Below, piece by piece: positions 1-64,000 of a stretch of 64,000 nucleotides of DNA. The notes beneath the pieces are model-generated. The model worked only from the letters and a program-made list of their open reading frames with translations, searched no databases and had not been told where the DNA came from. Position numbers and translations under genes: made by a program. The DNA comes from an uncultured Candidatus Saccharibacteria bacterium (GTDB lineage Bacteria > Patescibacteriota > Andersenbacteria > UBA10190): assembly GCA_964359735.1 (NCBI GenBank), contig CAYHTZ010000006.1:3898-67897 (forward strand), in the 5' to 3' direction. Every line of letters begins with the position of its first letter. Within the stretch, counting starts at the first letter, position 1.

Positions 1-30
1 GTATTCCGCCCGGCGGCCTGGATAACACGC

Positions 31-375
31 ATGCTTACTCCCGGCGTGGTCATAATTTTCGCCGTGGCGGCGGTGGGGCTCGTGGTAGGCGGGTACATTG
101 TGTGGCAGGTGCAATCCTTTTTTCGCCTGCCTCGACTGACTTTAGTTGAACCAGCCGGCGTAATTGTGGCCACCGATGAGCTTACGGTACGAGGGTTGGC
201 AGAGGCCGGGGCGCAGGTAACAGTGAACGGGCAAGCGGTACTTCTCTCTGAAGGTGGCCAGTTTGAAATGAAGCTGATTCTCCACCCGGGAGTGAATGTG
301 CTCCGGCTTGAAGCGCAGAACGCGGCGGAGCGAAAGCGTGTCTTGGAGAAGCACTTGCTTTTGCCGCGCAGTTAA
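31..375 (+). CDS. hypothetical membrane-anchored protein (N-terminal TM helix) upstream of recA
   Basis: ORF with hydrophobic N-terminus MLTPGVVIIFAVAAVGLVVGGYIVW; no recognisable motif. Confidence 0.45.
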   Translation: MLTPGVVIIFAVAAVGLVVGGYIVWQVQSFFRLPRLTLVEPAGVIVATDELTVRGLAEAGAQVTVNGQAVLLSEGGQFEMKLILHPGVNVLRLEAQNAAERKRVLEKHLLLPRS

Positions 376-387
376 GGGTACGGTGAA

Positions 388-1482
388 GTGATGGCAAAAG
401 CGGCCCTTCAACAAGCTCCCGCCGCCGCTAAAGCTCCGGCGGGCAAGCAGGGTAAAGTCCAAGATCCAGCTAAGGCGCGGGCAGCGGCGGTTACCTCGGC
501 GCTAGAAGAGATTAAAGAACGCTTTGGCGAGGGCGCCATTATGCGCCTGGGAGAAGTAAAGCGGGTGGATATTGATGCGATTCCCACCGGTTCCATTTCT
601 TTAGATGTAGCGCTGGGGATTGGCGGTGTACCCAAGGGCAGAATTATTGAGATCTACGGTCCGGAGTCGAGCGGGAAGAGTACGTTGGCGCTCCACATTG
701 CTGCCAACGCGCAGCGGAGAGGCGGAGTAGTAGCCTACGTGGATGCCGAGCATGCCCTTGACCCGCAGTATGCCAAGCGCTTGGGTGTGAATGTCGAGGA
801 GCTTCTGATTAGCCAGCCGGATGCGGGCGAGCAAGCGCTGGATATTGTGGAAGCCTTGGTGCGTGCTGGAGGCTTGGATTTAATTGTGGTGGATTCAGTG
901 GCGGCACTCACCCCGCGAGCTGAAATCGAAGGAGAGATGGGAGATTCACACATGGGCCTGCAAGCGCGTCTCATGAGCCAGGCGCTGCGGAAGCTGACGG
1001 GAGTGGCGGCTAAGACAGGCACCACCGTGATTTTCATTAACCAAATTCGACTCAAGATCGGCGTCATGTTCGGCAACCCGGAGGAAACAACGGGGGGCAA
1101 GGCGCTCAAGTTTTACTCCTCGGTGAGAATTGAAGTGCGCCGCCGCGCTCAAATTAAAATGGGGGAGGATAAAATTATCGGCAGCCGTATCAAAGCTAAA
1201 GTCGTAAAGAACAAGGTGGCGCCTCCCTTCCGGGTGGCGGAGTTCGATATCATGTACAACGAAGGTATCAGCTACGAAGGAGATTTAATCGATATGGGAC
1301 TGGCTCACAAGATTGTGCAGAAGTCGGGCAGCTGGCTCACCTGGGGCGATGTGAAGCTCGGCCAAGGGCGAGAGGCTGCTAAGCAGACGCTCAGGAACAA
1401 TAAGAAGTTGGCTAAAGATATAGCCGCCCAGATTTGGAAAGCAGTGGAGGAATCAGAACGGCAAGAGGCGCAGGCCCGCTAA
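388..1482 (+). CDS. recA: recombinase RecA
   Basis: Walker [10 protein letters not shown], conserved RecA blocks ([29 protein letters not shown]) over full length. Confidence 0.97.
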
Positions 1483-1492
1483 CCTCACCGGC

Positions 1493-1816
1493 TTAGAAGG
1501 AGAAGTCGACTCTACCGAGGTGGGGTCGGATGAGGTCATCAGGTGCCGTGCGGTTGCGGGAGATTTTGCCGCAGGCTTCACACTGGTGAATGAGGTCAAG
1601 GTTATCGGGGTCAGTGCCTTCGATCCGTACCAGCTTCATGCATCCGCCGCAGGTAGAGGCGCGGTCGCCGGGCAAGGCGTCGTCCACATGTTTGGAAGTT
1701 AGGCACTGGGGGCAATGGTTACGAAATGTACCCTTCGCGGGACCGACTTGGGCGTGGCAAGATTCACACGTAAAGCCTTCGTTGATGGGTATAAAGTTTT
1801 TTCTTTGCTGAGACAC
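1493..1816 (-). CDS. RNHCP domain-containing protein (small zinc-ribbon-like)
   Basis: Literal RNHCPQCL motif plus CESCH and CEAC cysteine pairs; about 107 aa as typical for this family. Confidence 0.65.
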   Translation of the reverse strand: MSQQRKNFIPINEGFTCESCHAQVGPAKGTFRNHCPQCLTSKHVDDALPGDRASTCGGCMKLVRIEGTDPDNLDLIHQCEACGKISRNRTAPDDLIRPHLGRVDFSF

Positions 1817-1820
1817 ACCG

Positions 1821-2225
1821 CTAGTCGATTAGGTTTTTCGCTTTGAGGTTGTCGAATACGAGCTGGCCCGCCCGGCCAATCTGCGGCCGCATGCTATACG
1901 GGGCGTAGTTGATTTCCTCAATTTCGTTGCTGGGTGAAAGGGTGCCTTTGTACGTGCCGGTATAGCACGTGAGCCGCGCGATGGTGCCGGGCGGTTGCCC
2001 ATGAGCTTGGCCTTCAAAGGTGCCATAGTGAGCGAGGCTCCTCAGATCCAGCGCGACAGATAGTTCCTCTTGTATCTCTCGCAGCAAGGCGGCCTGGTCG
2101 CTCTCATCGCCTTGCCGTTTCCCACCGGGCATGTACCAGGCATCTTTCCCGCGCGTGCGCGTGACTAAGACTTTGCGGTCTTGAATTTCAATCCAAGCCA
2201 GCTTATCGATAGCGGGCTTTGCCAT
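1821..2225 (-). CDS. NUDIX hydrolase
   Basis: Nudix box GGKRQGDESDQAALLREIQEELSV; start moved to internal ATG (MAKPAIDK) directly after rpsR. Confidence 0.8.
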   Translation of the reverse strand: MAKPAIDKLAWIEIQDRKVLVTRTRGKDAWYMPGGKRQGDESDQAALLREIQEELSVALDLRSLAHYGTFEGQAHGQPPGTIARLTCYTGTYKGTLSPSNEIEEINYAPYSMRPQIGRAGQLVFDNLKAKNLID

Positions 2226-2230
2226 GGCTC

Positions 2231-2446
2231 CTAGTGTCCCCGGTACGGGAGGAGCCCCATTTCTCGAGCGCGCTTGATTTCGCGAGACAGCCGGCGCTGA
2301 TGGCGGGCGCATGTACCCGTCTTTTTGCGGGGTAAAATTTTGTGCTGGCCACTGATGAAGCGCCGGAGCAGTTCAGTGTCTCGGAGTGTTACCTCTTCAA
2401 GGTTTTGGGCGCAAAAGAAACAAATTGAGCTCCGGGAGCGTTTCAT
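2231..2446 (-). CDS. rpsR: 30S ribosomal protein S18
   Basis: LRRFISGQHKILPRKKTGTCARHQRRLSREIKRAREMGLLPY matches the S18 core; sits in the rpsF-ssb-rpsR operon. Confidence 0.92.
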   Translation of the reverse strand: MKRSRSSICFFCAQNLEEVTLRDTELLRRFISGQHKILPRKKTGTCARHQRRLSREIKRAREMGLLPYRGH

Positions 2447-2449
2447 GGC

Positions 2450-2920
2450 TTAAAAGGGAATGTCTTCGATACGGATTTCTTCGTCGGCTACGCCGGCTGC
2501 AGGAGCAGCTACCATGGCTGGCTCACGCTTTTCTTCCACCGGTTGATCGCTGCTTGCTCCGCGATCAGCGCCAGCTGACTTTGTGGAGTCTCCTTTATTG
2601 CCCAACATAATCATGTTATCGGCAATAACTTCTGTGCGGTAACGTTTCTGGCCATTTTGATCTTCCCAATTGCGGGTTTCGAGGTGTCCTTCTAGGTAAA
2701 TTTGACGACCTTTAGCGAGATATTGAGCGCAGATTTCGCCGAGGCGCCGCCAGGCCACTATGTTATGAAATTCGGTGCGGTCTTGGGTGTTTCCTTGGTC
2801 ATCCTTCCAAGTGCGGCTGGTGGCCAGAGAAAAATTGCACACGGTGACGCCCTGGGGAGTGGTGCGGGATTCCGGGTCCCGGGTTAAGCGGCCAATCAGC
2901 ATCACTTTATTGAGATCCAT
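2450..2920 (-). CDS. ssb: single-stranded DNA-binding protein
   Basis: OB-fold SSB N-terminus (MLIGRLTRDPE...TEFHNIVAWRRLGE), Gly/acidic tail ending DIPF. Confidence 0.95.
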   Translation of the reverse strand: MDLNKVMLIGRLTRDPESRTTPQGVTVCNFSLATSRTWKDDQGNTQDRTEFHNIVAWRRLGEICAQYLAKGRQIYLEGHLETRNWEDQNGQKRYRTEVIADNMIMLGNKGDSTKSAGADRGASSDQPVEEKREPAMVAAPAAGVADEEIRIEDIPF

Positions 2921-2924
2921 ACAT

Positions 2925-3368
2925 TTATTTTACCTCTTCTTCGAGTGCCTTCTCGATGCCTTTCTCCACTTCCTCCATCGTTACTGGCTTAGCTGGGGCT
3001 GCCTTACTCGTTACCGGAGCAGGAGTAGGACGGCCTTTGCTTCCGCGGAGCTGGTCAAGAATGGTGGCGGGGACTTCGGAGCGGCGGGGAGTGTTCAAAA
3101 TGGAGAAACGGAGCAAGCCGGCGTGCTTTTTGAAGAAGGTTTTGAGCTCCTCCACCTGGCTTGACTCTAGCTCAACTTGCAGCGCCCGCATGCCGGCTGT
3201 GCGCTTACCCGCTACGGGGTAAAAAAGCCGGCGGGGGGTATGGGGGGAGGAGAAGCTGGCACTGCCTCCAAGATCGCGGATAGCACCATCTACCTCAGCA
3301 TCAAGCTGAGCGCGAGCTTCTTCGGCGATCTCGCCGTCACTAATATAGGTGATTTCGTACTGGGCCAT
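2925..3368 (-). CDS. rpsF: 30S ribosomal protein S6
   Basis: Canonical S6 start MAQYEITYI; start trimmed to that ATG; operon order rpsF-ssb-rpsR. Confidence 0.9.
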   Translation of the reverse strand: MAQYEITYISDGEIAEEARAQLDAEVDGAIRDLGGSASFSSPHTPRRLFYPVAGKRTAGMRALQVELESSQVEELKTFFKKHAGLLRFSILNTPRRSEVPATILDQLRGSKGRPTPAPVTSKAAPAKPVTMEEVEKGIEKALEEEVK

Positions 3369-3412
3369 GGTGCAGAAAAAATATACCAAACGGACCAAAA
3401 AGTCAAAAGTGT

Positions 3413-3455
3413 CACCCCACTTCGCCCCACCGGCTGGCGGGGCTTCGCGGGGCGT
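3413..3455. repeat. copy A of short GC-rich repeat CCCCACTTCGC-spacer-GCTTCGCGGGGC (intergenic, ychF/rpsF)
   Basis: The same two half-sites occur at 3853-3881 and 8764-8790. Confidence 0.5.
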
Positions 3456-3457
3456 GG

Positions 3458-4420
3458 TTACACCGCGAACTTAAAGATCACCACATCTCCGTCCTGAACC
3501 ACGTATTCTTTGCCTTCATCGCGCAGCAGCCCGCGAGCTCTAGCGGCCGCGTAGGAGCCGGCAGAAAGGAGGTCCTGCCAGGCGATTGTCTCGGCGCGGA
3601 TAAATCCTCGCTCCATGTCAGAGTGGACTTTACCAGCGGCTTCAGGGGCCTTCGTGCCTTGCCGTACTGTCCAAGCGCGGGTTTCTTTTGGTCCGGTGGT
3701 TAGGAAGGTAATGAGGTTGAGAAGAGAATAACTGGCTTGAATAAGACGGTTGAGGCCAGTGTCTGCCAGGCCGTATTCCTGTAAGAAGGTAGCGCGCTCT
3801 TCGTCAGAGAGTTCAACCAACTCCTGCTCGATTTTTATGGAAATAGGGAGTACCCCACTTCGCTCGGAAGCTTCGCGGGGCGCAGCGGGCGAGATCTTAC
3901 CCTTGAACTCAGCAATAATGGCATCGGCGTTTTGCATTTGAGTTTCCGAAAGATTTGCTATGTACAACGTGGGTTTGGTTGAAAGTTTTGGCGTGTCTTC
4001 TTTGGTGTTTAAGTCAGCTAGCTCGAGCTCGGTGCGGATCGTTTCCACATCGTCGATCGGGTTTACCCGATTCATAACGTGGGTAATACTGGGGTCTTCA
4101 AAGAACCGGACTACATGGGCAATGGCGTCTACTTCCCGGATGTGGGAGAGAAATTGATTGCCCAGCCCCTCGCCTTGGTGCGCGTTCTTCACCAGGCCGG
4201 CGATGTCTACAAACTCAACGCTGGTGGGCACGATTTTTTCAGATTTGCTCATGGCCGCCAGTTTTTCTAGGCGCTCGTCGGGCACAGGCACCACGCCGAC
4301 ATTCGGGTCAATGGTGGTAAACGGGACATTCCGCGCCGCCACCGCTTGCTTAGTAAGCGCGTTAAATAAGGTAGACTTGCCCACATTGGGGAGACCAACA
4401 ATACCGATTCTTAAGCTCAT
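3458..4420 (-). CDS. ychF: ribosome-binding ATPase YchF (Obg-family GTPase)
   Basis: G1 GIVGLPNVGKSTLFNALT, G-domain and C-terminal TGS domain (DMERGFIRAE...DGDVVIFKF). Confidence 0.95.
   Translation of the reverse strand: MSLRIGIVGLPNVGKSTLFNALTKQAVAARNVPFTTIDPNVGVVPVPDERLEKLAAMSKSEKIVPTSVEFVDIAGLVKNAHQGEGLGNQFLSHIREVDAIAHVVRFFEDPSITHVMNRVNPIDDVETIRTELELADLNTKEDTPKLSTKPTLYIANLSETQMQNADAIIAEFKGKISPAAPREASERSGVLPISIKIEQELVELSDEERATFLQEYGLADTGLNRLIQASYSLLNLITFLTTGPKETRAWTVRQGTKAPEAAGKVHSDMERGFIRAETIAWQDLLSAGSYAAARARGLLRDEGKEYVVQDGDVVIFKFAV
3853..3881. repeat. copy B of the CCCCACTTCGC/GCTTCGCGGGGC repeat, embedded in-frame in ychF
   Basis: Encodes the extra peptide SPAAPREASER relative to canonical YchF between the G-domain and the coiled coil. 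Confidence 0.5.
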
Positions 4421-4571
4421 ATCCCAACCTTTCGGTGGTTAGCGGTATGTGACCCCATATTTCACCTTTCTTTTGCCCATATATGACTACTTTATCAATT
4501 AGTTCCCTTATTACAGCTGTTCTGTTGCGAAAATCAAGTTTGAGAAAGATACTTTGTTGTACTAATCCGAC

Positions 4572-5519
4572 CTAAATCATGCTTTGTCCTTTGTGTGGTT
4601 TGTATTCAGAGAAGGGTGTTAAAGCAATGAAGTTAGAGTTGTTTTTTCGATAACAAAATTTGTTATCTATAACTTCAACTTCTTGGACTAACTCCAAGTC
4701 TTTTGGGTCGCCAGTTCTTGATATATAGGTCTTGTTGCTTCCCATGAAAGTACCTGGAACACTGTTTGGTAAAGTGCCAACCATTAACGTGATTACGCCA
4801 CCCCCTACAGTGGGCAGTTCTTTGGTGGCTGCCGTTGAAAAAATGAAAGCAGCTAGTACACCCGTTTCTCGTATGACGTTGCCGCACCCTTTCTCGAACT
4901 CTAATTGACCAATGAGGGTTGAGGGTACGTCTTCCTTCGAGAATCCTTTTGGACCGTAAGCCAAGTATTCACCCCAATCAGTGTCTTCGATTTTTAATAG
5001 GTTTTCTTTGGGGGATATTTGTACCCCGAATAAACGGCTGTGTGGCACTGGCAGTTCTGGGTATGGGTTGGGATTGTTCCCTTTAGCTTTAAGTCCCTCA
5101 TAAATTACAGGCTTCAGTTCCATTTGGGTGCCTGTAGTGTCTTGAAAATGCTTAACTTTCTTGATTAACTGTTTTCCAGAAATTATTTTCCTTTTGTCTG
5201 GATCAATGCCAGCAAATAACAAGCAAGACTTTGCGTAGTGATGTGATTCAAGATATTTATTGATAGTTTGTTTAATCCACCCCTCTATCCCTGCTCGGAA
5301 CTGATCAATAGGGAGTTTTGGAATTGGATCCGCTTTTAACTTTTTAAAAAGATATTGAGCAAGTGCGAGGTCACCAGCGGCCGCAACAAGAAGATTATTA
5401 TGTATGTTTTCTATCTTGAGGATGTCATCCTTGCTATCACCTGATACGGTTTTAGTTAATCGAGTATCGGCTGCTAGATAAATTCGGTCTGATAAATTAG
5501 CTCCGAATATCAATGACAT
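4572..5519 (-). CDS. hypothetical protein (orphan ORF in a low-GC island)
   Basis: AT-rich K/N/I-rich ORF; start set at ATG (MSLIFGANLSD) preceded by GAGGAGG about 9 nt upstream; no recognisable domain. Confidence 0.6.
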   Translation of the reverse strand: MSLIFGANLSDRIYLAADTRLTKTVSGDSKDDILKIENIHNNLLVAAAGDLALAQYLFKKLKADPIPKLPIDQFRAGIEGWIKQTINKYLESHHYAKSCLLFAGIDPDKRKIISGKQLIKKVKHFQDTTGTQMELKPVIYEGLKAKGNNPNPYPELPVPHSRLFGVQISPKENLLKIEDTDWGEYLAYGPKGFSKEDVPSTLIGQLEFEKGCGNVIRETGVLAAFIFSTAATKELPTVGGGVITLMVGTLPNSVPGTFMGSNKTYISRTGDPKDLELVQEVEVIDNKFCYRKNNSNFIALTPFSEYKPHKGQSMI

Positions 5520-5971
5520 ATTAGGTGTCCTCCTCAAGGTTTAGGGTAGTCAAATACCAGATGGAATTTCATCGATTCAAAGGTTGGGATGGAAGCGTTA
5601 CTATCCCTACTCTTAGGTTCATATCCCACTTTTTCGGTTAGTTTGCATAATGTGTTAGATGGTAACGGAATGTGGATAACAACTTCAACTTCCTTTCTAT
5701 TCTACCTAACAAATACCCCGACCGTCAGCTCGGGGAAGTTTATGGGAAGCCATTTAACAGCAGTACGGGCTACTACTGGAATGTAATACTGTAGTAGGAA
5801 GGTGTTTTTGCGGGAATGCCCTTGTTGGGTATAAAGAATCTTTGCAGGATTACTTGCGTGATTATTGCGCGATTCTAGTTAAGTGGCTATATAGGTCGGC
5901 TACAAGTGATTATGTATACGGGACCCAAACGCCAAGCAGGTAGCGCAAAGTAGGATATTTCTTGGGAAGGC

Positions 5972-8605
5972 TTACAACCCGGTCACAGCTTTAATCTTAT
6001 GCCTGGTTTTGGGACCGACGTATCCTAGGGCTGGCTGAACGTTGTGTTTTTTCTGAAAGGTGGTTACGGCATTCTTGGTCGACAGATCAAAGAGAGTGGT
6101 CAAGGAGCGTTCGCTGTAGCTACCTTCATAGATCAGGAATTGCTGCAAGGCGGCTACTTCCGCACCGCTGTCGCCATACTGCAAATCTTTTTCAAACAAT
6201 AACAAATCTTCCGGTACCTCCAGACGAACAAGCGACTCCGAGACCACATTGAGTTTAGCGCGCGTTGCCTGATCAGTTATGCCGGTTTGCGGTAGATTAT
6301 GTTTGGCTTGAAAGCGTTTCAGAGCAGTTTCCGTTAATGCCCCAAAGTAGCCGGTAATTGATTTTTCCGGATACAAGTCTTCGTCGGCGGCCAAGACCTC
6401 TTGCAAATGCTCGACTTCAATATCTTGATGACCCCGTCGCAAATCTTCAACAAAGTGTTCTTTCGCTACCCGTGGAATAATAAGCGGAACTTTACTCAGC
6501 TTGATCTGATTGCGTCCTTTAACCGCGCTTAACGAAACATTAATCCCTTTGGAGTACTGTCCGGCGCGATTATACGAGTAGAGTGTATAGTACGCCGTTT
6601 TGCCGTTGGTGACCGCGGTGTCGGTAAAGCTCTGACTGCGGCCCTGATAGACCACTTTGCCATCAGAGGGTGAGCTCGCATAGCCGCCAGCCTTTTTGAC
6701 GATCACCGTTCGCACAAAAGCACTGCTGGGAGAGTTTTGCCACGTTAAGGTAATTTGTTTATCTTCGCCAGAACCATTCAGAACAAACGGTGCATTGGTC
6801 GTTGATCCAGCCGAGTCTTCAGCTTCAGGTTCGTTGGCGCCGCTGCTGTCAGTTGTCTGGCCACTTGGTTCAAATGCAGGAGTGGCGTTAGTCACATTCG
6901 AGAGCGATGACCACGTTGTCTCTGCGTATTTTGATTTGAGCGCGAAATAGTAACGGGTGCCAGGCGTAAGACCAGCGACGATATATCTGCGCTGCGCTCC
7001 GTTTGGTTGTACATCGCCGTAGAGGACAGGTGTAGATTGGGCGCGATGAGCCTGGCTAAAATTAGCTTCAGTAATTGGCTCCTGACTATATCGAATGGTG
7101 TATTCCGCGGCGGTATCAGCATCAGCGTTCGCCACCTGCCAACTTAGCGTGGCCGAGGTTTGATCGTGCGTATTAACAGCTACATTTGTAATGGTATGGG
7201 GAGGCTGAAGGATGCTTACTCCTTCTTTTGAAGTATCAGCAGTGGTTGTAAAGGTGGAGTCGCTCGATTCGGTGATATTCCCCACTTCATCGACGGAGCG
7301 TACTCGGTAGTGATAGGTGGTGTCGGGTGTAAGATGAGCGAGGTGGACGCTATGAGCAGTAGTCCGCGTGGCCGAAGCAGCGCTGACTTGTCCGTAGGCA
7401 GTGCTCAGGCCGTACTCCACTTGTGAAGTAGCACCTTTATCTGTATGCCAAGTAACGGTAGTGGTTGAGCTTTCCACGGCCGAGGCGCTGACGGCAGAGA
7501 TGGTGGCCGGAGCAATGATAGTGGTCGGTTCAGCTAAGGTAGTAAACTCTTCATTGGCCGAGACGGTGGCAACCGTGCCGCCGAGCGGCTTTGACTTCAC
7601 ACGGAAGTAATAGCCGGTATTCGAAGCAAGATCAGTTACTGTCACCGAGTGAGTCGTCGTCAATTCTGAATGTAAGGGCGAAGTCTGGCCAAAGAACGCA
7701 TTATCGCCGTATTCAACTTGGGAGTCCGAGGGTACATTCGTATGCCAGGTGATTGTCACGCTGGAAGTGTCGATAGAGGCTGCTTCAATGAAGGAAAAAA
7801 CAACTGTTGAAGGACCGGTACTCTCCGGCACAATTTCACCAGTAGTAAAGGTATTGTCTGGGGTGACAGCCAAATTACCCGCTTCGTCGCTTGATGCGAT
7901 GCGATAGTGATACAGGGTATTGAGGGAAAGATTCGACAGAGTAATGGCGTGAGTTACTGCCAAGTTTGCATCAAACGGCGAGACTGCGCCATAGCTAGCT
8001 GTGGTACCGTACTCAACTTCGCCATTCGCCACCTCGGTAGTTGTCCAGTTAATGGTAGCCGAAGAAGTCGTAAGAGAAGTGATGGTAACTGTTTCAATGG
8101 TGGGTGGGTTAGCATCAACTGCGGTCGGGACTGTGTCAGTAGTAAATGAGTGGCCGCAGGACTGACTCGCATTGCCCGTAATATCCGTAGCATGAATGCA
8201 GTAGTAATACGTGCTGCCAGCGGTGAGGTTCAGAATCGTGGCTGTGTGAACGAGCAGAGCCCCGGTGCCAAGGGTAACGCTATGGCCATAAGTAGTGGTG
8301 GACCCATACTCCAAGCGGGAAGTGGCCACCTCATCGGTGGACCAGACAATAGTGGCTTCAATGGGTAACAAGGAGGCTTCAGCCACGTTAGAGATGACGG
8401 GTGGGGTGGTGTCGCCAGGCGCTATAATCGGGGCGACTGTTTCAGTGACAGGTGGTGTGGTTGGTACAGATGTTGCCTCCGGAGTCGTGACAGGGGTAAT
8501 TTCTGGAGTGGGCAGCGGCGGGTTAAGTTCAACTTGCGCGTACGCTGGAAAGATATTCAGGCTTAGCAGAGTTATGACCAGCAGGGGCGCAAAGGATTTT
8601 TTCAT
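5972..8605 (-). CDS. secreted cell-surface protein with 4-5 fibronectin type III-like repeats and two C-terminal peptidoglycan-binding (PG_binding_1-like) domains
   Basis: Signal peptide MKKSFAPLLVITLLSLNIFPAYA; repeated about 90-aa units (INWTT.EVANGEVEYG...YHYR); C-terminal LQ.FL repeats typical of PG-binding domains. Confidence 0.8.
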   Translation of the reverse strand: MKKSFAPLLVITLLSLNIFPAYAQVELNPPLPTPEITPVTTPEATSVPTTPPVTETVAPIIAPGDTTPPVISNVAEASLLPIEATIVWSTDEVATSRLEYGSTTTYGHSVTLGTGALLVHTATILNLTAGSTYYYCIHATDITGNASQSCGHSFTTDTVPTAVDANPPTIETVTITSLTTSSATINWTTTEVANGEVEYGTTASYGAVSPFDANLAVTHAITLSNLSLNTLYHYRIASSDEAGNLAVTPDNTFTTGEIVPESTGPSTVVFSFIEAASIDTSSVTITWHTNVPSDSQVEYGDNAFFGQTSPLHSELTTTHSVTVTDLASNTGYYFRVKSKPLGGTVATVSANEEFTTLAEPTTIIAPATISAVSASAVESSTTTVTWHTDKGATSQVEYGLSTAYGQVSAASATRTTAHSVHLAHLTPDTTYHYRVRSVDEVGNITESSDSTFTTTADTSKEGVSILQPPHTITNVAVNTHDQTSATLSWQVANADADTAAEYTIRYSQEPITEANFSQAHRAQSTPVLYGDVQPNGAQRRYIVAGLTPGTRYYFALKSKYAETTWSSLSNVTNATPAFEPSGQTTDSSGANEPEAEDSAGSTTNAPFVLNGSGEDKQITLTWQNSPSSAFVRTVIVKKAGGYASSPSDGKVVYQGRSQSFTDTAVTNGKTAYYTLYSYNRAGQYSKGINVSLSAVKGRNQIKLSKVPLIIPRVAKEHFVEDLRRGHQDIEVEHLQEVLAADEDLYPEKSITGYFGALTETALKRFQAKHNLPQTGITDQATRAKLNVVSESLVRLEVPEDLLLFEKDLQYGDSGAEVAALQQFLIYEGSYSERSLTTLFDLSTKNAVTTFQKKHNVQPALGYVGPKTRHKIKAVTGL

Positions 8606-8763
8606 GAGATTAGTGTGAAGTATAGCATGAGTTGGTATTCAGTTTTAGTAAGCGCTGGAGCTTGCGAATGCACAATCCGGCCTAAGTTATCGCGCTGCAC
8701 TATAATTCGCTCTCGGCGGGGCTTGGGCAGGGTAAGCGTGAGGGTAAAAGGAAGTAATTGAAA

Positions 8764-8790
8764 CCCCACTTCGCTAAAGCTTCGCGGGGC
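8764..8790. repeat. copy C of the CCCCACTTCGC/GCTTCGCGGGGC repeat (intergenic)
   Basis: aaaCCCCACTTCGCTaaAGCTTCGCGGGGCaag. Confidence 0.5.
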
Positions 8791-8839
8791 AAGAGTTGGG
8801 GTGGTACTCAGTCGATCCCTACTTTTAACGACATGACGG

Positions 8840-9316
8840 CTAGTAGCTGAGGGACATTGAGCCTTCGTGGGTGAAGCCGGCGCCCTCGCCAGTAAAACTG
8901 AATGGCACGGTTTTACTATCTTTATTAACGACTCCACTAAACTGCGCGCTGGCCGGTATATTCACAAAGAAAGGGCTACATGCTCCTGCCATCGTGCCGG
9001 AAATCGCCCCATTATTTTGACCACTGAAGGTGCCCTTTACTTTTCCTTCACATGTTCCTGAAACAGAACCGGTCACGGCTCCGCCTTCCAGGGGAATGTT
9101 GGCGGTTACGTTTACCGAGTAATCTTTGAATGAATACGTCCCGGTGGCCGTGACAGCTCCTTCAGGTTCGGGTTCTTCAAGTTTTCCTAGTAAGCAATCA
9201 AAAATATCTTCTTCACCGCTACAGTTTTCAAAATAGTAGCCGATAGCCTCGTTGCCACCGAGGATAATAATGATAAGGATAACTACTATTAAGGCTCCAC
9301 ATCCCATTTTCCCCAT
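8840..9316 (-). CDS. small membrane-anchored Gly/Thr-rich hypothetical protein
   Basis: N-terminal TM segment ALIVVILIIIILGG; ORF only. Confidence 0.5.
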   Translation of the reverse strand: MGKMGCGALIVVILIIIILGGNEAIGYYFENCSGEEDIFDCLLGKLEEPEPEGAVTATGTYSFKDYSVNVTANIPLEGGAVTGSVSGTCEGKVKGTFSGQNNGAISGTMAGACSPFFVNIPASAQFSGVVNKDSKTVPFSFTGEGAGFTHEGSMSLSY

Positions 9317-9427
9317 GAGGTTATTGAACCTGATTTTTGCGAAGTGGGCAAGGTGTGGTAGTGTGAAAATACAACTTTATAGCTCCAGGGTGGCGTGAAA
9401 TTCGCCAATCGGACGTATAGCCGTCGA

Positions 9428-9524
9428 CCCAGCACCCTTTCGAAAGGGTGCTGGGATGACCATGTGAGACTCATGGGCCGACCGTACAGTCGGGACCCCG
9501 CATATGCGGGGTGCGTAAGAACGC
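9428..9524 (+). promoter_or_regulatory. highly structured 5' leader (five tandem GC-rich hairpins) upstream of the DMT transporter gene; candidate cis-regulatory RNA or operator
   Basis: 13-bp perfect stem CCCAGCACCCTTT-CGAA-AAAGGGTGCTGGG (9428-9455), CCATG..CATGG (9460-9476), CCGAC..GTCGG (9478-9493), 16-bp palindrome CCCCGCATATGCGGGG (9496-9511), GCGT..ACGC (9513-9524), then SD AAAGGAG and ATG at 9540. Confidence 0.4.
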
Positions 9525-9539
9525 AGAAAGGAGTCAGGT

Positions 9540-10454
9540 ATGAACCAAACACAACTTGGATCGTTGGCGGTGATTGTGGCAGCCCTCTTGTGGAGCCTAG
9601 ATGGGTATCTTCGGCAATCGCTCTATTCGTTGCCGCCGACCGTTGTCGTGTTTTGGGAGCACGTGGTGGGATTCGTCATTTTGCTGCCGATCATACTAGC
9701 GACACTGCGCCGTTTTCGAGAGGTGACAAAAAAGCAGTGGTGGGCAATTGCGCTGGTATCATTTCTATCTGGAGCGCTGGGAACAATTCTCTACACCGCA
9801 GCGCTGGGGAAGGCGCAATACATTCCCTTTTCAGTGGTGGTGTTCTTGCAGCAATTGCAGCCGGTGTTTGCCATCTCCGCCGCCGCGCTGCTTCTTAAGG
9901 AGCCTATCGGAAAGCGCTTTGCGCTCCTTGCGGCGCTGGCACTGGTGGCGGCCTATTTCATTTCATTCCCAGATCTCACCGTGGCCGCGACCAAGGCGGG
10001 TACGTTTCTGGCAGCCATCATGGCGCTGGGCGCGGCTGCGAGCTGGGGAGCGTCCACGGCCTTTTCGAAATATGCTCTCAAGGATACGTCGTTCTTACAT
10101 ATTACGGCGGCACGATTTGGTTTGGCACCAATCTTTGCGCTCGTTTTAGCTTTTATGTTAGGGCACTCATCTTCCCTTCTTGCCTTAAGCGGACCGCAGT
10201 GGGGGAAGATCGTGGCCATTACATTTTCTACGGGTCTGGTGGCGCTGGCGATTTACTACTTTGGCCTAAAAAGAATTCCTGCCTCTCGTTCGACACTGCT
10301 CGAGCTTACTTGGCCGCTTTCGGCCGCGCTGGTCGGGTTCTTTTTTCTCGGAGATAGGCTCACTGGCACTCAGTGGCTGGGAGCGCTGGTTTTGATAGTC
10401 GTTATCTACCTTGTTGAACGGGATGCGGAGAGAGTGACACGTCAGCCGGCATAG
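9540..10454 (+). CDS. DMT-superfamily (EamA-like) permease
   Basis: 10-TM profile with two EamA-like halves; strong SD. Confidence 0.8.
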   Translation: MNQTQLGSLAVIVAALLWSLDGYLRQSLYSLPPTVVVFWEHVVGFVILLPIILATLRRFREVTKKQWWAIALVSFLSGALGTILYTAALGKAQYIPFSVVVFLQQLQPVFAISAAALLLKEPIGKRFALLAALALVAAYFISFPDLTVAATKAGTFLAAIMALGAAASWGASTAFSKYALKDTSFLHITAARFGLAPIFALVLAFMLGHSSSLLALSGPQWGKIVAITFSTGLVALAIYYFGLKRIPASRSTLLELTWPLSAALVGFFFLGDRLTGTQWLGALVLIVVIYLVERDAERVTRQPA

Positions 10455-10524
10455 GCCTGAATACGGGCTATACTACTGAGCTTGGAATGTGTGATAGATC
10501 TGTATTATAGTGGAAGGAATTCTT

Positions 10525-11148
10525 ATGATTTTTTTTAAGTCCCATACCACGATTTTTGATGAGTTTGAGAAAATGAATGTGGTTTTGCTGGAAGCGGGGG
10601 CTAAACTCTTAGAAGTGCCAAAGAGTATTCCGGAGGCACTTGGCGAATGTGCTCGGGAGGTGTCAGAATTGCAGAGAAAAGCAAACGAAGCCCGGCACGC
10701 GATAGCGGACGAGATTGATAAGTCGTTTGTGACACCTTTAGACAGAGAGGATCTGCATGTCTTAGTCGTGCGGCTGGATGCCACTCTTGATCATGCCGAG
10801 AATGCGGTTTCGAATCTCGTGGTATATGGAGTGAAGACAGCGCGTGATCCGCTGGCTGAGTTTTGTGAGACGGTCAACCAGGCCATCAAAGAATGTGTCT
10901 CCTGTGTACGAGTCCTGCGGCAGCACAAAAAACTGGAGCGGATACGACAACACTTTCAGGAACTTCATCGATTAGAAATGAAGGGGGACATCTTGTTGCA
11001 GATGGCTCTTAAGGAGCTATTTTCGCACGAACAGGATGTGCGCGAAATAATGATTTGGAAAGACATTTTTCTTTCGTTTGAGAGATCGCTTGATCGCGGG
11101 GAAGATGTCGCCGATGTCTTGGAAGGCATTTTGATCAAGAACACCTAG
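10525..11148 (+). CDS. DUF47 / PhoU-like phosphate-transport accessory protein
   Basis: Helical protein immediately upstream of the PiT transporter (classic pit-associated pair); start at ATG with AAGGA SD. Confidence 0.8.
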   Translation: MIFFKSHTTIFDEFEKMNVVLLEAGAKLLEVPKSIPEALGECAREVSELQRKANEARHAIADEIDKSFVTPLDREDLHVLVVRLDATLDHAENAVSNLVVYGVKTARDPLAEFCETVNQAIKECVSCVRVLRQHKKLERIRQHFQELHRLEMKGDILLQMALKELFSHEQDVREIMIWKDIFLSFERSLDRGEDVADVLEGILIKNT

Positions 11149-11151
11149 GGC

Positions 11152-12147
11152 ATGTTCGGGCCAGAGTTTCTGTATGTGAGTGTAGTAGTGGTGATTGCTT
11201 GGTTGTACGACTATTACAATGGTGCGAACGATGCGGCGAATGCCATTGCCACTACAGTTTCGACCCGTGTGTTGTCACCAGGTAAGGCGCTGGCTCTGGC
11301 GGCCCTGCTGAATGGGGCAGGGGCGTTTGTGAGTACGCGGGTGGCTAAGACAATCGGTAAGGGTATAGTAGACCCAGAACTGCTGGGTGGAGTTGTATTG
11401 ATAGCAGCACTTATCGGTGCGGTGGTGTGGGTGGCACTTTCCACGCGAATGGGGTTGCCGGTGAGCGTGACTCACGCGCTGGTGGGAGGAATTATTGGGG
11501 CAGTGGCGATACCGCATCATTTCGGCGTGCTGAAGGTGGCGGGCCTAAGCAAAATCTTGCTTGGTATTGTTCTGTCGCCGTTGTTGGGGCTTTTGGGAGC
11601 GGCACTGCTGTTGATACTATTGTATGCCTTGTCGCTTCGCTCCACTGCCGCTTCAGTGCAGCGTCGCTATAGTGTGTTGCAGCTTGTGTCTGCAGCTTGG
11701 ATGGCTTTATCCCATGGTATGAATGACACGCAGAATGCCATGGCCATGATCACGGTGGCTCTCTATACCACGGGGGCGATTCAGGAATTTGAGGTGCCTT
11801 GGTGGGTGCTGGTTGGGTCTGGCCTATTTATGGCACTGGGAACGTATGCGGGGGGCTGGCGAGTGATTAAGACACTGGGAATGCGCATCGCAAAGATTCG
11901 CCCGATTCATGGATTCGCAGCCGAGACTGCGGCCGGGGGAGTAATTATGGCAGCAACGTTCCTAGGTATTCCGATTAGTACGACGCATGCTATTACCGGT
12001 GCGGTACTAGGGGTAAGCGTGGCGGAGCGTCCTCGCGCCGTGCGTTGGTATGTAACGCGAGATATTGTGTTAGCGTGGATATTCACCATTCCGGGGTCTG
12101 CGATTTTAGCCGGCGTGGTATATGCTCTCCTCCGCCTCTTCTTTTAA
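11152..12147 (+). CDS. inorganic phosphate transporter, PiT family
   Basis: PiT signature GANDAANAIAT near the N-terminus and second repeat (MNDTQNAMA); polytopic. Confidence 0.9.
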   Translation: MFGPEFLYVSVVVVIAWLYDYYNGANDAANAIATTVSTRVLSPGKALALAALLNGAGAFVSTRVAKTIGKGIVDPELLGGVVLIAALIGAVVWVALSTRMGLPVSVTHALVGGIIGAVAIPHHFGVLKVAGLSKILLGIVLSPLLGLLGAALLLILLYALSLRSTAASVQRRYSVLQLVSAAWMALSHGMNDTQNAMAMITVALYTTGAIQEFEVPWWVLVGSGLFMALGTYAGGWRVIKTLGMRIAKIRPIHGFAAETAAGGVIMAATFLGIPISTTHAITGAVLGVSVAERPRAVRWYVTRDIVLAWIFTIPGSAILAGVVYALLRLFF

Positions 12148-12195
12148 AGGTAGCTAGCGCAGGCAGGACATCTGAGCGGGGGCTATACTGGGGGC

Positions 12196-13497
12196 ATGTC
12201 CTCCTTTGCTGGGCGCTACGTGCCGAGAGGCAGCGTGGTCTTGGCGGCAACTACATTTGGTTCGTACGCGCTAGGGCTGTTGCGCGACCGAATTTTTGCA
12301 CAAAGGTTTGGGTTATCAGAAAGCCTCGATAGTTACAATGCGGCGTTCCTCGTACCGGATTTCCTTTTTAACCTCTTAGTGGCCAGCGGTATTGCAGCGG
12401 CTACGGTGCCGCTCTACCTAGAAATTAAGAAACGCAACGCCAAGCAAGCAGATGTTTATATTTCAGCGCTGCTTACCTTGGCGACGATCGTTATGCTGGT
12501 TGTCAGTATAGTAGTGGTAATTTTTGCACCGCAGTTTAGCCTGCTCGTGGCGCCAGGGCTTTCGGAGGGAGGACAAGTGATGGTTGTAAGCCTGATGCGA
12601 GTTTTGGCGTTTTCTTCTGTGCTCTTTGCCGCATCGAACACATTAGGAGCAATGTTGGTGGCGAAGAAGCGCTTTTTCTGGTATGGAGTCTCCCCCATTT
12701 TATATAACGTGGGCATTATTGGGGGAAGTCTTTGGTTGGCACCACGGTTTGGCATCCAAGGTGTGGCGTACGGAACACTGGCGGGAGCCGTACTCCATTT
12801 AGCGGTGCGCTTTTGGGATGCCTGGCAGTCTGGCTGGCGCTGGCGAGAAGATCGGTTCCCGAAACAGGAACTTGTCCGCACCTTTAAGCTGATGCTGCCT
12901 AAAATGGTGGGGCACCCAGTGGAGCTGGCTACCTTTTGGATATTTACGACGCTGGCTTCAACGCTTGGAGCAGGCTCGATCAGCGCGCTCAACTTTGCGC
13001 GTAACTTTCAGAGCGTACCGGTGAGTCTCTTGGGAATCGCCATGGCCACGGCTGTCTTTCCTTCGCTCTCCGAAGCGGCACTGACGTCCGCCAGCGAACT
13101 CAAGAAACTTTTTCACCGCACGGCGCTTTCCATCTTGGTAGTCAGTGCCGCGGCTGCCATATTTCTCTACCTTATACGGGCCCCACTCGTGGCGATTCTT
13201 TTGGGTGGGGGAAGTTTCGATGGTGACGCCGTAATGCGAGTGGCGGTTACACTCGGGATATTTTGTCTTTCGATCCCAACCGAATCGCTCTCCCATCTTT
13301 TTGCGCGCGCGTTTTATGCCGTGCAGGATACCCTAATTCCTGTGGCGTTTAGTGTGGCCAGTTTGGTAGTAGCCGGCATTTCTGCGTGGTGGTTTATTCA
13401 ACGCATGGGGATTATCGGTCTCCCTCTCGGGTTTTTCTTAGGAAGCGCGGTGAAAACGGCGGGGCTGTACGTGGTGTTTGTTAGCCGGAGGAGTTGA
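12196..13497 (+). CDS. murJ: lipid II flippase MurJ/MviN (short form)
   Basis: N-terminal MurJ block (RGSVVLAATTFGSYALGLLRDRIFAQRFG.S...D.Y..AF..P). Confidence 0.85.
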   Translation: MSSFAGRYVPRGSVVLAATTFGSYALGLLRDRIFAQRFGLSESLDSYNAAFLVPDFLFNLLVASGIAAATVPLYLEIKKRNAKQADVYISALLTLATIVMLVVSIVVVIFAPQFSLLVAPGLSEGGQVMVVSLMRVLAFSSVLFAASNTLGAMLVAKKRFFWYGVSPILYNVGIIGGSLWLAPRFGIQGVAYGTLAGAVLHLAVRFWDAWQSGWRWREDRFPKQELVRTFKLMLPKMVGHPVELATFWIFTTLASTLGAGSISALNFARNFQSVPVSLLGIAMATAVFPSLSEAALTSASELKKLFHRTALSILVVSAAAAIFLYLIRAPLVAILLGGGSFDGDAVMRVAVTLGIFCLSIPTESLSHLFARAFYAVQDTLIPVAFSVASLVVAGISAWWFIQRMGIIGLPLGFFLGSAVKTAGLYVVFVSRRS

Positions 13498-13528
13498 ATT
13501 TAAACGGGGGCAGGATTACCGTCTTGGT

Positions 13529-14071
13529 ATGAGCAGGGGGCTAACGATTATATTGAGTTGGCTGGTAGCGCTGGGTCTTATCGCCCTGGCGCTGGTCTTT
13601 GGGGAAGGAGCAAAAAATGTGCGAGCGCAAATGATGCCTCCTGGCCCTACACCGACCGCCACGATGGCCGTGGAAAGGGGTGCTTGTTTTGTTCCGGATA
13701 TTATTGGCTGCAGGAATGGTGAGACTCGCAAGGCCTGTGAAAAAGATTTGGGTGGAAGCTTTTTTGCGGGCGGGGTTTGCCCTGAAGAGAAGTATTCCGA
13801 GTGTAACCGCGGTCACGTGATTTACGATGGCGAGGGCCGGTTGGATATTGGCAGCTGTGACACAAAAACTGATTTGGAAATTTTTCGAGAGTACCAGGAG
13901 TGGTTTAACGCTCGTATGGTACGACGGTGCGCTGAATTTGATACGCCAGGACAGTGCCGCTTTGATGGAACGTACTTCGGTCCGCGTGTTAAGGATATTG
14001 ATATAAGCGAAGATGGAAAGACGTGCACGATCCAAGTGGAGGCTTGGTACCGCTGCGTCAGGACGTATTGA
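13529..14071 (+). CDS. secreted or membrane-anchored Cys-rich hypothetical protein
   Basis: TM or signal segment then 10 Cys; start chosen downstream of murJ stop. Confidence 0.5.
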   Translation: MSRGLTIILSWLVALGLIALALVFGEGAKNVRAQMMPPGPTPTATMAVERGACFVPDIIGCRNGETRKACEKDLGGSFFAGGVCPEEKYSECNRGHVIYDGEGRLDIGSCDTKTDLEIFREYQEWFNARMVRRCAEFDTPGQCRFDGTYFGPRVKDIDISEDGKTCTIQVEAWYRCVRTY

Positions 14072-14080
14072 TTTCAGGGG

Positions 14081-14920
14081 TTACCCAACCACGATAATTA
14101 CTTTTTTGCCTTTGGTGATGTCGCGGTCGGCGCGCCAGTCGTGCATGGCGTTCATGACGGTACTTTCTGAAAAAAGGAAGTCGGCACCACGGCGGGTGCC
14201 CGGGTCGTTGGTGATAAACTTGCCATCGGCGGTATAGCCTTTGATCACGAACATGTGGTAGAGAGGGCCAGGTGGGGTGTAGTATGGGTTGCCTAATAGG
14301 CGGCCGGCGGCGGGGACGATGACGAGTTTGCCGGCGGTGACAGCTTCTTTAATTTGCGCGACGGTTGGGTTGTCGATGAGTTTTACCGCATCGATTTTAA
14401 AGTATTCACGCAAGATCACGGCTGTTTCTGCGGCGGTTGTGTCCTCGTAGTACCCGAAACGCTTTTCCTCAAAGGCTTTGATAGCAAGCATGTCTTTATC
14501 CGCGGATTCAGGGCTCGGAATTTTTTCTCCGCTCAGATATTTCGCAGTCATGAGCACGGAGGCTTCCTCACAGAATTCTTTGTACGGGGCTTCCCAATTA
14601 GCAAAAGGGGCTTGCACAGTGAAAGGAACAGCCAAGTTTACTTCTTCTGCTAGCTCGGCTGGTCCCGTTCCAGACCCGGTCCCAACGGGACCGGCATTCC
14701 CGCCAGGGGCGGGACTTGTCTGGAACGGGATGGGCTCAGCGATGGGCAGCGAAACTTTCTCTTTGACTTGTTCGTACTCCACTGCTTCAGGCAAGGTAGC
14801 GCGCTGGACCGCGCGGCGAATATCATGGCGGTTAAAATAGAACCCCACGGCGGAGACCAGGAGGGCAGCCACAATGGCAGCTATGATGATGTTTCGCGTC
14901 TGGTTTTTTGCTCTCCTCAT
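14081..14920 (-). CDS. membrane-anchored peptidase C39-like (YvpB-like) domain protein
   Basis: N-terminal TM segment, Gly/Pro linker, then C39_2-like block PFTVQAPFANWEAPYKEFCEEASVLM with a candidate catalytic Cys. Confidence 0.6.
   Translation of the reverse strand: MRRAKNQTRNIIIAAIVAALLVSAVGFYFNRHDIRRAVQRATLPEAVEYEQVKEKVSLPIAEPIPFQTSPAPGGNAGPVGTGSGTGPAELAEEVNLAVPFTVQAPFANWEAPYKEFCEEASVLMTAKYLSGEKIPSPESADKDMLAIKAFEEKRFGYYEDTTAAETAVILREYFKIDAVKLIDNPTVAQIKEAVTAGKLVIVPAAGRLLGNPYYTPPGPLYHMFVIKGYTADGKFITNDPGTRRGADFLFSESTVMNAMHDWRADRDITKGKKVIIVVG
14664..14729. repeat. 66-bp nested palindromic cassette inside the CDS (outer arms CCCGTTCCAGAC/GTCTGGAACGGG)
   Basis: Inner perfect palindromes CCGGTCCCAACGGGACCGG and TCCCGCCAGGGGCGGGA; encodes linker PFQTSPAPGGNAGPVGTGSGTG; related copy at 42613-42671. 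Confidence 0.45.
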
Positions 14921-15167
14921 AAATATAGTTTACCTGATCTCTGGCCCCACTCTATACGCTTCCAGTTTTTCTTTGGCAAGGGTGACCACAGCCTGGGCAG
15001 AGCCGCCCCGCGCGGTGAAAGCTGACCAGCTGGTAATGTGCGAGCGAGTTGTACCATCAGCGCTAATCTCCCAAATCTTGGGGTTGCCGGCAACAATTCT
15101 CTAGCGGTTTTTAATCTCTATTGATATCGTAAATGCAATGCAAGCTATTTGAAGGAGGTGATTCGTA

Positions 15168-15485
15168 ATGGCAGATCAGCAAATGACGAATATGCCAGTT
15201 TCAGAAGGAGACGGGGGTGGCGGCATGGGCACCGGTATGGTGGTAGGGGTTATTGTGGTCATTCTGATCATCATAGGTCTCTTCATCATCTTTGGACGGG
15301 GGGAAACGCCAGCTACGACCGGGCCGGCGGCTCCTGAGGAAGCAGGTACTCAAGAAGGAGCGAGAACCCAAGAAGACGCCGGAGCAGAAGTAAACCTCCC
15401 TTCGGCGGTTGATCTCAACGTGAACCAGGGACAGCAGCCAGCGTCGGAAGGAGCAATGGAAAAGAAAGTGTCACCGCAGCCTTAG
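15168..15485 (+). CDS. small membrane protein (single TM)
   Basis: Full SD AAGGAGGTGA 7 nt upstream of ATG; TM segment VVGVIVVILIIIGLFIIF. Confidence 0.55.
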   Translation: MADQQMTNMPVSEGDGGGGMGTGMVVGVIVVILIIIGLFIIFGRGETPATTGPAAPEEAGTQEGARTQEDAGAEVNLPSAVDLNVNQGQQPASEGAMEKKVSPQP

Positions 15486-15542
15486 TCGTACTGGCGGAGC
15501 GAATATTTAAAAAACAGGGAACGAACTATCTTCCCTGTTTTT

Positions 15543-15869
15543 ATGCGATGTGATATTATAAATGTAGAACGCAGGATCGCGGCGCTGCAGGCCGCGGGCC
15601 ATGATATTACCGTGGAGACGGAACTCGCCGCTGTGAAGGCAGCCGTGGCGGATGCGCAAGCACAGATCGATGCCGTGTTAGCCAAACTAGAAGAAATTCC
15701 TGATAGTGAAAAGCCGCGGGATGTTATGATGCAAGTGAAGGAACTGGTACAGGGCCTGCGCGATGATTTGAAAAAGGTACGTGACGCTTTTCATGCGTTG
15801 AGTAAAGCAGTGCGTGATGATGTGCGCGCATCCATTTCTCCTTCTCCAACGGTAACGGTAACGCCATGA
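15543..15869 (+). CDS. hypothetical helical protein
   Basis: ORF only. Confidence 0.4.
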   Translation: MRCDIINVERRIAALQAAGHDITVETELAAVKAAVADAQAQIDAVLAKLEEIPDSEKPRDVMMQVKELVQGLRDDLKKVRDAFHALSKAVRDDVRASISPSPTVTVTP

Positions 15870-16126
15870 AGCAATCGAATCTCATTTGGGTAATACTGGT
15901 TGTGATTGTTCTCGTGTTGGGTGTTGTCTGGGCAATGAAGAAGAGCGGGGTTACGTATGATTCGACCTCACGTCTTGAGTACGAGTCGACTTCAATGGGT
16001 GACACAATGGTAGGCCCGGAGCAAGGCATGGATGACCTCGCCACTGAAACTGAAAGTAGTGCTGCCCTGGATAGCAGCGTGGATTCGGATTTGCAACACC
16101 TCGATAAAGAACTGCAGGGAATCTAG
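15866..16126 (+). CDS. small membrane protein (single TM, acidic tail)
   Basis: 4-bp overlap with the previous ORF; TM segment LIWVILVVIVLVLGVVWA. Confidence 0.45.
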   Translation: MKQSNLIWVILVVIVLVLGVVWAMKKSGVTYDSTSRLEYESTSMGDTMVGPEQGMDDLATETESSAALDSSVDSDLQHLDKELQGI

Positions 16127-16188
16127 CATTTTCCACTCACTTGCGGGGCTGTGCCGGGAGCGGTACATATAGTAGTTATCCAAGAATC

Positions 16189-16899
16189 ATGAAGCGCTGG
16201 ATTTTTCTGAGTGCATTTTTGGCGGCCGCCGGGGTTGCCAGTTTGTGGTGGTCACAAGGAGCGCCAGCGCCTTCAGCTCCCGCTCCCACTGAGGTTCCGG
16301 CACTGGTCGCGCAACTGCCCGTCGCAGAAGAGGTTGAGGCGGCGTCCCCACCTTCTCTCAATGCGGAGGTAGCATTTGTGGGGCCGCGGGAGAATATCCC
16401 GGCCGAGGCGCCGACAGCTCATGGGTTTTGGTCGTTTGCACAAGCGGTGCCAGGAGCGCTTTCTCGCTCGGGGCAACCTTTAGTAAGTGAATTCGAGTGG
16501 TTGAAGAATCAGGGGTGGAAAAGCGTGGTGAATTTGCGGACAGATGGCGAGCGCTTGGAAATAGGGGACGATGCAAAGCTGCCTGGCTTCCTAGAGTTAG
16601 GTTTGCAATATATGCATTTACCCATGCGTGACGGCAGCCCGCCTACTTCGCAGCAGGCAGAGTCGTTCTTAGTATTTGTGACGAAATCAGAGAATCAACC
16701 CGTGCATGTGCACTGCCGCGGCGGCATCGGCCGGGCGGGCACAATGACAGCACTCTATCGCTACGCCGTGCAAGGTTGGCCGATGCAAGAAGCGATTGCC
16801 GAATCTCGTCTCTTCGAAGGAGGTGTCAGCGATTCACAAAAGCAGTGGCTCCTCGAGTGGGCAAGTACAAATTTGCCGGGGAATTATGGCAAAACGTAG
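16189..16899 (+). CDS. membrane-anchored protein tyrosine/dual-specificity phosphatase
   Basis: CX5R P-loop VHCRGGIGRAG; N-terminal signal or TM segment. Confidence 0.75.
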   Translation: MKRWIFLSAFLAAAGVASLWWSQGAPAPSAPAPTEVPALVAQLPVAEEVEAASPPSLNAEVAFVGPRENIPAEAPTAHGFWSFAQAVPGALSRSGQPLVSEFEWLKNQGWKSVVNLRTDGERLEIGDDAKLPGFLELGLQYMHLPMRDGSPPTSQQAESFLVFVTKSENQPVHVHCRGGIGRAGTMTALYRYAVQGWPMQEAIAESRLFEGGVSDSQKQWLLEWASTNLPGNYGKT

Positions 16900-16941
16900 A
16901 GCCGACTCTTATCAGTGTGGATTTGTAGTAAGTTGCTACAA

Positions 16942-16971
16942 ACACTCCCATATTTTGAAATATGGGAGTGT
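16942..16971. promoter_or_regulatory. 30-bp perfect palindrome ACACTCCCATATTT-TG-AAATATGGGAGTGT between convergent genes (operator candidate or bidirectional terminator)
   Basis: Near-identical half-site to the palindrome at 17460-17487 upstream of the same TrpR-like gene. Confidence 0.5.
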
Positions 16972-16977
16972 AAAAGT

Positions 16978-17433
16978 TTAGAGATCGCCTAGGAGTAGGC
17001 GGAAGAGAAGCATGCGGCTGTCGCCTCGCAGTGACCGTTGTAATTCCGGCGGAAAGTCATCAACTAGACTGCGCTGTCGGGCCCGGGCTGCGCGCTTTTT
17101 TCTACGGCTTCTAGCTTTTGCTAATCGTTTTTGACCTTCGCGAATTAATTGATACTCGTAGGCAGCATCAGTGAGCCAACGATCAACCCCGCCTATGGTG
17201 GAAGTTCCTGCACCCAATTTCCGCTGAATTTGCTCGTAGGTAAGACCGCTCACTAACATTTCTGCCACTTCCCAACGGCGCATGAGCATGACTACTTCAC
17301 TTTCAGTCAATAAGCGGTTCAAAAAGAATCGCACCTGTTCTTTCTTTTTAAGTGAGGCGATGATCTCTGCCAGGCGATCGAGAAATGCGCGTCGCTTTTC
17401 TGGTGCCAGTTTTCGGTAGTTATACCTTGCCAT
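16978..17433 (-). CDS. TrpR-family (YerC/YecD-like) DNA-binding protein with basic C-terminal extension
   Basis: LLTESEVVMLMRRWEVAEMLVSGLTYEQIQRKLGAGTSTIGGVDRWL matches the Trp repressor-like HTH; start at MARYNY with AAGGA SD. Confidence 0.7.
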   Translation of the reverse strand: MARYNYRKLAPEKRRAFLDRLAEIIASLKKKEQVRFFLNRLLTESEVVMLMRRWEVAEMLVSGLTYEQIQRKLGAGTSTIGGVDRWLTDAAYEYQLIREGQKRLAKARSRRKKRAARARQRSLVDDFPPELQRSLRGDSRMLLFRLLLGDL

Positions 17434-17459
17434 GTCCTTAATACCTTCAATTATTATTT

Positions 17460-17487
17460 TACTCCTATATTTCAAAATATAGGAGTA
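17460..17487. promoter_or_regulatory. 28-bp palindrome TACTCCTATATTT-CA-AAATATAGGAGTA centred about 40 bp upstream of the TrpR-like start; candidate autoregulatory operator overlapping the promoter
   Basis: Shares half-site TACTCC(C/T)ATATTT with the 16942-16971 palindrome; followed (minus strand) by TAAAAT and the SD. Confidence 0.5.
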
Positions 17488-17660
17488 AAATAAGTGTGTA
17501 TATCTTTTAGCCGGGGCTCTATAAGCCGGCGGCAATGAGCTGATCGCGGAGAGATGTGATTTCGAGAATGGCGGTTTGGGCTAGGTTGCCGGCGGCGATT
17601 TGCTTTTCAAGCTCGCTCTGGAAACTTTTAAAGTCTGCCTGCATTCCCAGGCTTGTGTCA

Positions 17661-18140
17661 CTAAACTACTTTTTTGCGTCGGTAGATTGTGTATGCTCCA
17701 CCACCTGCGACTAGGGCGGCGAGAGTTATAATGATCACGCCTAAGCCACTATCTTCTGAGTTAGCTGGGATTGTTACAGGAACATTCGCTGGCTCATTAG
17801 TGGGTGTTGGAGAAGACTCTTTAGTGACGCCCAGGACTTCGCCCTCTGAGTCTGGTGTTGGACTAAGTACAGGTGCGGTGTTCGAGCTAGGAGATGGTGT
17901 AGGAGACGAAGCGATCATTTTGGTTGGGAGTGGTGTCGATTTTTTAGTTGTGATTGGGGGTAGCTGTGCTCCGCCACTGTGACAATGCCGTTCGTCCCAC
18001 GCCTCGCCCCACTTGTCACAGTTGGTTCGACAGTAATGGCAGCCATCTGAGGCGGTGTTGCCAGGATGGGCATACACAGGAGGACCCAGCACTAATGTGC
18101 TCAAGGTAATTGTTAGGAATACTTCTCCCCTAATAGTCAT
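17661..18140 (-). CDS. secreted Cys/His-rich protein with Pro/Ser/Thr linker and C-terminal TM anchor
   Basis: Signal peptide; cluster DGCHYCRTNCDKWGEAWDERHCHSGG (possible metal site); C-terminal hydrophobic segment plus RRKK. Confidence 0.5.
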   Translation of the reverse strand: MTIRGEVFLTITLSTLVLGPPVYAHPGNTASDGCHYCRTNCDKWGEAWDERHCHSGGAQLPPITTKKSTPLPTKMIASSPTPSPSSNTAPVLSPTPDSEGEVLGVTKESSPTPTNEPANVPVTIPANSEDSGLGVIIITLAALVAGGGAYTIYRRKKVV

Positions 18141-18197
18141 AACTTTTTAAGTTACATTTTTCTACTATCTGAGTCAAGCTGTGAAGGAAGTTGAGCA

Positions 18198-18440
18198 CTA
18201 TAGTGGATCAGTCCAAGGGAAAATGATATTTGGCGGTATAATCAGCTTACCGAGTGTTTCTTCGCAAGCCGCCGTATCGGTTGGTAAATCGCCGCAAGTT
18301 AGGGATTGGTAAAAGACATTAGCATTGTGTGTACGGATCAATATCTGGTTTTGTTGGTATAGCAAAATGATCAAAACTGCTAAGAGAGTTAGGAAAATAT
18401 AAAGGCTTTTATTGAGGTTGTGATTAAAAACCTCGGGCAT
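18198..18440 (-). CDS. small membrane protein
   Basis: ORF with one TM segment; weak support. Confidence 0.3.
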   Translation of the reverse strand: MPEVFNHNLNKSLYIFLTLLAVLIILLYQQNQILIRTHNANVFYQSLTCGDLPTDTAACEETLGKLIIPPNIIFPWTDPL

Positions 18441-18505
18441 GGATTTACTTTATCACAATTTTCTTCTCACTTGAGCAAGGGGTGAAAGTGCCGCACCCTA
18501 GAGGT

Positions 18506-19885
18506 ATGGCGAAGTTAGTCTCTACGAACCCGGCTAGGAATTACGAGGTGATTGGCGAGGTTGAGGTTTCGAGTGAGAAGGAGATTCAGGAGAAGGTTGA
18601 GGCCGCGCAAAACGCCAAGCAGGAATGGAAAGCTTTAGGAGTGGCTAAGCGGGTGGAGCTGTTGAGAGAAGTTCACCGCATGTTCGAGGAAAATAAGGAA
18701 GCTTTGGCACAGCTGGTCACAAAGGAAATGGGAATGCCTATTTCGCAAAGCAGAGTTAATGATGTTGATTCAGGGCTCTACTATTTCAAATGGTACCTCG
18801 ATAACGCGGAGAAGTACTTAGCGCCGGAAGTTACGTACGAAGATGAGAAAGCAATCCACACGGTGTACCACGAGCCATACGGGGTGGCTGGAGTGATTGT
18901 TCCTTGGAACTTCCCCTTTTCGAATTTTATTTGGGGCGTAGGGCAAAACTTGCTGGCAGGCAACACAGTGGTATTCAAACATTCGGAGGAGTGCCCGTTG
19001 TTTGGGAAAGCAATAGAGGAAGTTACCGCAAAGTCTCCTCTGCCCGATGGGGTATTCAATGAAGTGTATGGCGATGGCAAGGTGGGAAGTTATTTGGCCC
19101 GCCAGAATATTAACTCGATTAGCTTCACAGGTAGCACAGCCGTGGGGAAACCATTATATAAGATTGCGGCGGAGAAATTGATCCATGTCTGCCTTGAGCT
19201 TGGTGGCTCGGCTCCCGGGATTATTTTTGAAGATGCGGAGCTCGAAGGAGCTGTGGATGGCCTATATTTCAGCCGTTTTGGTAACTGCGGGCAGGCGTGC
19301 GATGCCTTAAAGCGCTTAATTGTTCACGAAAGCCGATTTGATGAAGTGGTGAATAGGTTCAAGGAGTACTTGGAAGCCAGAAAGGTTGGGGACCCGCAAG
19401 ATGAGAGTACAGAAGTAGGTCCGCTGGTCGCGAAGCGGCAACTTCGGTTGCTCGCGGCGCAAGTGAGGGACGCTATAAGAAAGGGAGCGGGGGTCGCAAC
19501 GGGCGGGAAAGCACCCAAGGGTTTAAAAGGAGCCTATTTCCTGCCTACGCTCCTCACGGCGGTTACCCCGAACATGCGAGTGTGGCAGGAAGAAGTGTTT
19601 GGGCCGGTGTTGCCGGTGGTTTCATTCAAAACTGAGGAAGAAGCAATTCAGTTGGCGAATGATACGAAGTACGGTTTAGGGTCTTACATTTTCACGAAGG
19701 ACAAAGATAGAGCGGCCCGGGTGGCCGGGATGCTGGAAGCAGGAATGGTGAGCGTGAATAATGTCACATATTTGCAACCCTCCAGCCCGTTTGGCGGCTA
19801 CAAGCAATCTGGCATCGGTCGCGAGCACGGCAAGTTCGGATTCAGTGATGTGTCTCAAGTTAAAGTCGTGGCAACGGAGAAGTGA
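18506..19885 (+). CDS. NAD(P)-dependent aldehyde dehydrogenase
   Basis: ALDH motifs VIVPWNFPF, ELGGSAP, catalytic Cys in FGNCGQACDA; track start 18482 is GTG, ATG at 18506 preferred. Confidence 0.9.
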   Translation: MAKLVSTNPARNYEVIGEVEVSSEKEIQEKVEAAQNAKQEWKALGVAKRVELLREVHRMFEENKEALAQLVTKEMGMPISQSRVNDVDSGLYYFKWYLDNAEKYLAPEVTYEDEKAIHTVYHEPYGVAGVIVPWNFPFSNFIWGVGQNLLAGNTVVFKHSEECPLFGKAIEEVTAKSPLPDGVFNEVYGDGKVGSYLARQNINSISFTGSTAVGKPLYKIAAEKLIHVCLELGGSAPGIIFEDAELEGAVDGLYFSRFGNCGQACDALKRLIVHESRFDEVVNRFKEYLEARKVGDPQDESTEVGPLVAKRQLRLLAAQVRDAIRKGAGVATGGKAPKGLKGAYFLPTLLTAVTPNMRVWQEEVFGPVLPVVSFKTEEEAIQLANDTKYGLGSYIFTKDKDRAARVAGMLEAGMVSVNNVTYLQPSSPFGGYKQSGIGREHGKFGFSDVSQVKVVATEK

Positions 19886-20044
19886 TTGATTCCTATCTGT
19901 TTCTCTGGCATACATAACATAATGACTCAGAGTGGCGGAGAAAATGAAAATGTCTTTTTGAAGTTTGGCGGGCCGAAGAAGAATCGCCAGAAGGGTACAC
20001 TGCGGAAGCGAAAGAGGAGGCGCGGAGGCAAGCCAGGCAAATAG

Positions 20045-20755
20045 ATGATTTCCATAGTCATCCCGGCGTACAACGAGGAAAAGTATATTGGGGCGTGCTT
20101 GGCGTCGCTGGAGAAACAAGTGACTCGGCAAGAGTTTGAAGTGATTGTGGTTGATAACGCGTCAACGGATGGAACGGCTGAAATAGTGAAGTCATTTGTC
20201 GGTCGTGCACCGGTGAAGTTGGTACACGAACCAAAGAAGGGGCGGGGGCCGGCCCGGGCGGCAGGGTTTGCTGCCACGCGCGGGGAGATTGTTTTATCGA
20301 CAGACGCGGATGCTGTGCTGCCGCCTAACTGGATAGCGATTATGTCGGCGCCTTTTTCTGACCCTCGCGTCATTGGAGTTACCGGTACGTGCTATATCTC
20401 TGATCGGTCGACGCCGGCAAATGCAATCTTCAATACCGTGCAGTGGTCTATTACATTTCTGTGGCGCCTTGTGTACGGGAACTTCTGGCTGCTTGGCTCT
20501 AATAGTGGAATCCGCAAAAGCGTTTACCAGCAGGCAGGAGGCTTTAACTTGATGTTGAATTCGCAGGAAGATACGCAGCTCAGCCTGGCGCTGCGTAAAT
20601 ATGGGAAAATACAATACGTTGGCGCTTCGCGGGTAGACACATCTGGCCGGCGCTACGATAAAGGAATTGTGGTCGGTCTGCTGGAATACGTTTGGTCATT
20701 TTTTGAGCGGTTCCTCTTGCGGCGCAAGAATGTCCACCTACGAGATGCGCGGTAG
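20045..20755 (+). CDS. family 2 glycosyltransferase
   Basis: VIPAYNEE...VVDNASTDGT and DAD motifs. Confidence 0.85.
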   Translation: MISIVIPAYNEEKYIGACLASLEKQVTRQEFEVIVVDNASTDGTAEIVKSFVGRAPVKLVHEPKKGRGPARAAGFAATRGEIVLSTDADAVLPPNWIAIMSAPFSDPRVIGVTGTCYISDRSTPANAIFNTVQWSITFLWRLVYGNFWLLGSNSGIRKSVYQQAGGFNLMLNSQEDTQLSLALRKYGKIQYVGASRVDTSGRRYDKGIVVGLLEYVWSFFERFLLRRKNVHLRDAR

Positions 20756-20805
20756 GTGGTACTTAAGGCTCGACAGTCTAAGTCTCATATGTTCTCATTA
20801 TTTAT

Positions 20806-21954
20806 ATGTGGACGAAGGCGCGCGTCGTCGGTTTATTAGGAGCTCTACTCTTCGCTGCGGGGGTAGCATGGGCTGCCGGTACCCAGTGGCGGTTTTATCA
20901 AACAGATCTGGTGCGTTGTGCAGATGTGGCAGCGGCTGATAATGACGTCTGTGGGTCAGCGACCACTGGTACTGATTCTCTTTCGCGTGGGACGATCATC
21001 GCAACGAAAAAAGTGATCACCTTAGTACTGAGAGGTGCTGCGCCTAGCAAAGAGTACCGCTTAGGTTTTCTGCCCATAGAGAATTCTGGCAGTAATCCAT
21101 TTGGCAGTTACAATGCTCCACGCTGCATTGAGCTAGGCACTTTCTCTACGGACAGGAAAGGAAATGCATCAGCGAAATTTGATCCAAAGCTGACCAACAC
21201 GGAGGTCAGTAGCGGCCCAAAGTTTGGCTATTTTATGGTAGCGAGTGAGCCAGATTGTTTTGGTGGGCAATTTATTAGTGGTTTTGATTTTGGTTTGGGT
21301 AACTCACCATCGCCAACTCCTACTCCAACAGTTACACCTGCATCCAACTGTTCGGGATACATCAATGATTTGCAACCGGTAGTCGTAGACAATTTCAACG
21401 GATACTCTGATGGCTCTATTGTTGGGCAAGATGGATGGGTGAGCTATGTCAATGGAGATCATTTTGTAGTGCAGGGCAGCACGGCGTTTGAGGGAGCAAA
21501 AGCCGTGCACAATGACTCTTTCGGGGATAGTGTTGCTGGAAGGTATGGTACATCTCGTACAGACGGAAAGCAGGCCGTATGTTTCAGGACTGAGAATAGA
21601 GACAATTGGGGTTTCTATTCTGCAGATGGGAATGTCGGATTTCGCGTTTCAGATGGATTGAACGGAACAATATTTGCCTCTGTATCACTCAAGAAGGATG
21701 GCCATGTTGCTTATTATGACCCAATAGCTGACGTCTACAGTGACTTCGCGACTTATAATGACAACGAATGGGCGCTTCTAGAAATTGAATGGCGTTCGAG
21801 CGGTAAAACGGCTCGATATAGGATAAATGGTGGAACGTGGACAGACTGGAAGACATTTCGCGGTGCCCCTTCATTTACAAAGTTTGATTTCCTTCACTTC
21901 GGATTCGTACTCCCAAGTGGTTCGGGTGGAGTATATTTTGATGCATTGCGTTAG
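20806..21954 (+). CDS. secreted hypothetical protein (Pro/Thr linker, C-terminal beta-rich domain)
   Basis: Signal peptide MWTKARVVGLLGALLFAAGVAWA; no recognisable motif. Confidence 0.55.
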   Translation: MWTKARVVGLLGALLFAAGVAWAAGTQWRFYQTDLVRCADVAAADNDVCGSATTGTDSLSRGTIIATKKVITLVLRGAAPSKEYRLGFLPIENSGSNPFGSYNAPRCIELGTFSTDRKGNASAKFDPKLTNTEVSSGPKFGYFMVASEPDCFGGQFISGFDFGLGNSPSPTPTPTVTPASNCSGYINDLQPVVVDNFNGYSDGSIVGQDGWVSYVNGDHFVVQGSTAFEGAKAVHNDSFGDSVAGRYGTSRTDGKQAVCFRTENRDNWGFYSADGNVGFRVSDGLNGTIFASVSLKKDGHVAYYDPIADVYSDFATYNDNEWALLEIEWRSSGKTARYRINGGTWTDWKTFRGAPSFTKFDFLHFGFVLPSGSGGVYFDALR

Positions 21955-22315
21955 TTTCAGTGCTAGCAGGGTAACCTGCTCTTAGGTAATTGTCGTGGAT
22001 GAGCTGCTTATTGTAGTAGCTGTCGACTGAATAGTTTGCACCCAGTTTGAGGTCGGTATGCGGTCCTCTGAATGAATTTCGTCCACTTTGTGCCCAGAAA
22101 GGACCTGGGCAGTAGATCCACAAGCGCATACTAATAATAGAAATCCGCCCATTATAGGGTGTGGTGTAGATATTTTTCTGTGGCAACGTGGGCAGTAGTG
22201 TGACATATTGTTTGAAGCTTAACGGTTATCAATAGTTTCTCAAGAGAATTTGGTCGACACATTATACAGCTTTGATTTTTGTTCGCCGGCGGGATAGCGT
22301 GAATGTATAAGCGCT

Positions 22316-22663
22316 ATGGGCGACGTAGATCACCTTATTAAGAAAATTGTTGCATTCCGGGATGCTAGAGATTGGAAGCAATTTCATAATCCAAAAGACA
22401 TGGCCCTTTCTTTGGTCTTGGAGGCTGTGGAGGTACTGGAACATTTTCAGTGGAAAGACAAGAAAGAGATGGTGGAGCACGTTGAAGGACACAAAGCAGA
22501 GATTGGTGAGGAACTCGCGGACGTTCTCTATTGGATTCTGCTTATGAGCCATGATTTTGGTATTGATATTTTAGATGCCTCTAAGAAAAAGTTAGCTAAG
22601 ACTGAGAAAAAATATCCCGTTGCGAAGGCGAGGGGTAAGCATCTCAAGTACGACAAATTATGA
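22316..22663 (+). CDS. MazG-like all-alpha nucleotide pyrophosphohydrolase
   Basis: EAVEVLEHFQWKDK and EELADVLYWILLMS motifs (E..E..E / ELADV) typical of the MazG/house-cleaning NTP-PPase fold; low-GC. Confidence 0.8.
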   Translation: MGDVDHLIKKIVAFRDARDWKQFHNPKDMALSLVLEAVEVLEHFQWKDKKEMVEHVEGHKAEIGEELADVLYWILLMSHDFGIDILDASKKKLAKTEKKYPVAKARGKHLKYDKL

Positions 22664-23769
22664 GTCCAGACCTTACCTCGGCTCTCGACACAAAGCAATT
22701 CTTCAGATTCACGGGGCCACCTGAGCACTGGTTGACAGCTGTTAAGTATATGACTTGGGGGCTCGAGGAGAGTCATAGAGAGAGGTGGAAGAAGATTCAA
22801 ACGGGAGATGTTTTCTTTATTCACAGTACCGGTCCGCAAGCGTCCGCATTTCCAGACGCGGCTTCGGGCATCATAGGTATTGGAGTTGTTGGATTTCATT
22901 TCTCAGTAAAAACTAACAGCCTATGGCACTACGAAATAAAAAACAACAATAACCAATGGCCATTGCTCATACCTCTTACCGAGATTTATTTGTTCGGTGA
23001 GTTGCCCAGTCCCGCGGCGTGGGAGTCGCCAACTCCTGGTAATGATGCACAAACGGCAAAGCTCATTAGCCAGCTGGTTGCTGGTAGAATGCCAATATCT
23101 GAAATTCGAGGATTTCCTCAGATGGGGAGTTTCTCTTCTGTCTCACGGGAAGTTGCCGAACAAATCCTTTTTCAAAAGAGGCCCCTCTACCTTTACTCGG
23201 GTCATTCAACCCGTGGCACGATTGAAGAGAAGCCTTCTGATTTCTTCGAAGTGAAAAATGCGACAGAAACTTTACGGCATGCCGCCTCGCTCCGTTTTCT
23301 CGATGAGGTAAACAGAAGAATTATTACAAAGCCATACTCCTTGGTTGCGCGCGACAATGAAATTCTAGCTCGCGCAGAATCAGTGCATCACTCGATAGTA
23401 CAACAGTTGATCGATATCTTTAGGGCTAAGGGTTATCAGACTCTTTCGAATGAATTTGTGGATTTGTTTGCACATGATGAAAAGCGCTCGTTTCTTTTTG
23501 AAGTTAAGAGTACGGAGAATAGGAATTTCAGATCTCAAGCTCGGAAGGGAATAGTGCAATTATACGAGTACGATTATTTCGATGTAAGGAAGTTTAAGCG
23601 AGAAAGAGGGATAGACTTTCGAGATCAATACAGGATCTTTGTACCATCACGTGAGCCTGCTGATAAGGGTTATGTCGAGTTTATCAATTCCCTAGACCTA
23701 GGTGTTGCTACGGTCAAGGATGGTGCGGTCAAGCCGGTGGGTCAAGATTTCGGTTTTTCAAGGCTCTGA
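22660..23769 (+). CDS. PUA-like (EVE/ASCH-type) domain fused to PD-(D/E)xK nuclease; candidate modification-dependent endonuclease
   Basis: N-terminal RERWKKIQTGDVFFIHSTG...SGIIGIGVV resembles the PUA-like EVE core; C-terminal VDLFAHDEKRSFLFEVKST...Q..YEY resembles a PD-(D/E)xK motif; ATGA overlap with the mazG-like gene. Confidence 0.65.
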   Translation: MSPDLTSALDTKQFFRFTGPPEHWLTAVKYMTWGLEESHRERWKKIQTGDVFFIHSTGPQASAFPDAASGIIGIGVVGFHFSVKTNSLWHYEIKNNNNQWPLLIPLTEIYLFGELPSPAAWESPTPGNDAQTAKLISQLVAGRMPISEIRGFPQMGSFSSVSREVAEQILFQKRPLYLYSGHSTRGTIEEKPSDFFEVKNATETLRHAASLRFLDEVNRRIITKPYSLVARDNEILARAESVHHSIVQQLIDIFRAKGYQTLSNEFVDLFAHDEKRSFLFEVKSTENRNFRSQARKGIVQLYEYDYFDVRKFKRERGIDFRDQYRIFVPSREPADKGYVEFINSLDLGVATVKDGAVKPVGQDFGFSRL

Positions 23770-23837
23770 TTTGAAATGAATTTATGATCCGCAAGATAAA
23801 AGGTGGATGGAGGGTGGTGGCTGAGAGCGGGAGGAAT

Positions 23838-23927
23838 ATGGGGACGTACAAAACTAAGCGGGAGGCGAAGGAGCGGCTTAGGCAAATTGAGTTTTTCAAG
23901 CATCTCAAGAAGAGGAAGAAAAGATGA
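23838..23927 (+). CDS. 29-aa basic peptide ORF (MGTYKTKREAKERLRQIEFFKHLKKRKKR), ATGA-overlapping the next ORF
   Basis: Not in the ORF track (<60 aa); read directly from sequence; speculative. Confidence 0.25.
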   Translation: MGTYKTKREAKERLRQIEFFKHLKKRKKR

Positions 23928-24205
23928 CCACAGATGTTCAGATTGTGAAAACGGAGGATCTGCCGGCGGGCTGGCGATTTGCGGTGCGGCTGAAGGATGA
24001 GAGCGGAGAACAGGTGCATACGGTGGAGCTGGACAGTGATTATTGGCAGAAATTTGCCGGGAGGTACGGGACGCCAGAGAAATTAGTGGTGGAATCGTTT
24101 CGGTTTCTTTTGAACCGCGAGCCGCGGGAATCTATTTTGCTTTCATTTAACCTCAGGAAAATTTCCCAGTATTTTCCTGAGTATGAGGAAGCCATGAAGG
24201 GGTAA
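23924..24205 (+). CDS. hypothetical 93-aa protein
   Basis: ORF only. Confidence 0.4.
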   Translation: MTTDVQIVKTEDLPAGWRFAVRLKDESGEQVHTVELDSDYWQKFAGRYGTPEKLVVESFRFLLNREPRESILLSFNLRKISQYFPEYEEAMKG

Positions 24206-24257
24206 GTCCCGTTTCCCGACCAGGTCCATGATATGTTAAAACTTAACGTATAAACCC

Positions 24258-24785
24258 ATGAACAAACCTCCGCAAAATAACTATGCGTTTGTAGACGGTC
24301 AAAATCTCTACATGGGCACAGCAAAACGAGAAGTTGATCCATGGAAGGTAGATTTGGCAAAATTCCGTGTGTATCTCGCGCGTAAGTATAGCGTGTCAAA
24401 AGCATTTTATTTTCTTGGATTTTTAGACGAATCACGACAGTCGCTGTACGAAAGTATACAAGCGGCTGGATTTATTATTGCATTTCGCGAACATACATCC
24501 TTGATGCTTGGCAAAAAGAAAGGCAATGTTGACTCAGACATCGTTTTTAACGTTATGCAGAAGATGTATTACAAAGAACCATTTGATAAAATTGTATTGG
24601 TTTCCGGGGACGGCGATTACAAGCAGCTGGTTGATTTTCTCGTAGCCGAATCAAAGCTTGAAAAAATACTGTTTCCAGATCGGAAACGGGCATCATCACT
24701 CTATAAAAAGCTTGGAGCAGCTCATTTTGCGGCGCTTGATGAGCCTGACACGCGTCGGAAAATAGAAATGAAAAAGGCTCCTTAG
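24258..24785 (+). CDS. NYN-domain (LabA-like, PIN-related) ribonuclease
   Basis: FVDGQNLY...VLVSGDGDY acidic motifs of the NYN fold. Confidence 0.8.
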   Translation: MNKPPQNNYAFVDGQNLYMGTAKREVDPWKVDLAKFRVYLARKYSVSKAFYFLGFLDESRQSLYESIQAAGFIIAFREHTSLMLGKKKGNVDSDIVFNVMQKMYYKEPFDKIVLVSGDGDYKQLVDFLVAESKLEKILFPDRKRASSLYKKLGAAHFAALDEPDTRRKIEMKKAP

Positions 24786-24828
24786 GTAGTTAGCCGTTCG
24801 GAACCTTTTTCGTCGTAATACATAAAGT

Positions 24829-25266
24829 ATGCCCACAACCACGTATAATGTCAAGATGACGCCCGAGGAGTTTGAACAACTGGTAGATGAGGGGATTGCG
24901 GCTATTCCGGAGCGATTTTTGAAAAAGCTCTCTAATGTGGCGATTGTGGTGGAGGAGGCGCCCTCGCGTGAACAAGTCCGCCAGCTGGCGGAGAAGATGC
25001 GCTTACATCACGGGCATACATTGTTAGGTTTGTATGAAGGGATCCCGCAAACGAGGCGGCAGCACTACGGCGTGGGAGGGGCAGTGCCGGATAGGATTAC
25101 GATTTTCCGCCGGCCGATTGAGTGGGCGAGCGGCGGGGACCCTGGGCGCGTGCGAGACATTGTCCGCGATACGGTGTGGCACGAGATTGCCCACCACTTT
25201 GGTATGGGCGAAGCGCAGGTGCGCAGGCATGAGGCCCAGCGCCGGAGACAAACGGCTAGCACCTAG
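24829..25266 (+). CDS. small zincin-like metallopeptidase (Zincin_1/DUF1025-type)
   Basis: HExxH as WHEIAHHFG; about 145 aa. Confidence 0.6.
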   Translation: MPTTTYNVKMTPEEFEQLVDEGIAAIPERFLKKLSNVAIVVEEAPSREQVRQLAEKMRLHHGHTLLGLYEGIPQTRRQHYGVGGAVPDRITIFRRPIEWASGGDPGRVRDIVRDTVWHEIAHHFGMGEAQVRRHEAQRRRQTAST

Positions 25267-26732
25267 CCGCAATTATTTTCGGAGGTAGAAAGGAGAGCGG
25301 AAATCCCCAGCCAATCGGTAGGCGCGCGGTTGTCGGTAAGCAGCAAACCTGTCCCGCGGGGGGATTCGCCAGCTTCAAGAACGCGAGTGAGCGCATTGAT
25401 GTCCGGCCCGGCCTTCTCGGCCGGTGGCAGCGGGTTATGGGAAGCTAAGATTTCATGATTGCAGGATTTCGGCACAGAGATGATCCGAACATGCGGGAAA
25501 ACTTTGTGCATGGTACGGCTGAGGCTCCTGATCCAAATGTTGTCACTGGAAGTAGCGTTTGCGTTAACCACTAGGATGCCGCCCGCGGCTAGCCGCGGCT
25601 TTACTGTTTCAAAAAATTCTTGCGTGACCAGGTGGAAGGGAATGGTAAGCTCACGGGCGTAGGCGTCCACGATGATAATGTCGTACTGATTGGTATCACT
25701 CGCGATAAAGGCGCGGGCGTCGGCGGCAACAGTGGTTCTCTCCGGCGGGTCGAAGTATGCGTCAGCAATTTTGAAGAGGGCGCCGTCGAGCTCGACGCTG
25801 GTAAACTCGAATGTCTTCTGGCCGGCCCAAAACTTCTGGAGCTGGTGCTCGCTGGTTGAGGCCGCGGCGCCTAACACCAGAACGCGGATATTTTCTTTCG
25901 GAAGGAAAGCGGGCAGGGCCGCCACGTAATCCCAGTAACCATCCGTGTACCTTTCGCGCGTGTAGACGGATTGGATGCCAAAGGTGGCGTCAAATGTGAG
26001 AGCGCGGGTGGAGCCATACTGCTTGACGGCTACGTGTTGATAAGGCGTTTCGGCAGCAAAGATAGTATCAGGATCAGGGGGGGCGGGAATGAGGGAGGTG
26101 AGCGCGGCAGCGAGAGCGAGGAGAACAATGGAAATGAGCGGGCCCCTCGACTTCGCTCGGGGTGAACCCTTCGGTTCAAAGAGCAGAGGTAAACTCAACA
26201 GCAGAACAGCACCGCCAAATACCCAGCTCGTTTCGCGGGTGCCTAAGAAGGGGATGGTGATAAATGAAGGCAGCAGAATGCCAAGGAGACTTCCGATCGT
26301 AGTGAGCGAAGAAATCCTGCCGGCTACGGAGCCTGCTGCCTCTCCCCGGCGGGCAGCCTCGACCTGGACAGCCAAGGGGTTCACAGCGCCGAAGACAACA
26401 GAAGGTACAAAGAGTATGGCGTAGGCAAGCGTTAGGCCGACTGATCCTGGCAGCACCTTGGCCCAGTGGTATACGGCAGGCATGAGCAGAAAAAAGATGG
26501 CGCCGGCGCAGGCATAGCATACGACGGTGAGTATAGTTGTTTCTTCACGGGCACGCCGGCCGCCGTGCGCGTAGCCCAAAGCTAGCCCGGCGATGACGGT
26601 GGCAATGGCTGCTCCCCATATAGGCAGGGAGCTCCCAAAAAGAGGGGCCAAGAAGCGCAGGCCGGCAATTTCCAAAGCGGTGGAAGCGGCGCCAGATGTG
26701 AATAGAAATAGGTACCAGTGGGCAGGACGCAT
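25263..26732 (-). CDS. membrane-fused spermidine/spermine synthase family protein
   Basis: N-terminal polytopic domain plus C-terminal aminopropyltransferase/methyltransferase-fold block (VLVLGAA...IIIVDAY); start trimmed to MRPAHWYLF. Confidence 0.7.
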   Translation of the reverse strand: MRPAHWYLFLFTSGAASTALEIAGLRFLAPLFGSSLPIWGAAIATVIAGLALGYAHGGRRAREETTILTVVCYACAGAIFFLLMPAVYHWAKVLPGSVGLTLAYAILFVPSVVFGAVNPLAVQVEAARRGEAAGSVAGRISSLTTIGSLLGILLPSFITIPFLGTRETSWVFGGAVLLLSLPLLFEPKGSPRAKSRGPLISIVLLALAAALTSLIPAPPDPDTIFAAETPYQHVAVKQYGSTRALTFDATFGIQSVYTRERYTDGYWDYVAALPAFLPKENIRVLVLGAAASTSEHQLQKFWAGQKTFEFTSVELDGALFKIADAYFDPPERTTVAADARAFIASDTNQYDIIIVDAYARELTIPFHLVTQEFFETVKPRLAAGGILVVNANATSSDNIWIRSLSRTMHKVFPHVRIISVPKSCNHEILASHNPLPPAEKAGPDINALTRVLEAGESPRGTGLLLTDNRAPTDWLGISALLSTSENNCG

Positions 26733-26788
26733 AGCTCTTGCCACATAGTAGCAGGTTGATATGGTAGGAGGGCAAGGAGGTGAGGTGT

Positions 26789-26950
26789 ATGGCACATTAT
26801 GTATGTCCAGAATGCGGGGGAGTGGCGGATCACCCAAAGGTGTGCGAAACCCCTGGCTGTTCGCGAGCTGGGCACGACCTCATGGAGTGCAACTGTACCG
26901 ATAATAAGCACGCGGAAGTGATGGACGCTACCGCAGGCGAGGGAATGTGA
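26789..26950 (+). CDS. 53-aa zinc-ribbon-like Cys-rich small protein
   Basis: Not in the ORF track; full SD AAGGAGGTGA 6 nt upstream; YVCPECG...CETPGC...CNC. Confidence 0.5.
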   Translation: MAHYVCPECGGVADHPKVCETPGCSRAGHDLMECNCTDNKHAEVMDATAGEGM

Positions 26951-26986
26951 TATGCTTATAGGTAATTATCCGTAACATTATTGATT

Positions 26987-27544
26987 ATGGCGAAAAGCGT
27001 TCTGGGGGAACTCGGGAATAAGATGAAGGTGGCTTTAGTGGGGACCGTGAAAGGAGCGGATGAGCTGTACGACACGCTCTTCGAAGCGGTGCGCGGGAAC
27101 GTAGTGGCATTCCTTACCGGCACGGGGGATGTAGCGAAGGCGGGCATGGGCGGCGTGAAGGATATTGTGGTGGGAGCGATCCATGCGGTAGCGGAGATCG
27201 GGGTAGCGGCAGGAGATGCAGTTCATGACATTGTGCACGCGGCGGTAAAGGGCGTGGCGGAATCGGGAGGAGATGTAGGGAGCGCAGTGAAGCATTCCGT
27301 GCGCGGTGCTATTCAAGGGGTGAGTGATGTGGAAGGCGACGTGGTAGATGCGTCGGTGAAAGCGGTGAGCGGGGCAATTAAGGGTGTGCGGGAAGTCGGG
27401 GGAGATGTAGGGAGAGCCACAACGGATGCTGTTACGGGAGCGGTGGAAGCGGCCGGTGAAGTATCGCAGACAACGGTGCATGAAGTGAAAAAGACGTTGG
27501 CGGATTCTGTGGAAGGCGCCAAGGACGTGATTCATAAACTCTAG
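26987..27544 (+). CDS. hypothetical repeat protein (four about 22-aa repeats GAI.GV.EVGGDVG...)
   Basis: Internal periodicity in the translation. Confidence 0.5.
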   Translation: MAKSVLGELGNKMKVALVGTVKGADELYDTLFEAVRGNVVAFLTGTGDVAKAGMGGVKDIVVGAIHAVAEIGVAAGDAVHDIVHAAVKGVAESGGDVGSAVKHSVRGAIQGVSDVEGDVVDASVKAVSGAIKGVREVGGDVGRATTDAVTGAVEAAGEVSQTTVHEVKKTLADSVEGAKDVIHKL

Positions 27545-27577
27545 CGAGTTTGATGAAGACTTATACACTAGGGGATT

Positions 27578-28219
27578 GTGGGAAACGTACGCATGGCCCT
27601 GAAAATCAATGAGCGGTTTGGAAAATTAGCAGATGAGGAGACGTTGACGCGAACGGTTGCCGCATTCAGGAAAAATGGGATAATGGCAGAGATTGTAAAG
27701 AATGGGCTGGACGCCAAGGCCAGATTGTTTGAGCTTTTGCCGGAGGGGGCGGAAGTGATGAACATGACGTCCATGACGTTGGAAACAATCGGAGTAGTCA
27801 AAGAAGTGTTGGAAAGCGGGCGATATCGGGCGGTGCGCAATGAATTTAAAAAACTCGACCCGGAAAAAGATGCCGTAGTGAAACAGCGGCTAGGCGCGGC
27901 TCCGGAGTGGGCGATCGGCAGCGTGCATGCAGTGACGGAAGCCGGGCAAGTGCTGGTAGCGTCGAACACCGGCAGTCAGTTGGGGGCGTACGCGTACGGT
28001 GCTTTTCACGTCATTTGGGTAGTGGGCGCGCAGAAAGTGGTCAAGGATTTAGACGAAGGCTTTAAACGCATTGAAGAATATACTCTTCCCTTGGAAGATG
28101 CGCGGGCGCAGAAAGCGTATGGTACGGGCAGTAATATTAGTAAAATGTTGACTGTAAATAAGGAAGTGGCCCCGGAAAGAATTCACATGATTTTGGTTCA
28201 AGAGAAATTAGGATTCTAA
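27578..28219 (+). CDS. LUD-domain protein (LutC/YkgG family)
   Basis: Similarity pattern to lactate-utilisation protein C / DUF162. Confidence 0.65.
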   Translation: MGNVRMALKINERFGKLADEETLTRTVAAFRKNGIMAEIVKNGLDAKARLFELLPEGAEVMNMTSMTLETIGVVKEVLESGRYRAVRNEFKKLDPEKDAVVKQRLGAAPEWAIGSVHAVTEAGQVLVASNTGSQLGAYAYGAFHVIWVVGAQKVVKDLDEGFKRIEEYTLPLEDARAQKAYGTGSNISKMLTVNKEVAPERIHMILVQEKLGF

Positions 28220-28302
28220 ATACCCTCCACAAGAGGTGGAAAAGTTTTCTTGAAGGTGGGGGAAGTAACTGGCATTTTGAAGTTCATAAGGAGGTGATTC
28301 GT

Positions 28303-28995
28303 ATGAAGAAAACATGGATTGTGAGTTTTCTTTCGCTCTTCACGGTGATGGTGGTGACGCTGGCACTCAGCGTGAACTTTGTGGGAGCTGAAAGCGGCAG
28401 TAATGGGGATTTGGGTAATGGTGACGGCAACAGTGGGCCGGATCATGATAATGACGGCAAGAGTGATGCTACCGACCCAGATGATGATAACGACGGAATC
28501 GTAGACAAGAAAGAGAGCAGCAGCGGCAAACTGGACCATGATAACGACGGCATCAAAGATGCCAGTGACCCGGATGACGACAACGATGGCATTGCCGATA
28601 CGGAAGACACGATGCTGCTGGATGCTGACAACGATGGCATTCGCGATGATAAGGACAATGATGACGATGATGACGGTGTCAGCGATGCTAAAGAAAGTAA
28701 GCCAAAGGACCACGATAACGACGGCATCGTGGACCGGTTAGACCCAGATGATGATGAGGATGGTATTCCTGATTACATCGAGCGGGGCAATTACCTGCCT
28801 GACCACGACAACGACGGGATCAAGGACAAGAAAGACCCGGACGATGACGCCGATGGCATCTTGGACACAGCTGATGCCAAACTGTGGGACCAAGATAACG
28901 ACGGCATTGTAGACAAACTGGATACCGATGATGATGGCGACGGCACACCAGACGCCAACGACATCACGAAGATAAGCCGATCAGGGAAGGGGTGA
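28303..28995 (+). CDS. secreted calcium-binding protein with tandem thrombospondin type-3 (TSP3) repeats
   Basis: Signal peptide; more than 10 D.D.DG..D motifs (DHDNDGI.D..DPDDDNDGI.D); the same full SD as the gene at 15168. Confidence 0.8.
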   Translation: MKKTWIVSFLSLFTVMVVTLALSVNFVGAESGSNGDLGNGDGNSGPDHDNDGKSDATDPDDDNDGIVDKKESSSGKLDHDNDGIKDASDPDDDNDGIADTEDTMLLDADNDGIRDDKDNDDDDDGVSDAKESKPKDHDNDGIVDRLDPDDDEDGIPDYIERGNYLPDHDNDGIKDKKDPDDDADGILDTADAKLWDQDNDGIVDKLDTDDDGDGTPDANDITKISRSGKG

Positions 28996-29026
28996 CGAAA
29001 CGCCAGAGTTTGTATACTCTGGCGTC

Positions 29027-29803
29027 ATGGCAGATAATTGGCGCAAAAAGTATCTTTTTGACCCGAAAGGGGAGCGGCCGTTTCGCTTGAGCCGGTCTAA
29101 AGTGGATTTATTTCGGGAATGCCCGCGCTGCTTTTATTTTGACCGCAGGCTGGGGGTATCCCGGCCCAGCATGCCGGCGTTTTCGCTGAACAATGCGGTG
29201 GATATTTTAATGAAGAAAGAATTCGATATTCACCGCGCTAAGCAAGCAGCTCACCCTTTGATGGAGACATATGGTATTCATGCAGTGCCATTTGACCATG
29301 AAGATATGAATAGGTGGCGGGATGCCTTGCGCGGCGGGGTTACCTATGATGTACCGGGGACGAATTTTACCATCACGGGAGGGTTGGATGATATCTGGGT
29401 GGATGAAGAAGGAAAGTTAATCGTGGTGGATTACAAGGCGACGGCTACTGATAAAGAAATTTCTTTGGATGATAAGTGGAAGCAAAACTATAAGCGGCAA
29501 GTGGAGTTGTACCAGTGGCTCTTGAGGAAAAATGATTTTACCGTTTCCGACACGGCGTACTTCGTGTTCTGCAACGGCACCACCGACCGGGAAGCATTCG
29601 ATGGGAAACTTGAGTTCGACGTGCAGATCTTGCCGTACGAGGGTAGTGATGATTGGGTAGAAGGTACTGTTAAGAAAGCACACGCGTGCTTGATGAATAA
29701 TAAAGCTCCGGAATCCGGCGCCGAATGCGAATACTGTATGTATCGCGAAGCCTGGCAGACAGCGGAATCTCGTGTAGTGGGACAGGCTCTTGACAGCGGA
29801 TGA
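29027..29803 (+). CDS. Cas4/RecB-like PD-(D/E)xK nuclease with a probable Fe-S cluster
   Basis: VVDYKAT plus QVELYQW nuclease motifs; N-terminal CPRC plus C-terminal C.ACLM..ECEYC cysteines in the Cas4/AddB arrangement. Confidence 0.7.
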   Translation: MADNWRKKYLFDPKGERPFRLSRSKVDLFRECPRCFYFDRRLGVSRPSMPAFSLNNAVDILMKKEFDIHRAKQAAHPLMETYGIHAVPFDHEDMNRWRDALRGGVTYDVPGTNFTITGGLDDIWVDEEGKLIVVDYKATATDKEISLDDKWKQNYKRQVELYQWLLRKNDFTVSDTAYFVFCNGTTDREAFDGKLEFDVQILPYEGSDDWVEGTVKKAHACLMNNKAPESGAECEYCMYREAWQTAESRVVGQALDSG

Positions 29804-29826
29804 GTCCTTGTATAAGATCTTATGTC

Positions 29827-30864
29827 ATGCAAAGGATCATTTCCAGCATTTTCGCTGTTCTGGTAATGGCGTTGGCGGCGCCGACCGCCAGCGCTAATGG
29901 GGCAGACGGCGCTCTACGCATTCCTGCCGGCCAAGATCATTTTCGCGTCAGCGATGCCGGATTTGACCTTCAGCTGCCGCCCGATTTCTTCGGGCCCGGT
30001 TCAGAACCGTTTGACGGTACAATCATCTGCGGGGGACAAGAAGACTTTGGCACGGACACCATCATCGAGCGCAAGTCGGACATAATTCTGCCTCCGCCGC
30101 CTTCTTCTGATACTATTCCGATTGAGATCATAGAATTGCAGCTCGTAAGCTGCCAGCCGATTGTCGTCAATCACAATGACGGAAGCCAAGAGCAGTGGAA
30201 CGTTCAGATTGATCTTTCACCGATCATACCCCCGCCGGGGCAGATGACAATTGAGCGGATAGATAAAAATGGCGGAACCTTTGACGCCCAACTGCCTGTC
30301 CAGCCGCGCTTTATATTTATACAGGTTGGAGGTGAGGAAATCACGGAGCCGGGTACGATTGTGGGCGACAATCCGCTTGAGCATGGTTCGGATTCCATTG
30401 TTGAACAACAGCCCATCATCTGGGAGTCCGAGTTCAACTCTTTTGTTTTTAACGCTCAATCTGTCCCGTGGTCTTTGTGTTTGACGCCATCAGTTTTTTG
30501 TCCCGGTCCAATTGCTTTGGCCAGCGCTGACGGTTGGATGAATCTTGTTTTGCCTGTTTTTCCGGGCGATCCGGACGAGAAAGCGTGTGAGTTTCCCCTG
30601 CCCAACGGCGGGCTGGTGGTGCTCCCAACCCCCCACAACCCGAATCCAAGCTCTGATAAAGCGCAAAGCCCTGACCAATTGCGGCGCGCCGCCGACCGTC
30701 TGGAAGCCAAGGGATTTACAGCGGAGGCTGACCGTTTGCGCCTCATAGCGGAAGCGATAGAGACAATTCAGCAAACATGCAAAGGGTTGAACGATATACC
30801 GCCATTTGACGAAAATCATGCACCACCCGATCTGCCTCCTCTGGGACGAGGTCGCTCAAGATAA
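29827..30864 (+). CDS. secreted hypothetical protein
   Basis: Signal peptide MQRIISSIFAVLVMALAAPTASA. Confidence 0.5.
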   Translation: MQRIISSIFAVLVMALAAPTASANGADGALRIPAGQDHFRVSDAGFDLQLPPDFFGPGSEPFDGTIICGGQEDFGTDTIIERKSDIILPPPPSSDTIPIEIIELQLVSCQPIVVNHNDGSQEQWNVQIDLSPIIPPPGQMTIERIDKNGGTFDAQLPVQPRFIFIQVGGEEITEPGTIVGDNPLEHGSDSIVEQQPIIWESEFNSFVFNAQSVPWSLCLTPSVFCPGPIALASADGWMNLVLPVFPGDPDEKACEFPLPNGGLVVLPTPHNPNPSSDKAQSPDQLRRAADRLEAKGFTAEADRLRLIAEAIETIQQTCKGLNDIPPFDENHAPPDLPPLGRGRSR

Positions 30865-30865
30865 T

Positions 30866-30888
30866 GCAATTCCACCTACGAGGTGGAA
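30866..30888 (+). terminator. hairpin AATTCCACCT-ACG-AGGTGGAATT after the stop codon
   Basis: 10-bp perfect stem; weak T tract. Confidence 0.35.
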
Positions 30889-30968
30889 TTCTCGGCACCG
30901 GAATCTGGGGCGGAGAGTGTGAATACTGCGCTTATCGCGAGGCCTGGCAGGAGGCGGAAGCTCGATGA
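30880..30968 (+). pseudogene. 3'-terminal fragment of a paralogous Cas4-like nuclease gene
   Basis: ...GECEYCAYREAWQEAEAR* is about 80% identical at DNA level to 29690-29790 (ECEYCMYREAWQTAESR). Confidence 0.45.
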
Positions 30969-31083
30969 TTAGCGAGCGTACAGCTGTTGCCACTGGATGG
31001 CGCCGAGAAGCGCGGGTGGGGATTCCTTTTCTTCGCGCTCCACGCGGTTGACCCAATATGTCTGCTCGCCTGGGGGTAGGGGC

Positions 31084-32151
31084 CTATGGCTGCGGGGATT
31101 GATATTGATAGCTCTCAGGTGCAGGGGGTTGCGAGTCGTAAGGCTGATAGTTTTGGTACTGTGTGGAGTCGCTGGGGTATTGATATTGGGACGAATCAGG
31201 TGGCGGTGAGGATTGGTATTGCTGGTAGTGCTCGCTCTCTTCTTGGAAACGTCGGTAGTCGTCTGATTGCTGAAAACCAGGGCAGCGGTCGGGATTGTCT
31301 TGACAGTAGCGCTTACATTCCTCCTCGCTGTTGCAGGTGTATGATTCCTCCTGGTGAATATTAAGGTGGTAGGCGCCGGAGTTATCACTGTATTGCTGAC
31401 ACTGCGCAGGATTGGCTTCGCAGTAGGCGCGGCAGGTGGTGAAGGAATTGCAGGGAAGTTTGTCGCCTAGTTTTTGCGCAAACTCCTCGCGGCGCTGCTT
31501 GAATTCTTCTGGCGCATGCTTTTCGGCGAACTGCATACAGCGATCAATGTTTTGGGGGCTGTTACAGAAATTTTGGCAGCTCTCAAAGGAATCGCAGCCG
31601 AGTGCCTCGCGGGCGCGCTCAAGCATTTCGTCCTTGCGCTGGTGGTATTCAGCCGGAGCATGCACTTCCGCAAATTCCATACACCGTGATTGGTTCGCGG
31701 GATTTTCACAGAAGGCTTGGCACTCCTGCATGGAGCTGCAGCCGAGTTCCGCTTTGGCGCGTTCAAGCATGTTGGACTGCTGCCCAGCTTCGCCGAGGCC
31801 GCGCTGCTGTGCAAATGCCAGACAGGCCTGATGGTTAGCAGGTAGCTCACAGTAGGCGCGACATTCGTCAACCGAGCCGCAGTTGCCCAGCTCGGCGATG
31901 GGGAATGTGATGCCGTGCTTTTGGGCCAGTTCTTGATCGCTTTGGGAAGCTCTTACTTGTCCATGCAAAATGTATTTCTCGTACGACCAGCAGGCAGCTT
32001 TGTTCGCGGGAATTTCGCAGAAGAGGCGGCATTCTTTGGCATCGCGGCAGCTTCCCAGTTCAACGATAGGAAATGTAGTTGCTGCCTTCGCTGCGGCGCC
32101 CAAGGCGAGCAAGCTACAGGTTAGAAAAAGGATTTTGGTACGGTTGATCAT
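31084..32151 (-). CDS. secreted Cys-rich repeat protein (about 6 repeats LG.C.S..EC..FCE.PAN...C..FA) with Q/Y-rich tail
   Basis: Signal peptide MINRTKILFLTCSLLALGAAAKA; repeat periodicity. Confidence 0.65.
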   Translation of the reverse strand: MINRTKILFLTCSLLALGAAAKAATTFPIVELGSCRDAKECRLFCEIPANKAACWSYEKYILHGQVRASQSDQELAQKHGITFPIAELGNCGSVDECRAYCELPANHQACLAFAQQRGLGEAGQQSNMLERAKAELGCSSMQECQAFCENPANQSRCMEFAEVHAPAEYHQRKDEMLERAREALGCDSFESCQNFCNSPQNIDRCMQFAEKHAPEEFKQRREEFAQKLGDKLPCNSFTTCRAYCEANPAQCQQYSDNSGAYHLNIHQEESYTCNSEEECKRYCQDNPDRCPGFQQSDDYRRFQEESEHYQQYQSSPPPDSSQYQYPSDSTQYQNYQPYDSQPPAPESYQYQSPQP

Positions 32152-32356
32152 TGGTGCTTGCGTCCTGAAACGGGTTTTGATAGGTGGCGCTTTCCGAGAA
32201 GGGGTTAGCCACGTCAGGGTTGTCGAAGGGGTTTTCCGTAAGCGGAGTGGGTGAAGGGGAGAGGGAGCTTCCCCATGGTGCGTACGCCACCCATGCCCAG
32301 ATGCCAATGGCAGCCGCAGCGATCAGGATCGCAACCACAACCCAGGCCACTTTCAT
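32114..32356 (-). CDS. small membrane protein with NPF repeats
   Basis: TM segment plus repeated NPF; overlaps the downstream gene by about 37 nt. Confidence 0.35.
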   Translation of the reverse strand: MKVAWVVVAILIAAAAIGIWAWVAYAPWGSSLSPSPTPLTENPFDNPDVANPFSESATYQNPFQDASTNDQPYQNPFSNL

Positions 32357-32499
32357 GGGTAGAATTATATCACTTCTGCTTGACTAGGTTTACTTCTCGC
32401 TGTGCAAAAATTGCTCTTCTCCTTAAAAGGCGCATTTTGGGTATAGGGTACCGCCGGGCGATGATTTTTGAAGGTTTTCCGCTGGCGTATACTGGAGGG

Positions 32500-33201
32500 A
32501 TGTACTTCCGTCAGTTTGTTCATGAAGAAAAGAGCTGTCTTTCATACTTGATTGGCTGCCAAGCCTGCCGTGCGGCGATGGTGGTTGACCCGCAGATGGA
32601 AATAGAGCCGTACCTAAGAGAAGCCAGGCGCGAGGGGATGCAGATCACGCACGTGATTGATACGCACACACACGCGGATCACCTTTCGGGTGCCTCGGCA
32701 TTAGCGCGGGAGGTAGGAGTGCCGGTAGCTCAACTCAAGGATGGGGAAGTGTTCCAAGTGGGTAACCGGGTGGTGAAGGTAATAGCCACGCCGGGGCACA
32801 CTGATGACTCATTATGTTTGTATATTGATGATTGGTATGTCTTGACGGGCGATACATTATTTGTGAGCGATGTGGGGCGGGTGGATTTGGCTCTCGAAGA
32901 TACGGGCGAGGAAGAGATGCGCCGCGCTGCAGAGCGATTGTATGATTCAATTCAAAGGCTGCTTTTGTTACCCGATTGGACGGAAGTCTACCCGGGGCAT
33001 TTCGGCGGGTCGGCCTGTGGCAAGGGAATATCAGGCAAGATGATTTCGACAATTGGGCGTGAGAAACGCAGGAACAAGGCGCTTGCGCTTTCGCGTGAAG
33101 AGTTCGTCAGTTACGTTTTGACTGATACACCTTCGCCGCCCGAAGATTTTCGTGAGATTAAGCAGCGGAATATAGCCGCAGCGCAGTTGCCTGTGGTATA
33201 A
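32500..33201 (+). CDS. MBL-fold metallo-hydrolase
   Basis: HTHADH motif; canonical start MYFRQF. Confidence 0.8.
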   Translation: MYFRQFVHEEKSCLSYLIGCQACRAAMVVDPQMEIEPYLREARREGMQITHVIDTHTHADHLSGASALAREVGVPVAQLKDGEVFQVGNRVVKVIATPGHTDDSLCLYIDDWYVLTGDTLFVSDVGRVDLALEDTGEEEMRRAAERLYDSIQRLLLLPDWTEVYPGHFGGSACGKGISGKMISTIGREKRRNKALALSREEFVSYVLTDTPSPPEDFREIKQRNIAAAQLPVV

Positions 33202-33210
33202 AGATTACGA

Positions 33211-33762
33211 ATGCATCTTACGGTTGCAGAAAAGGGTTTTTGGGTTATTTCGGTTATTGCCATCCTGGGCGCAGGGTTGGCAGGCCTGCGCGTGAGATTG
33301 GAAAAAGAAAATGACCCGTGTTATGGGGGGCAGTATGGCACGACCTATGAGGAGTGCGTGGGGTGTATCGGGAATGAGAATTATTGTTCCTCCGTGTTTG
33401 GGGCACCGGGGGAGGAGATAGAGGAAGAAAAGCCGACCGCGACCCCGATTCCCGATGTCTACTGCAACAACTACGCTAACGACTACCAGACGTGTTTGGA
33501 TTGTATTAATCAAGCATACTGCGACCAGATCTTTCGGGGTCGCGCGCCAGCGGCTACTCCTTTGCCCAAGACCGCAACACCTACCCCGACATCGAAACCC
33601 AAAGCAACCCAGAAACCGCAGTCATCATCGCCAGCCGTGACAGCTACCCCCACCCCGACCCCGCCCCCCCCCCCCACCCGCCACGGCAACCAGTACACGC
33701 AAAACTACCAAACGTGCCTGGCGTGTATCAACCAGGCTTTTTGCGATCAACTTTTTGACTAG
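33211..33762 (+). CDS. membrane-anchored Cys-rich protein with repeated YQTCL.CINQA.CDQ.F motif
   Basis: TM segment; three repeats; contains a C12 homopolymer. Confidence 0.55.
   Translation: MHLTVAEKGFWVISVIAILGAGLAGLRVRLEKENDPCYGGQYGTTYEECVGCIGNENYCSSVFGAPGEEIEEEKPTATPIPDVYCNNYANDYQTCLDCINQAYCDQIFRGRAPAATPLPKTATPTPTSKPKATQKPQSSSPAVTATPTPTPPPPPTRHGNQYTQNYQTCLACINQAFCDQLFD
33664..33675. repeat. C12 homopolymer tract inside a CDS (encodes PPPP)
   Basis: ccgcccccccccccccaccc. Confidence 0.6.
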
Positions 33763-33765
33763 CCT

Positions 33766-35490
33766 ATGGACACACCTGAACCTGGGGAAACATCTTGGCT
33801 TCACACACTTTTCACTCAACATCGATCTAAAATTCTGATTGGTGCCGGCGGTATTCTGGTGCTTGCTCTTATTATTGTCTTGGCAACTCGTTTTTGGCCG
33901 GGCGAATTGTCAGATGAAGATATAGCTCGGGTTGAAGAGACATGCAGGGGGCCAAAGCAGCAGGCGCTGAGTGAATTAGAACAACAGGTGGCGTTGACCG
34001 CGACCGATGGAGAAGCGTTTGTGCGAGGTTTAGAGCAGCTGCCCTGGCTGGTGGCGATTCTCTCGCAGCGATCGACGGCCTATGAAGACGCTCAAGCCAC
34101 ACCGCCCAGCACACTGGCGGCGAACGCCAAAGCAGATGCCTTGAAGCGGCTGGATCTTTCGCTCGAACTTGTGCGGTGCTACGAAGGGCAGCTGAACCGG
34201 TTTCCGAAAGCTCGTGAAGCGGTAGCATCTGCCGTAGTTGATCTGCAAGCCGAGCGAGAGAACGTTGCGGCTGCCGATTTTGCGCAATTCTTCGCCACGG
34301 GGGAGCCGGCGGAAAGCGTCATTGAACTTGCACCGCGAGAGCAGCGGCGCCTTCGGCTGCGGACATTGTGCATTGATCGCTTTGCCCCACCCCCCGAAGC
34401 CGGCACGCGCTACATTTTGGGTGGCACGGTGGATGAGACCAAGCGGCGTTCGTTGTGTGATTTGTTACGGTCGGCGCAAGGCGGCGGCAGCCTGGCGTCT
34501 GCCCAAAATGCTATTTGGAAACTGGAGCAGGAGCATATGGATCTGTCGACTCCTCCCGTGGAAGCGGCCGCTGGCGCCACCGGCATGGTTTCCGCCCAGC
34601 GGGAGGGAAGCTTGCATGTGAGCGCGAAGGCGACCGGGGCTCTGACGGCTCTGGATGTTACGTTGACGAATGCTACGGATGCGCCGCTGTCTATTGACAC
34701 GTCCTGCGCGTACTTTGTACCGCTCTCAATTCCTGACCTTACCCAACCCCTTCCCACCGCCCCGCCCGATTGGTCTGACCCGGCCACGTTAGAAAAGTTT
34801 ACGGAGGACAGTAATCGACAATTGTTACAAACCTTAGATGAGCAGGAGAAAACTTTTGAGAAGCTTGGCATGCCGTTTCCGCCCCAGTTAAAGACGCAGC
34901 AAGAAGAGTTGCGGAAAAAACTTGGGGAGGCTGGCACAGGGGAAGTGAAGGGTATTTACAGCCGTGTGTACCTGCCTGGCAACCCCGATGCGGATCCGGA
35001 CAGTCTCGATCCCTTCCAAGTGGTGCAAACCGGCCTAGGCCGCCAGCCCTTGGGAGTGGTGGGCGCACTGCGGGGCGGCCCGCCTCCCGGGCGGCGGGAA
35101 ATTGATCGTATCAAGGATGCCTTGGAACGCATGGCAGAAGCGCCGGAGCGCGCCCGCGAGAATCTTGATAGAGCGCTGGATGACTATGCGCGCGACCCCT
35201 CCCGCCAACATACGGAAGATGTGCTTGACGCTCTCGAGCGTTGCTTTGTGAATGCGTGTGTGCCAAGTTCTGAAATGATACGTCTTTGGGAGCAAATTCG
35301 CACCCGGTCTGACCAAATGGTTGACCAGGCTATCAATCGAGTCATCGCATCCGTGACTGAACAAACGTTGCTTGACGCGGTAGACGCCATCCGCTTTTGC
35401 CAAGCGGTTGGCTGCAATGTTGAGAATGACGTCCGGCAGCTCGACACGCACTTGCGCAACCTGCTCCGCAATCAAGTCCGAGATAGATAG
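33766..35490 (+). CDS. large membrane-anchored hypothetical protein
   Basis: N-terminal TM segment; 3-nt gap from the upstream gene. Confidence 0.5.
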   Translation: MDTPEPGETSWLHTLFTQHRSKILIGAGGILVLALIIVLATRFWPGELSDEDIARVEETCRGPKQQALSELEQQVALTATDGEAFVRGLEQLPWLVAILSQRSTAYEDAQATPPSTLAANAKADALKRLDLSLELVRCYEGQLNRFPKAREAVASAVVDLQAERENVAAADFAQFFATGEPAESVIELAPREQRRLRLRTLCIDRFAPPPEAGTRYILGGTVDETKRRSLCDLLRSAQGGGSLASAQNAIWKLEQEHMDLSTPPVEAAAGATGMVSAQREGSLHVSAKATGALTALDVTLTNATDAPLSIDTSCAYFVPLSIPDLTQPLPTAPPDWSDPATLEKFTEDSNRQLLQTLDEQEKTFEKLGMPFPPQLKTQQEELRKKLGEAGTGEVKGIYSRVYLPGNPDADPDSLDPFQVVQTGLGRQPLGVVGALRGGPPPGRREIDRIKDALERMAEAPERARENLDRALDDYARDPSRQHTEDVLDALERCFVNACVPSSEMIRLWEQIRTRSDQMVDQAINRVIASVTEQTLLDAVDAIRFCQAVGCNVENDVRQLDTHLRNLLRNQVRDR

Positions 35491-35545
35491 TAACCCATAC
35501 GGCTGCAGATTCCACACCCCGTGTGGAATCGGTCTCATTTTTGTA
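35491..35545 (+). terminator. repeat-terminator copy 1: AACCCATACGGCTGCAGATTCCACAC-CCC-GTGTGGAATC then TTTTT
   Basis: 10-bp stem; near-identical copy at 36725-36770 with a complementary loop (GGG). Confidence 0.55.
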
Positions 35546-35569
35546 CCGAGCCTGTAGTACAATGCAGTT

Positions 35570-36706
35570 GTGCTCAATCGGAGTGGCTTTTCTATTCTCG
35601 TAGGTGTCGTTATTGCGGCGTTTCTGGTCTTCGTGAGCGTTATGGGAGTCTACGTACTGCGCATGGGCCCGAATGTCGAGTCGCCGAAGCTGTACGCGAA
35701 GGAAATTCAGCGCGATACCCCCATCGTTCTTACCGGTGACGAGCGCATGGAGATTGTCGATACAAGGTTCACTCAGAAAAACGACATTACGCTGTCTGGC
35801 AATGCAACACTCGTCATCCAAGATTCGTATTTCGAGCATCTCCAAGAGTACTCTTCTCAGTTCACCCTTTGGGCTCGAGAGAATGCTCGGGTGGTCGTCA
35901 AGGATAGCGAAGTAAGGGTTAGTCCGTGGCTTAACTGGAACTTTACGGACTCCGCTTCGCTGGCCTTGGAAAACGTCGAATCGATAGATTCCAATGTTTG
36001 GCATAGTTTCCAAAGCAATGCGCGGGCCGTCGTCCGCTCATCTGCGTTCCACGGCACCATAGCCGATAACGTTAGCTTGGCAGTATCCGACTCGCCAAGC
36101 ACATTTATCGAAATGGTGTACCCGATCGGCGCCACCGTAGACGAGGAGCTGCCGAAGCGCATCACGAATTTTACCTTTCCGAACTCCGGCGAAAACAACG
36201 TGAGTTTCAGATTATCAATCCAAAACTCTCAAGCCCTAGCCTGGGGCATCACGACAGGGCCAGGCAACAAGATAACGATTAGAAACGCCAAGCCACTCGT
36301 CGTCACGTACGCGATCAAGTACCCTTGGCGGGATGTGACAGCTGAGTTTTTGGACCTTGGGGATAAACACTACGACGACCAAACGTGGATAGTCGAGGAT
36401 TCCTGGCTTCGGCTGGTGAATGTCCAAACGTGGCCTTGGAGCCCCATCGTAGGCGACGGCAACACCCTCATTGTTAAGAATTCCACTCTGGCCGACAACC
36501 AGTTCAGCTGGGGCAACTCAAAGATAATTATAGAAGAAAGTACCACTTCCTTAATCAGGGCCAAAGATTCTGTCGATATAACGCTGAGAAATTCAACGGT
36601 GAAAGGTGATTTGGTAGCGCAAGATTCGGGCAGAATTACGTTGGTGAATACTCGGGTGACGGGCAAGAAAATCATCGAGGACAACGGGGAAATCATCGTG
36701 CAGTAG
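35570..36706 (+). CDS. membrane-anchored hypothetical protein, possibly right-handed beta-helix (repetitive N.S/T-rich)
   Basis: Lower GC than its neighbours; flanked by two copies of the same terminator repeat. Confidence 0.5.
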   Translation: MLNRSGFSILVGVVIAAFLVFVSVMGVYVLRMGPNVESPKLYAKEIQRDTPIVLTGDERMEIVDTRFTQKNDITLSGNATLVIQDSYFEHLQEYSSQFTLWARENARVVVKDSEVRVSPWLNWNFTDSASLALENVESIDSNVWHSFQSNARAVVRSSAFHGTIADNVSLAVSDSPSTFIEMVYPIGATVDEELPKRITNFTFPNSGENNVSFRLSIQNSQALAWGITTGPGNKITIRNAKPLVVTYAIKYPWRDVTAEFLDLGDKHYDDQTWIVEDSWLRLVNVQTWPWSPIVGDGNTLIVKNSTLADNQFSWGNSKIIIEESTTSLIRAKDSVDITLRNSTVKGDLVAQDSGRITLVNTRVTGKKIIEDNGEIIVQ

Positions 36707-36724
36707 GCGCACTACTCCATGGCA

Positions 36725-36770
36725 ACCCATAGGGCTGCAGATTCCACACGGGGTGTGGAATCTTTGTCTG
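36725..36770 (+). terminator. repeat-terminator copy 2: AACCCATAGGGCTGCAGATTCCACAC-GGG-GTGTGGAATC
   Basis: Between convergent genes. Confidence 0.5.
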
Positions 36771-36772
36771 TA

Positions 36773-37261
36773 CTACTCTTCGTACGGGAGTCGTCGTAGG
36801 ACGAACTTGCCTGTCTTGTGGTTTTCGGTGACGGTAATCTCCAGTGTATTGTTGGTGATCGCCCATGTTCCTTCAGCGGCTGGCTTGCTGGGCTGGTCAA
36901 TCAGGATAGTGTTACCTTTGACAGAGTAGGTGGTGTAGAAGCGGCAGGGTTGCGGCTGGCGGTGGATGTCAAGTATGCCCTCGGTGCAGACGTGATCCTT
37001 TTCAAAGAGAAAGTAACTTTCTGTGGCACCTGGGGCGGATTGTACGATAGTTTTTGGGTTACCACTATCATCTTCTGCCAAGATTTGTTCGACTTTCCAC
37101 AGGCCTTGCAGCTGGTTTTCTTTTCCGAGCAGCGACGATAGTTCGACATCGGGAAGTTTCCCCGGCAGTGGAATGGGTTTTTGGGTAACTCCAACGAGGT
37201 AGCCCACCGCAATACCGCCGAGAACAATGAGGATAACAAGAATAGTCAGCGCGACCCGCAT
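36773..37261 (-). CDS. membrane-anchored hypothetical protein
   Basis: TM segment MRVALTILVILIVLGGIAVGYLVG. Confidence 0.45.
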   Translation of the reverse strand: MRVALTILVILIVLGGIAVGYLVGVTQKPIPLPGKLPDVELSSLLGKENQLQGLWKVEQILAEDDSGNPKTIVQSAPGATESYFLFEKDHVCTEGILDIHRQPQPCRFYTTYSVKGNTILIDQPSKPAAEGTWAITNNTLEITVTENHKTGKFVLRRLPYEE

Positions 37262-37315
37262 GGGTGTAGTATACTGCATGTGATGGAAGTAGCACCTCGG
37301 CCGGCGTCTGCGCCA

Positions 37316-37846
37316 ATGAGTGTCAGAGCGATAGTTCTCTGGTTGGTGGTTAGCGCGGTGGTGGGGGCATTGGTACTCATGGTTGCTCTTTTGGCCATGA
37401 GCCGTTCTCGGCTCCAGGCCAGGAATGTTCAGCTGGAAAAGGACCTTGTTTTCTACCAGAGCACGGATCTGGCTAAGGAGCTGGAGATTTCCCGTCTTAC
37501 GTTGCGGGACAGTGAAGCGCAGCAGGCAGAGGCTAAGCAGAAGTTGGCGGCGGCTGAGAGTGCATTGCTGGCGCTTCGTCAGGAACTGGCGCGGATACCA
37601 TCTATAACGAACATCATTAGTATGATGATGGCCACGTTTGCCAAGCAGCCTCCCAGCTGCTACAGCGCGGCTGACCGGGAAAACGTAGACCAGGCTCTGG
37701 CAGCGCTGGGAGACTCGGCTTGGAGCAGCTTGTGGAGTAGCTTTGTCAGTAGCACAGTGTCGGCGAACTGCAGTTTTTCTCCAGAACTACTCGAGAAAGC
37801 AGTTGTCTATGGTCTAAATAGGGTTTCTGACATGGCGAAGCAATAG
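37316..37846 (+). CDS. membrane-anchored coiled-coil hypothetical protein
   Basis: Start uncertain (37283 or 37316). Confidence 0.4.
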   Translation: MSVRAIVLWLVVSAVVGALVLMVALLAMSRSRLQARNVQLEKDLVFYQSTDLAKELEISRLTLRDSEAQQAEAKQKLAAAESALLALRQELARIPSITNIISMMMATFAKQPPSCYSAADRENVDQALAALGDSAWSSLWSSFVSSTVSANCSFSPELLEKAVVYGLNRVSDMAKQ

Positions 37847-37900
37847 TTATCCACAGCTGGCGTGTAACTCCTGGTTTTCAAAAGGGTATAATTTTTCACG

Positions 37901-38884
37901 ATGGTTCATAAAGGAGGGAGGAAGAAGCGATTCAAAAAACTGGCGCCCATAACCTTGCTGGCGGGAGCGGCATTGGTGGGAGCTGTACTAGTTCAGAAAG
38001 GCTCTTTTTTTCAAACAAGCGGGAGGTCACCAAAGATTGAATCAGTCTCACCATCTCCCATCGTAGTTGGGAAAGAGTTTACCGTTACGGGTTCTGGATT
38101 TACCACCGAGGAGGAATATGAAGTCTTTAAGGGGAAGGGCTCTGTTGTAGCAGAACCAAGAAGAGATGTCTTAACTTCCTATCCAGGCAATTGGTACCAG
38201 TTGAGAGGGAGACTGCATGGCCGTCCAGTTTTTTCGCCAGATGGGAAGACGCTTACGTTTGAGCTTAGTTTAAGCTCTAAAGAGGTGCCGGAAAATTGTC
38301 TTACAGAAACAACTGGTAAAAAGTGCCAAATTCCAATCCAAATAGTTAATGCCGCCGGGGTGGCAAGTAATGTTAAGCTGATAGAAGTTTTTATTCCCGA
38401 GATTAAACCACTCATTTTCTCTTCAGCCTATGCTCTCGATAACCCCACCAGTCTGAATGTTCCGGCTGGAGCTACGGATGTTGATGTAGCAAAGGTAAGA
38501 GTGAGAGCCGGTGCCCAAAATGATGCTGACGTAATACTTAGTAGTCTGATGGTTCAAACAGGCCCACCGACGCTTTCGATTGATTGTTACAATACCTTCG
38601 CAAACGTTAAAGTATATGAGGTTGAGAGCGGTCAGGCAGTCGGAATTGGAGTTCTTGGTCCATCATGGGCAAACTCTGGTTGTTGGGATATTTTTCCAAC
38701 ATATGTTGTTCTCCCACCGGGAACCGAAAAAACACTTCTTCTTAAAATGTCACTAAAGTCGACAGCCCAAGTGGGTCTGCAATTTAACTTAGGATTAACC
38801 ACTGGTTCGACTGGCTATATTGAAGAGATAGATTATCCTGCTCCTCAAGGATCAAGCCCCACGATCACCATAGTTGCTCCTTAA
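37901..38884 (+). CDS. secreted hypothetical protein (Ig-like/beta-rich)
   Basis: Signal peptide; lower GC. Confidence 0.5.
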   Translation: MVHKGGRKKRFKKLAPITLLAGAALVGAVLVQKGSFFQTSGRSPKIESVSPSPIVVGKEFTVTGSGFTTEEEYEVFKGKGSVVAEPRRDVLTSYPGNWYQLRGRLHGRPVFSPDGKTLTFELSLSSKEVPENCLTETTGKKCQIPIQIVNAAGVASNVKLIEVFIPEIKPLIFSSAYALDNPTSLNVPAGATDVDVAKVRVRAGAQNDADVILSSLMVQTGPPTLSIDCYNTFANVKVYEVESGQAVGIGVLGPSWANSGCWDIFPTYVVLPPGTEKTLLLKMSLKSTAQVGLQFNLGLTTGSTGYIEEIDYPAPQGSSPTITIVAP

Positions 38885-38895
38885 TCCGTGGTGCT

Positions 38896-38918
38896 GATTC
38901 CGCTCCAGGAGCGGAATT
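38896..38918. terminator. hairpin GATTCCGCTC-CAG-GAGCGGAAT between convergent genes
   Basis: Same GATTCC...GGAATC outer stem as the 35491/36725 repeats. Confidence 0.35.
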
Positions 38919-38981
38919 GGGGACTGCAAGCTTTTTCAATCTCCTTACACCTACGAAGTGTAAAGAGGTGTGTCAGTGAGC

Positions 38982-40127
38982 TTAGAACGTAGCGCACTGG
39001 CCGTAGACTTTGAGCTGCATGGTGCCCGAAGTGAGGTTGCGGGTGCTGAACTTCCAGAATCCGTTGGCGGTGGTGTAGTACGAATTGTCGATTGGGCTGC
39101 CGAAGGAATACCCTCCCATGACGAGCAAGCCCTCGGTACAAGCCACGTCGCTGCCGTCTCGTACATTCGAGGGAATGTTTTTGTTCTTCTGGATTTGAGT
39201 GAGAGTGATGGGTCCACCGGAGTAACAATTTACGAAGACGGAGAGAGGATGTGATGATCGCGTGGGGTTTTTGGCCTTTATCTGCCAGCCGTTGCCGACT
39301 CGGTTTGAGAAAATGACTTGCAGGTTGTCGGCGTAAAAACCGCCGCTTAGCGCCGTGTGTCCGTCGGGGCAGTCTTTAGTTACCTCACCGATGGCGCCGG
39401 AGGCGACGGTGGTGCTGTCCGCTCGGACTGATACCGACCCGGGCAGCCCCGAGACGCATTGGGCTCGGGCAGATAGGCCCGCGGGGGCGAGCGCTGAATT
39501 GTGAGCCTCAACATACCACCCTTGTCCAGATCGGTAGCTGCGCCAAATTTCGGTGTCGTAGGTGGCGGTAAAGCCTCCGCCGACAATCGTTGACCCGGCG
39601 GGGCATTCGGCGCGCGCAGAAGCGGAGCCGCCAGCGGCGACTGTGGATTGGCTACTGGAGCTAAGAAGTTCCGGAGTTGGGGCGGGTGTTGAGGTGGGAG
39701 TGGCTGCTTCTTCTGGCGTAGGTGTGGCGGTAGTGCTACCTGTCCCGAAGCGTGGTTGGGGGCGTGCGTAGGTGGGAGAAGGTGTGCTAGCAGACGCAGC
39801 GCCAGTTGCCGCCGGAGATGGTTCCGAGATTGATTGAGATGAAGAGGCTGAAGATAATGTTTCCGTACCTTGCTCGTCAGCTTCTTTAGTGAGATTTTCT
39901 ACTTCGTCAGCTACGGGGAGCTTACCAAAGATGCCGAAATTATTGCGAGTGAGTGGGGTGGTGAGTGAAGTTTGGGCTGTGAAGAGCCACACGATGCCGC
40001 CGGCCAGAGTAATTAAAGCCAAACCAATAATTATAATGACAAGGATACGCTCGAGGTGCTTTTCGGTAAGAAGTTTCTTTTCTGGTGCAGACGAGGGAAT
40101 AGTCGGAGTGATATTTTCTGGTGTCAT
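38982..40127 (-). CDS. membrane-anchored hypothetical protein with duplicated Cys-containing domain (CP.G.T..GGGF)
   Basis: TM segment; internal duplication. Confidence 0.5.
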   Translation of the reverse strand: MTPENITPTIPSSAPEKKLLTEKHLERILVIIIIGLALITLAGGIVWLFTAQTSLTTPLTRNNFGIFGKLPVADEVENLTKEADEQGTETLSSASSSQSISEPSPAATGAASASTPSPTYARPQPRFGTGSTTATPTPEEAATPTSTPAPTPELLSSSSQSTVAAGGSASARAECPAGSTIVGGGFTATYDTEIWRSYRSGQGWYVEAHNSALAPAGLSARAQCVSGLPGSVSVRADSTTVASGAIGEVTKDCPDGHTALSGGFYADNLQVIFSNRVGNGWQIKAKNPTRSSHPLSVFVNCYSGGPITLTQIQKNKNIPSNVRDGSDVACTEGLLVMGGYSFGSPIDNSYYTTANGFWKFSTRNLTSGTMQLKVYGQCATF

Positions 40128-40891
40128 AGGTTAGGAAGGAGTGAGGAAAAGAAATCAGCGAATGATTCGAACCACGACGGTTTGTCGGTAATTCCCTTCA
40201 CTTGCTTTTTCGATGTTTGAATTTTAGCGGTTGGTTGATACTCAATTTTTAGTCGTGGGGAGTGGCCCGGTGGCATATCAAGACCGAATTGTTCAGAGGC
40301 TTCCGGGCGCTGCGAATCCGTACTCTCGAAGGCAATGGCGTAATCATTTTCTTCCCAACTAGTTGGGTCCACATCCGGATTGCCGAGGTCGGCCGGCTGG
40401 GCGGAGACTGAGAAACCGCGGTTACTTTCCGGGTGACGGAGCCAATCTTTGACTACCTCGGTGACATCGAATGAGACCCACGTCTGGGCGCCTTGTTCCA
40501 TGACCGCCTCCACGTACGGGGAGTTTAGATTAATGCCGGGCCCGCGGACGGGAAAATTCTCCACTGTCCAATCATCTTCAGCTGGAGTGACGCGGACGCG
40601 AATGCGACCATGCCCAAATCCGCCGAAATGATACACCTGGAACAGGACGCGGCTGATTTGCGCGACGGGGGGAGCGTCGCTCAATTCATCGAATTTTACG
40701 CCGAATCGTGATTGGGTGAAGAAGTGGCTGCCTTCTAACCAGAGGTAGTAGGTGTTGAACGGGTAGCGGTCTGGTTCAAACTTGTCGCCCATGGCGTCCT
40801 GGGTGGCGTTAATCTGCATGGTGGCGGCCGAAGCGGGCAGCGCTGTGAGGATAGCGGACAGGAGGCTGAATATGATGGCGAGAGTTTTCAT
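40124..40891 (-). CDS. secreted hypothetical protein (DNRLRE-like domain?)
   Basis: Signal peptide; paralogous to the next gene. Confidence 0.45.
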   Translation of the reverse strand: MKTLAIIFSLLSAILTALPASAATMQINATQDAMGDKFEPDRYPFNTYYLWLEGSHFFTQSRFGVKFDELSDAPPVAQISRVLFQVYHFGGFGHGRIRVRVTPAEDDWTVENFPVRGPGINLNSPYVEAVMEQGAQTWVSFDVTEVVKDWLRHPESNRGFSVSAQPADLGNPDVDPTSWEENDYAIAFESTDSQRPEASEQFGLDMPPGHSPRLKIEYQPTAKIQTSKKQVKGITDKPSWFESFADFFSSLLPNL

Positions 40892-41607
40892 CTTGCGCCT
40901 GCGCGGGTTATACCAATAATCAGCGTCGGGGAGGACCCTAGCTCACGTGGGGTTAAGTCTTGAAGATCGGCGCTGCCGTTTGCGCGGGATTCTTTGCTAA
41001 AGAAAGCTACACCGAATGCACAATAGCAGGGGTTGGGAACATCGGCGGTAATGAACATGCCGTTGTTGGGCTGGCCATCTTCTAGCCACTTGCGCACAAT
41101 GCTCCTCACATCCAGTGTGACTGTTTGCCGGAAGAAACGCAGGCCATCCACGATGACCCGCGGTGATTGTTCTGACCAGGTATTGAACGACTCGGCGTCA
41201 AAAAATGGAGCGGTGGGGTGGTCCCAGACGACTTGGTTTTCGCCATTGAACATATCTTCCAGGCGGTGAGCACGGATTGGGGTAGAGCCCCAGCCGCGTT
41301 GCACGACTTGGGTTAATTTCAATTGCGCAGAATCGACACGGTCGCCGGGATTCAGATGAATGGAGCTCACGTCAAAATGGATCAAAATTTTCGAAGGAAT
41401 TTCACTGCTGGGTGGATCACTATAGTAGACCAGAAAGAGATACGGTTCCGATCCAAAATTTTCCTGCGGATGGTGGGGAAAGACGGTGGTGTCGCGGTCG
41501 GGTGCGAGCGTGAATTTTTCAGCGGCGCTTGCTGGATGGTACGTAAAGAGCGCTAGCATTCCCCCGATTGCCACCGTGCTAAGAAGAAGGAAGGAGCGCT
41601 GACTCAT
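40888..41607 (-). CDS. secreted hypothetical protein, tandem paralog of 40124-40891
   Basis: LDVRSIVRKWLEDGQPNNGMFITAD vs FDVTEVVKDWLRHPESNRGFSVSAQ. Confidence 0.45.
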   Translation of the reverse strand: MSQRSFLLLSTVAIGGMLALFTYHPASAAEKFTLAPDRDTTVFPHHPQENFGSEPYLFLVYYSDPPSSEIPSKILIHFDVSSIHLNPGDRVDSAQLKLTQVVQRGWGSTPIRAHRLEDMFNGENQVVWDHPTAPFFDAESFNTWSEQSPRVIVDGLRFFRQTVTLDVRSIVRKWLEDGQPNNGMFITADVPNPCYCAFGVAFFSKESRANGSADLQDLTPRELGSSPTLIIGITRAGAR

Positions 41608-41622
41608 ACCTACCTGCTGATA

Positions 41623-42108
41623 GTGTATACTGGAGTTATGAAGCTGGGAATGGTCGGGGTGGCGGTGGTAGCACTGCTGGTTGGAGCAACTGCCGGGTGG
41701 TTTGCGGCTCAATATTATCAGGGGTCAAACACGGGTATGAGCAAGACAGAGCTGCCTGATTCGCTGCCGGTAGTGGTATTTCAGCAGGCCGGGTTGCTGT
41801 CGGCGCGGGATAAAACCTTGCTGGAGGAGCGGGTGATTCAGCCAATGATTGATTACCACAACGAGAACGAGGTCAAGATTGTGACTATCTCAGTGAAGAC
41901 ACCGGCTCACAGCGGGGAGGAATACGACATTGAAACGTTCTTCGTGGGGGGCGTCTATGAAGGGATGATATGGGGGAAGAAAGATGGAGACATTCCTTAC
42001 TGGGTGCCTGGCTGTCTTGGGCCGTGTGCGTTGAGTGATACTTTCCGCGCGAAGCACCCAGAGATCGTGGCGCAGATGAAAAAATACGGGACTCTAGCGG
42101 AAGATTGA
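41623..42108 (+). CDS. membrane-anchored hypothetical protein
   Basis: N-terminal TM segment. Confidence 0.4.
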   Translation: MYTGVMKLGMVGVAVVALLVGATAGWFAAQYYQGSNTGMSKTELPDSLPVVVFQQAGLLSARDKTLLEERVIQPMIDYHNENEVKIVTISVKTPAHSGEEYDIETFFVGGVYEGMIWGKKDGDIPYWVPGCLGPCALSDTFRAKHPEIVAQMKKYGTLAED

Positions 42109-42123
42109 TTGTAGGCGCTGGCG

Positions 42124-42759
42124 TTAGAGCAGATGGAAAGAGTCTAGAATTTGCTGGAAGACTTCGCGGCCTTGGGGGTATGTGTCAGGGTTGTACACAA
42201 AAGAGAAGGTGTAGGTAACGCCTTCATGGTGGATCATGGCATCGACCTGCTGGCCGAGCATGGTGCTGGGGTCGTTCTGGGCTCGGAATGAACCGGGAAT
42301 GCTATCAATAATAATCGGTCGGCTGGCGATGCCGGGACGGCTCATCACTTCATTGGGGTCACCGGGGCCGGCGTGCAAGCCGAATGACGCGCCGCGTTCG
42401 TAGTACTGGGGAACAAAGGGGCCATCGGTGTTTTCGTCAGCGCGAACAGAAAAATCAGGGCTTTGGGCACTGATGTAAGATAGTCTCACGCCTTTCTTGC
42501 CTTCACTGGCTGTAACTTTCCAGCCCGTGGGAAGAGTGATGCTATAAAGATTTGATTTGTCAGTGATGAGTTCCCCTTCGAGGGTTGGCAGGGGTGTTGG
42601 CGCTGGGGCGAGCCCCGTTTCAGAGGGACTGGCAGTTCCGCTCGCAGGAGCGGAACTTGTCTGAAACGGGGTAGGGCTTCTTAAGACAGCGTACCAGATT
42701 GCGGCCGCAAGGATGGCGAGGATAATAGCTGGACCAATCAGTAAAGGAAGACGTCGCAT
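42124..42759 (-). CDS. membrane-anchored hypothetical protein
   Basis: TM segment then linker TPFQTSSAPASGTASPSETG shared with the 14081 gene. Confidence 0.5.
   Translation of the reverse strand: MRRLPLLIGPAIILAILAAAIWYAVLRSPTPFQTSSAPASGTASPSETGLAPAPTPLPTLEGELITDKSNLYSITLPTGWKVTASEGKKGVRLSYISAQSPDFSVRADENTDGPFVPQYYERGASFGLHAGPGDPNEVMSRPGIASRPIIIDSIPGSFRAQNDPSTMLGQQVDAMIHHEGVTYTFSFVYNPDTYPQGREVFQQILDSFHLL
42613..42671. repeat. 59-bp nested palindromic cassette inside the CDS (outer arms CCCCGTTTCAGA/TCTGAAACGGGG, inner GTTCCGCTCGCAGGAGCGGAAC)
   Basis: Related to 14664-14729. Confidence 0.45.
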
Positions 42760-42775
42760 ACCGTGATGCTTCTTA

Positions 42776-43990
42776 TTGTATACTTTCGGTGTGAATTATG
42801 GAAAACTAGTGATTGTTTTTGCGGCCGGGCTGGCGATTTTTGGGCGAGCGCCCCAACTTTTTTTTGACCCGCGGCTGTGGGCGGAGGAAGTGACGGTGTA
42901 CTTGGAGCGGGGGCTCACCTGGCCGTGGTATCAAGCAATTTGGCTTCCCGATAGCGGCTACGTTAATTTGCTCGCGAATGGAGTTGGTATTCTGGAAGCG
43001 AGATTTGTGCCACTCGAATATGCTCCGGTTGTGCCACTCGTCGTTTCCTATCTCATCATGCTGCTGCCAATTGTGCTCGTGGTATGGAGCACAGGGGCTT
43101 GGCAGAATATTTGGAGTAAAGTCGCAGCTGCGGCGGTGATTGTGCTCACAGTGCCAAATCAGGAAGTGTGGCTGAATAGTATTACAAGCCAGTTTCACTT
43201 GAGTCTCGCTACCGGAATTATTTTGGCGCTGCCAGCGGTGGAATCTCTACGCCTGAAGTGGCTGCATCGCGCTGTTATTATTCTCGCCGGCCTGGGCGGC
43301 GCGGCTTCGATTCTACTGGCGCCATTGTTTATTTTTCGAGCTTGGAAGGATCGCTCCCGCGAGCGCGCTCTTCAGGCGGCAATACTGGCTGGTGTGGTGA
43401 TAGTGCAGCTTCTTATTTCGGCGCACTATGGATTGGGCAACCATGTGGTGAAGTTTATGCCCGGTATGTGGTGGCTCGTGATTATGGTGAAGAGTATGCT
43501 GTTGCCTTTCTTGGGAAGCGGAGGTGCTGCCGATCTCATCCCGCTATCTTGGCCGATGTACATTGGCGTGAGTGTGGCGGCCGTGAGTGGGGTAGTGGCG
43601 ATGTGTTGTGCGAAGGTAGCAGAAGCTCGCTGGCTCATAACATCCGCGCTCGCATTGATATTTTTTTCGCTCATTCTTTCGCTCGATGCACCAGCGAAAT
43701 TAGTGTCGCACTTGGTTGGTAACCGGTACTTCTTTGCGCCGAATGCCTTGCTGGGGTTAGCGTTGGTGGCCTGGATGTTTCATGTGCCATTTAAGAAAAA
43801 ATGGACGCGTGGGGTAGGAGTTTTTGTACTTATCTGGCTTGCAGTTGTAGGTGTGTGTGAATATTTCAATGCAGATCCGTTGTTTTTTGAAGGGCCGTCG
43901 TGGCGGACAGAGATTCACGCGTGGCGAGAGGATGCCTCGCATGTAGTTCGCGTCTGGCCGCGACCCTGGACGTGGGAAGTGCCACTTTAG
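42776..43990 (+). CDS. polytopic integral membrane protein of unknown function
   Basis: About 10 predicted TM segments. Confidence 0.5.
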   Translation: MYTFGVNYGKLVIVFAAGLAIFGRAPQLFFDPRLWAEEVTVYLERGLTWPWYQAIWLPDSGYVNLLANGVGILEARFVPLEYAPVVPLVVSYLIMLLPIVLVVWSTGAWQNIWSKVAAAAVIVLTVPNQEVWLNSITSQFHLSLATGIILALPAVESLRLKWLHRAVIILAGLGGAASILLAPLFIFRAWKDRSRERALQAAILAGVVIVQLLISAHYGLGNHVVKFMPGMWWLVIMVKSMLLPFLGSGGAADLIPLSWPMYIGVSVAAVSGVVAMCCAKVAEARWLITSALALIFFSLILSLDAPAKLVSHLVGNRYFFAPNALLGLALVAWMFHVPFKKKWTRGVGVFVLIWLAVVGVCEYFNADPLFFEGPSWRTEIHAWREDASHVVRVWPRPWTWEVPL

Positions 43991-43993
43991 GAA

Positions 43994-44767
43994 TTAGTTG
44001 TAGATGGCGGCGGTGCCGGAAATGTCGCCAGTGGTGAGCGTATTTTTCTTTACTTCGCCTTTGGAACCGTAGCCATACATAGTGTTGTCCACGTAGTCGG
44101 CGGTGTACATATCATCCAGGCCCAGCCAGTGGCCCAATTCGTGGTTCATAATATTTTCCGCATCGTAGGCAGTGGATTCGGCACACTGGGCTTGAGTGGA
44201 CCACCTCCAGGAGAATTTTTTGTTCATAATGGTGTCAACGTCAACTACTTGGCCGGTGGACGTGTAGTAGCGCACGTAGGTGACACCAAGCGCGGAGCCA
44301 GAGGTGCGGCCCCAAGCGATGACGTTTTTCCCGTCGTAGGCTTGGCGGGTGACAGATGTGTTTGGTCCTTGGGTGAATGTAACTTTACTGTTGGCGGCGG
44401 CGGTCCAGTCAGCGAATCCGTTTCCCACAATAGTAGGTAAGTTGCTGCCACCCACGGAAGACGGCACGCTGCTGGGGTTCAAATTGTATGTCCAGTTGGC
44501 GGGAAGCTCCCAGCCGGCGGCACCTACCAAGGCGGCAGAGTCGGGGTCAGCGAGGTTGCAGACAAGCGCGGAAGATTCGTCTCTGGTTGGCCGTTCTGGG
44601 TGTGCGAAAACACGCACGTGTATTCCAGGATGTTCGGGATCGGGATAGTCGCCACTCTCTGCAGGAATGTCAGAAGGTCTGCCGTGGGCGGCACTGGCGA
44701 CGTGTGCGACAGCGATAAGAGTAAAAGCAGCGATGATACTGGCGATGGTCAGGGCAGGTTTGCTCAT
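43994..44767 (-). CDS. secreted zinc metalloprotease (metzincin-like)
   Basis: HELGHWLGLDD (HExxHxxGxxD/H) motif; signal peptide. Confidence 0.7.
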   Translation of the reverse strand: MSKPALTIASIIAAFTLIAVAHVASAAHGRPSDIPAESGDYPDPEHPGIHVRVFAHPERPTRDESSALVCNLADPDSAALVGAAGWELPANWTYNLNPSSVPSSVGGSNLPTIVGNGFADWTAAANSKVTFTQGPNTSVTRQAYDGKNVIAWGRTSGSALGVTYVRYYTSTGQVVDVDTIMNKKFSWRWSTQAQCAESTAYDAENIMNHELGHWLGLDDMYTADYVDNTMYGYGSKGEVKKNTLTTGDISGTAAIYN

Positions 44768-44826
44768 AGTGTGAGTATACCTATTCTATACGCCTTTTTG
44801 AGAAAAGGTGTCAAGTGGCTTGTGCC

Positions 44827-45492
44827 TTACGGCGTGGTCAAAGGGCCTTTCCGGCGCAGCCATTGGAGGACGTGTTTTATGACGATGAGCCACCAGAACA
44901 GCCAGAATATCCACGGAATCCACCACCACAGCCAGCACCACCAAAACCACCAGCAGAACCCCCACCACCAGCCCCAAATCAGCCAGGGGATAAACCAGAT
45001 CCACGGAATCCACCACCACCACGGCCAGGGCCAAGCAAATACCCAAAAGCGCTGTCTCCACCATTGCCAGGAAAAGACGAACCAGGGAATCCACCACAGG
45101 AACCCCCAGATGAGTCCCCACTGCCACCCCCAGTGCAGCCACTGGGGGAGATTTTCCAGAAGTTCGCTTGGCTGGGATAGCTGCATGTCTGTCGTGGTTA
45201 TGTCGGCCTGCTCTTGGCTTTGTTTTTCTAGGGCTTGCAGGCGCTCCTCAAAGTTTTGGATAACGTCAGTTTGCTCGATGGTTTGGGAGAGTGTGTCGAG
45301 CTGTTGCGGTTGGAGTTGTGACCGAGATTGGCTGGCTGCTTGGGGAGCAGGGGCTTCAGTTGCTGCCTGGTGGGTAGCGGTCTCATTGGTTTGGGCCCGC
45401 TGTGTGCCGGTGCCGGGAGCGGCAATTTGGGCCATGGTGATAGCTGGCAGCAGCGCTATTGTCCCCGTCAGTAGTAACATGCGCCAAATCAT
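44827..45492 (-). CDS. secreted protein with Q-rich coiled coil and a hyper-tryptophan-rich C-terminal about 100 aa
   Basis: Signal peptide MIWRMLLLTGTIALLPAITMA; about 38 Trp in the last about 100 residues; the opposite strand would need almost exclusive CCA Pro codons, atypical for this genome (CCG/CCC preferred in recA). Confidence 0.55.
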   Translation of the reverse strand: MIWRMLLLTGTIALLPAITMAQIAAPGTGTQRAQTNETATHQAATEAPAPQAASQSRSQLQPQQLDTLSQTIEQTDVIQNFEERLQALEKQSQEQADITTTDMQLSQPSELLENLPQWLHWGWQWGLIWGFLWWIPWFVFSWQWWRQRFWVFAWPWPWWWWIPWIWFIPWLIWGWWWGFCWWFWWCWLWWWIPWIFWLFWWLIVIKHVLQWLRRKGPLTTP

Positions 45493-45547
45493 GCTACTGG
45501 TGTACCACCTGGGTGAACTTTCGGTCAAGTGGAGTAAGATTAGGCAT

Positions 45548-46303
45548 ATGACTCAGCGTTGGTATCTGGTAGTGGGTAGTGTTGGCTTGATCGGGCTGGT
45601 TGTAATTGTTAGTACATACCAGTACTGGACTTCGCGCGGAAGAGAGCGCGTGGAGGGGTTGAGTAGCTTTGTCGAGAGGTTTACTGGAGACAAAGTCAAC
45701 ACGAGTACCTACGGCACAAAAAGCACGGGAGGGGGCACCATCAACCAGAACAATGCTTTGATTACAGCAGGGAAGGGAACGGACAAGAAAGTTTGGAATG
45801 TGCTATTCACAAAAGACGATGTAAGTTTTACCGCAGATTTTACGTCGCAAGCGCTCGTCACACTCACCAATAAACCGCCACTGGATGGGGATGTGATGGC
45901 AATTCTGGGTGCGGAGAAGCGGTCGGTGGTGACCACGGGAGAAAATAGCGGGATTAATTGTGAACTGAGTATTGGCAGCCATGCCACTGGCGCAATCCTG
46001 CGCATGGAAAATGCCGCGGGGAAGGGAAGCAACAGCGTGGATGTTCCCAAGACGAAGGGCACCATGAAATTATCGTACAACGCCAAGAATAAAACGGTCT
46101 CGTGCAGTTTTGGGGAAGCGAAACTCAGTTTGCCGCAGACAGCGCCGGCCGGCCGCTATGCGCTGACGCTTCGCTCTGGCTTGCATAAGATTGTAGCGGC
46201 GCACGGGGATGGGGAACACGAACCGGTGGCCGAAAGTGTACAGGGCGGCACGGGGAATTTTACGGCCACGTTTGATGACTGGCAGGTGACGATGAAGAAA
46301 TAG
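45548..46303 (+). CDS. membrane-anchored hypothetical protein
   Basis: The His-rich upstream part of the 567-aa track ORF is judged spurious; start at MTQRWYLVVG. Confidence 0.5.
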   Translation: MTQRWYLVVGSVGLIGLVVIVSTYQYWTSRGRERVEGLSSFVERFTGDKVNTSTYGTKSTGGGTINQNNALITAGKGTDKKVWNVLFTKDDVSFTADFTSQALVTLTNKPPLDGDVMAILGAEKRSVVTTGENSGINCELSIGSHATGAILRMENAAGKGSNSVDVPKTKGTMKLSYNAKNKTVSCSFGEAKLSLPQTAPAGRYALTLRSGLHKIVAAHGDGEHEPVAESVQGGTGNFTATFDDWQVTMKK

Positions 46304-46317
46304 TATTAGAAAAGGCC

Positions 46318-47259
46318 ATGGTGTCGAATGAACACATTGCGCAGGTGTTATACGAAATTGCAGATTATTTAGAAGTAGACGATATGCCATTTAAGCCAGA
46401 GGCATACAGGGAGGCAGCGAAGTTTGTGGAGCATTATAAGGAGGAATTGGTTGCTGTATACAAGCGGGGTGGAGTGGATGCACTGGAGGCATTGCCCGAG
46501 ATTGGGGAAAGCATGGCGAGAAAAATTGCAGAGCTGATTGAGACAGGGAAGCTCAAGTATTTGGAAAAAATGCGCAAGAAATTGCCGGTGGATATGGTTG
46601 GGCTGAATGCCATTGCCGGGGTAGGCCCTAAGACCATTGCCAAGCTGTACAAAGAGCACAAGGTGAAAACGGTAGAAGATTACGAAAAACTTAAGGTAGC
46701 CCAGCCTTCGCTAAAGCTACGGCGGGTGCCTGCTGGGAAAGCAGGTAGAAGATTGTATGCTGAGGTTAAGCCAATTGCTGAGAGTATTGTTTCGGCGTTG
46801 CGAAAATTGCCGCAGGCAAAAGTAGTCGAGGTTGCTGGGTCGCTGCGGCGCAAAACGGCTACAATTGGCGATGTTGATTTGGTGGCGGCATCAACGAGGC
46901 CGGCAAAAGTAATGGAAGTGTTTGCGAGCTTGCCGGAGGTGGAGCGGGTGTATAGCAAGGGAGATACGAAAACGCTGGTGCGACTTAAGGAAGGAATTGA
47001 TGCGGATCTTAGAGTTGTAGCGCCCGAAAGTTTTGGCGCCGCGATGCAATATTTCACGGGGCCGAAAGAACACAGCATTGCCACCCGCCAATACGCGCGC
47101 GACCGCGGCCTGAAGCTGAATGAATATGGCTTATTCCGCGGCAAAAAGAAATTGGCTGGGAAAACTGAGAAAGAAATCTACGATGTTTTGGGCATTAAGC
47201 TGGAGAAGCCGGGGGAGAGGTCTGGAAAGCTCACTGAGAAAAGGCTTGAAGAACGCTAG
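46318..47259 (+). CDS. DNA polymerase beta-like (family X) protein, short form without PHP domain
   Basis: HhH lyase or 8-kDa region plus nucleotidyltransferase motif GSLRRKTATIGDVDLV. Confidence 0.8.
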   Translation: MVSNEHIAQVLYEIADYLEVDDMPFKPEAYREAAKFVEHYKEELVAVYKRGGVDALEALPEIGESMARKIAELIETGKLKYLEKMRKKLPVDMVGLNAIAGVGPKTIAKLYKEHKVKTVEDYEKLKVAQPSLKLRRVPAGKAGRRLYAEVKPIAESIVSALRKLPQAKVVEVAGSLRRKTATIGDVDLVAASTRPAKVMEVFASLPEVERVYSKGDTKTLVRLKEGIDADLRVVAPESFGAAMQYFTGPKEHSIATRQYARDRGLKLNEYGLFRGKKKLAGKTEKEIYDVLGIKLEKPGERSGKLTEKRLEER

Positions 47260-47282
47260 CAGGGAAGGTAGGCTAGGGACAG

Positions 47283-47561
47283 ATGGCTAAACCTCAAGTT
47301 ATTGGCACGGTTTCTCATTACTACGACCATATTGGCGTGGCGGTGGTTGAGCTTACCAAGCCACTGAAAAGCGGCGAGACCGTAACGTTTTTACGGGGCG
47401 AGCATCACCTAGTTCAGCCTGTGACTTCAATGCAGATTGACCACACGAATGTGGAGAAGGCTAAGGCGGGCACAAGTGTTGGAGTAAAAGTGGAAGCAAG
47501 TGTACAGCCAGGCGCGAAGGTATATCGGGGCGAGGTACCTGCTCCGGTAGCGGTCAGGTAA
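47283..47561 (+). CDS. small beta-barrel protein (translation-protein-like fold)
   Basis: ORF only. Confidence 0.45.
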   Translation: MAKPQVIGTVSHYYDHIGVAVVELTKPLKSGETVTFLRGEHHLVQPVTSMQIDHTNVEKAKAGTSVGVKVEASVQPGAKVYRGEVPAPVAVR

Positions 47562-47668
47562 AAGCAGGGTAGTTAAAAAGTAGCTTTGTAAGGCTGCTTT
47601 TTGTTGTTTTTTTGACTTTTTTCTTTGTCCATACTATTGTTGGCTGGACAATTAAAGTTGTCTCGAGT

Positions 47669-49546
47669 ATGAAATCCCTATTTAAATCACAAACTTCATA
47701 CGAGCTGATGGACCTTTTGGCGCGGCAGCCCAAGAAGAACTTCTTCTTAGCGGAGCTCGCGAAGACACTGCAGAAAGACAAGGCGAATGTGACGCGTGAG
47801 CTCGATAAACTGCACCAAGAAGGCATCGTACGCGTGGAAGAAAAAGGCGGGAAAAAGTTTTATGGTTTAAACCAGGGCTACGACGGCATTAAGGAGCTCG
47901 TCGGCTTGCTAGAGAAGCACCGCAGCAAAGATTTCGAGACGAAGTTCAAGCGCAGCTGGCTCCTCGCCGAAGACATTCCCAACATGGATCCATTTTTCAG
48001 CCAGATTTGGATGAACTGTTTCGTGAAGGAGTTTGCGGAGCCCAGCGGGCGGGCTTACGAATGTATTGCAGCCATTTACCAGGATTATCACCTCTGGTTC
48101 TACTTTGACGAGAAAGACGCGCACGCGGTGGCACAGAACATTGTCGATCGATTCGATGAGAATCCTGACTTCATGGATGAAGTGAACCGCGAAATTGTGC
48201 GGCACTCCGACGTTCTGCGCGATTTTGCCGAAAAGCTTCCCGAAGAGAAGTTGGAGAAGCTTTCAAATCAAAAGTTATGGCAGCTCTACCGTGACCATGA
48301 GGACACGCACAAGGCCTACTATCAGTGGGCATGGATACCAGTGGCGGTAGATATGTTTACGAATCACCTGACGGAATATGGTAAGAAATTGCTGCAGGAA
48401 ATAGAAGTGCCGGAGGACAAGGTGAATGAGTATTTAACACTGCTCACGCAACCTTCGCGGCCTTCCCCGATTAAGGAGGAACAAGATAGCTTAACTAAGA
48501 TTGCGATTGCGGTGCAGAAAGACTTCCAGCAACTGAAACTCTTCCAAGAACTTTTTCGCAAATTCAAGGAAGAGGATGTGAAGGAGTTCGGGCTTTACAC
48601 TCACAGCCCGGAATACGAAGCGCAATTTGAGAAGCGGGTGCAGGAGCTGGTGGAAACTATTCAGCCAAAGATATTGCAGGCGGTGCAAGAGGTGTACGCA
48701 CGATACTTTTACACCAAGTTTATTTTCACAGAAGAGCAAGGCGTGTACAGCTTCGAGCACTACTTAAAAGCACTGGTGCGCCTCGTGAACCGTACGCCGG
48801 ATTTAGGAAAAGAGTTTCAGGAAGAGGAGCAGGAACTCGCGAATATTATTCAAAAACGGGAAGAGCTTATCAGGAAGCTCAAATTAACCAAACGGCAGCG
48901 TCAAATATTTGATGCCTGGGGAGAATTCATGATAACGAAGATTTACCGCCGGTACGCCCAGCTCTTCGCGCTCTACAAAATGACAGCGATTGTGGAGGAA
49001 ATCGGCCGTAGACTGGGGCTTACCTTGAAACAGACTCGGTTCATGAAGACGAGCGAGGTGGAAGCGGGTCTCTCAGGCGGCAGTGTGGATATGGATGAGA
49101 TTAAGCGGCGGGTGGAGTTCTCTGTTTCTTATGCGGATAAGAACGGGCGGGTGTTTTACTCCGGCGCCGAAGCCAAGAAGGCGGCGGAACTTATCAAAGG
49201 CAAAGAACAGGATTTGAGTGGAATCAAGGAACTGAAAGGCCAGGTGGGTTGCCAGGGCATGGCCACGGGAACCGTGAAAGTAGTGAACGTGATTGAAGAT
49301 ATGAAGAAAATGGAGGAAGGGGATATTCTGGTGGCCATTTCTACACAGCCGGATCTTTTGCCGGCCATGAAAAAAGCGGCGGCGTTTGTAACGGAGCAGG
49401 GCGGGGTAACGTCCCACGCGGCCATTGTGGCGCGGGAAATGAACACGCCGTGCGTGATTGGCACCAAGATTGCCACGAAGGTTTTGAAGGATGGCATGAA
49501 AGTGGAAGTTGACGCCACGAAGGGAATTGTGAGAATTTTGGATTAG
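47669..49546 (+). CDS. winged-helix domain fused to a large helical domain and a C-terminal PEP-utilising-enzyme mobile (phospho-His) domain
   Basis: wHTH LMDLLARQPKKNFFLAELAKTL...; C-terminal GGVTSHAAIVAREMNTPCVIG signature. Confidence 0.7.
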   Translation: MKSLFKSQTSYELMDLLARQPKKNFFLAELAKTLQKDKANVTRELDKLHQEGIVRVEEKGGKKFYGLNQGYDGIKELVGLLEKHRSKDFETKFKRSWLLAEDIPNMDPFFSQIWMNCFVKEFAEPSGRAYECIAAIYQDYHLWFYFDEKDAHAVAQNIVDRFDENPDFMDEVNREIVRHSDVLRDFAEKLPEEKLEKLSNQKLWQLYRDHEDTHKAYYQWAWIPVAVDMFTNHLTEYGKKLLQEIEVPEDKVNEYLTLLTQPSRPSPIKEEQDSLTKIAIAVQKDFQQLKLFQELFRKFKEEDVKEFGLYTHSPEYEAQFEKRVQELVETIQPKILQAVQEVYARYFYTKFIFTEEQGVYSFEHYLKALVRLVNRTPDLGKEFQEEEQELANIIQKREELIRKLKLTKRQRQIFDAWGEFMITKIYRRYAQLFALYKMTAIVEEIGRRLGLTLKQTRFMKTSEVEAGLSGGSVDMDEIKRRVEFSVSYADKNGRVFYSGAEAKKAAELIKGKEQDLSGIKELKGQVGCQGMATGTVKVVNVIEDMKKMEEGDILVAISTQPDLLPAMKKAAAFVTEQGGVTSHAAIVAREMNTPCVIGTKIATKVLKDGMKVEVDATKGIVRILD

Positions 49547-49548
49547 GT

Positions 49549-50550
49549 ATGGCTTTCACGAAACCATTTGAGAAGTTGTCGAAAGAAGACGTGGGTATTG
49601 CCGGGGGCAAGGGAGCTTCCTTGGGGGAGATGACGCAGGCGGGTATTCCCGTGCCGCCTGGGTTTGTGGTGCTCTCAGGCGCATTTGAAGAATTTCTGAA
49701 GGCCACAGATTTGAATGTGGAACTGGATTCCATTCTGGATCAGGTGAATCACACGGTGATGCACGAGGTGGATGGCGCTTCAGGAAAAATTCAGGCGTTA
49801 ATTCTGAGCAAAGAAATGCCGGAGGCGATCGCGAAAGAAGTAGAAGCGGGGTTCAAGAAGTTAGGCGCCAAGTATGTAGCGGTGCGCTCGAGCGCTACGA
49901 GCGAAGATAGCGCTGACGCCGCCTGGGCGGGGCAGCTCGATAGCTATCTGAATACTACCCACGAAGTCTTGCTTGCTAATGTAAAGAGGTGCTGGGCTTC
50001 GCTGTTTACGCCGCGGGCGATTTTCTATCGATTCGAGAAGGGCTTTCACCCTTCGACAGGCTCAGGGCAAGCTGGCAAACGCATTTCGGTGGCCGTGGTA
50101 GTGCAGAAAATGATCCAAAGCGAAGTTTCTGGGATTGCTTTTTCCGTACACCCGGTGACGCAGGACCGCGATCAGATGATTATTGAATCAGGATTCGGGC
50201 TGGGGGAGGCCATTGTGCAAGGCTCCATTACGCCGGATAGTTACGTGATAGAAAAGAGCGCCAAGAATATTTTGGATAAAAATATAACAGTCCAAGAAAA
50301 AGGACTGTTTCGCAGGACCCAGCCTTCGCATGAAGCTTCGGCGGGCAAAGGCGCGGAGGTTAATGAATGGAGAGACATTCCAACTGATAAGGGTGAGATG
50401 CCTACGTTGACCGATGAAGAAGTTTTGGAGCTCTCAGATTTAATTATGAATATTGAAAAGCACTACGGCTTCCCGGTGGACGTGGAATGGGCGCGGGAGA
50501 AGGACAAGTTCTATATTGTACAATCCCGGCCGATTACAACCTTGAAGTAA
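49549..50550 (+). CDS. PPDK_N-type ATP-grasp nucleotide-binding domain protein (PEP synthase / rifampicin phosphotransferase N-domain)
   Basis: GIAGGKGASLGEM...VAVRSSATSEDS...VVVQKMI...VEWA motifs; 2-nt gap from the upstream gene. Confidence 0.8.
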   Translation: MAFTKPFEKLSKEDVGIAGGKGASLGEMTQAGIPVPPGFVVLSGAFEEFLKATDLNVELDSILDQVNHTVMHEVDGASGKIQALILSKEMPEAIAKEVEAGFKKLGAKYVAVRSSATSEDSADAAWAGQLDSYLNTTHEVLLANVKRCWASLFTPRAIFYRFEKGFHPSTGSGQAGKRISVAVVVQKMIQSEVSGIAFSVHPVTQDRDQMIIESGFGLGEAIVQGSITPDSYVIEKSAKNILDKNITVQEKGLFRRTQPSHEASAGKGAEVNEWRDIPTDKGEMPTLTDEEVLELSDLIMNIEKHYGFPVDVEWAREKDKFYIVQSRPITTLK

Positions 50551-50582
50551 GACATTGCGCTGAGGTGAGTTTTTGTGGTTGA

Positions 50583-50855
50583 TTGACAAACACCAATCCC
50601 CATTTCATTATCTATAGTATGGGATCACCAGAAGGTCCTTTTGAAGAGGATCAGAATCCGTATCAATCTCTGGGGGCAGGAATCTTTTTGGAGCGGCTGA
50701 TTGCCCAAGCTGGGCAGGAGAAAGATGTATATGCGAAAGCTTTAGAGACAGCAGCAGAAGAATTAGTGCCTGAATATGTGCAACGTGTGTCCGCAGGTGC
50801 GACCGAGGATCAACGACAGCAGATTATTACCTTGGCGGAAAGTGAGAGAGCGTAG
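50583..50855 (+). CDS. hypothetical protein
   Basis: ORF only. Confidence 0.35.
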   Translation: MTNTNPHFIIYSMGSPEGPFEEDQNPYQSLGAGIFLERLIAQAGQEKDVYAKALETAAEELVPEYVQRVSAGATEDQRQQIITLAESERA

Positions 50856-51032
50856 TTACTATGAGCTTTTTTCGGCCGCGTAAAATTAAAGATCCAATCT
50901 CGGGTGAGGAGCGAATTGTCAGCCCCGAAGAGCAGATGGAAATGCTAGAAAAAGGGATTGTGTTTGATGTGCCGTCGGAAGTAGTGGACGACGAACCGAC
51001 ACGGGGAGCGCAACAAACTTCACCGGCTTCAG

Positions 51033-52088
51033 ATGCGTGAAGAGACGTATCCTATAGGGAGCCTTAACCTTCCGCTCGGGGAAGTGGATACCTCAGCTAT
51101 GGCTGCTGGGGAGTTCCAAGCATGGCGTGACGAGTGGGGATTTATTCCTGATGTGGAAGCGCAGGTTGCCGCCCAGCTTGAAAGGCAGGGGCTCAGGTTG
51201 ATGCAAGAGGATGTTCCGTCTGGCTACCATTGGCCTACTGTACGTGAATGGATTTTCCTCTGTTTCGAACAAAGGAACCCTCATCGGTTTTATCCGGCCT
51301 TTGTGCAACGGGGAGAAAGTGGGGAAGTTTTTTTCACAAAAACACGGGTGCGTTCCCGAGTAGAATTTGGAGGGTTGGAGCATGAAGCTAAAGTATTACG
51401 ACGTCTTCCCGAAGGAGTGAACGCACCAAAAGTGATTGATTATATTCCGGCGCGGGATCGGGAATTAGAGATGCTTGTTCTGAGTAGTGTTCGTTTTAGT
51501 GAAGGCATGGCTCTTCCGGCAGAGCAGTGGCAGCCAGCCAACGCGCAGTCTGCTGCGAGGCAGATTCGAGTACTGGAAACGATGCGCATGGAAGACGTGC
51601 CAGAGCTGTCTGCAGAAGTTGATGTTTCGCTTGAATATTTGTTAGAGCACGTAGGATCTTTTCTGCCTGCTGACCTCGATCAGACAACGAAAGAGGTTCT
51701 GCGTCAGTATTCTCCCCAGGAGACTTCATTGGTACTCGTTCATAGAGATCTGCAGCCGCGAAATATTGTGGTACTGAAAACGGGCGAATGTGTCCCGGTT
51801 GATTGGGAGCAGGGCGGAGCTGGGTACCGTGGTCAGGACGCTGGCCTCCTGTTGTGGCAATTATGGGGAAATGAATCCTCCCGCCAAGCCTTTATTGATA
51901 CTTATATTGAGGCGGATAATCTGGCTGATCGAGCGCAGCGGCTAGCTCGGCTGCGCTTTGGGGTTTTGCTCGAGTTTTTGCGGCAAGTGAGCTGGCATGC
52001 GAAGCGCCCTGACCAGGTTCAAGCTGAGATTGCCAGGCTAGGCCCTCGATTAACTGAAATACTGGCTACCCTGGCTGAGCAGACATAA
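51033..52088 (+). CDS. phosphotransferase-family kinase (APH/choline-kinase-like fold)
   Basis: Catalytic loop LVHRDLQPRNIVV and VDWEQGG..YRGQD. Confidence 0.7.
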   Translation: MREETYPIGSLNLPLGEVDTSAMAAGEFQAWRDEWGFIPDVEAQVAAQLERQGLRLMQEDVPSGYHWPTVREWIFLCFEQRNPHRFYPAFVQRGESGEVFFTKTRVRSRVEFGGLEHEAKVLRRLPEGVNAPKVIDYIPARDRELEMLVLSSVRFSEGMALPAEQWQPANAQSAARQIRVLETMRMEDVPELSAEVDVSLEYLLEHVGSFLPADLDQTTKEVLRQYSPQETSLVLVHRDLQPRNIVVLKTGECVPVDWEQGGAGYRGQDAGLLLWQLWGNESSRQAFIDTYIEADNLADRAQRLARLRFGVLLEFLRQVSWHAKRPDQVQAEIARLGPRLTEILATLAEQT

Positions 52089-53151
52089 GTTTCATGATTG
52101 CCTGATAGGCGTTGGGCTCTCCCGGGACGAAGTGCTTGGCTTGGGCGGCTTGCATTCGCTTTCGGGCTTCTTCGTTGTAGAGAAGCGTATCCACTGAAGT
52201 GGTTGTTTCAGAAAGCGGGGTGAGTTTCGTTTCCATAAAACACGTGCCAGCGCGAGCAAGCGGTGAGAGTTCCCAAATATGCTGTTCAGGAATCGTGGGA
52301 TGGCCGGGAATGTCGGCATTGGCAATGACGGGTATTTGAGCGGCGATAGCTTGAGCAAGCGTGCCCATGCCGTGATGCTGGAATACGAGATCGCTCGCGG
52401 CGAGCGCCCCATAAAAATCATCGATAAAGGTCTTTTCCGTAACCCAGGGGGGCACAGGTTGTGAAAGAGGTGGGCCAAGGTAGAGCACGCGAGTGTTTTT
52501 TCCTCGGCTGCGCAGCTGCCTCACCGAACCCAGCAGCTTTTCAATTACCCAGGGGCGGTGATCGGCACCTCGCCCGCTGGCATACAAGAAAATGAGTTTT
52601 TCATCTTCTTTCAGTTGAAATGTTTTTCGAATGTTCTCTCGAGTCTCTGAGCTCGGCGGCTCATAGGAAGGCACGAAGCCGACCGGTTCCAATTTTTCGC
52701 GAACAGATTTTTCGATGGTAAAATTCCCCCCGTTTTCTTCCAGGCCTAATTCGAAAATCTTAGGAGGAAAGCCGATCAAGTAGCGATCGGCCCAGGTGAC
52801 GAACGGAAACCCGGGGAACTTCGCTCTGTCGAAAAGCCAGAAGGTGTCGAAGCAGACGGTTAGGGGTTTGTTGGGTGGCGGTGTTTCGCGAAAGAGGTCG
52901 TTTTTACGCCAGATTTTGGAATTGCAGAGCACCAGCACATCCGGAGTGTGAAGCTGGAGCTGCGCCACAAGGCTTCCTGGGGTGGGTGTAAAGGCAATAG
53001 TGAATTTGTCGCGATCCGACTTGATAAAATTCATGTTTGTGGCCTGCACCACAGCCAGCGTAACCGCGAAGCCCTGTGTGTGCAGGTGCCGGCCTAAGGC
53101 TTGGGCGTGGGCCACCTCTCCTGGCCCCATGGCAGCGAGAAGACACTTCAT
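52066..53151 (-). CDS. GT-B fold glycosyltransferase (UDP-glycosyltransferase/MGT-like)
   Basis: C-terminal HHGMGT motif. Confidence 0.5.
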   Translation of the reverse strand: MKCLLAAMGPGEVAHAQALGRHLHTQGFAVTLAVVQATNMNFIKSDRDKFTIAFTPTPGSLVAQLQLHTPDVLVLCNSKIWRKNDLFRETPPPNKPLTVCFDTFWLFDRAKFPGFPFVTWADRYLIGFPPKIFELGLEENGGNFTIEKSVREKLEPVGFVPSYEPPSSETRENIRKTFQLKEDEKLIFLYASGRGADHRPWVIEKLLGSVRQLRSRGKNTRVLYLGPPLSQPVPPWVTEKTFIDDFYGALAASDLVFQHHGMGTLAQAIAAQIPVIANADIPGHPTIPEQHIWELSPLARAGTCFMETKLTPLSETTTSVDTLLYNEEARKRMQAAQAKHFVPGEPNAYQAIMKLMSAQPG

Positions 53152-54638
53152 TACAAGTACTTCTGAGCGAGATTTTCGCTGGTGGTGTTTTTGATAAACT
53201 CAATTCCCCAGCGGTAGATATTATTTTCTTCCAAAATATGCCGCATTTCGGCGTTGCGGTGTCGTCTTTCCTCTCGATTCATATTGAGAGCGTAATTGAG
53301 CGCATCGGCGCTGCCCTCGGTGTCGTAGGGATTAATGTGGATAGCAGAGTGCAGATCTTTGGCGGCTCCGGCGAAGCGGGAAAGTACCAAGGCACTTTTG
53401 TCAGGATCAGCGGCGATGGCGAATTCTTTAGCGACCAGATTCATACCATCGTCCAGAGGGCTGACCAAGCCGATATCAGCCAGGCGATAGTAGGCAAAGA
53501 GACGGTTACGCTCAATAGCATGTGTAATAAAGTGAATCGGCTGCCAGCCGTTGTGACTGTATTTTTCGTTAATGCGCTGGACGAGCTTGTGGACCTTGCG
53601 GTGGTAGGTTTTGTAGGCAGGAATAGCTAGGCGGGAGGGAACGCCAATCATGAGCTGGGTAATAAGGTTGCGGTATTGGGGATACTTTTCCAAGAATCGG
53701 TCTAGGATACGCAGCCACTCTACCATACCCTTGGTGTAATCAATGCGGTCGACGCTGAGCAGGAGGTACTTGCTCGTGATATTTAACCCCAAATCTTTTT
53801 TGAGAATGTCGCGCGTAATCGGCTGGCTGCGCTTGATAACGTCGTCAATTTCGCCGGTATCGATACCAGTAGGAAGGTGGACGAGTTTGGTGAGGCGTTT
53901 GCGGTACAGTACGGAGCGGGGCTCGGACTCTACGACCACGCCGATTTCTTCACGGAGTGAGTCAATAAAGTTATCAACGTGGTAGTAGCGATGAAAGCCA
54001 ACCAGATCAGCTCCCAACAAACCTTCTAGGATTTCGCGCCGCCAGGGGCAAATGCGGAAAATTTCCACGGTAGGCCAGGGAATGTGCCAAAAAATCCCGA
54101 TGGAAATATTTGCGTCCATTTCGCGAAGCATTTTGGGCAAGAGTGCCAAGTGGTAATCGTTAATCCAAACGAAAGCGTCCTTTCCTTTAATTTCCTGCAA
54201 GATCGATTTCGCAAAACGGTGGTTTACCTTCGCGTACGTTCGCCACCAGGAAGAGCGAAAGAGCGGCTTTACGAACACGCCGTGGCAAAGCGGCCATAGA
54301 GTTTGGTTGGAAAACCCGTAGTAGAACTGGTCCTGCTCTTTCTTAGTGAGGAAAATTCTTTTGAGTTGGTAGCTTTCTTCGCCGGGCGGAACGGCGACTT
54401 TCCCCTCGGCGTTTAGAACTTCTTTATCGGCTTCTCCGGCAGCGACAGCTACCATCAGCCCGCCGGTCTTGCGCAGGATGCTGTCCAGGAGAACGGTGAC
54501 TCCCCCAATCGAACGCTCAGCCCTAACTCCTTCCGGGGTGGGGTTATGAGTGTACGGTTCACGCTGAATGGCGGCGATGAATTGTCTTTCTTGAAGAGCT
54601 TCGTGTGCGAAACTTATGAGATCTTGAGCAGTTGTCAT
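53151..54638 (-). CDS. otsA: trehalose-6-phosphate synthase (GT20)
   Basis: VNDYHLALLP, HAIERNRLFAYYRLADIGLVSPLDDGMNLVAKEF. Confidence 0.9.
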   Translation of the reverse strand: MTTAQDLISFAHEALQERQFIAAIQREPYTHNPTPEGVRAERSIGGVTVLLDSILRKTGGLMVAVAAGEADKEVLNAEGKVAVPPGEESYQLKRIFLTKKEQDQFYYGFSNQTLWPLCHGVFVKPLFRSSWWRTYAKVNHRFAKSILQEIKGKDAFVWINDYHLALLPKMLREMDANISIGIFWHIPWPTVEIFRICPWRREILEGLLGADLVGFHRYYHVDNFIDSLREEIGVVVESEPRSVLYRKRLTKLVHLPTGIDTGEIDDVIKRSQPITRDILKKDLGLNITSKYLLLSVDRIDYTKGMVEWLRILDRFLEKYPQYRNLITQLMIGVPSRLAIPAYKTYHRKVHKLVQRINEKYSHNGWQPIHFITHAIERNRLFAYYRLADIGLVSPLDDGMNLVAKEFAIAADPDKSALVLSRFAGAAKDLHSAIHINPYDTEGSADALNYALNMNREERRHRNAEMRHILEENNIYRWGIEFIKNTTSENLAQKYL

Positions 54639-54673
54639 ACTTGATTAAAAACGTAAAAATAACCTCCCCACCT

Positions 54674-55807
54674 TTATTGGCCGAGCCAAGCCATCAGCGT
54701 CTGTGGTCCAACAGTGCCGGGGAAAGCTTCGTCTCCCAAAATAACTTGTCGGGATGTATTCGGAAACTGGTAGACGCCAGTTGTTATGGTATCATTATTT
54801 TGTCTTTTTGTCATCTGTTGACGAATGTTATGGAGTGTTTCAGATTGCAAGTCCTGATAGAGCATGGCTCCGCCGGGAATGAGAAACGTGGCCTGGCTTT
54901 TTGGTGCGCCATACAATCCCATTTCCAGATCGGCTGGGGAGTCACCCGCGATCAGCACTTCTATTTTTGCAGAGGGAGATAGATTCACGTGGAGTTGCCT
55001 GTAGACTCTGTTTACGCCGTCTACTTTTTTCATACCTTGGGGTTGGATGTACGTTTTGTATACCGGAGGGGTAGCAGCGAACGCATTTTCGTGTGTGAGA
55101 GTGAGTTGCTTTATGACTGCTGGCGTTGTTTCTTGGACTTGAACTTCGGCGAGGGCACTCGCGAACGTTTCTTGTTCATGGAGGCTCTCGAAGCACGTTT
55201 CGATTCGGTATTGAGGGAAGTACACGCCGGGCTTGCCTTGGCGGTAGTGTTCACCAACTTCGTTCGGGTTGAGTGAGCCAAAGCTTACCCCTCGAGTTTG
55301 CTCAAGACGGTGCAGAGTCTCCACAACCTGCGACCGCCACTCGTTCGGTGCGGCGCCGGCTTGGGCAAGGTAGCTTTCGTCCGCTGCGTAGCCGCCGGTT
55401 ACTTGCCGAACTGCAAGCTCTCCTCCCAGGGTTCCAATGATGGCATCAGGATCGCGAAGGCCGGTGAAAGCAGGAGTTTCCTCCGGGTAGCCAGGCTTCA
55501 GCTTGCCTGTGGCATAGGAGACTAGATTGGCGAGGGGGCGTTGCCGGATTTCTGCGGACGATTTTTCGCGCGCTTCCTTAGTGATGCACGTTTCCGAGGT
55601 GCGGGCAGTGACGAGCACGACGACAAAACCTCGGGTTTCCAAAAGATCCCGCAATGCTTGCTGCTCGGACGGAGTGCCCGAAAATGTTCCGTCGATATCA
55701 AGAAACGCTACCTGGAGGGGCTGGCCTCCTTGGTGGGGTTGGCGAAGTTTTTGGAGAGCTGAGCTATGTTGGTACACGGCGGCGGAATCTTCATGAGCGC
55801 TTGGCAT
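54674..55807 (-). CDS. HAD-superfamily IIB phosphatase, trehalose-6-phosphate phosphatase-like
   Basis: Motif I FLDIDGT, motif IV GDSPADLEM; adjacent to otsA. Confidence 0.6.
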   Translation of the reverse strand: MPSAHEDSAAVYQHSSALQKLRQPHQGGQPLQVAFLDIDGTFSGTPSEQQALRDLLETRGFVVVLVTARTSETCITKEAREKSSAEIRQRPLANLVSYATGKLKPGYPEETPAFTGLRDPDAIIGTLGGELAVRQVTGGYAADESYLAQAGAAPNEWRSQVVETLHRLEQTRGVSFGSLNPNEVGEHYRQGKPGVYFPQYRIETCFESLHEQETFASALAEVQVQETTPAVIKQLTLTHENAFAATPPVYKTYIQPQGMKKVDGVNRVYRQLHVNLSPSAKIEVLIAGDSPADLEMGLYGAPKSQATFLIPGGAMLYQDLQSETLHNIRQQMTKRQNNDTITTGVYQFPNTSRQVILGDEAFPGTVGPQTLMAWLGQ

Positions 55808-56915
55808 GGGAAGAACTTACAACCTCCTCGTAGACTTTCAGGACTTGCTGATACGTGGTTTCCCAATCGAATTTTTTCGCTTGGGCGTAGCCGGCTTCGA
55901 TGAGCTGCTGGCGCAGTGGTGGATCCTGAAACAGTTTTTCTACGGCCTCTCCAATGGCTTCTTCACTATCTGTTTCGACCAGAATTCCGGCGTCGCCCAC
56001 AATTTCCGGCAAGGAACTATTGTTAGCGACAATAGCCGGGCAGCCAGCAGCCATGGATTCTACGGGTGGTAGGCCAAAGCCTTCATATTTGCTGGGATAG
56101 ACGGAGCAGAAGGCATCTTTTAGAATAGCCCCCAGTTGTTCGTGAGATATGTAGCCCGTGAAGACGACACTCTCTTCAATCTTCAAATCTTGCACGAGCT
56201 TCTCGACGGCATGCCGATAGGGGTTGTCCAATTTTTCGCCAATGATTAACAGTCGAAAATCAGGATGACTCTGGCGAATTTTTACAAATGCCCGAACCAA
56301 GAGGTCAATATTTTTTCGAGCGTCGAAACCGCCGAAGTATATCAGGTATGGAGCATGTTCTTTAAAAGGATTTTCTCCATCCATCTTCAATTTTTCCGCA
56401 CCGTTATAAATGACTTGTGATTTATCTTTGGCCTCGGGGAAATATTTACTGACGTCTTTCTGACTGTTTTGAGAGACACAAATAATTTTCTTAGCGCGGT
56501 GGACAGCCAGGCCATAGGCGAGATAGCGGCAGAAATAGTCGGTTTGATTTTTGGGTAAGATGAGCGGAATAACATCGTGCACTGTGACGATACTAGGAAT
56601 AGATGTATCTGGAATGCCGTCGTTTTCCACAGCGTGGTAGAGATCCGGTTTTGTTTGCTCAAGAACGGTAGGAATGACTTCTTCTTCCCAAACGATTTTT
56701 CCGAGCTCCACATTCTTAAAGCGAGGTTTATCAATACTTACGTGGGTTACTTGCTTTGAGAATTGGGATGGGATTTCCCAAAATAATTCATCATATTGAG
56801 TGATAAGCACCACCTCATGTCCATCACGCAGCAGTCGATTCAGGATATTGATAAGGTGAATTCCCACGCCACTGGGTTTACGCTCAATCTCGCGGGCATC
56901 AAAGGCGATATGCAT
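55791..56915 (-). CDS. family 4 (GT-B) glycosyltransferase
   Basis: EGFGLPPVESMAAGCPAIV. Confidence 0.85.
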   Translation of the reverse strand: MHIAFDAREIERKPSGVGIHLINILNRLLRDGHEVVLITQYDELFWEIPSQFSKQVTHVSIDKPRFKNVELGKIVWEEEVIPTVLEQTKPDLYHAVENDGIPDTSIPSIVTVHDVIPLILPKNQTDYFCRYLAYGLAVHRAKKIICVSQNSQKDVSKYFPEAKDKSQVIYNGAEKLKMDGENPFKEHAPYLIYFGGFDARKNIDLLVRAFVKIRQSHPDFRLLIIGEKLDNPYRHAVEKLVQDLKIEESVVFTGYISHEQLGAILKDAFCSVYPSKYEGFGLPPVESMAAGCPAIVANNSSLPEIVGDAGILVETDSEEAIGEAVEKLFQDPPLRQQLIEAGYAQAKKFDWETTYQQVLKVYEEVVSSSHAKRS

Positions 56916-56917
56916 AT

Positions 56918-57679
56918 TTACGATCGATATCGATTCAAAATAAACTCCACTACAGCTGTTGTATTTATCTTCTTTTTGTCAGTTTCCATACGGGAGGTAG
57001 GGTGTTGGCGGTAATGATAGAGGAGGCCTGGGGTTTTTACTGCCTTTCCGGTTTTAATAGCACGGATGAGCCAATCGAGATCGCCGGCGTAGGGAAGGCT
57101 CTCATCCCAGTATCCAGTTTTGGTGAGGAACTCGCGACGGAACATAACCGAGAGGTGATGAACAGGATACTCATGGGTGCGCTCACTGTGAGGTAAGAAA
57201 AAGTCGGCGAGCATTCGTTCGGCTGGCCAATCTTCAGCGGGAATAGTTTTGATAACGTTACCCTCTGGGTCAATTTTATCGATGTCGCCGTGAGTAAAAT
57301 CTGATTCCGAGTGATTTTCGAGCGTGGCAACTCGTTTCGCGAGAGTGTCGGCAGGCCAGAGGTCGTCGCTGTGGATCCACGTTATATATTTCCCTTGCGC
57401 GGCACGCAGCCCTAAGTTTGTCGTAGGGTATTCACCTCGGTTAATTTGGTGAATAGAGATAATTCGTTCATCTTCGGCGAGTTTCTTCTCAATAATTTCT
57501 TGTGTGTTATCTGAGCTTCCGTCGTTGATAACAATACATTCGAAGTCGGAGAATGACTGGCTCAACACCGTATCAAGAGCTGCAGGCAAATATTTTTCTC
57601 GATTGTAGGTAGGGACGATAATTGAGACGAGCGGACTCCTCGTTGGAAGTAGCTTGAAGGGTTGTGAAGACGGCGGCAT
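56918..57679 (-). CDS. family 2 glycosyltransferase
   Basis: SIIVPTYNRE...VINDGSSD. Confidence 0.85.
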   Translation of the reverse strand: MPPSSQPFKLLPTRSPLVSIIVPTYNREKYLPAALDTVLSQSFSDFECIVINDGSSDNTQEIIEKKLAEDERIISIHQINRGEYPTTNLGLRAAQGKYITWIHSDDLWPADTLAKRVATLENHSESDFTHGDIDKIDPEGNVIKTIPAEDWPAERMLADFFLPHSERTHEYPVHHLSVMFRREFLTKTGYWDESLPYAGDLDWLIRAIKTGKAVKTPGLLYHYRQHPTSRMETDKKKINTTAVVEFILNRYRS

Positions 57680-57694
57680 ACGACGAGCGTATCA

Positions 57695-58837
57695 TCAGCC
57701 TTGTGATTGCTCAATAATAGCCTTGTATACGTAGGCACTGGGCCGCGGCTTGCGCTCAAGGGTTTGGTAATTTACCTCCACTAGACCGTAGCGAGGGGTG
57801 AAGCCTAAATCCCACTCGAAATTGTCTAAGAGCGACCAGTGCAAGTAGCCGAGCACGTGAGCTCCCTGAGCCTGAGCAACTTCCACGGCGCGAAGGTGGC
57901 TGCGAATAAAGTTGGCGCGGAGTTTATCTTGGGAATCGGCCAGCCCGTTCTCAGTTACATAGATCGGCAATTGAAAACTTCCCAGGGAAAGTAAGATCTC
58001 CGTTAAGCCTTCGGGGTAGATGGGCGCACCCGTATCGGAACGCAGATTATGAGGATTTTTATTATGTGGGGGTGAGTAATAATTGACTCCGATAAAATCG
58101 TGCGCGCCGGTGGTGGCCTGAAAAAACATTGTATTCCACCACCACTTACGAAGTGGGGTTGTGGTGGTTGTAAAAACGTTAGCAATACCTACTTGCGCTT
58201 GGGGAAAGTGCTGATGAATTATTTTGTATGCTAGCTTGTGGGCTTGAGCAAACATGCTTCTCATTCGGAGAACTCGGGTAGTGCGCTTCCAGAGAGAGGC
58301 AGGAGTGGGCGATTTTTCGGCGACTGGTGGCCAGGCTCCCTTCCAACCTACTTGGTTGAGATACACTACAGGCTCGTTTAGGGTTATCCAAAAATCAACT
58401 AGGTCCCCGAGTTCGTTAGCAATTTTGTCGGTGTATTCTGCGAAGAGAATGGGGGTATGCGGGTTTTCCCAGCCACCCTGCTGCGACACCCAAATAGGGT
58501 TCGTGAAATGGTGCAGAGTTACGAACGATTTTAATCCTAAGCGGCGCAGTTCAGTTAGCACATCGCGATAGTGGGCAATCTCGCGCTGGTTCCAGGTGTT
58601 CGGAGCCGGTTGAATTCTACTCCACTCAATAGAAAGGCGATGCGCGGTATGGCCGAGCGATTTGGCGAGCGCAAAATCTTCTCGGAAGCGGTGGTAGTGA
58701 TCGGTGGCCTTGCTGGAGTGCTCCATTCCTGGTGTGGCTTTTTCCCATGCCCACCAATCGTTGTGGACATTGCCGCCCTCCGTTTGATAGGCGCTGCCCC
58801 CAGCGCCATAGAGAAATTTCTTCTCCCTCATAGTCAT
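57695..58837 (-). CDS. GH1 beta-glucosidase
   Basis: LNEP and TENG catalytic motifs, YGAGGSAYQTEG N-terminus. Confidence 0.85.
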   Translation of the reverse strand: MTMREKKFLYGAGGSAYQTEGGNVHNDWWAWEKATPGMEHSSKATDHYHRFREDFALAKSLGHTAHRLSIEWSRIQPAPNTWNQREIAHYRDVLTELRRLGLKSFVTLHHFTNPIWVSQQGGWENPHTPILFAEYTDKIANELGDLVDFWITLNEPVVYLNQVGWKGAWPPVAEKSPTPASLWKRTTRVLRMRSMFAQAHKLAYKIIHQHFPQAQVGIANVFTTTTTPLRKWWWNTMFFQATTGAHDFIGVNYYSPPHNKNPHNLRSDTGAPIYPEGLTEILLSLGSFQLPIYVTENGLADSQDKLRANFIRSHLRAVEVAQAQGAHVLGYLHWSLLDNFEWDLGFTPRYGLVEVNYQTLERKPRPSAYVYKAIIEQSQG

Positions 58838-58905
58838 AGTATGCCACGAGTTTTGTGAACGTCGTGTTCGCACTCACAATAAAGTATCAGTATAATCAAT
58901 TAATG

Positions 58906-60054
58906 AAGTTTGGAGTCATTGGGTCAATAGCCAAACCTACTCATTCTGAAGCTATGGGAGGAATCGAGGTATGGACTGCTCTTTTTTTGTTAGAATCGAT
59001 TAAGCGAGGGCATGTTTTTGACTTGTTTGCTCTGAAAGGGTCAATAGAAGTAACAAATCAAATCAGGCTCATAGAAGTACTTAAAAAGGGCCTAGATGTG
59101 ATTAAGAATAATCCATTTTTTAAGAGTAAGAGCAAGCTTTCGGGTGAACATAATGGCATGTTACTGATGGATGTGTCTTTCTCCCGAATGATGGTTCTTC
59201 TTAAGGAGAAGCAGCAAGACTACGATATTGTTATTAATAATTCGGCTAGCCCGCTGTTTACAGTTAACTGGGATCTTTATCAGAAACCTCTTTTGAATAT
59301 AGGTCACTTTTCTGCGGCTGAGCCGTACGTAAGTTACTTTGACTATTTCCCATTGCCGCCTCACTGTTTCTTTGTGTTTCCTAGTAGGCGTGAGTATGAA
59401 TTAGCAGCTAGGGTACCGGACCAGCAAAAATTCCATATTCCTCATGGTATAGATATCAGCAAAATTCCCTTTGAAGCAGGTACAGGCAAAAACATGCTAT
59501 GGGTGGGAAGATTAGATCCAGTGGCGCGTAAAGGTGCTCCTGAAGCGATTGCTATTTCTAATAAAATGGAAATACCTATCAATGTCTATACTTATATTGA
59601 GGATACTCATTATTTTGATACCGCAGTTAAACCACTATTCACCGCATATACCCACTTTCAGACAAATATTCCTCGCACAGAATATTTCAAAGATGCCAAG
59701 CTCTTTTTATTCCCTTTGCAATGGGAAGAGCCTTTTGGCTTCACTATTGTTGAGGCAATGGCTAGTGGCACGCCCGTGGTTGCCTATGCGAAAGGAGCAA
59801 TCCCAGAGATCATCAAAGATGGTGAAACAGGTTTCATTGTTAATGCCTCAGAAGATGATCGACGAGGAAACTGGATGATCACAAAAACGGGGGAGGAAGG
59901 TATGTTTGAGGCTGTTGAGAGAATTTATTCACTGCCTTTGGAGCGTTATCAAGCAATGCGAAGAGCATGCCGCGAGCACGTTGAAAGAAGCTTTACGGTT
60001 GAGAAGATGGTTGATGGCTATGAGAAAGCCTATTCAGCTATTCTCGAAAGATAG
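58906..60054 (+). CDS. family 4 glycosyltransferase (lower GC)
   Basis: EPFGFTIVEAMASGTPVV. Confidence 0.8.
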   Translation, partial: KFGVIGSIAKPTHSEAMGGIEVWTALFLLESIKRGHVFDLFALKGSIEVTNQIRLIEVLKKGLDVIKNNPFFKSKSKLSGEHNGMLLMDVSFSRMMVLLKEKQQDYDIVINNSASPLFTVNWDLYQKPLLNIGHFSAAEPYVSYFDYFPLPPHCFFVFPSRREYELAARVPDQQKFHIPHGIDISKIPFEAGTGKNMLWVGRLDPVARKGAPEAIAISNKMEIPINVYTYIEDTHYFDTAVKPLFTAYTHFQTNIPRTEYFKDAKLFLFPLQWEEPFGFTIVEAMASGTPVVAYAKGAIPEIIKDGETGFIVNASEDDRRGNWMITKTGEEGMFEAVERIYSLPLERYQAMRRACREHVERSFTVEKMVDGYEKAYSAILER

Positions 60055-60069
60055 GCGGGGTAGTGCAAC

Positions 60070-61251
60070 TTACTGAGTAAGTAGCTGGGCAAGCTTCACG
60101 AACACGGCGTTGGTCCAGCCAAAACCCTTCTGGGTGGGGTAGCGATCAGCTTTGCCGATTTCCCCCGTGACCACGTTGTATTTTTCCCAGAGGTGGCCGG
60201 TTTTCTTGAGTAGGCGATGATTCAGATCAAGCCACTTTTCGGCAATGCGTTTGACATCTTCCTTGAAGCCATAGTTTAAGAGCCCTTGGACTACAATCCA
60301 CTGTTGGTGTGGCCAGCCGTTGGGGTAATCGTGCTGATTGAAGTTTTTGGAGAGCCCGTTTTTTTGGGTATTGGCGAGGCCGTGAGCGTATTCGAATTTC
60401 TTCAGGTTGCGGCGCACTTTTTCAGCTTGAGCAAGAGTGGCCAACTTGGCCCAGAGGGGATGGAACCCAGCGGTGGAGTAGAAAGCACCGCGGCGGTTGT
60501 GAGCATAATCGTAATCAAAGAAGAAGCCTTTGCGGCTGTTCCACATGAGTTTGTTCATGGTGGCCTGCCGCTGCTTTGCCTGCTTGACATAGTGGTCCCG
60601 TTTTTCGCCGTTACCCAACAGGCCATAGATATCGCTAAGATCTGTCTCGTACTTATACAGCAAGCAGTTGAGGTCTACCGGCAAGAAGTCGAGACAGCGC
60701 TCGTCGAAGCGGCTGGTCATGTCCCAGCCGGATTCGTGCTCGGCGGTGAGGTGCATGACATAGTGATCGCAGTAGCGGGAGAGTCCTTGGAAAACGAGGT
60801 GTTTTTCGGCCCGCGCTGCTTTCTTATCCATCCAATAATTCTCCAATTCACTCTCCGCGACTTCGGCGGCTTGCGCTAACCAGTTTTTATCTTGAGTGGC
60901 ATTGAATATTTCGCGGATCATTGAGGTTAAAAATGGCGGCTGAGACATGCCGAGGTTATAGAAGCGGTTGCGTGATGGGATGATGCCGAAACGCCGGTAC
61001 AAGTAAAGAAAGTTGTCTACCATGCCCTTCGCCAGCTCGCCTTTGCCAGAAGCAACGAGTCCGAGAATAATGGTGTAGCTGTCCCAATAAAATTGATCAC
61101 TGGCGTAGTTACCTTCAGCGGGGGATGGTGCTATGAATGGATTCGGCAGACCGATGATGATGCCCTTGTCTTGAGGGTGCGAGAAAGTCAGCTTCGGCCA
61201 GTAGTCCTCGATGTAGGCTAGTGTCGAGTTGTAGTCAGGTAAAGGACTCAT
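60070..61251 (-). CDS. trehalase (GH37)
   Basis: QFYWDSY and GFGWTN signatures; start trimmed to MSPLPDY to avoid overlap with zwf. Confidence 0.8.
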   Translation of the reverse strand: MSPLPDYNSTLAYIEDYWPKLTFSHPQDKGIIIGLPNPFIAPSPAEGNYASDQFYWDSYTIILGLVASGKGELAKGMVDNFLYLYRRFGIIPSRNRFYNLGMSQPPFLTSMIREIFNATQDKNWLAQAAEVAESELENYWMDKKAARAEKHLVFQGLSRYCDHYVMHLTAEHESGWDMTSRFDERCLDFLPVDLNCLLYKYETDLSDIYGLLGNGEKRDHYVKQAKQRQATMNKLMWNSRKGFFFDYDYAHNRRGAFYSTAGFHPLWAKLATLAQAEKVRRNLKKFEYAHGLANTQKNGLSKNFNQHDYPNGWPHQQWIVVQGLLNYGFKEDVKRIAEKWLDLNHRLLKKTGHLWEKYNVVTGEIGKADRYPTQKGFGWTNAVFVKLAQLLTQ

Positions 61252-61330
61252 GCTGGCGCAATGATAATCGCTGGTTGGCGGATTGGCAATATGCCGTACC
61301 CACAATGTGATAACAAGGTATGATACATAC

Positions 61331-63733
61331 ATGGCGAAGCTGGTTGAAGAAATTTTCCCAACTATTTTTGTGATACTGGGAGCCACTGGCGATTTAGCCA
61401 AGAAAAAGCTCATTCCGGCGCTGTGGCAGCTGTACAAGGCTGGGGAGCTGCCGCCGCTGTTGCAGATTGTGGGGCTTTCCAAGGACACGCTGAGCGATGA
61501 GGAGTACCGCGATTGGGCGAGAGACGTGATTCAGCAAAGCGGTACCCAGAAGGCAGGCAGCAGCCGGCAACTGCAAGAGTTTTGCCAGAGGCTTGTGTAT
61601 GAGACGGGCCAGTTTGAAGATATGGTCGCGTATAAGCGTTTAGGGGAAAGGATGGGCCGAGTAGACGACGAGTGGCGGCTGTGCACCAACAAGCTGTTTT
61701 ACATCGCAGCTTCGCCTATCCACTACCAGACTATTTTTCAAAATTTAGCGGCCTCGCGCCTGACGGAGCCGTGCAGCCCGGAGGAAGGCTGGACGCGCGT
61801 GATGGTAGAGAAGCCGTTTGGGAAGGATTTAGCTACGGCGCAGGAGTTAGATACGATGCTCGGGCGGCTCTTTCGCGAAGAACAAATTTACCGGGTGGAC
61901 CATTACCTGGGGAAAGATACGGTGCGGAACTTACTTACCTTTCGCTTTTCGAACTCATTCTTAGAGCCGGCTTGGAACGCGCGAGGCATCGACCACATTC
62001 ACATTCGGGTTTTTGAGAAAGACGGAGTGGAAGAGCGGGGGCAATTTTACGACGGCATAGGGGCACTGCGGGATGTCGGGCAAAATCACATGCTGCAGCT
62101 CTTGGCGCTTATCGCCATGGAGAACCCGGGAACGTTTGACGCTGACTCTATTCGCCGCGAGCGCGCCAAGGTTTTGGAAATGCTGGAAGGTATGGACCGC
62201 CAAGATATTGTCCGCCAGACAGTCCGCGCTCAGTACGATGGCTATAGGCAGATTCTGGGAGTGGCACCGGATTCAAATACGGAAACTTATTTTTCCATTC
62301 AGACGTACCTGAAGTCGGCACGCTGGGCGGGAGTGCCTATCTGGTTAAAATCTGGGAAACGCATGCCGGAGGCGGCCGTGGAAGTAGCTGTGCATTTCCG
62401 GCATCAGGTGCCGTGCCTCTGTCCGCCGGGAAAGCACTATACCAATGTGCTTACCTACCGCATACAGCCGCATGAGGGAGTAACCACCTCGTTTTGGGTG
62501 AAGCGGCCGGGAGCAGATATGCAAATCGAAAAGCAAGATTTCTCCTTTGATTACAAAGCTGCGTACGAGGGAAAGTTTATGAATGAGTACATGAAGCTTC
62601 TGATTGATATGTTCCGGGGCGACCAAACATTGTTTGTGAGCACGGATGAGATTATGGCGGAGTGGAAATTTGTGGACCCCATTTTGCATGCGTGGGGGGA
62701 AAATGTAGTGCCGCTCGAGACGTATGAACCGGGGACGGTGCCCAAGGCTGCCCACGATATGGACGGCATGAAGATGCCGCGTAAGCGCATTGGTTATATT
62801 GGCTTGGGTAAGATGGGGTTCAATATGGTGCAGCGTCTCTTAGACCATCACTGGGAAGTAGTGGCTAGCGACCCAAACCAGGAAGCGCGCGAGAAGGCGC
62901 AGGCAGCGGGAGCGAAGGCGGTAGAAACAGCGGCGGATGTGGTAAAGACCCTTCGACCGTCTCGACAGGCTCGAGGTAAACACGCTCAGGGTGATCCAGA
63001 TCAGAAACTCCTGATCTGGATCATGGTGCCACACAATGTTGTGGATGAGGTATTGAAAGAAATTGCGCCGCACTTAGAGAAGGGTGATGCTGTGATTGAC
63101 GGAGGCAACTCGAATTACAAAGAGTCAGTGCGCCGAGGAGAAATGCTGGCTGAGAAAGGGATTGAGTACTTAGACATTGGCGTGAGCGGAGGCCCGGAGG
63201 GAGCACGCAAGGGAGCGTGTCTGATGATCGGAGGCAAGCGCGAGGAATACAAAAAGCACGTGGGGCTCTTTAGCGACCTGGCCACAGCGGGAGGATACGA
63301 GTACGTGGGGAAATCTGGCGCGGGGCACTTTGTGAAAATGGTTCACAACGGCATTGAGTACGGCATGATGCAGGCTTTAGGAGAAGGATTCCATATTCTG
63401 AAGGCAGGGGAGGAATTTGACCTCAACTTGGAAGCAGTGGCCAATGTGTATAACCATGGCAGCGTTATCGAGTCGCGCTTAGTAGAATGGCTGAAACGCG
63501 CCTACGACCAGTATGGGCCGGACCTGGCCGATATTTCCGGATCAGTGGAGCATAGCGGCGAGGGATTATGGACGGTGGAGGCTGCGCGGGAACTGAGTGT
63601 GCCCGTAAAAGTGATCGAGGATGCGTTGCAATTCCGGGTGGAATCACAAAAAAATCCTAGCTACACTGGGCAGGTAGTTTCTGCACTGCGCAACCAATTC
63701 GGTGGACACAATGTGAAGAAGAGTAAGCAGTAG
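61331..63733 (+). CDS. zwf: apparent fusion of glucose-6-phosphate dehydrogenase (N-terminal, about 480 aa) and short-form 6-phosphogluconate dehydrogenase (C-terminal, about 320 aa)
   Basis: G6PD ILGATGDLAKKKL and RVDHYLGKD; then MKMPRKRIGYIGLGKMGFNMV (6PGDH NAD-binding) in the same frame with no intervening stop. Confidence 0.75.
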   Translation: MAKLVEEIFPTIFVILGATGDLAKKKLIPALWQLYKAGELPPLLQIVGLSKDTLSDEEYRDWARDVIQQSGTQKAGSSRQLQEFCQRLVYETGQFEDMVAYKRLGERMGRVDDEWRLCTNKLFYIAASPIHYQTIFQNLAASRLTEPCSPEEGWTRVMVEKPFGKDLATAQELDTMLGRLFREEQIYRVDHYLGKDTVRNLLTFRFSNSFLEPAWNARGIDHIHIRVFEKDGVEERGQFYDGIGALRDVGQNHMLQLLALIAMENPGTFDADSIRRERAKVLEMLEGMDRQDIVRQTVRAQYDGYRQILGVAPDSNTETYFSIQTYLKSARWAGVPIWLKSGKRMPEAAVEVAVHFRHQVPCLCPPGKHYTNVLTYRIQPHEGVTTSFWVKRPGADMQIEKQDFSFDYKAAYEGKFMNEYMKLLIDMFRGDQTLFVSTDEIMAEWKFVDPILHAWGENVVPLETYEPGTVPKAAHDMDGMKMPRKRIGYIGLGKMGFNMVQRLLDHHWEVVASDPNQEAREKAQAAGAKAVETAADVVKTLRPSRQARGKHAQGDPDQKLLIWIMVPHNVVDEVLKEIAPHLEKGDAVIDGGNSNYKESVRRGEMLAEKGIEYLDIGVSGGPEGARKGACLMIGGKREEYKKHVGLFSDLATAGGYEYVGKSGAGHFVKMVHNGIEYGMMQALGEGFHILKAGEEFDLNLEAVANVYNHGSVIESRLVEWLKRAYDQYGPDLADISGSVEHSGEGLWTVEAARELSVPVKVIEDALQFRVESQKNPSYTGQVVSALRNQFGGHNVKKSKQ
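62993..63022. repeat. perfect 12-bp inverted repeat GATCCAGATCAG-AAACTC-CTGATCTGGATC inside the gnd-like domain
   Basis: Preceded by imperfect palindrome CCTTCGACCGTCTCGACAGGCTCGAGG (62949-62976); together they encode an about 15-20 aa insert before the conserved LIWIMVP strand. Confidence 0.45.
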
Positions 63734-63752
63734 ACAGTATGTAGAACACAGT

Positions 63753-64000
63753 ATGGAGCTAAAGAATAAAACAATATTGATCACGGGGGGGGCGAGGGTG
63801 GGGCAGTTTGTAGCGGAGGAGCTTTTGGCGGCGGGAGCTAAGCTCGCTATGACCTACGTGAGAGACAAGAGCGAAGTGCATACAAAAGCGAAGGGGTATC
63901 AGCTTGATGTGACGAGCGAGGAGAGCGTTCAAGAGTTGCTACCGGCAGTGGAAAAAGATCTTGGCCAAGTAGATGGTCTCGTGAACATGATCTCAATTTT
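63753..64000 (+). CDS. short-chain dehydrogenase/reductase (N-terminal part, runs off the window)
   Basis: TGG..G.G Rossmann motif ILITGGARVGQ. Confidence 0.6.
   Translation, partial: MELKNKTILITGGARVGQFVAEELLAAGAKLAMTYVRDKSEVHTKAKGYQLDVTSEESVQELLPAVEKDLGQVDGLVNMISI

Follow-up and report, generated by a model that had tools for sequence, protein, structure and literature searches.

The closest described counterparts of the repeats analyzed here are small hairpin elements of bacteria and of yeast mitochondria. In REPIN-RAYT systems, a single-copy RAYT gene, which encodes a Y1 HUH transposase, is usually flanked by the repeats. The mobile GC clusters of yeast mitochondria, among them the translationally bypassed 'byp' elements, are GC-rich palindromic hairpins of ~30-50 nt that fall into several families and can be nested. 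Intragenic REPs and the Rickettsia palindromic elements (RPEs) are both documented (PMC3733652), as are long-lived REPIN-RAYT systems (PMC3116915; bioRxiv 10.1101/2021.07.10.451892).

Three repeats in a 64-kb window (the whole stretch of DNA analyzed) can be compared with these systems. We put at roughly 60% the probability that they are non-autonomous hairpin insertion elements, imperfect palindromes of ~30 nt that occur throughout the Candidate Phyla Radiation (CPR) and resemble REPs and RPEs. Like REPs and REPINs, the CPR elements are GC-rich imperfect palindromes only 20-40 nt long, and one end carries a conserved tag that is not palindromic; they form a strand-specific hairpin with mismatches that matter, and they are dispersed, often just 3' of genes, with clustering, nesting and at times an intragenic position, including in repair genes (PMC3733652; PMC3116915). 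However, their end tag is GCYTG instead of the GTAG or CGTC of REPs (tag as defined in PMC3733652). The CPR copies are mostly intragenic and of frame-keeping length, whereas REPs are predominantly extragenic; of 120 exact copies, 118 stand alone in their locus, whereas a REPIN is an inverted doublet; their density is modest; and one master sequence spans the superphylum, whereas REPs are normally lineage-specific at the genus level. Nor was a RAYT found: a phmmer search for a mobilizing gene, with IS200 TnpA and E. coli RAYT as queries, gave no credible match among 4,479 ORFs drawn from the window and from 120 loci (at most 8 kb per genome).

The RPEs are likewise palindromic repeats that lie in-frame in functional genes of cell-dependent bacteria with small genomes and add a surface peptide (PMC3733652), but they are ~100-150 bp long, confined to Rickettsia and CGTC-tagged, whereas the CPR element is ~30 nt long and differs in sequence and architecture. 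The yeast GC clusters offer a parallel in that hairpins invade a reduced genome, in its coding as well as its non-coding parts, although the CPR host is bacterial. The strong mod-3 constraint on length described below indicates that the CPR insert is translated and not bypassed like 'byp'.

Three hairpins in the window

The repeat copies lie on the same strand at 3415-3452, 3853-3880 and 8764-8789, with copy-to-copy spacings of 438 and 4,911 nt. On the minus strand, in the sense direction of the local genes, every copy has the layout CCCCGCGAAGC-[4-16 nt]-GCGAAGTGGGG. The half-site CCCCACTTCGC occupies 3415-3425, 3853-3863 and 8764-8774, and the half-site GCTTCGCGGGG(C) occupies 3442-3453, 3870-3881 and 8779-8790. 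The first-pass annotation had located these three copies with every coordinate exact except the start of copy 1, which it placed 2 nt early, at 3413. No fourth copy, exact or near (up to 4 mismatches), was found in the 64-kb window, and single half-sites are only modestly enriched there, with 6 matches against an expected 1.4 when up to 1 mismatch is allowed, and 3 against 0.6. The three copies cluster within 5.4 kb (p ~0.02). The spacings, the intragenic copies and the lack of a GTTRRRY core eliminate a CRISPR array or an integron attC array.

The direct CTTCGC core with inverted CCCC/GGGG flanks that was described at the outset is present; the opposite strand offers the better reading, that of a hairpin. 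The outer stem has 6 bp (CCCCGC/GUGGGG), including one G·T(U) pair. Inside it, GAA faces GAA in a symmetric 3x3 internal loop, GC/GC forms the inner stem, and the tip, variable and itself palindromic, can host further hairpins. The unit is 26 to 44 nt long, and the 5' flank GCYTG is conserved (in a logo of 123 copies, G.46, C.66, Y.74, T.66, G.81). Both RNA and DNA folding give the hairpin on the CCCCGCGAAGC strand only; for copy 1, the RNA fold reaches -38.3 kcal/mol (z = -4.8) and the DNA fold z = -2.7, in each case on the minus strand alone. Among 31 stem variants collected with no pairing requirement, double compensatory changes number 18 versus 3.4 expected (0 of 500 shuffles reach as many), and all six outer pairs covary; metagenomes add more covarying stems. 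No Rfam covariance model matches in the window at the gathering threshold, and nothing relevant appears at E<=10 in 3300-9000. GCGAAGC is an extraordinarily stable DNA mini-hairpin motif, and both arms of the CPR element contain GCGAAG(C/T), with the same GAA loop sequence (PMC13037366). Unlike the d(GCGAAGC) mini-hairpin, however, the CPR element has its two GAA triplets opposed as the 3x3 internal loop of a longer hairpin.

Copy 1 (3415..3452, minus strand) lies in the ychF-rpsF spacer, a few nt past the ychF stop codon. Its outer module, CCCCGCGAAGC...GCGAAGTGGGG, encloses in the tip a nested second hairpin, CCCGCCAGCCGGTGGG (3426-3441), which is a relative of the CCGCCAGCTGGCGG hairpin family known at other CPR loci. 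The spacer varies among relatives, and one of them (L119) has at this site only the mini-hairpin CCCCGCGTATGTGGGG, a short CCCCGC-loop-GTGGGG form. Downstream of copy 1 are a U-rich but interrupted tract and a promoter-like site for rpsF (3406-3378). Copy 3 (8764..8789, minus strand) is a minimal 26-nt hairpin with the tip TTTA, and an orthologous copy in another genome (L087) has the tip TTTG. It carries a 5' tag (8790..8794, minus strand), TCTTG in the minus sense, which fits the family flank GCYTG directly before CCCC. Copy 3 sits ~50 nt past a stop codon, between genes for a 158-aa hypothetical protein (8840-9316) and an 877-aa fn3/peptidoglycan-binding protein (5972-8605), and is followed by UUUCAAUUACUUCCUUUU, again U-rich but interrupted. 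Both intergenic copies are situated between tandem minus-strand genes, as first noted.

Copy 2 (3853..3880, minus strand) lies in sense orientation within the ychF ORF, and its tip, TTCCGA, amounts to a UCCG loop closed by U-A. In a DNA alignment with two relatives (L119 and L120), both of which have empty sites, it is part of a 33-nt insert (3851..3883, minus strand), consisting of the copy plus 5 flanking nt, with boundaries ambiguous by ~3 nt. No target-site duplication is visible when the filled and empty sites are aligned. This, together with dissimilar flanks and a length of 30 nt versus more than 50 bp, rules out a MITE. The insert is translated as 11 residues, AAPREASERSG. The initial comparison had recognized an in-frame insert relative to E. 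coli YchF, and the orthologue alignment it proposed extends that difference to the nearest relatives (78-83% identity), which lack the insert at both the protein and the DNA level. In the AlphaFold model, residues 179-189 form a loop between a helix (165-176) and a strand (189-194), with pLDDT below 50 for residues 178-185. On the best reading, copy 2 is a tolerated 11-residue insertion in a low-confidence surface loop of YchF.

A family across the Candidate Phyla Radiation

The census used the exact 22-nt core pattern as a query against the species-representative genomes of a 596-Gb collection. At least 120 exact cores were found in at least 118 loci, versus ~2 expected by chance, and all core-bearing loci belong to Patescibacteria/CPR, with many phyla and many independent projects represented. 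Apart from a few orthologous sites, the flanks of these loci are unrelated. Block shuffles (~0.94 Mb) produced 0 matches to the paired 22-nt pattern. Because the exact pattern was the query, conservation of the core among orthologous copies is partly an ascertainment effect; an unbiased sample holds ~31 diverged variants versus 2-4 exact extra copies. Extra copies within loci indicate a density of ~1 per 20-25 kb. Searches of 2.9 million viral contigs and of phage and plasmid collections turned up no copy. The repeats look like an undescribed family of miniature mobile DNA. The first-pass annotation had named, as outcomes that would speak against it, a total of only these three copies in the genome and a ychF insert conserved at the protein level in distant relatives. 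Neither was observed: there are at least 118 loci, and the insert is absent from the nearest relatives. The 22-nt core also exposed contigs mislabelled 'Gammaproteobacteria' and 'Nanoarchaeia' as CPR.

About 70% of copies lie within ORFs of at least 150 codons that stay in frame, with both orientations and each of the six frames represented. When 50 of the host ORFs were run against Pfam, housekeeping families came up, among them aminoacyl-tRNA synthetases, UvrC, PolA, UvrD, SecA, RNR and ThyA. CPR bacteria are ultra-small organisms with tiny, streamlined genomes and account for a large part of bacterial diversity, so a repeat that resides mostly within essential genes is unexpected. In the set of 123 copies on which flanks, tips and strands were compared, tip length is 1 mod 3 in 101 (p = 1e-28), which makes 30 nt the usual unit; the proportion is 90% for coding copies versus 65% for intergenic ones. 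The best reading is that genic copies survive only if they are in-frame. The 86 intragenic copies comprise 60 antisense and 26 sense to the host gene, and the strand count favors the C-rich strand by 80:43; both biases are consistent with strong hairpins being selected against in mRNA or on the template of the lagging strand.

Several further features are those of mobile hairpins. Self-nesting is seen in copy 1 of the window and at three other loci (L051, L086 and L117). One UvrC site holds the element in opposite orientations in 70%-identical orthologues, and a CTTG tail moves along with the element when its orientation is reversed. In UvrC and YchF, different short inserts occupy one shared loop, lineage by lineage; the PPAGG inserts, at least, match the CCGCCAGCTGGCGG hairpin, and one other (L241) resembles a decayed half-element. 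A hairpin abuts the upstream side of 17 of the 123 copies versus 6.5 expected (p = 2.5e-4), and three copies abut the ends of tRNA genes. No flanking terminal inverted repeats were found. We infer mobility from presence and absence between genomes of only ~80% protein identity, and not from population polymorphism. With at least 118 unrelated CPR loci, ~70% of copies in ORFs and a ychF insert absent from close relatives, the early suggestion of a mobile or recombinogenic mini-element that tolerates in-frame insertion has gained support, mobility itself being deduced. Beyond that suggestion, the element is a strand-specific hairpin, and is CPR-wide rather than private to one genome.

Alternative explanations

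One might expect a hairpin of this kind to act as RNA, as a terminator, 3'-end stabilizer, or processing or protein-binding site selected in place, with the intragenic copies being regulatory in mRNA. The G·U pair and purine internal loop make the hairpin stable on one strand only, and all three window copies are in sense orientation. Copy 1 stands just past the ychF stop, before a U-rich stretch and the promoter-like site for rpsF; copy 3 similarly follows a stop codon and precedes UUUCAAUUACUUCCUUUU. REPs are known in such roles (PMC3733652). However, with 60 of the 86 intragenic copies antisense, the mRNA generally bears the weakly folding complement, and the positions within unrelated housekeeping genes are arbitrary. 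A terminator scan calls no copy, most members lack a T-run after the hairpin (L004 has one), and there is no Rfam match. We consider this explanation rather unlikely for the family, which it leaves unexplained. An RNA role may be a secondary, co-opted function of copies 1 and 3, which, being sense and just 3' of genes, probably double as 3'-end or terminator-like RNA hairpins.

It is quite unlikely that the repeat is a genomic signal for some conserved CPR machine, active in competence DNA uptake, chromosome organization/replication priming or recombination, with the machine and not a transposase driving its spread. parS and uptake sequences have a conserved receptor, and an identical core throughout the superphylum, copies in the repair and replication genes UvrC, UvrD and PolA, and the 80:43 replication-strand bias would all suit such a signal. 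Known uptake sequences (DUS/USS) are 9-12-nt motifs that occur roughly once per kb and arise by substitution on both strands. The CPR copies, in contrast, arise as ~30-nt insertions and not by point mutation, at a far lower density; the interval of 20-25 kb and the 30-33-nt insertion form rule out a DUS/USS. The mostly diverged copies are more like decaying repeats than maintained sites, and double-stranded recognition by a dimer is unlikely because the arms do not make a true inverted repeat when the DNA is duplex. Uptake sequences, like intragenic REPs, are also reported within genes (PMC3733652), and the exceptional stability of the GCGAAGC mini-hairpin is a further point in favor of a signal (PMC13037366).

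Spread with no transposition at all, in which copies would arise locally through replication errors at palindromes (snap-back, template switching or palindrome growth) and be kept alike by gene conversion, is very unlikely. The always palindromic tips with alternating tri- and tetraloop lengths, the 'Russian-doll' self-nesting that resembles palindrome growth, the short hairpin in L119 where the window has a full nested copy, and the reversed orientation at the UvrC site all speak for such errors. However, template switching copies local sequence, and so could not produce the same 22-nt core and non-complementary GAA/GAA loop at hundreds of unrelated loci and across phyla; moreover, the collapsed 'solo' forms that slippage between GCGAAG repeats would leave are essentially absent (0 exact). 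Finally, the window shows only weak enrichment of the half-site GCTTCGCGGGGC, its 3 matches being reached by 3 of 100 shuffles, which is a point in favor of an artefact of chance, composition or assembly. That explanation has next to no probability and is ruled out by the census of at least 118 loci from many independent projects, the 0 paired matches in shuffles, the in-frame copies in conserved genes and the stem covariation.

Proposed route of spread and implications

The favored reading, a CPR-wide, non-autonomous hairpin insertion element, suggests a mechanism in which the element spreads as DNA. Most likely, the single-stranded hairpin would be recognized by a trans-acting enzyme whose gene lies elsewhere in the genome, by analogy with the RAYT/IS200-type HUH transposases that act on REPs. 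Insertion seems to prefer DNA that is single-stranded or next to a hairpin, such as the feet and tips of hairpins and the ends of tRNA genes. Selection would then purge copies that break the frame, fall outside tolerated protein loops or put a strong hairpin in mRNA. Between the two copies of the lone inverted pair (L077) lie a membrane-protein ORF and a tRNA rather than a transposase. For a single 22-nt master sequence to span the superphylum, either the enzyme must be very conserved or horizontal transfer must be frequent.

A more tentative proposal, which we regard as possible although doubtful, is that a hairpin replicator with one master sequence is kept CPR-wide by a dedicated, conserved, putative single-strand DNA enzyme or a hijacked host function, inserts at the feet and tips of hairpins and at the ends of tRNA genes, and, with its sister families (CCGCCAGCTGGCGG, GTCATTGCGAG... 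and others), continually remodels the surface loops of essential CPR proteins. If true, the CPR would harbor a REPIN-like 'intragenomic symbiont' that spans a superphylum and has coding sequence as its main habitat.

Annotators should be aware that a short insert in a CPR protein may stem from a repeat and not from adaptation. If the element is mobile, its 22-nt sequence would be a highly specific marker for CPR DNA in metagenomes, and phylogenetic profiling against the presence of the hairpin would give a handle for finding the responsible enzyme. The element would then also be a new model system, and a very small one, for DNA insertion directed by hairpins, and a source of peptide-loop variation in conserved proteins.

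Structure and setting of the copies in the window

The three copies of the hairpin lie within 5.4 kb of the window, all on the same strand and all exact to the consensus. In plus-strand coordinates, copy 1 (3415-3452) is between the ychF stop codon and rpsF, copy 2 (3853-3880) is within ychF, and copy 3 (8764-8789) is between a 158-aa hypothetical gene and an 877-aa gene; each has its sense on the minus strand. The first-pass annotation had placed all three correctly to within 2 nt. A relaxed search (up to 4 mismatches) found no further copies in the 64 kb, and the clustering is mildly non-random (p ~0.02). The surrounding genes are all on the minus strand: rpsF (2925-3398), ychF (3458-4420), a proteasome-like gene (4572-5537), the gene for the 877-aa fn3/peptidoglycan-binding protein (5972-8605) and the 158-aa gene (8840-9316). 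Copies 1 and 3 do lie between tandem minus-strand genes, as had been proposed.

On the minus strand, every copy reads CCCCGCGAAGC-[tip]-GCGAAGTGGGG. An outer stem of six pairs (CCCCGC/GUGGGG, with G·U, or G·T in DNA, at pair 5) is followed by a symmetric 3x3 internal loop in which GAA faces GAA, an inner GC/GC stem and a variable tip. The tip is UUUA in copy 3, UUCCGA in copy 2 and an entire second hairpin, CCCGCCAGCCGGUGGG, in copy 1. The complementary strand, with its A·C mismatch and pyrimidine loops, does not form this structure. For copy 1, the RNA fold is -38.3 kcal/mol (z = -4.8) versus -24.7 (z = -0.7) for the complementary strand, and DNA folding parameters give the same asymmetry. 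Since only one strand forms the hairpin, a sense strand can be assigned to the element. Both arms include GCGAAG(C/T), known as the sequence of the d(GCGAAGC) mini-hairpin, which is very stable (PMC13037366). A collapse of the element through slippage from one GCGAAG repeat to the other was considered and rejected, because no solo form, CCCCGCGAAGTGGGG, occurs.

Copies 1 and 3 are in the sense orientation just 3' of genes. Copy 1 forms its very stable hairpin a few nucleotides past the ychF stop codon, and is followed on its 3' side by a U-rich stretch and then by a promoter-like TTGACT-17-TATTTT for rpsF. It is plausible that these two copies have been co-opted as terminators or 3'-end stabilisers, a role that cannot explain the whole hairpin family.

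The window has other repeats and conserved segments. A non-coding block of ~110 nt between copy 3 and the start of the 877-aa gene (8606-8763, minus sense) is 79-84% identical to positions 133-244 of L087, a locus from another genome where the neighbouring genes are non-homologous; a second L087 copy of the block (~2150-2290) lacks the hairpin and lies upstream of a SpoVG-like ORF. The block has no Rfam match and may be a leader, small RNA or promoter module. Five coding repeats of ~75 nt at 28440-28961 are D-x-D-x-D-G-rich, like calcium-binding or thrombospondin-type-3 repeats. Perfect hairpins with (A/G)ATTCC(A/G)C... stems, such as GATTCCACAC-ccc-GTGTGGAATC, form a second family at 35508-35530, 36739-36763, 30868-30890, 38897-38917 and 42634-42657; two of its members sit in a 44-nt direct repeat, 1,232 nt apart.

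A hairpin family across the Candidate Phyla Radiation

The three window copies are members of a hairpin element family found throughout the Candidate Phyla Radiation (CPR, or Patescibacteria). An exact scan of one genome per species (596 Gb), with 22 specified bases and a gap of 0-30 nt, returned at least 118 loci holding 120 copies among the matches listed, versus ~2 expected by chance. Among these listed matches, every record is a CPR metagenome-assembled genome (MAG) or is mislabelled. The listed hosts include Peregrinibacteria/Peribacteria, Saccharibacteria and Paceibacteria/Parcubacteria groups, along with Woese-, Roizman-, Gottesman-, Davies-, Levy-, Shapiro-, Beckwith-, Berkel-, Uhr- and Andersenbacteria. 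The records labelled 'Gammaproteobacteria/Pseudomonadales' (L001, L003, L018, L021, L023, L029 and others) all come from one automated submission, and their syntenic proteins are 50-75% identical to those of CPR-labelled loci; the single 'Nanoarchaeia' contig (L004) encodes bacterial IF-3. The taxonomic labels of these public records look wrong. No copies were found in 2.9 million viral contigs (IMG/VR, exact pattern), and BLAST of the consensus unit against phage and plasmid collections gave no full-length match, only chance-level partial ones.

The flanks are unrelated across loci, bar a handful of orthologous sites, and so the repeat unit is the hairpin alone, not a piece of something larger. 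Across the fetched loci (0.94 Mb), ~31 more copies occur with 1-4 mismatches, a density of roughly one per 25 kb that resembles the 3 per 64 kb of the window; shuffled controls contained none. In this unbiased sample the majority of copies have diverged from the consensus, as expected of a master sequence with decaying descendants. Orthologous copies (5 groups) keep the 22-nt core, with flanks that differ by 20-30% and tips that vary; this is suggestive of constraint or recent renewal, in a comparison biased by the exact-pattern search.

Constraint on the fold itself was analyzed in 31 distinct variants, gathered without a pairing requirement. In these, 93% of stem cells are still paired, and compensatory double changes occur at all six outer-stem pairs. 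There are 18 such double changes, versus 3.4 in shuffles (none of 500 shuffles reaches 18), and sliding the partner by 1-3 columns lowers pairing to 35-63%. The least variable parts are the GAA/GAA loop and the inner stem. Metagenome members add the stems TCCC/GGGA, CCAA/TTGG and CCCG/CGGG; an attempt to sample outer stems without bias, by searching metagenomes for a 14-nt inner pattern, was swamped by chance matches (~6 of 120 were family members).

Immediately before CCCC, the element carries a 5' tag with the consensus G-C-Y-T-G (G in 81% at position -1, T in 66% at -2); the 3' flank is nearly random. The usual unit is 30 nt, consisting of the tag CYTG and a 26-nt hairpin. Tips are themselves palindromic (e.g., CCGAAGG, TCCCTCAGGA and CCCGCCAGCTGGCGGG), the most frequent being CTTG (21 copies) and TTTA (14 copies). 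Other hairpins are a recurrent context. Copies nest inside the tips of other copies in L051, L086, L117 and window copy 1, and the element nests within, or hosts, two other hairpin families, CCGCCAGCTGGCGG and GTCATTGCGAG.... On the upstream side, 17 of 123 copies have the end of another hairpin within 0-2 nt, versus 6.5 expected (p = 2.5e-4); downstream, the same set shows no such excess. Three intergenic copies adjoin tRNA genes, overlapping them by, or standing off from them by, 0-2 nt: at the 5' end of tRNA-Ile (L075:1930-2035), the 5' end of tRNA-Met (L095:7561-7658) and the 3' end of tRNA-Val (L108:3203-3301). The repeat GTCATTGCGAG...GGCAATC encloses hairpin copies at L077:1860-1975 and 2665-2790, and also in L021, L079 and L090. 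The two L077 composites are inverted around an ORF for a 155-aa membrane protein and a tRNA-Arg. A REPtron reading of this pair was rejected, given what it encloses and the nesting of both copies in GTCATTGCGAG....

Copies within genes

Some 70% of copies are found inside frames that run for at least 150 codons without a stop; every one of the six frames is represented, as are both orientations. Comparison of 50 host ORFs with Pfam matched 119 families, including class I aminoacyl-tRNA synthetases, ArgRS, UvrC (3), DNA polymerase A (2), UvrD (2), SecA, ribonucleotide reductase, thymidylate synthase, TsaD, TGT and a GatA-type amidase. Of 123 copies, 101 have a tip whose length is 1 mod 3 (4, 7, 10, 13, 16, 19, 22, 25 or 28 nt; p = 1e-28), the share being 90% among coding copies and 65% among intergenic ones. 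This constraint argues that the intragenic insert is translated, neither spliced nor bypassed, because the tip of any excised segment would be unconstrained. Relative to the host gene, copies are mostly antisense (60:26, p = 3e-4), and they favour the C-rich strand (80:43, p = 1e-3). We infer that a strong hairpin is selected against when it lies in mRNA or on the template of the lagging strand, which would produce both biases.

The in-frame ychF copy, proposed from the window sequence, is borne out at both the protein and DNA levels. The closest YchF relatives (P0002, P0003, P0004, P0006 and P0007; 78-83% identity) read ...FSP-(V/A/I)LP(I/L)S..., and the window protein reads ...ISP-AAPREASERSG-VLPIS... 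at the same place (peptide spanning the insert, ...SPAAPREASERSGVLPISIK). When the window DNA is aligned with L119 and L120, the contigs that encode P0002 and P0007 respectively, 33 nt stand out as a clean insertion made up of the hairpin and 5 further nt, with no target-site duplication. In an AlphaFold model (mean pLDDT 70.6), residues 179-189 form a predicted loop between helix 165-176 and strand 189-194, with pLDDT below 50 at residues 178-185. At the protein level, other relatives have different short inserts at this point (DKGGSRGV, LPLTKGEAKEGV and EPARRIGGKGEREGV).

The ychF-rpsF spacer that holds copy 1 also varies among relatives. In L119 it contains only a 16-nt hairpin, CCCCGCGTATGTGGGG, right after the ychF stop codon. 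The called rpsF start in this Logan contig (L119:4357) is an ATG within the loop of this mini-hairpin; the call is probably too long, since the conserved N-terminus (MTDYEI) begins ~50 nt downstream. In L120, the place of copy 1 is taken by a diversity-generating retroelement (L120:7199-9164, in the spacer that corresponds to window 3369-3457), with a reverse transcriptase (RVT_1), a bAvd gene and a pair of 132-nt repeats (8579-8710 and 9033-9164, 85% identity) that are likely the TR/VR pair. A link between the hairpin and this retroelement was rejected, as the TR/VR pair and its surroundings have no hairpin copy.

A second protein site has been occupied more than once. In two Paceibacteria UvrC orthologues (L085 and L102; 830 nt at 70% nucleotide identity), the element occupies one shared position, between the first and second cysteines of the Cys-rich motif, in opposite orientations that encode LPREALAKWG and EPHFAKASRG; the CTTG tag moves along with the hairpin between the two. 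Among 120 homologues, 36 have the basal linker of 7 residues, xPxSGKP, and many lineages have other short inserts at this site. The nearest relative of L085 (81% identity) already has a different one. The sequence of the CCGCCAGCTGGCGG hairpin is matched by PPAGG inserts, the DNA for an (A)LRRAQGK insert (L242) contains a short palindrome, and that for LDFAQGK (L241) looks, from its sequence, like a decayed half of the element. Tolerated protein loops therefore act as sinks that are occupied and turned over repeatedly, possibly with new hairpins targeting old ones. The PPAGG-encoding hairpin, (T/C)CCGCCAGCTGGCGG(A/G), is an independent CPR family that occurs alone, nested in the tip of the studied element or as an in-frame insert at the UvrC site (L008, L023, L030, L059 and L063; window 3426-3441; UvrC proteins P0124, P0237 and P0240).

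A probable non-autonomous insertion element

The family fits the description of a non-autonomous insertion element that acts at the DNA level, of the same kind as REPs or Rickettsia palindromic elements. It is strand-specific, carries a tag at one end, is structurally constrained and dispersed, varies between relatives, and is filtered by selection on reading frame, on orientation and on what the protein tolerates. The initial suggestion of a mobile mini-element comparable to the Rickettsia elements is supported by its dispersal in at least 118 loci, with ~70% of copies in long ORFs. There are precedents: intragenic REPs are documented, including in repair genes and at the same recB site in two Xanthomonas species, as are in-frame Rickettsia palindromic elements (PMC3733652), and REPIN-RAYT systems persist vertically over very long times (PMC3116915; bioRxiv 10.1101/2021.07.10.451892). 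By analogy with such systems, the single-stranded hairpin and its tag would be recognised by a trans-acting HUH-type or similar enzyme; insertion beside or into other hairpins, which the target-context statistics also suggest, could then follow. Among all fetched ORFs, approximate queries for an IS200/RAYT-type transposase identified no mobilising enzyme; they gave one marginal match (L063, 4488-4919), without a Pfam domain.

The element nonetheless differs from the known families. Its tag is neither GTAG nor CGTC, its copies are mostly intragenic and mostly singlets, and one master sequence is common to the whole superphylum. For one master sequence to be shared so widely, its recogniser must be very conserved, or a vector absent from the viral and plasmid sets must have spread it horizontally.

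Four other explanations were considered: a purely RNA-level function; a cellular signal, such as a site for uptake, priming or chromosome organisation; palindromes that grow locally, together with gene conversion; and chance or assembly artefact. None explains at once the frame constraint, the antisense predominance, the 30-33-nt insertions made in one step and the identity of cores between unrelated loci and phyla. Readings as a K-turn, bulge-helix-bulge intron, attC site, CRISPR or uptake sequence were rejected on architecture, the mod-3 constraint or density.

Rfam scans of the window, at the gathering threshold and at permissive E-values, found no relevant family, and the searched literature held nothing specific on palindromic elements in CPR/Patescibacteria and no paper found to contain the sequence. 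No description of this hairpin family was thus found in either source; the REP/RPE-like kind of element is already known. The family is worth following up for its breadth, its preference for coding sequence and the machinery that would mobilise it.

Follow-up and report, generated by a model that had tools for sequence, protein, structure and literature searches.

A regulator gene flanked on both sides by near copies of one palindrome raises the question of whether the palindromes are binding sites for the gene's own product and, if so, what such a site could be doing past the stop codon. This arrangement occurs in the 64,000-nt stretch of DNA analysed here (the window), in which the gene encodes a protein that falls in a clade of bacteria of the Candidate Phyla Radiation (CPR; Andersenbacteria-like). 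To our knowledge, transcriptional regulation in the CPR is almost unexplored and no CPR organism of this kind is genetically tractable, and a literature search found no paper linking CPR or Patescibacteria with TrpR-type regulators.

The window encodes an extended member of the TrpR family

The gene occupies 16978..17433 on the minus strand, and its 151-aa product had been placed in the TrpR/YerC family by an earlier note on this DNA. Profile matches, the predicted fold and alignment all bear this placement out. Residues 18-95 match Pfam Trp_repressor (PF01371; E=1.4e-16, 60.8 bits, cutoff 27), and TIGR02531 (yecD_yerC) is matched at 52.4 bits, above the NCBIfam cutoff of 42.2, whereas the match to TIGR01321, the equivalog profile for E. 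coli-type TrpR, is weak (20.8 bits, below the cutoff of 67.25). The TrpR-like core extends over approximately residues 11-100, with a helix-turn-helix at ...GAGTSTIGGVDRWL..., and an AF2 model of the monomer (mean pLDDT 82, core above 88) has an all-helical TrpR-like fold with a helix-turn-helix. When this model was compared with the PDB using Foldseek, the best matches were 3kor, 3frw and 3g1c, followed by 1tro (probability 0.99-1.00), making the predicted fold most like HisR-type structures, to which the first three belong; 1tro and 1trr, both among the structure matches, we take to be E. coli TrpR.

E. coli TrpR is a dimeric helix-turn-helix repressor that acts at palindromic operators, represses its own gene and can bind as tandem dimers. 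The window protein has this fold family in common with it, but by our reading of the alignment the tryptophan-contacting helix-turn-helix residues R84, G85 and S88 are not conserved. The closer likeness is to the TrpR-family histidine repressor HisR (B. subtilis YerC and its orthologues; PMC9413887), which falls under the same PF01371 and TIGR02531 profiles and includes the nearest solved structures. No his genes are present among the 25 window ORFs scanned against Pfam (within 388-32307).

The protein differs from HisR in its length, as HisR is under about 100-110 aa, while the clade proteins have 140-170 aa and end in a C-terminal extension. In the window this extension is encoded by 16981..17136 (minus strand), as delimited by alignment, by the extent of the PDB relatives and by the predicted helices. 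It contains a lysine/arginine-rich helix and, after it, the conserved motif P.EL...RGDSR.(I/L)LFRLLLGD(L/F), and alignment shows the extension to be conserved in 26/26 clade members. HisR-type chains in the PDB cover profile positions 11-107 only and thus do not include it; the AF2 model gives the C-terminus a long helix (85-125) and then two low-confidence helices (pLDDT about 60). The extended TrpR/HisR-type family comprises 493 clusters at 50% identity (E<=1e-10), and the C-terminal motif of the broader family is RxRYPxxFLLxNLLL.

Two palindromes bracket the gene

The putative downstream operator, P1 (16942..16971, no strand assigned), is a perfect 14+2+14 palindrome reading ACACTCCCATATTT-TG-AAATATGGGAGTGT, with its conserved 26-bp core at 16944-16969. 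It lies 6 nt from the stop codon and, as the earlier note had it, between convergent genes, the opposing neighbour being a PTP-type phosphatase gene on the plus strand that ends at 16899. The putative upstream, promoter-proximal operator, P2 (17454..17493, likewise without strand), is a perfect 19+2+19 palindrome, TTATTTTACTCCTATATTT-CA-AAATATAGGAGTAAAATAA, with its conserved 26-bp core, ACTCCTATATTT-CA-AAATATAGGAGT, at 17461-17486. Both palindromes had been placed correctly before, and the P2 dyad, 40 bp before the ATG, sits where its centre had been estimated; the 28 bp previously assigned to P2 correspond to the core, but the full palindrome is longer. The P1 and P2 cores (26 bp each) are 92% complementary, and their centres are 517 bp apart.

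Within the DNA seen, this sequence is confined to the flanks of the gene. The degenerate 24-mer CTCCYATATTTYRAAATATRGGAG, with up to 3 mismatches, matches exactly P1 and P2 in the window, against 0.00 matches expected from 100 shuffles, and the four arms of P1 and P2 are the sole occurrences of the 12-nt half-site in the 64 kb. No further copies of the palindrome were found in the window with 7/26 mismatches tolerated, nor in the flanks of other loci for up to 10 kb per side as the contig permitted. E. coli TrpR differs in this respect, as it governs a dispersed amino-acid regulon. When GTDB representative genomes were scanned with CTCCNATATTTNNAAATATNGGAG, 9 single matches were returned, the window's genome not among them, in unrelated taxa (Lachnospiraceae, Flavobacteriaceae and others), which we treat as chance or unrelated and as uninformative on a regulon.

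The pair of palindromes is conserved across 13 lineages

The palindromes were compared across the orthologous loci that could be read, 13 in number, independent of one another and each representing a lineage, with protein identities of 51-88%. Most of these loci came from exact-protein look-ups, and a metagenome scan for relatives yielded 6 loci, one of which is the window's own contig (ENA ERZ1292623, from a Hainich groundwater sample). At 13/13 loci, a palindrome of 22-30 bp lies just upstream of the gene, in the position of P2, and a second one directly behind the stop codon, in the position of P1. The conservation beside orthologues on which the earlier note had staked its proposal is thus seen on both sides of the gene. 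The two copies at a locus are far more alike (identity 0.96) than copies from different loci (0.60, range 0.31-0.96), and both change together from lineage to lineage. In the alignment of the window locus with its 88%-identical relative L001, the palindromes and the -10 box stand out as islands of conservation amid unalignable intergenic DNA, and the two loci share the upstream gene and a downstream gene for a membrane protein of 98/105 aa.

Extra copies occur in places, ahead of small genes and in the position of a promoter. At L021 one precedes, together with a TATAAT, the gene for an 88-aa membrane protein, and at L026 the downstream copy lies 17 nt ahead of a 92-aa gene. The more distant L018 (short, HisR-like) and L027 (extended), both related at about 30% identity, have the upstream palindrome only, with no downstream one, and the two-site bracket is therefore specific to the clade and not a property of the whole family.

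Part of the within-locus identity may have a separate origin. In L001, L022 and L025 both copies carry the same asymmetries, and because a symmetric dimer needs no shared asymmetries, gene conversion or recent duplication adds to the identity of the copies. A single inversion between the centres, which would turn the T|T and C|C halves of the window into the C|T hybrids of L001, was rejected, as the orientation of the gene relative to its upstream neighbour is unchanged; for this half-site pattern we favour gene conversion or mutation instead.

A small cassette, mobile or invertible, with the regulator gene inside and the palindromes as its ends or recombination sites, could also present one sequence at both ends of a single gene and neighbours that differ between most loci. 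The copies are identical down to their asymmetries, whether direct or inverted to one another, a sign that they may recombine. A cassette of this kind we nevertheless consider highly improbable. No transposase or recombinase was found in or beside the unit, target-site duplications, copies elsewhere and relatives on viral contigs are absent, and the two copies have no constant relative orientation, being inverted in 4 lineages and direct in 5. Synteny between the window and L001 is moreover kept at 88% identity, and a mobile or phage origin was rejected on this intact synteny and on the missing viral relatives and recombinase.

The placement of the downstream copy bears on what it might do there. 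The copies are spaced 493-672 bp from centre to centre without helical phasing; the downstream copy is 2-26 nt from the stop codon in 10/13 lineages; and the next gene is convergent in 5/13 lineages, including the window, and co-directional in 7. Such a site might act as a protein roadblock or insulator and not as a looping partner, with the upstream site still serving as an operator for autorepression. Polymerases arriving from a convergent neighbour, or the gene's own transcript, would then be halted, and the level of the regulator would be set by its own promoter only. The closeness to the stop codon, the convergent neighbours and the unphased spacing agree with this proposal, as does the lack of any sign that the protein forms an oligomer beyond the dimer. 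We nevertheless regard it as unlikely, given the lineages with a co-directional next gene and the separate terminator-like hairpin that follows the downstream copy at L001, L025 and L015/L021 (with a T run behind it only in L001 and L025), which would supply termination elsewhere. Intergenic regions in these genomes are also short, so closeness to the stop codon may be meaningless.

The upstream copy coincides with a predicted promoter

A -10-like hexamer, TAAAAT, lies at 17456..17461 on the minus strand, 22 nt before the ATG, and its overlap with P2, already reported in the earlier note, amounts to 1 nt at the 3' end of the P2 core. A Shine-Dalgarno-like AAGGA (17435..17439, minus strand), read from the sequence, lies 1 nt from the ATG. 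The hexamer is conserved in that it aligns with TATAAT in L001, and a -10 match of at least 5/6 (TATAAT, TATACT, TATAGT or TAAAAT) follows 11 of the 15 upstream copies. In six lineages the -10 box is only 6-9 nt ahead of the start codon, which implies a leaderless mRNA and would place the palindrome over the core promoter. Beside the downstream copies, a -10 match of at least 5/6 was found in 0/13 lineages in either direction, and an antisense or outward promoter at that site was rejected on this ground.

The sites resemble HisR operators in layout but not in sequence

The core of the sites is C-N-A-T-A-T-N6-A-T-A-T-N-G, and the outer ACT/AGT bases are conserved as well, giving 26 bp in total. 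The A at +-7 is invariant and the C at +-9 is present in 27/28 sites. Symmetry continues through the centre in 7 lineages (TTACGTAA, TTTTAAAA, AACGTT, ATCGAT), and the central step is pyrimidine-purine without exception (CG, TA, CA or TG). At L003 the right arms of both copies are degenerate, with the left half and centre identical between the copies. Taken together, these features of the sequence fit a site in double-stranded DNA and not a hairpin.

A palindromic operator suited to the protein's family had been anticipated, and the layout of the putative sites does match the published operator of HisR (YerC). The validated HisR operator has 20 bp, and its half-sites, at -10 to -4, are separated by an N6 spacer; its consensus is cacTTTA-N6-TAAAgtg in the Firmicutes type and TGTAnTA...TnTTACA in the proteobacterial type (PMC9413887). 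The window-type sites, CnATAT-N6-ATATnG, have the same half-site and N6 arrangement at equal spacing, but their bases are those of neither consensus. HisR motifs are lineage-specific, and roughly half of the hisR genes have a site of their own upstream, which points to autoregulation (PMC9413887). The distant relative L018 (110 aa) has a textbook HisR-type site, ACTTTA-N6-TAAAGT, upstream; a second copy past the stop codon is undescribed for HisR and, as noted above, missing from this HisR-like locus.

The position equivalent to Arg84 and neighbouring positions of the recognition helix, in which the window clade also differs from HisR, are variable within the clade. Identical helices are paired with near-identical sites in the window and L001 and again in P0020 and P0024. 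A simple code linking the variable helix residues (G-x-S-T-I-x-x-V-D) to site bases is contradicted by L023, however, where the helix reads ...STIRDVDG, against ...STIGGVDR in the window, and the sites are nonetheless 90% identical. The lack of a simple relation between helix residues and site changes, and the predicted status of binding by the encoded protein, would leave room for another DNA-binding protein, the product of a gene at some other place in the genome, as the one that occupies the palindromes. To this we give very little credence, as the sites lie only beside this gene in every lineage examined and change in step with it, and as the operator layout is that of the encoded protein's own family (PMC9413887).

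The palindromes are poor candidates for terminators or RNA hairpins

The earlier note had also allowed that P1 could double as a bidirectional intrinsic terminator, and this suggestion found little support. A scan for intrinsic terminators reported neither P1 nor P2, and there is no T run on either strand. Their inner stems are A+T-rich, unlike the G+C-rich stem of an intrinsic terminator. At other loci the downstream copy is followed by the separate hairpin described above, or the copy lies between divergent genes (the upstream copy of L019 and copy 1 of L021), where there is nothing to terminate. Other gene-end hairpins of the window are likewise without T tracts, and for this reason the missing T tract alone leaves a terminator role for P1 possible. 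Terminator activity as the main function was rejected on the combined grounds of the scan, folding, the separate hairpins, the symmetry of the sites and the position of the -10 box.

More broadly, the palindromes could act as RNA hairpins, either as non-canonical terminators or as stabilisers of mRNA 5' or 3' ends, in which case they would be alike through copying and the protein would not be their binder. Both P1 and P2 fold strongly (-19 to -20 kcal/mol, z-scores of -4.6 to -7.9), in the window each has the stop codon of a minus-strand ORF immediately before it, and the hairpins without T tracts at other gene ends of the window would be in keeping with such a role. Against this stand, besides the absent U tract, several properties of the sites themselves. 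Their symmetry spans central bases that could not pair in a loop, and the centre is always pyrimidine-purine; mismatches have no G-U bias on the sense strand (C/A in L001, G/G in L022); and at L003 the hairpins are broken with one half-site retained. The -10 box overlaps or follows the upstream copy, so that this copy is probably untranscribed, and the copies between divergent genes at L019 and L021 are equally difficult to reconcile with a role in RNA. Hairpins would also leave unexplained why the two copies match and remain attached to one gene over 13 lineages. Rfam has no match above threshold, which likewise tells against a known RNA family, and a sub-threshold miRNA-precursor match on both strands is a hairpin artefact. 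We therefore judge an RNA role for the palindromes to be improbable.

Discussion

On balance, we think it rather likely that both palindromes are operators of the encoded protein, the upstream one mediating self-repression and the downstream one serving as an auxiliary site through looping or as a roadblock. The locus would then probably be a real yet fairly ordinary self-regulating unit in which the second site is the unusual element.

From the dyad symmetry of the sites alone, we infer that an intertwined homodimer would sit on a dyad-symmetric operator. Family and layout suggest that this dimer would recognize C-N-A-T-A-T-N6-A-T-A-T-N-G much as HisR recognizes TTTA-N6-TAAA. Judging by its position, the upstream site would span the -35 region and spacer of the promoter that serves the gene and touch its -10 box, so that its occupancy would exclude RNA polymerase and result in negative autoregulation. 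Most speculatively, the site past the stop codon may be an auxiliary operator, with a loop of about 0.5 kb that encloses the gene and raises occupancy at the promoter; as bridging element, the candidate is the conserved basic-plus-hydrophobic C-terminal extension. The bound protein may also, or instead, block polymerases entering or leaving the gene, and the extra copies in a few lineages may bring neighbouring small genes under the same control.

Looping between P1 and P2 is plausible. Well-known looping repressors, such as LacI (O1/O2/O3), GalR (OE/OI), DeoR, lambda CI (OL-OR) and TP901-1 CI (OR/OL/OD), combine a promoter-proximal operator with at least one promoterless auxiliary operator 0.1-2 kb away. 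The same arrangement of one putative operator at the promoter and one distal site without a promoter is seen in 13/13 lineages. The window protein differs from these repressors in belonging to another family, the loop would enclose its gene entirely, and the C-terminal extension is only a candidate for bridging.

A bolder version, which we consider doubtful, is that the protein regulates only itself, bridging its two flanking sites via the C-terminal extension in a loop of about 0.5 kb around its gene, with the sites kept identical by gene conversion. Equally doubtful is the corollary that its targets would be its own two sites plus, in some lineages, an adjacent small membrane-protein gene, and that the sites would drift with the specificity of the protein. 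If true, the locus would be a homeostat or switch, self-contained and insulated and among the very few regulators conserved in CPR genomes, and its real output might be a second activity of the C-terminal motif (interaction with a partner or with the membrane) and not a regulon.

Nothing established is overturned by these observations. They add to the TrpR/HisR family a large clade of 140-170 aa proteins with a conserved C-terminal motif and describe an unusual layout, in which a regulator gene lies wholly between its two putative operators. The locus offers a concrete, synthesizable candidate regulator-operator pair from the CPR, and the co-variation of both sites over 13 lineages amounts to a natural experiment. 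It would thus be a clean system in which to study looping or polymerase blocking by a small TrpR-type protein, and the co-evolution of a protein with two sites.

Two matching palindromes flank a TrpR-family gene

Both palindromes described in the earlier note were found where it placed them. P1 (16942-16971), downstream of the regulator gene, is a perfect palindrome of 14+2+14, and P2 (17454-17493), upstream, proved longer than stated, its perfect symmetry being 19+2+19. Their 26-bp cores are 92% mutually complementary, and a degenerate 24-mer covering both, allowed up to three mismatches, matched at P1 and P2 only (0.00 matches expected from shuffles). The half-site occurs nowhere else in the window, and a scan allowing 7 mismatches in 26 found no further copy in the 64 kb. 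The window as a whole is rich in perfect palindromes whose arms measure 9 nt or more (13, where shuffles gave 0-3); of these, P1 and P2 alone make up their sequence family. The palindrome pair is a real feature, and its interpretation as a candidate autoregulatory operator pair is correct.

The symmetry of P2 runs 7 nt past the conserved core on each side (17454-17460 and 17487-17493; TTATTTT/AAAATAA), and these outer arms mirror the -10-like TAAAAT onto the opposite strand, antisense toward the upstream ORF; the extra symmetry could be a product of quasi-palindrome correction or a divergent promoter. Perfect palindromes of another family, (A/G)ATTCCAC..GTGGAAT(C/T) and ATTCCGCTC..GAGCGGAAT, whose loops measure 1-4 nt, lie at 30868-30890, 35508-35530, 36739-36763, 38897-38917 and 42634-42657, mostly directly past plus-strand ORF stop codons, with a ..ctgc-like context ahead and no T tract after; they could be terminators of a non-canonical type, REP-like elements or another regulator's sites. 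Directly upstream of an EamA-family transporter gene (9540-10454) are a 28-bp perfect palindrome (CCCAGCACCCTTTCGAAAGGGTGCTGGG, 9428-9455) and an 18-bp one (ACCCCGCATATGCGGGGT, 9495-9512), which may be an operator or regulatory region.

The gene between P1 and P2 (16978-17433, minus strand) encodes 151 aa, its start (MARYNYRKL) set by homologue alignment. As previously proposed, it is a TrpR-family member, of YerC/YecD type by score: the protein has a Pfam Trp_repressor match (E=1.4e-16) and scores above the curated TIGR02531 (YerC/YecD) threshold and below that of TIGR01321 (TrpR equivalog). A clade profile matches the HisR-type structures 3frw, 3kor and 3g1c, with alignment limited to positions 11-107. 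The AF2 model (mean pLDDT 82) runs from a TrpR core through a long basic helix (residues 85-125) to two short low-confidence helices, and Foldseek retrieved these HisR/TrpR structures again, in alignments of only 86-98 columns, which is roughly as long as the core. The extra ~45 C-terminal residues finish with a conserved motif (P.EL...RGDSR.ILFRLLLGDF in the clade, RxRYPxxFLLxNLLL in the wider family). In our reading of the alignment, the clade does not keep the helix-turn-helix residues through which TrpR contacts tryptophan, and the Arg84-equivalent position varies. Counted as representatives of 50%-identity clusters, the family has 2601 members at E<=1e-3 and 493 at E<=1e-10, the best matches being mostly 130-170 aa. 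One homologue has the NCBI source name Candidatus Andersenbacteria, and the window's own contig occurs, as L013, in an ENA assembly from Hainich groundwater.

The flanking pair is conserved while its sequence changes

We compared the DNA around homologues of 51-88% identity, merging duplicates (L013 with the window, L014 with L020, L015 with L021), which left 13 independent lineages with both gene flanks readable. All 13 carry one palindrome of 22-30 bp directly upstream of the gene and another directly downstream; a fourteenth locus, L017, ends at the gene and displays the downstream copy only. Loss of the motif at orthologues, named in the earlier note as evidence against its reading, is thus not what was found, because the palindromes are kept. 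The site itself varies from lineage to lineage: ACTCCyATATTT..AAATATrGGAGT in the window, AGTCCCATATATCGTGATATGGGACT in L002, CCCTCGATATTACGTAATATCGAGGG in L014, ACATCGACGCGTCAACGCGTCGATGT in L015, AGGTCGACGTATCGATATGTCGACCT in L025, ATTACGATATTACATAATGTCGTAAT in L019 and CTCGATATAACGTTATATGGAG in L022. Identity averages 0.96 between copies of one locus versus 0.60 across loci (range 0.31-0.96). When the window locus is aligned with L001, the palindromes and the -10 box stand as conserved islands amid unalignable intergenic DNA. The fetched flanks (up to 10 kb per side, as the contig allowed) hold no other copies save third copies adjoining the unit in L021 and L022.

Shared asymmetries within a locus (for instance, all three copies in L022 have G/G and the two in L001 have C/A) point to gene conversion or very recent duplication, which these sequences suggest helps copy identity besides selection by a common reader. 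A gene bounded by matching palindromes might also be read as a mobile element, but the unit comes with neither a recombinase nor a transposase, the window and L001 have in common the gene upstream and, downstream, a membrane protein gene of 98/105 aa, and no relatives were found on viral contigs. Moreover, the asymmetric copies are of mixed relative orientation, inverted in the window, L002, L019 and L023 and direct in L001, L003, L015, L022 and L025.

Relative to L001, the window has a ~1.7-kb insertion (15168-16899 compared with L001 917-1328) that separates the regulator from the gene of a conserved, small, glycine-rich membrane protein (15168-15485; 98 aa in L001). Within the insertion are a DSP/PTP-type phosphatase gene (16141-16899) and two small ORFs. 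Upstream of the regulator, a 41-aa ORF (17519-17644, minus strand), preceded by a separate 159-aa ORF (17661-18140), matches only the C-terminal end of an L001 gene of at least 130 aa (L001 1-393; the locus is 88% identical), an arrangement that may reflect a split gene, a frameshift or some other difference in gene structure. The regulator's neighbours are often cell-envelope glycan genes (L002, L003, L020, L023, L024, L025; window 12196-13497 and 20045-20755), including NAD-dependent epimerases, glycosyltransferases, PMT_2, a dTDP-sugar isomerase, MurJ and mur genes, which may simply reflect the abundance of such genes in CPR genomes. The L022 regulator sits within a mur/ftsW/murG cell-wall gene cluster, and its 5′ leader contains the direct repeat ttggtatagtttttac twice.

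The palindromes resemble protein-binding sites

The suggestion that P1 doubles as a bidirectional terminator is not well supported. No T run follows P1 or P2, and the terminator scan reported neither. In L001, L025 and L015/L021 a second hairpin, resembling a terminator, lies beyond the downstream copy and has a T run after it in L001 and L025 only. The missing T run, taken alone, is weak evidence, because other gene-end hairpins of the window likewise lack T tracts. The L019 upstream copy and the first L021 copy lie between divergent genes, and Rfam gave only a sub-threshold match, a hairpin artefact.

Several features lead us to favour a double-stranded, dyad-symmetric protein site, as judged from sequence. 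The symmetry runs through the centre, across bases unable to pair in a hairpin loop (TTACGTAA, TTTTAAAA, AACGTT, ATCGAT), and every site has a pyrimidine-purine step at its middle (CG, TA, CA or TG). All sites carry A at ±7, and 27 of 28 have C at ±9. In L003, the right arms of both copies have decayed differently while the left half and centre are identical between copies, and arm mismatches have no G-U bias on the sense strand. The common core, C-N-A-T-A-T-N6-A-T-A-T-N-G, shares its layout with the operator of the YerC orthologue HisR, cacTTTA-N6-TAAAgtg, validated in vitro (PMC9413887).

The two sites differ in promoter context

A -10-like hexamer (at least 5/6 match to TATAAT) follows 11 of 15 upstream copies, overlapping the end of the core by one or more bases or lying 10-16 nt beyond, and accompanies none of the 13 downstream copies in either direction. 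This placement suggests that the upstream site overlies the -35/spacer region of the regulator's own promoter. In six lineages (L003, L016, L021, L023, L026, L002) the hexamer is 6-9 nt ahead of the start codon with no Shine-Dalgarno in the upstream region, from which we infer that their regulator mRNA is probably leaderless; a leader that includes a ribosome-binding site is present in the window and L019, the window's TAAAAT box lying 22 nt before the ATG with AAGGA in between. The position of the upstream site relative to the -10 differs among lineages, a variability that would be tolerable for steric repression and not for face-specific activation. In 10 lineages the downstream copy begins 2-26 nt past the stop codon; in the remaining three the gap is 63, 70 and 167 nt. 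The centres of the two copies lie 493-672 bp apart, and these spacings show no helical phasing.

A candidate two-site autoregulatory unit

The encoded TrpR/HisR-type dimer would very probably bind both palindromes, and occupancy of the upstream site would likely repress the regulator's own promoter. The downstream site would act as an auxiliary operator, perhaps through looping, with the conserved C-terminal extension as a candidate bridging element, or, less probably, by blocking polymerases or insulating the gene at its 3′ end. No further operator-like sites were found in the 64 kb of the window, and no his or trp genes among its 25 ORFs scanned against Pfam (within 388-32307). About half of hisR genes are autoregulated (PMC9413887), and the regulator departs from HisR in size, operator sequence and, as far as seen, target genes. 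On sequence comparison, the system may be likened to a HisR/TrpR repressor that controls its own gene and has a distal operator in addition, of the kind seen in LacI-, GalR- and CI-type systems. Its distinguishing trait is that the entire regulator gene lies between the two sites. The literature searched contained no description of this clade or this two-site arrangement.

Extra copies seem to serve adjacent genes in some clade members. In L021 an extra copy, then TATAAT, precedes an 88-aa membrane protein gene, and in L026 the downstream copy lies 17 nt before a 92-aa gene, laid out like an upstream copy; L022 carries two tandem copies of the promoter and palindrome module, spaced by 91 bp (L022 9801-10000). 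Two relatives of ~30% identity, the short HisR-like L018 (110 aa; HisR-type site ACTTTAGTTAAGTAAAGT) and the extended L027 (site CATTCACCTATTAATAGGTGAATG), have an upstream palindrome only. Because these also carry it, autoregulatory upstream sites look general for the family, and the downstream partner is a trait of the window's clade, at 50% identity or more.

Follow-up and report, generated by a model that had tools for sequence, protein, structure and literature searches.

Two overlapping genes in a 64,000-nucleotide stretch of DNA from an uncultured Candidatus Saccharibacteria bacterium (GCA_964359735.1 CAYHTZ010000006.1:3898-67897; the whole stretch is termed the window below) form, in the reading that we favor with some reservation, a mobile restriction-type cassette (22316-23769) whose pyrophosphatase and nuclease act on the same modified base. 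The key to the nature of this pair is the second product, which sequence comparisons and structural modeling predict to be an EVE/PUA-like reader fused to a PD-(D/E)XK nuclease. The cassette looks like an undescribed variant of modification-dependent restriction; we found no published description of a MazG-like pyrophosphatase paired with an EVE-like nuclease, and neither a census of EVE domains (PMC7641849) nor one of Type IV/McrBC systems (PMC11090510) mentions MazG. The features of the cassette and its surroundings are:

21955-22315, no strand: spacer upstream of the cassette, 361 bp, non-coding, GC 44.3%
22316-23769, + strand: two-gene cassette (proposed functional unit), MazG-like gene and 369-aa gene with an ATGA overlap
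22316-22663, + strand: MazG-like, DCTPP1/RS21-C6-type all-alpha NTP pyrophosphatase, 115 aa, first cassette gene
22660-23769, + strand: predicted 369-aa reader-nuclease, second cassette gene, its start overlapping the MazG stop (ATGA)
22687-23013, + strand: putative EVE/PUA-like modified-base reader domain, about residues 10-118
23014-23355, + strand: conserved middle region, about residues 119-232, invariant motif GFPxxGSxS
23356-23739, + strand: PD-(D/E)XK nuclease domain, about residues 233-360, with the motif D268, E281, K283, Q300/Y304
23784-23927, + strand: 47-aa basic small protein with a DUF2188-like motif, a neighbor outside the cassette
23924-24205, + strand: 93-aa orphan ORF, overlapping the 47-aa ORF by ATGA, a neighbor outside the cassette
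24258-24785, + strand: NYN/LabA-like predicted ribonuclease, 175 aa (PF01936, 3.1e-15), outside the cassette

The second gene encodes a predicted reader-nuclease

The 369-aa protein has 386 homologues of about 368 aa with 65-85% identity (317 representatives upon clustering at 50%), and its AlphaFold model has a pLDDT of 88.7 and a pTM of 0.76. The initial annotation had recognized it as a nuclease, which is borne out by our analysis, but had missed the fused EVE-like reader. Foldseek searches with the N-terminal domain recovered EVE proteins with E-values of 1e-6 to 1e-5 (2p5d at 1e-6, 2hd9 and 1wmm), as well as YTH domains, THYN1 with 5mC DNA (5j3e) and VcaM4I (6yex). Likewise, the A3 profile matched the UPF0310 (EVE) proteins MJECL36 (1e-4) and PH1033 (2.6e-4). 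Pfam searches gave no match of the protein to PF01878 at E <= 0.1; in the relative P0168 this model is reached at a sub-threshold 16.5 bits against a cut-off of 23, and the NCBIfam model PRK00809 scores 17 bits against 139. Since the gathering threshold of PF01878 is not reached, the domain is EVE-like by its fold and weak profile similarity rather than a member of PF01878. It is marked by the invariant residues W24, W33, W43, H55, W89, E92 and W100, and is also found in McrB-type AAA_5 proteins with MrcB_N and in HNH and NOV_C nucleases.

The reader is followed by a conserved middle region, with G151, F152, P153, G156, S157 and S159 invariant in A1; the HNH variants and a haloarchaeal homologue have kept a similar motif, FPVNGSASG. 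A low-confidence linker in the AlphaFold model (residues 225-231) precedes the C-terminal domain. Foldseek relates this domain to XisH (2inb/2okf), N.BspD6I, Hjc, Cdn1/Can2 and FokI, and profile searches give weak matches to PDDEXK_9 and Hjc. The catalytic residues are intact: in 33 sequences with identities down to 24%, D268, K283, Q300 and Y304 never vary and the conservation of E281 is at least 90%. The same nuclease domain occurs behind a bona fide PF01878 EVE domain in the protein P0207.

The first gene encodes a DCTPP1-like pyrophosphatase

The MazG-like gene was called correctly by the initial annotation: its product matches PF12643 (3.9e-15; 56.3 bits against a cut-off of 27) and PF03819 (9.5e-6), and its PDB matches include the pyrophosphatase 4qgp (1e-19) and DCTPP1 (6sqw/2a3q/2oie, 2.6e-14). 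In the alignment with DCTPP1, the metal ligands Glu63/66/69/94/95 and Asp98 correspond to E36, E39, E42, E65/E66 and D69, and the pocket residues Trp47, Trp73, His51, Phe41 and Phe50 to W20, W46, H24, F14 and F23. The tryptophan sandwich, the His51 equivalent and the metal ligands are kept in all 45 cassette copies aligned, in which the ExxExxE...EExxD motif shows a few conservative changes of Glu to Asp or Lys, at the first Glu of EExxD. His38 of DCTPP1, one of the two cytosine-selectivity histidines, aligns to Ile11 at a position that is not conserved; thus, the cytosine pocket is only partly conserved and the base recognized could differ from cytosine. The removal of 5-modified dCTPs by DCTPP1 is documented (PMC13291643, PMC7162842), and the cassette enzyme probably destroys unusual DNA building blocks.

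The two genes form a horizontally mobile unit

A MazG-like ORF lies just upstream on the same strand in 47 of the 48 genome loci with a relative of the 369-aa gene; in the single exception the upstream side is cut off by a contig end. The suggestion that the MazG/nuclease pair is a true defence-like unit is well founded. In six gene-called contexts the two reading frames overlap or directly adjoin each other. The linkage survives a swap of the nuclease to HNH in four loci (L055-L058), including those of the isolates Desulforhopalus singaporensis and Cognatilysobacter tabacisoli, and is also seen, at 24% and 33% identity, on a plasmid of Halosegnis marinus, where the two genes are convergent. 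In five loci (L035, L042, L054, L059 and L060) the nuclease is disrupted and the MazG ORF kept, and no intact nuclease without a MazG gene was seen among the loci examined. Such nuclease-first decay would be expected of a costly nuclease with a protective MazG partner.

The 48 genomes, recovered from about 185,000 species genomes, are a lower bound as a single peptide pattern was used; they span CPR bacteria, Omnitrophota, Bacteroidota, Proteobacteria and archaea, a breadth of transfer that may be overstated because many taxon labels of metagenome-assembled genomes are unreliable. Identities across phyla and domains are 57-72%, the flanking genes are different in every genome, and the GC content of the cassette lies below that of its flanks in 45 of 47 loci (mean -6.1 points; Wilcoxon p = 5e-13). 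The cassette is hence horizontally mobile and has been widely transferred. A search of viral contigs did not recover it.

Its neighbors in other genomes include HicA, HipA, PIN, a reverse transcriptase, a Schlafen-type helicase, RadC and CRISPR-Cas. SRA-HNH is the classic architecture of a 5mC/5hmC reader-nuclease, and a gene of this type is immediately adjacent to the cassette in L018, L026 and L034 and present as fragments in L016, L017 and L043; this direct adjacency suggests that the cassette has the same target class. No methyltransferase domain adjoins the cassette, either in the window or in the five further gene-called contexts where the pair occurs, and calcineurin-CE and HAD domains are absent from the segment of the window and from the contexts examined. 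PADLOC-DB v2 recognizes no known defence system in the segment: MazG has no matches, the nuclease a marginal one to a Type IIG model (0.0066) and the NYN protein one to HEC-09 (3e-4).

Composition and borders of the surrounding segment

The segment 21955-24800 had been described as a low-GC island between flanks of about 55%. The low GC is real, at 44.7% against 51.6% for the 64-kb window, but the left flank ranges from about 48 to 55% rather than being uniform and the left edge is gradual, with GC declining from about 21000 within the upstream 382-aa gene (GC3 0.415). The right border is sharp, with a Zincin gene (GC 58.7%) from 24829. In the windowed GC profile composition is not uniform: only 0.6% of 2846-bp windows are as GC-poor, and the minimum of the whole 64 kb falls here. 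Against a GC3 of 0.55 +/- 0.07 over the ORFs of the window, the values are 0.466 for MazG, 0.449 for the 369-aa gene, 0.667 for the 47-aa ORF, 0.596 for the 93-aa ORF and 0.386, the lowest of the segment, for NYN. These data support a compositionally foreign region, which is a mosaic and not one island: the MazG-like, 369-aa and NYN genes are GC-poor and the two small ORFs have a host-like GC3.

The AT-rich non-coding start that had been proposed is present as the 361-bp spacer, which presumably contains the promoter. It is also the left synteny break; similarity to the relative L061, whose upstream gene matches at 78% nucleotide identity, is lost completely and exactly at 21944-21957. The comparison with relatives further revealed a different context in each one examined. 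The spacer has no Rfam matches, ordinary RNA folding (z = -0.57), no ORF with Pfam support even in antisense, and no conservation relative to the upstream regions of five relatives. We rejected an integrative genomic island, as integrase or recombinase, tRNA or att site and flanking direct repeats are all absent: Pfam finds no integrase domain in the genes of the segment, and the 64-kb window has no tRNA or tmRNA and only short, chance-level repeats, with no flanking direct repeat or att site.

Downstream of the cassette, the ATGA overlap between a small ORF and the 93-aa ORF is as initially described, while the small ORF itself, read as a 29-aa basic peptide (23838-23927), is more likely to comprise 47 aa: the start at 23838 is probably wrong because homology begins at residue 1 of the longer reading, with tblastn matching segments of phage head proteins from this residue onward. 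It shows weak similarity to DUF2188 (0.0095), PHROG 2859 (4e-4) and PHROG 3684 (8.5e-4), and is missing beside the cassette in the gene-called contexts of other genomes. The 93-aa ORF finds only itself among 5.8 billion proteins, in a one-member cluster; a single-sequence AlphaFold model (pLDDT 83) gives a fold of three strands plus helices with no significant PDB match (best E 0.0098). Neither ORF matches a toxin-antitoxin or regulator family in Pfam, NCBIfam, PADLOC or PHROGs, and with the 93-aa ORF an orphan and the GC3 of both host-like, their interpretation as such a pair was rejected.

The NYN domain of the last gene was correctly identified (PF01936, about 3e-15). It has 4672 homologue clusters, the best listed at 65-91% identity, and among the matches listed every homologue with a named source belongs to Patescibacteria or candidate-phyla groups. 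In three other genomes the gene is solitary, with DnaG/sigma-70 or ThrRS/DnaE as neighbors and in no case together with MazG or the EVE-nuclease. It is an independent and very common Patescibacteria gene unrelated to the cassette. Given these solitary occurrences among housekeeping genes, the view of two nucleases plus a hydrolase as a defence cluster is partly a coincidence: the MazG/nuclease pair is defence-like and the NYN gene stands apart.

A proposed mechanism and its alternatives

We propose that the product of the second gene is a modification-dependent (Type IV-like) endonuclease, the EVE/PUA-like domain of which would flip a non-canonical base out of the DNA and read it, with the C-terminal PD-(D/E)XK domain making the cut. 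The first gene product would hydrolyze the dNTP of the same base to its monophosphate; a C5- or N4-modified cytosine is the likeliest candidate. Thus, one modified base would be met in two states, as the free precursor and in the polymer: the nuclease would destroy any DNA carrying the mark and the pyrophosphatase would prevent the mark from entering the host's own DNA, which would matter especially in the nucleotide-scavenging CPR bacteria and DPANN archaea. The pyrophosphatase could also, in addition or instead, deprive phages of the modified dNTPs from which they build modified DNA. The scavenging rationale is weakened by the presence of the cassette in organisms with full nucleotide synthesis. 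Also counting against this mechanism, most characterized Type IV enzymes need no pool-sanitizing partner, and the pairwise identities of the MazG and nuclease proteins are only moderately correlated (Spearman 0.38). A bolder formulation, in which the cassette is a metabolite-gated immune switch, with the dNMP made from a phage-specific modified dNTP binding to the EVE-like domain and unleashing the nuclease, or the first restriction system to keep self and non-self apart by policing the dNTP pool rather than through the methylation state of DNA, strikes us as unlikely, if with some small chance of being right.

A relay of this kind can be cast as abortive defence, with the pyrophosphatase making a modified dNMP from a modified dNTP of phage or damage origin, the EVE/PUA-like domain binding the free dNMP rather than DNA, and the nuclease, activated by this binding, then degrading DNA indiscriminately. 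The product of MazG chemistry is exactly a dNMP, and obligate linkage suits an enzyme-sensor pair as well as it does the main model. The trigger of PUA-Cal-HAD is reported to be the binding of free m6-dAMP by a PUA-like domain, and this system has rare variants with a MazG-like enzyme; however, in these variants MazG replaces the effector and is not the signal generator (bioRxiv 10.64898/2026.01.15.699771). Moreover, the reader shared with McrB, HNH and NOV_C proteins belongs to a DNA-restriction repertoire, the relatives scanned have no TIR, HEPN, calcineurin or HAD partner, and nuclease-first decay is not predicted, all of which render this relay rather improbable. We are about as skeptical of a role in maintenance instead of defence, with the pyrophosphatase removing a damaged (e.g., oxidized or deaminated) dNTP and the reader-nuclease nicking the incorporated lesion. 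The MazG family are classic house-cleaning enzymes, the logic of one base in two states applies equally, and sequence conservation at 65-85% identity is strong. Yet the rarity of the cassette (48 of about 185,000 species genomes, a lower bound from a single peptide pattern), its shifting context with near-identity across phyla and foreign GC, the frequent disrupted copies, the swaps between PD-(D/E)XK and HNH modules and the SRA-HNH and toxin genes as neighbors typify defence rather than repair genes and thus disfavor it, as does the sharing of the reader with McrB systems.

The tight overlap, horizontal spread and low GC of the genes would also fit a selfish addiction module kept by post-segregational killing, in which the nuclease is a toxin on a host chromosome carrying a trace modified base and the pyrophosphatase its antidote; the decay that removes the nuclease and keeps MazG resembles orphan antitoxins or orphan methyltransferases. 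Against this, no plasmid or phage vehicle was found except for the one haloarchaeal plasmid, and since both genes would be lost together, killing would require very different protein stabilities. We hold addiction to be quite improbable as the sole account; it is, however, compatible with the main model, classical restriction-modification systems being both. There is very little to recommend the acquisition of MazG, nuclease, a toxin-antitoxin-like pair of small ORFs and NYN as a single 2.8-kb defence island, as initially annotated. All of these genes lie closely packed on one strand in the lowest-GC stretch of the window, but only MazG and the nuclease travel together elsewhere, GC3 differs between the genes with the small ORFs host-like, no homologue of at least the 93-aa ORF was detected elsewhere, NYN stands alone among housekeeping genes where it occurs in other genomes, and integrase, att repeat and tRNA are lacking.

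Relationship to known systems and implications

The closest architectural parallels of the proposed reader-nuclease are the EVE-HNH and PUA-nuclease Type IV enzymes (VcaM4I and the TspA15I group), which likewise combine an N-terminal PUA-superfamily reader and a C-terminal nuclease in one polypeptide, have no cognate methyltransferase, and are sporadically and horizontally distributed with interchangeable nuclease modules (HNH and PD-(D/E)XK versions for the cassette reader). The cassette differs from them in that its reader is a distinct family below the Pfam EVE threshold with an extra conserved middle region, and in its DCTPP1-like pyrophosphatase gene (47 of 48 loci). SRA-HNH Type IV enzymes (SAD_SRA plus HNH) are also reader-nuclease fusions, which read 5mC/5hmC; their SRA reader fold is unlike the EVE-like one and they are not generally linked to MazG.

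On the pyrophosphatase side, the cassette enzyme shares the all-alpha MazG-like fold, the metal ligands, the Trp-Trp base sandwich and His51 with DCTPP1/RS21-C6 and the archaeal 4qgp. DCTPP1, the eukaryotic dCTP pyrophosphatase 1, keeps 5-methyl-dCTP and other C5-modified dCTPs out of DNA (PMC13291643, PMC7162842), and such exclusion is the role we propose for the cassette enzyme. The latter differs from DCTPP1 in having 115 aa and no eukaryotic extensions, in not conserving His38 and in having a substrate that is predicted; its gene shares an operon with a nuclease gene, whereas that of DCTPP1 is a housekeeping gene. The MazG variants of PUA-Cal-HAD similarly couple a PUA-like sensor of modified nucleobases genetically to an NTP-targeting enzyme, and the PUA family concerned is also fused to HNH and McrB (bioRxiv 10.64898/2026.01.15.699771); in contrast, the cassette has no calcineurin-CE or HAD gene, its MazG is a separate small protein and its PUA-like domain is fused to a DNase. 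MutT/Nudix-like genes beside SauUSI-type Type IV enzymes, which receive a passing mention in the legend of Fig. 9 of PMC7641849 and are not analysed there as a conserved system, also place a nucleotide pyrophosphohydrolase next to a modification-dependent restriction enzyme, but the hydrolase of the cassette is an all-alpha MazG rather than Nudix and the nuclease architecture differs too.

Type IV restriction enzymes have been regarded as partner-free, on the view that the modification is simply absent from the host. A DCTPP1-like partner that is obligate and has been transferred widely suggests that in some hosts the exclusion of modified precursors from DNA has to be an active process, especially in the ultra-small CPR bacteria and DPANN archaea living on scavenged nucleotides, and that hosts might also attack phage DNA modification at the precursor level. 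If true, this would add a nucleotide-pool layer to restriction biology, provide a prokaryotic counterpart, and a possible origin, of the role of DCTPP1 in protecting the animal epigenome, and offer new reader-nuclease reagents for the mapping of modified bases. The idea can be tested directly in two carriers that are in culture, Desulforhopalus singaporensis DSM 12130 and Cognatilysobacter tabacisoli C8-1.

Domain architecture of the two cassette proteins

The genes considered here and their immediate upstream surroundings in the window are as follows:

20806-21954, 382-aa protein matching no Pfam family (GC3 0.415)
21955-22315, 361-bp spacer
22316-22663, + strand, 115-aa MazG-like protein
22660-23769, + strand, 369-aa reader-nuclease

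No Pfam family was recovered above threshold for the 369-aa protein. An AlphaFold run with a 33-sequence alignment yielded a confident model (pLDDT 88.7, pTM 0.76) for which Foldseek matched the N-terminal ~120 residues to the EVE proteins MJECL36 and PH1033, YTH domains, THYN1 with 5-methylcytosine DNA and the EVE-HNH enzyme VcaM4I, and the C-terminal ~130 residues to the PD-(D/E)XK enzymes XisH, N.BspD6I, Hjc, Cdn1/Can2 and FokI. A separate sequence-profile search matched UPF0310 EVE proteins at 1e-4. Down to 24% identity, residues D268, K283, Q300 and Y304 never vary, and conservation of E281 is 90% or more. McrB-type AAA_5 GTPases, often together with MrcB_N, share the N-terminal EVE/PUA-like domain (hereafter the reader), as do HNH and NOV_C nucleases, and the C-terminal nuclease domain is found again after a genuine EVE domain (PF01878). 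Judged by predicted fold and sequence profiles, the 369-aa protein has the architecture and the combinatorial behavior of the modification-dependent (Type IV) restriction endonucleases (PMC6765204, PMC7897488, PMC7641849).

Its 115-aa partner is a MazG-like all-alpha NTP pyrophosphatase (PF12643, 3.9e-15); among solved structures, the archaeal pyrophosphatase 4qgp (1e-19) and DCTPP1/RS21-C6 (2.6e-14) come nearest to it. Alignment to DCTPP1, read together with a description of the DCTPP1 pocket (PMC13291643), places the metal ligands (E36, E39, E42, E65/66 and D69), the base-sandwich tryptophans W20 and W46 and equivalents of Phe41 and Phe50 in the cassette protein, with H24 as the equivalent of the N3-reading His51; His38 of DCTPP1 is not conserved. 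The core of these metal-ligand and pocket motifs is retained in 45/45 aligned cassette copies. DCTPP1 hydrolyses dCTP and C5-modified dCTPs, keeping 5-methyl-dCTP out of DNA (PMC7162842, PMC4491611, PMC13291643), and because of this activity a cytosine-type modified nucleotide is a plausible, though unproven, substrate of the cassette enzyme.

Linkage and spread of the cassette

The 369-aa protein has 386 homologs of near-constant length and 65-85% identity in many lineages of Patescibacteria (317 representatives at 50% clustering). In all gene-called contexts the 5' end of the homolog overlaps or directly adjoins a MazG-like gene of 113-116 aa, and all other neighbors vary; the 47-aa ORF, the 93-aa ORF and the NYN gene that follow the cassette in the window occur in none of the other contexts. 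With one peptide pattern, searched against a single genome for each species, 48 loci were found, a lower bound that is biased to the conserved reader motif. These loci include Kaiserbacteria, Paceibacterota, Roizmanbacteria, Yanofskybacteria, Doudnabacteria, Uhrbacteria, Levyibacteriota, Saccharibacteria, Peribacteria, Omnitrophota, Elusimicrobia, Firestonebacteria, Bacteroidota, Ignavibacteria, one Nanoarchaeia archaeon and two cultured Proteobacteria, a breadth to be read with the automatic taxonomic labels of many of the MAGs in mind.

In 47/48 loci the reader-nuclease gene is preceded, on its own strand, by a MazG-like ORF; the exception is truncated by the contig end. One gene stands between the partners in four loci, a RadC-like gene in L026, L031 and L041 and a Schlafen-type helicase gene in L051. 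A Halosegnis marinus plasmid encodes a full-length homolog with 24% identity, which overlaps tail-to-tail a 33%-identical 'nucleotide pyrophosphohydrolase', with CRISPR-Cas genes adjoining, and in loci L055-L058 the same reader and FPxNGSxS middle motif are fused to an HNH nuclease, still after a MazG-like gene. The linkage thus outlasts domain-level divergence, gene-order change and effector swap, which, from comparative genomics, is strong evidence for a functional coupling of the MazG-like enzyme and the reader-nuclease.

The cassette is lower in GC than its flanks in 45/47 loci (mean -6.1 points, p = 5e-13), its GC partly follows that of the host (r = 0.78) and its flanks differ in every genome. 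A phage origin was rejected, the IMG/VR scan having returned no relative of the nuclease, as was a plasmid origin, with just one full-length homolog on a haloarchaeal plasmid. On six other haloarchaeal plasmids only the reader domain was matched, as part of McrB-like AAA ATPases. On the Halorussus aquaticus plasmid NZ_CP100402 (locus L069, 4761-6614), the reader is at the N-terminus of such an ATPase, whose neighbor is a DUF3578 (MrcB_N) protein. A MazG gene is missing from the surroundings, so at this one locus the McrBC-type user of the reader has no MazG link.

Neither cassette gene is represented by a model in PADLOC, and MazG goes unmentioned in both the EVE census (PMC7641849) and the Type IV/McrBC census (PMC11090510). 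Full-text literature searches for the combination of MazG with a reader-nuclease found only three related remarks: a MutT-like gene beside SauUSI homologs in a figure legend (PMC7641849), MazG-like variants of PUA-Cal-HAD (bioRxiv 10.64898/2026.01.15.699771) and MazG listed as a predicted, unvalidated defense domain (PMC13092281). Within the literature searched, the obligate pairing of a DCTPP1-like enzyme with an EVE-like nuclease is a variant of Type IV restriction not described so far.

Recurrent neighbors and decayed copies

Three kinds of genes recur beside the cassette.

Table. Recurrent neighbors of the cassette (coordinates are those within each locus)
RadC-like, between the partners: L026:3201-3932, L031:2380-3054, L041:5273-5998
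RadC-like, just upstream of MazG: L027, L028, L029, L030, L038, L045
SRA-HNH, intact: L018:7154-7846, L026:2128-2826, L034:7103-7795
SRA-HNH, fragments: L016, L017, L043
Schlafen-group-3 helicase, directly downstream: L024, L047, L048, L049 (7145-9125)
Schlafen-group-3 helicase, between MazG and nuclease: L051:4121-5989

The RadC-like JAB protein (PF04002 + UPF0758_N), on the same strand and directly beside the cassette in nine loci, may be an optional third component. An SRA-HNH protein (SAD_SRA + HNH, ~231 aa) adjoins the cassette on either side in three intact and three fragmentary copies, so that in these loci one MazG gene lies between two different modified-base reader-nucleases. As SRA-HNH is the classic architecture of 5mC/5hmC-dependent enzymes, these neighbors fit the modified-cytosine theme. 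A Schlafen-group-3/DUF2075-type helicase (PF09848, 3.6e-82 to 8.6e-94) is attached to the cassette in five loci, and genes for the toxins HicA, HipA and PIN, reverse transcriptase and CRISPR-Cas are also found near cassettes.

In decayed copies (L035, L042, L053, L054, L059 and L060) stops or frameshifts break up the reader-nuclease, or a stub of 35-65 aa is all that is left of it; in L059 the stub runs on into an unrelated P-loop protein. Five of the six (all save L053) keep their MazG ORF, and no cassette locus showed an intact nuclease without a MazG gene. This apparent nuclease-first decay is reminiscent of restriction-modification and toxin-antitoxin pairs, in which the toxin decays first.

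A functional model and its alternatives

Every functional statement on the cassette is computational. We propose, with somewhat better than even confidence, that both its proteins have the same non-canonical base as their target, each in a different state: the pyrophosphatase would clear the triphosphate of that base from the nucleotide pool, and the reader-nuclease would cleave DNA carrying the same base. The linkage and the domain identities are observed; we infer the substrate and which way the benefit runs. The benefit could be self-protection: if not removed, modified nucleotides from scavenging or recycling would label the chromosome of the host as a target for the host's nuclease. Such self-marking would be a particular risk in CPR bacteria and DPANN archaea, which depend on nucleotide salvage. 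The pyrophosphatase could also starve phages that make modified DNA from modified dNTPs.

Among the alternatives, a signal relay, in which the EVE-like domain serves as sensor for the dNMP produced by MazG, is suggested by PUA-Cal-HAD, whose PUA-like domain binds free m6-dAMP and of which rare MazG variants exist; we nevertheless hold it to be unlikely for the cassette. Equally improbable is a pair devoted to house-cleaning and repair, against which the defense-like distribution of the cassette argues. A selfish addiction module is a distinctly improbable reading. The initial annotation had joined MazG, nuclease, two small ORFs and NYN in one low-GC defense island; with the last three missing from the other contexts that hold the first two, such a five-gene unit is highly improbable.

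Composition and limits of the segment

The low GC noted for 21955-24800 is real, because it stands at 44.7% versus 51.6% window-wide, a value this low occurs in only 0.6% of stretches of the same length, and the global minimum falls here. The segment is nevertheless a compositional mosaic: GC3 is 0.466 in the MazG-like gene, 0.449 in the 369-aa gene and 0.386 in NYN versus 0.667 and 0.596 in the two small ORFs (window ORFs 0.55 +/- 0.07). The drop begins further upstream, within the 382-aa gene, for which paralogy to another low-GC gene of 383 aa was rejected. L061, a close relative, shares this gene (78% nucleotide and 84% amino-acid identity), and its similarity to the window stops at 21944-21957, exactly at the stop codon of the 382-aa gene, past which it carries the unrelated genes Excalibur, PIN and CopC. 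The variable region therefore starts right after that codon. As the only close relative found has nothing in common with the whole window downstream of this gene, only the left break can be placed and not the right boundary. An integrative island was rejected, there being no tRNA, att repeats, flanking repeats or integrase.

The description of the spacer as non-coding is borne out as far as can be told: two minus-strand candidates (a 74-aa CxxC ORF and a 103-aa ORF) have no family support. A conserved regulatory RNA or promoter was likewise rejected, with no Rfam match even at E <= 1, a predicted fold no better than that of shuffled sequences, promoter and terminator counts at chance level, and upstream regions of six loci that neither align with one another nor conserve the spacer.

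The NYN protein (PF01936) is one of a very large family in Patescibacteria (4672 clusters; 65-91% identity for the best among the matches listed) and is solitary beside DnaG/sigma-70 or ThrRS/DnaE in three other genomes. On this genomic context it was rejected as a third component; it is unrelated to the cassette though itself GC-poor. A small basic ORF does exist, but a length of 47 aa (23784-23927) suits it better than 29 aa: its weak alignments to DUF2188, to PHROGs and, by tblastn, to phages all start at the first residues of the longer reading, although a better Shine-Dalgarno precedes the internal ATG at 23838. The 93-aa ORF is an orphan whose single-sequence AlphaFold model is confident (three strands plus helices), and a structural search with it found no significant or informative neighbor. 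For a toxin-antitoxin pair made of these two ORFs, the 4-bp overlap is the sole support. In a Doudnabacteria locus (L005; 10074-10658) the cassette is followed, ~1-1.6 kb downstream, by two DUF2188-type genes, and in the window the DUF2188-like 47-aa ORF likewise follows the cassette; the motif also occurs within phage head-protease and coat proteins.

Further GC-poor genes lie elsewhere in the window, so the MazG region is not its sole compositionally foreign patch:

4575-5519, - strand, proteasome-subunit-like protein (GC 40.7%)
37901-38881, + strand, TIG-domain protein (GC3 0.37)
55794-60051, glycosyltransferase cluster (GT4, GT2, GT1; GC3 0.38-0.49)

A 187-aa protein (26981-27544) with no Pfam match consists of repetitive Gly/Ala/Val/Asp-rich segments and has a very strong GC skew of up to 0.45. 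A 258-aa PD-(D/E)XK nuclease (PDDEXK_1, with an N-terminal CxxC; 29027-29800) lies ~5 kb downstream of the cassette, and its homologs occur <6 kb from the cassette in L024, L043 and L045, which could reflect chance or a loose association.
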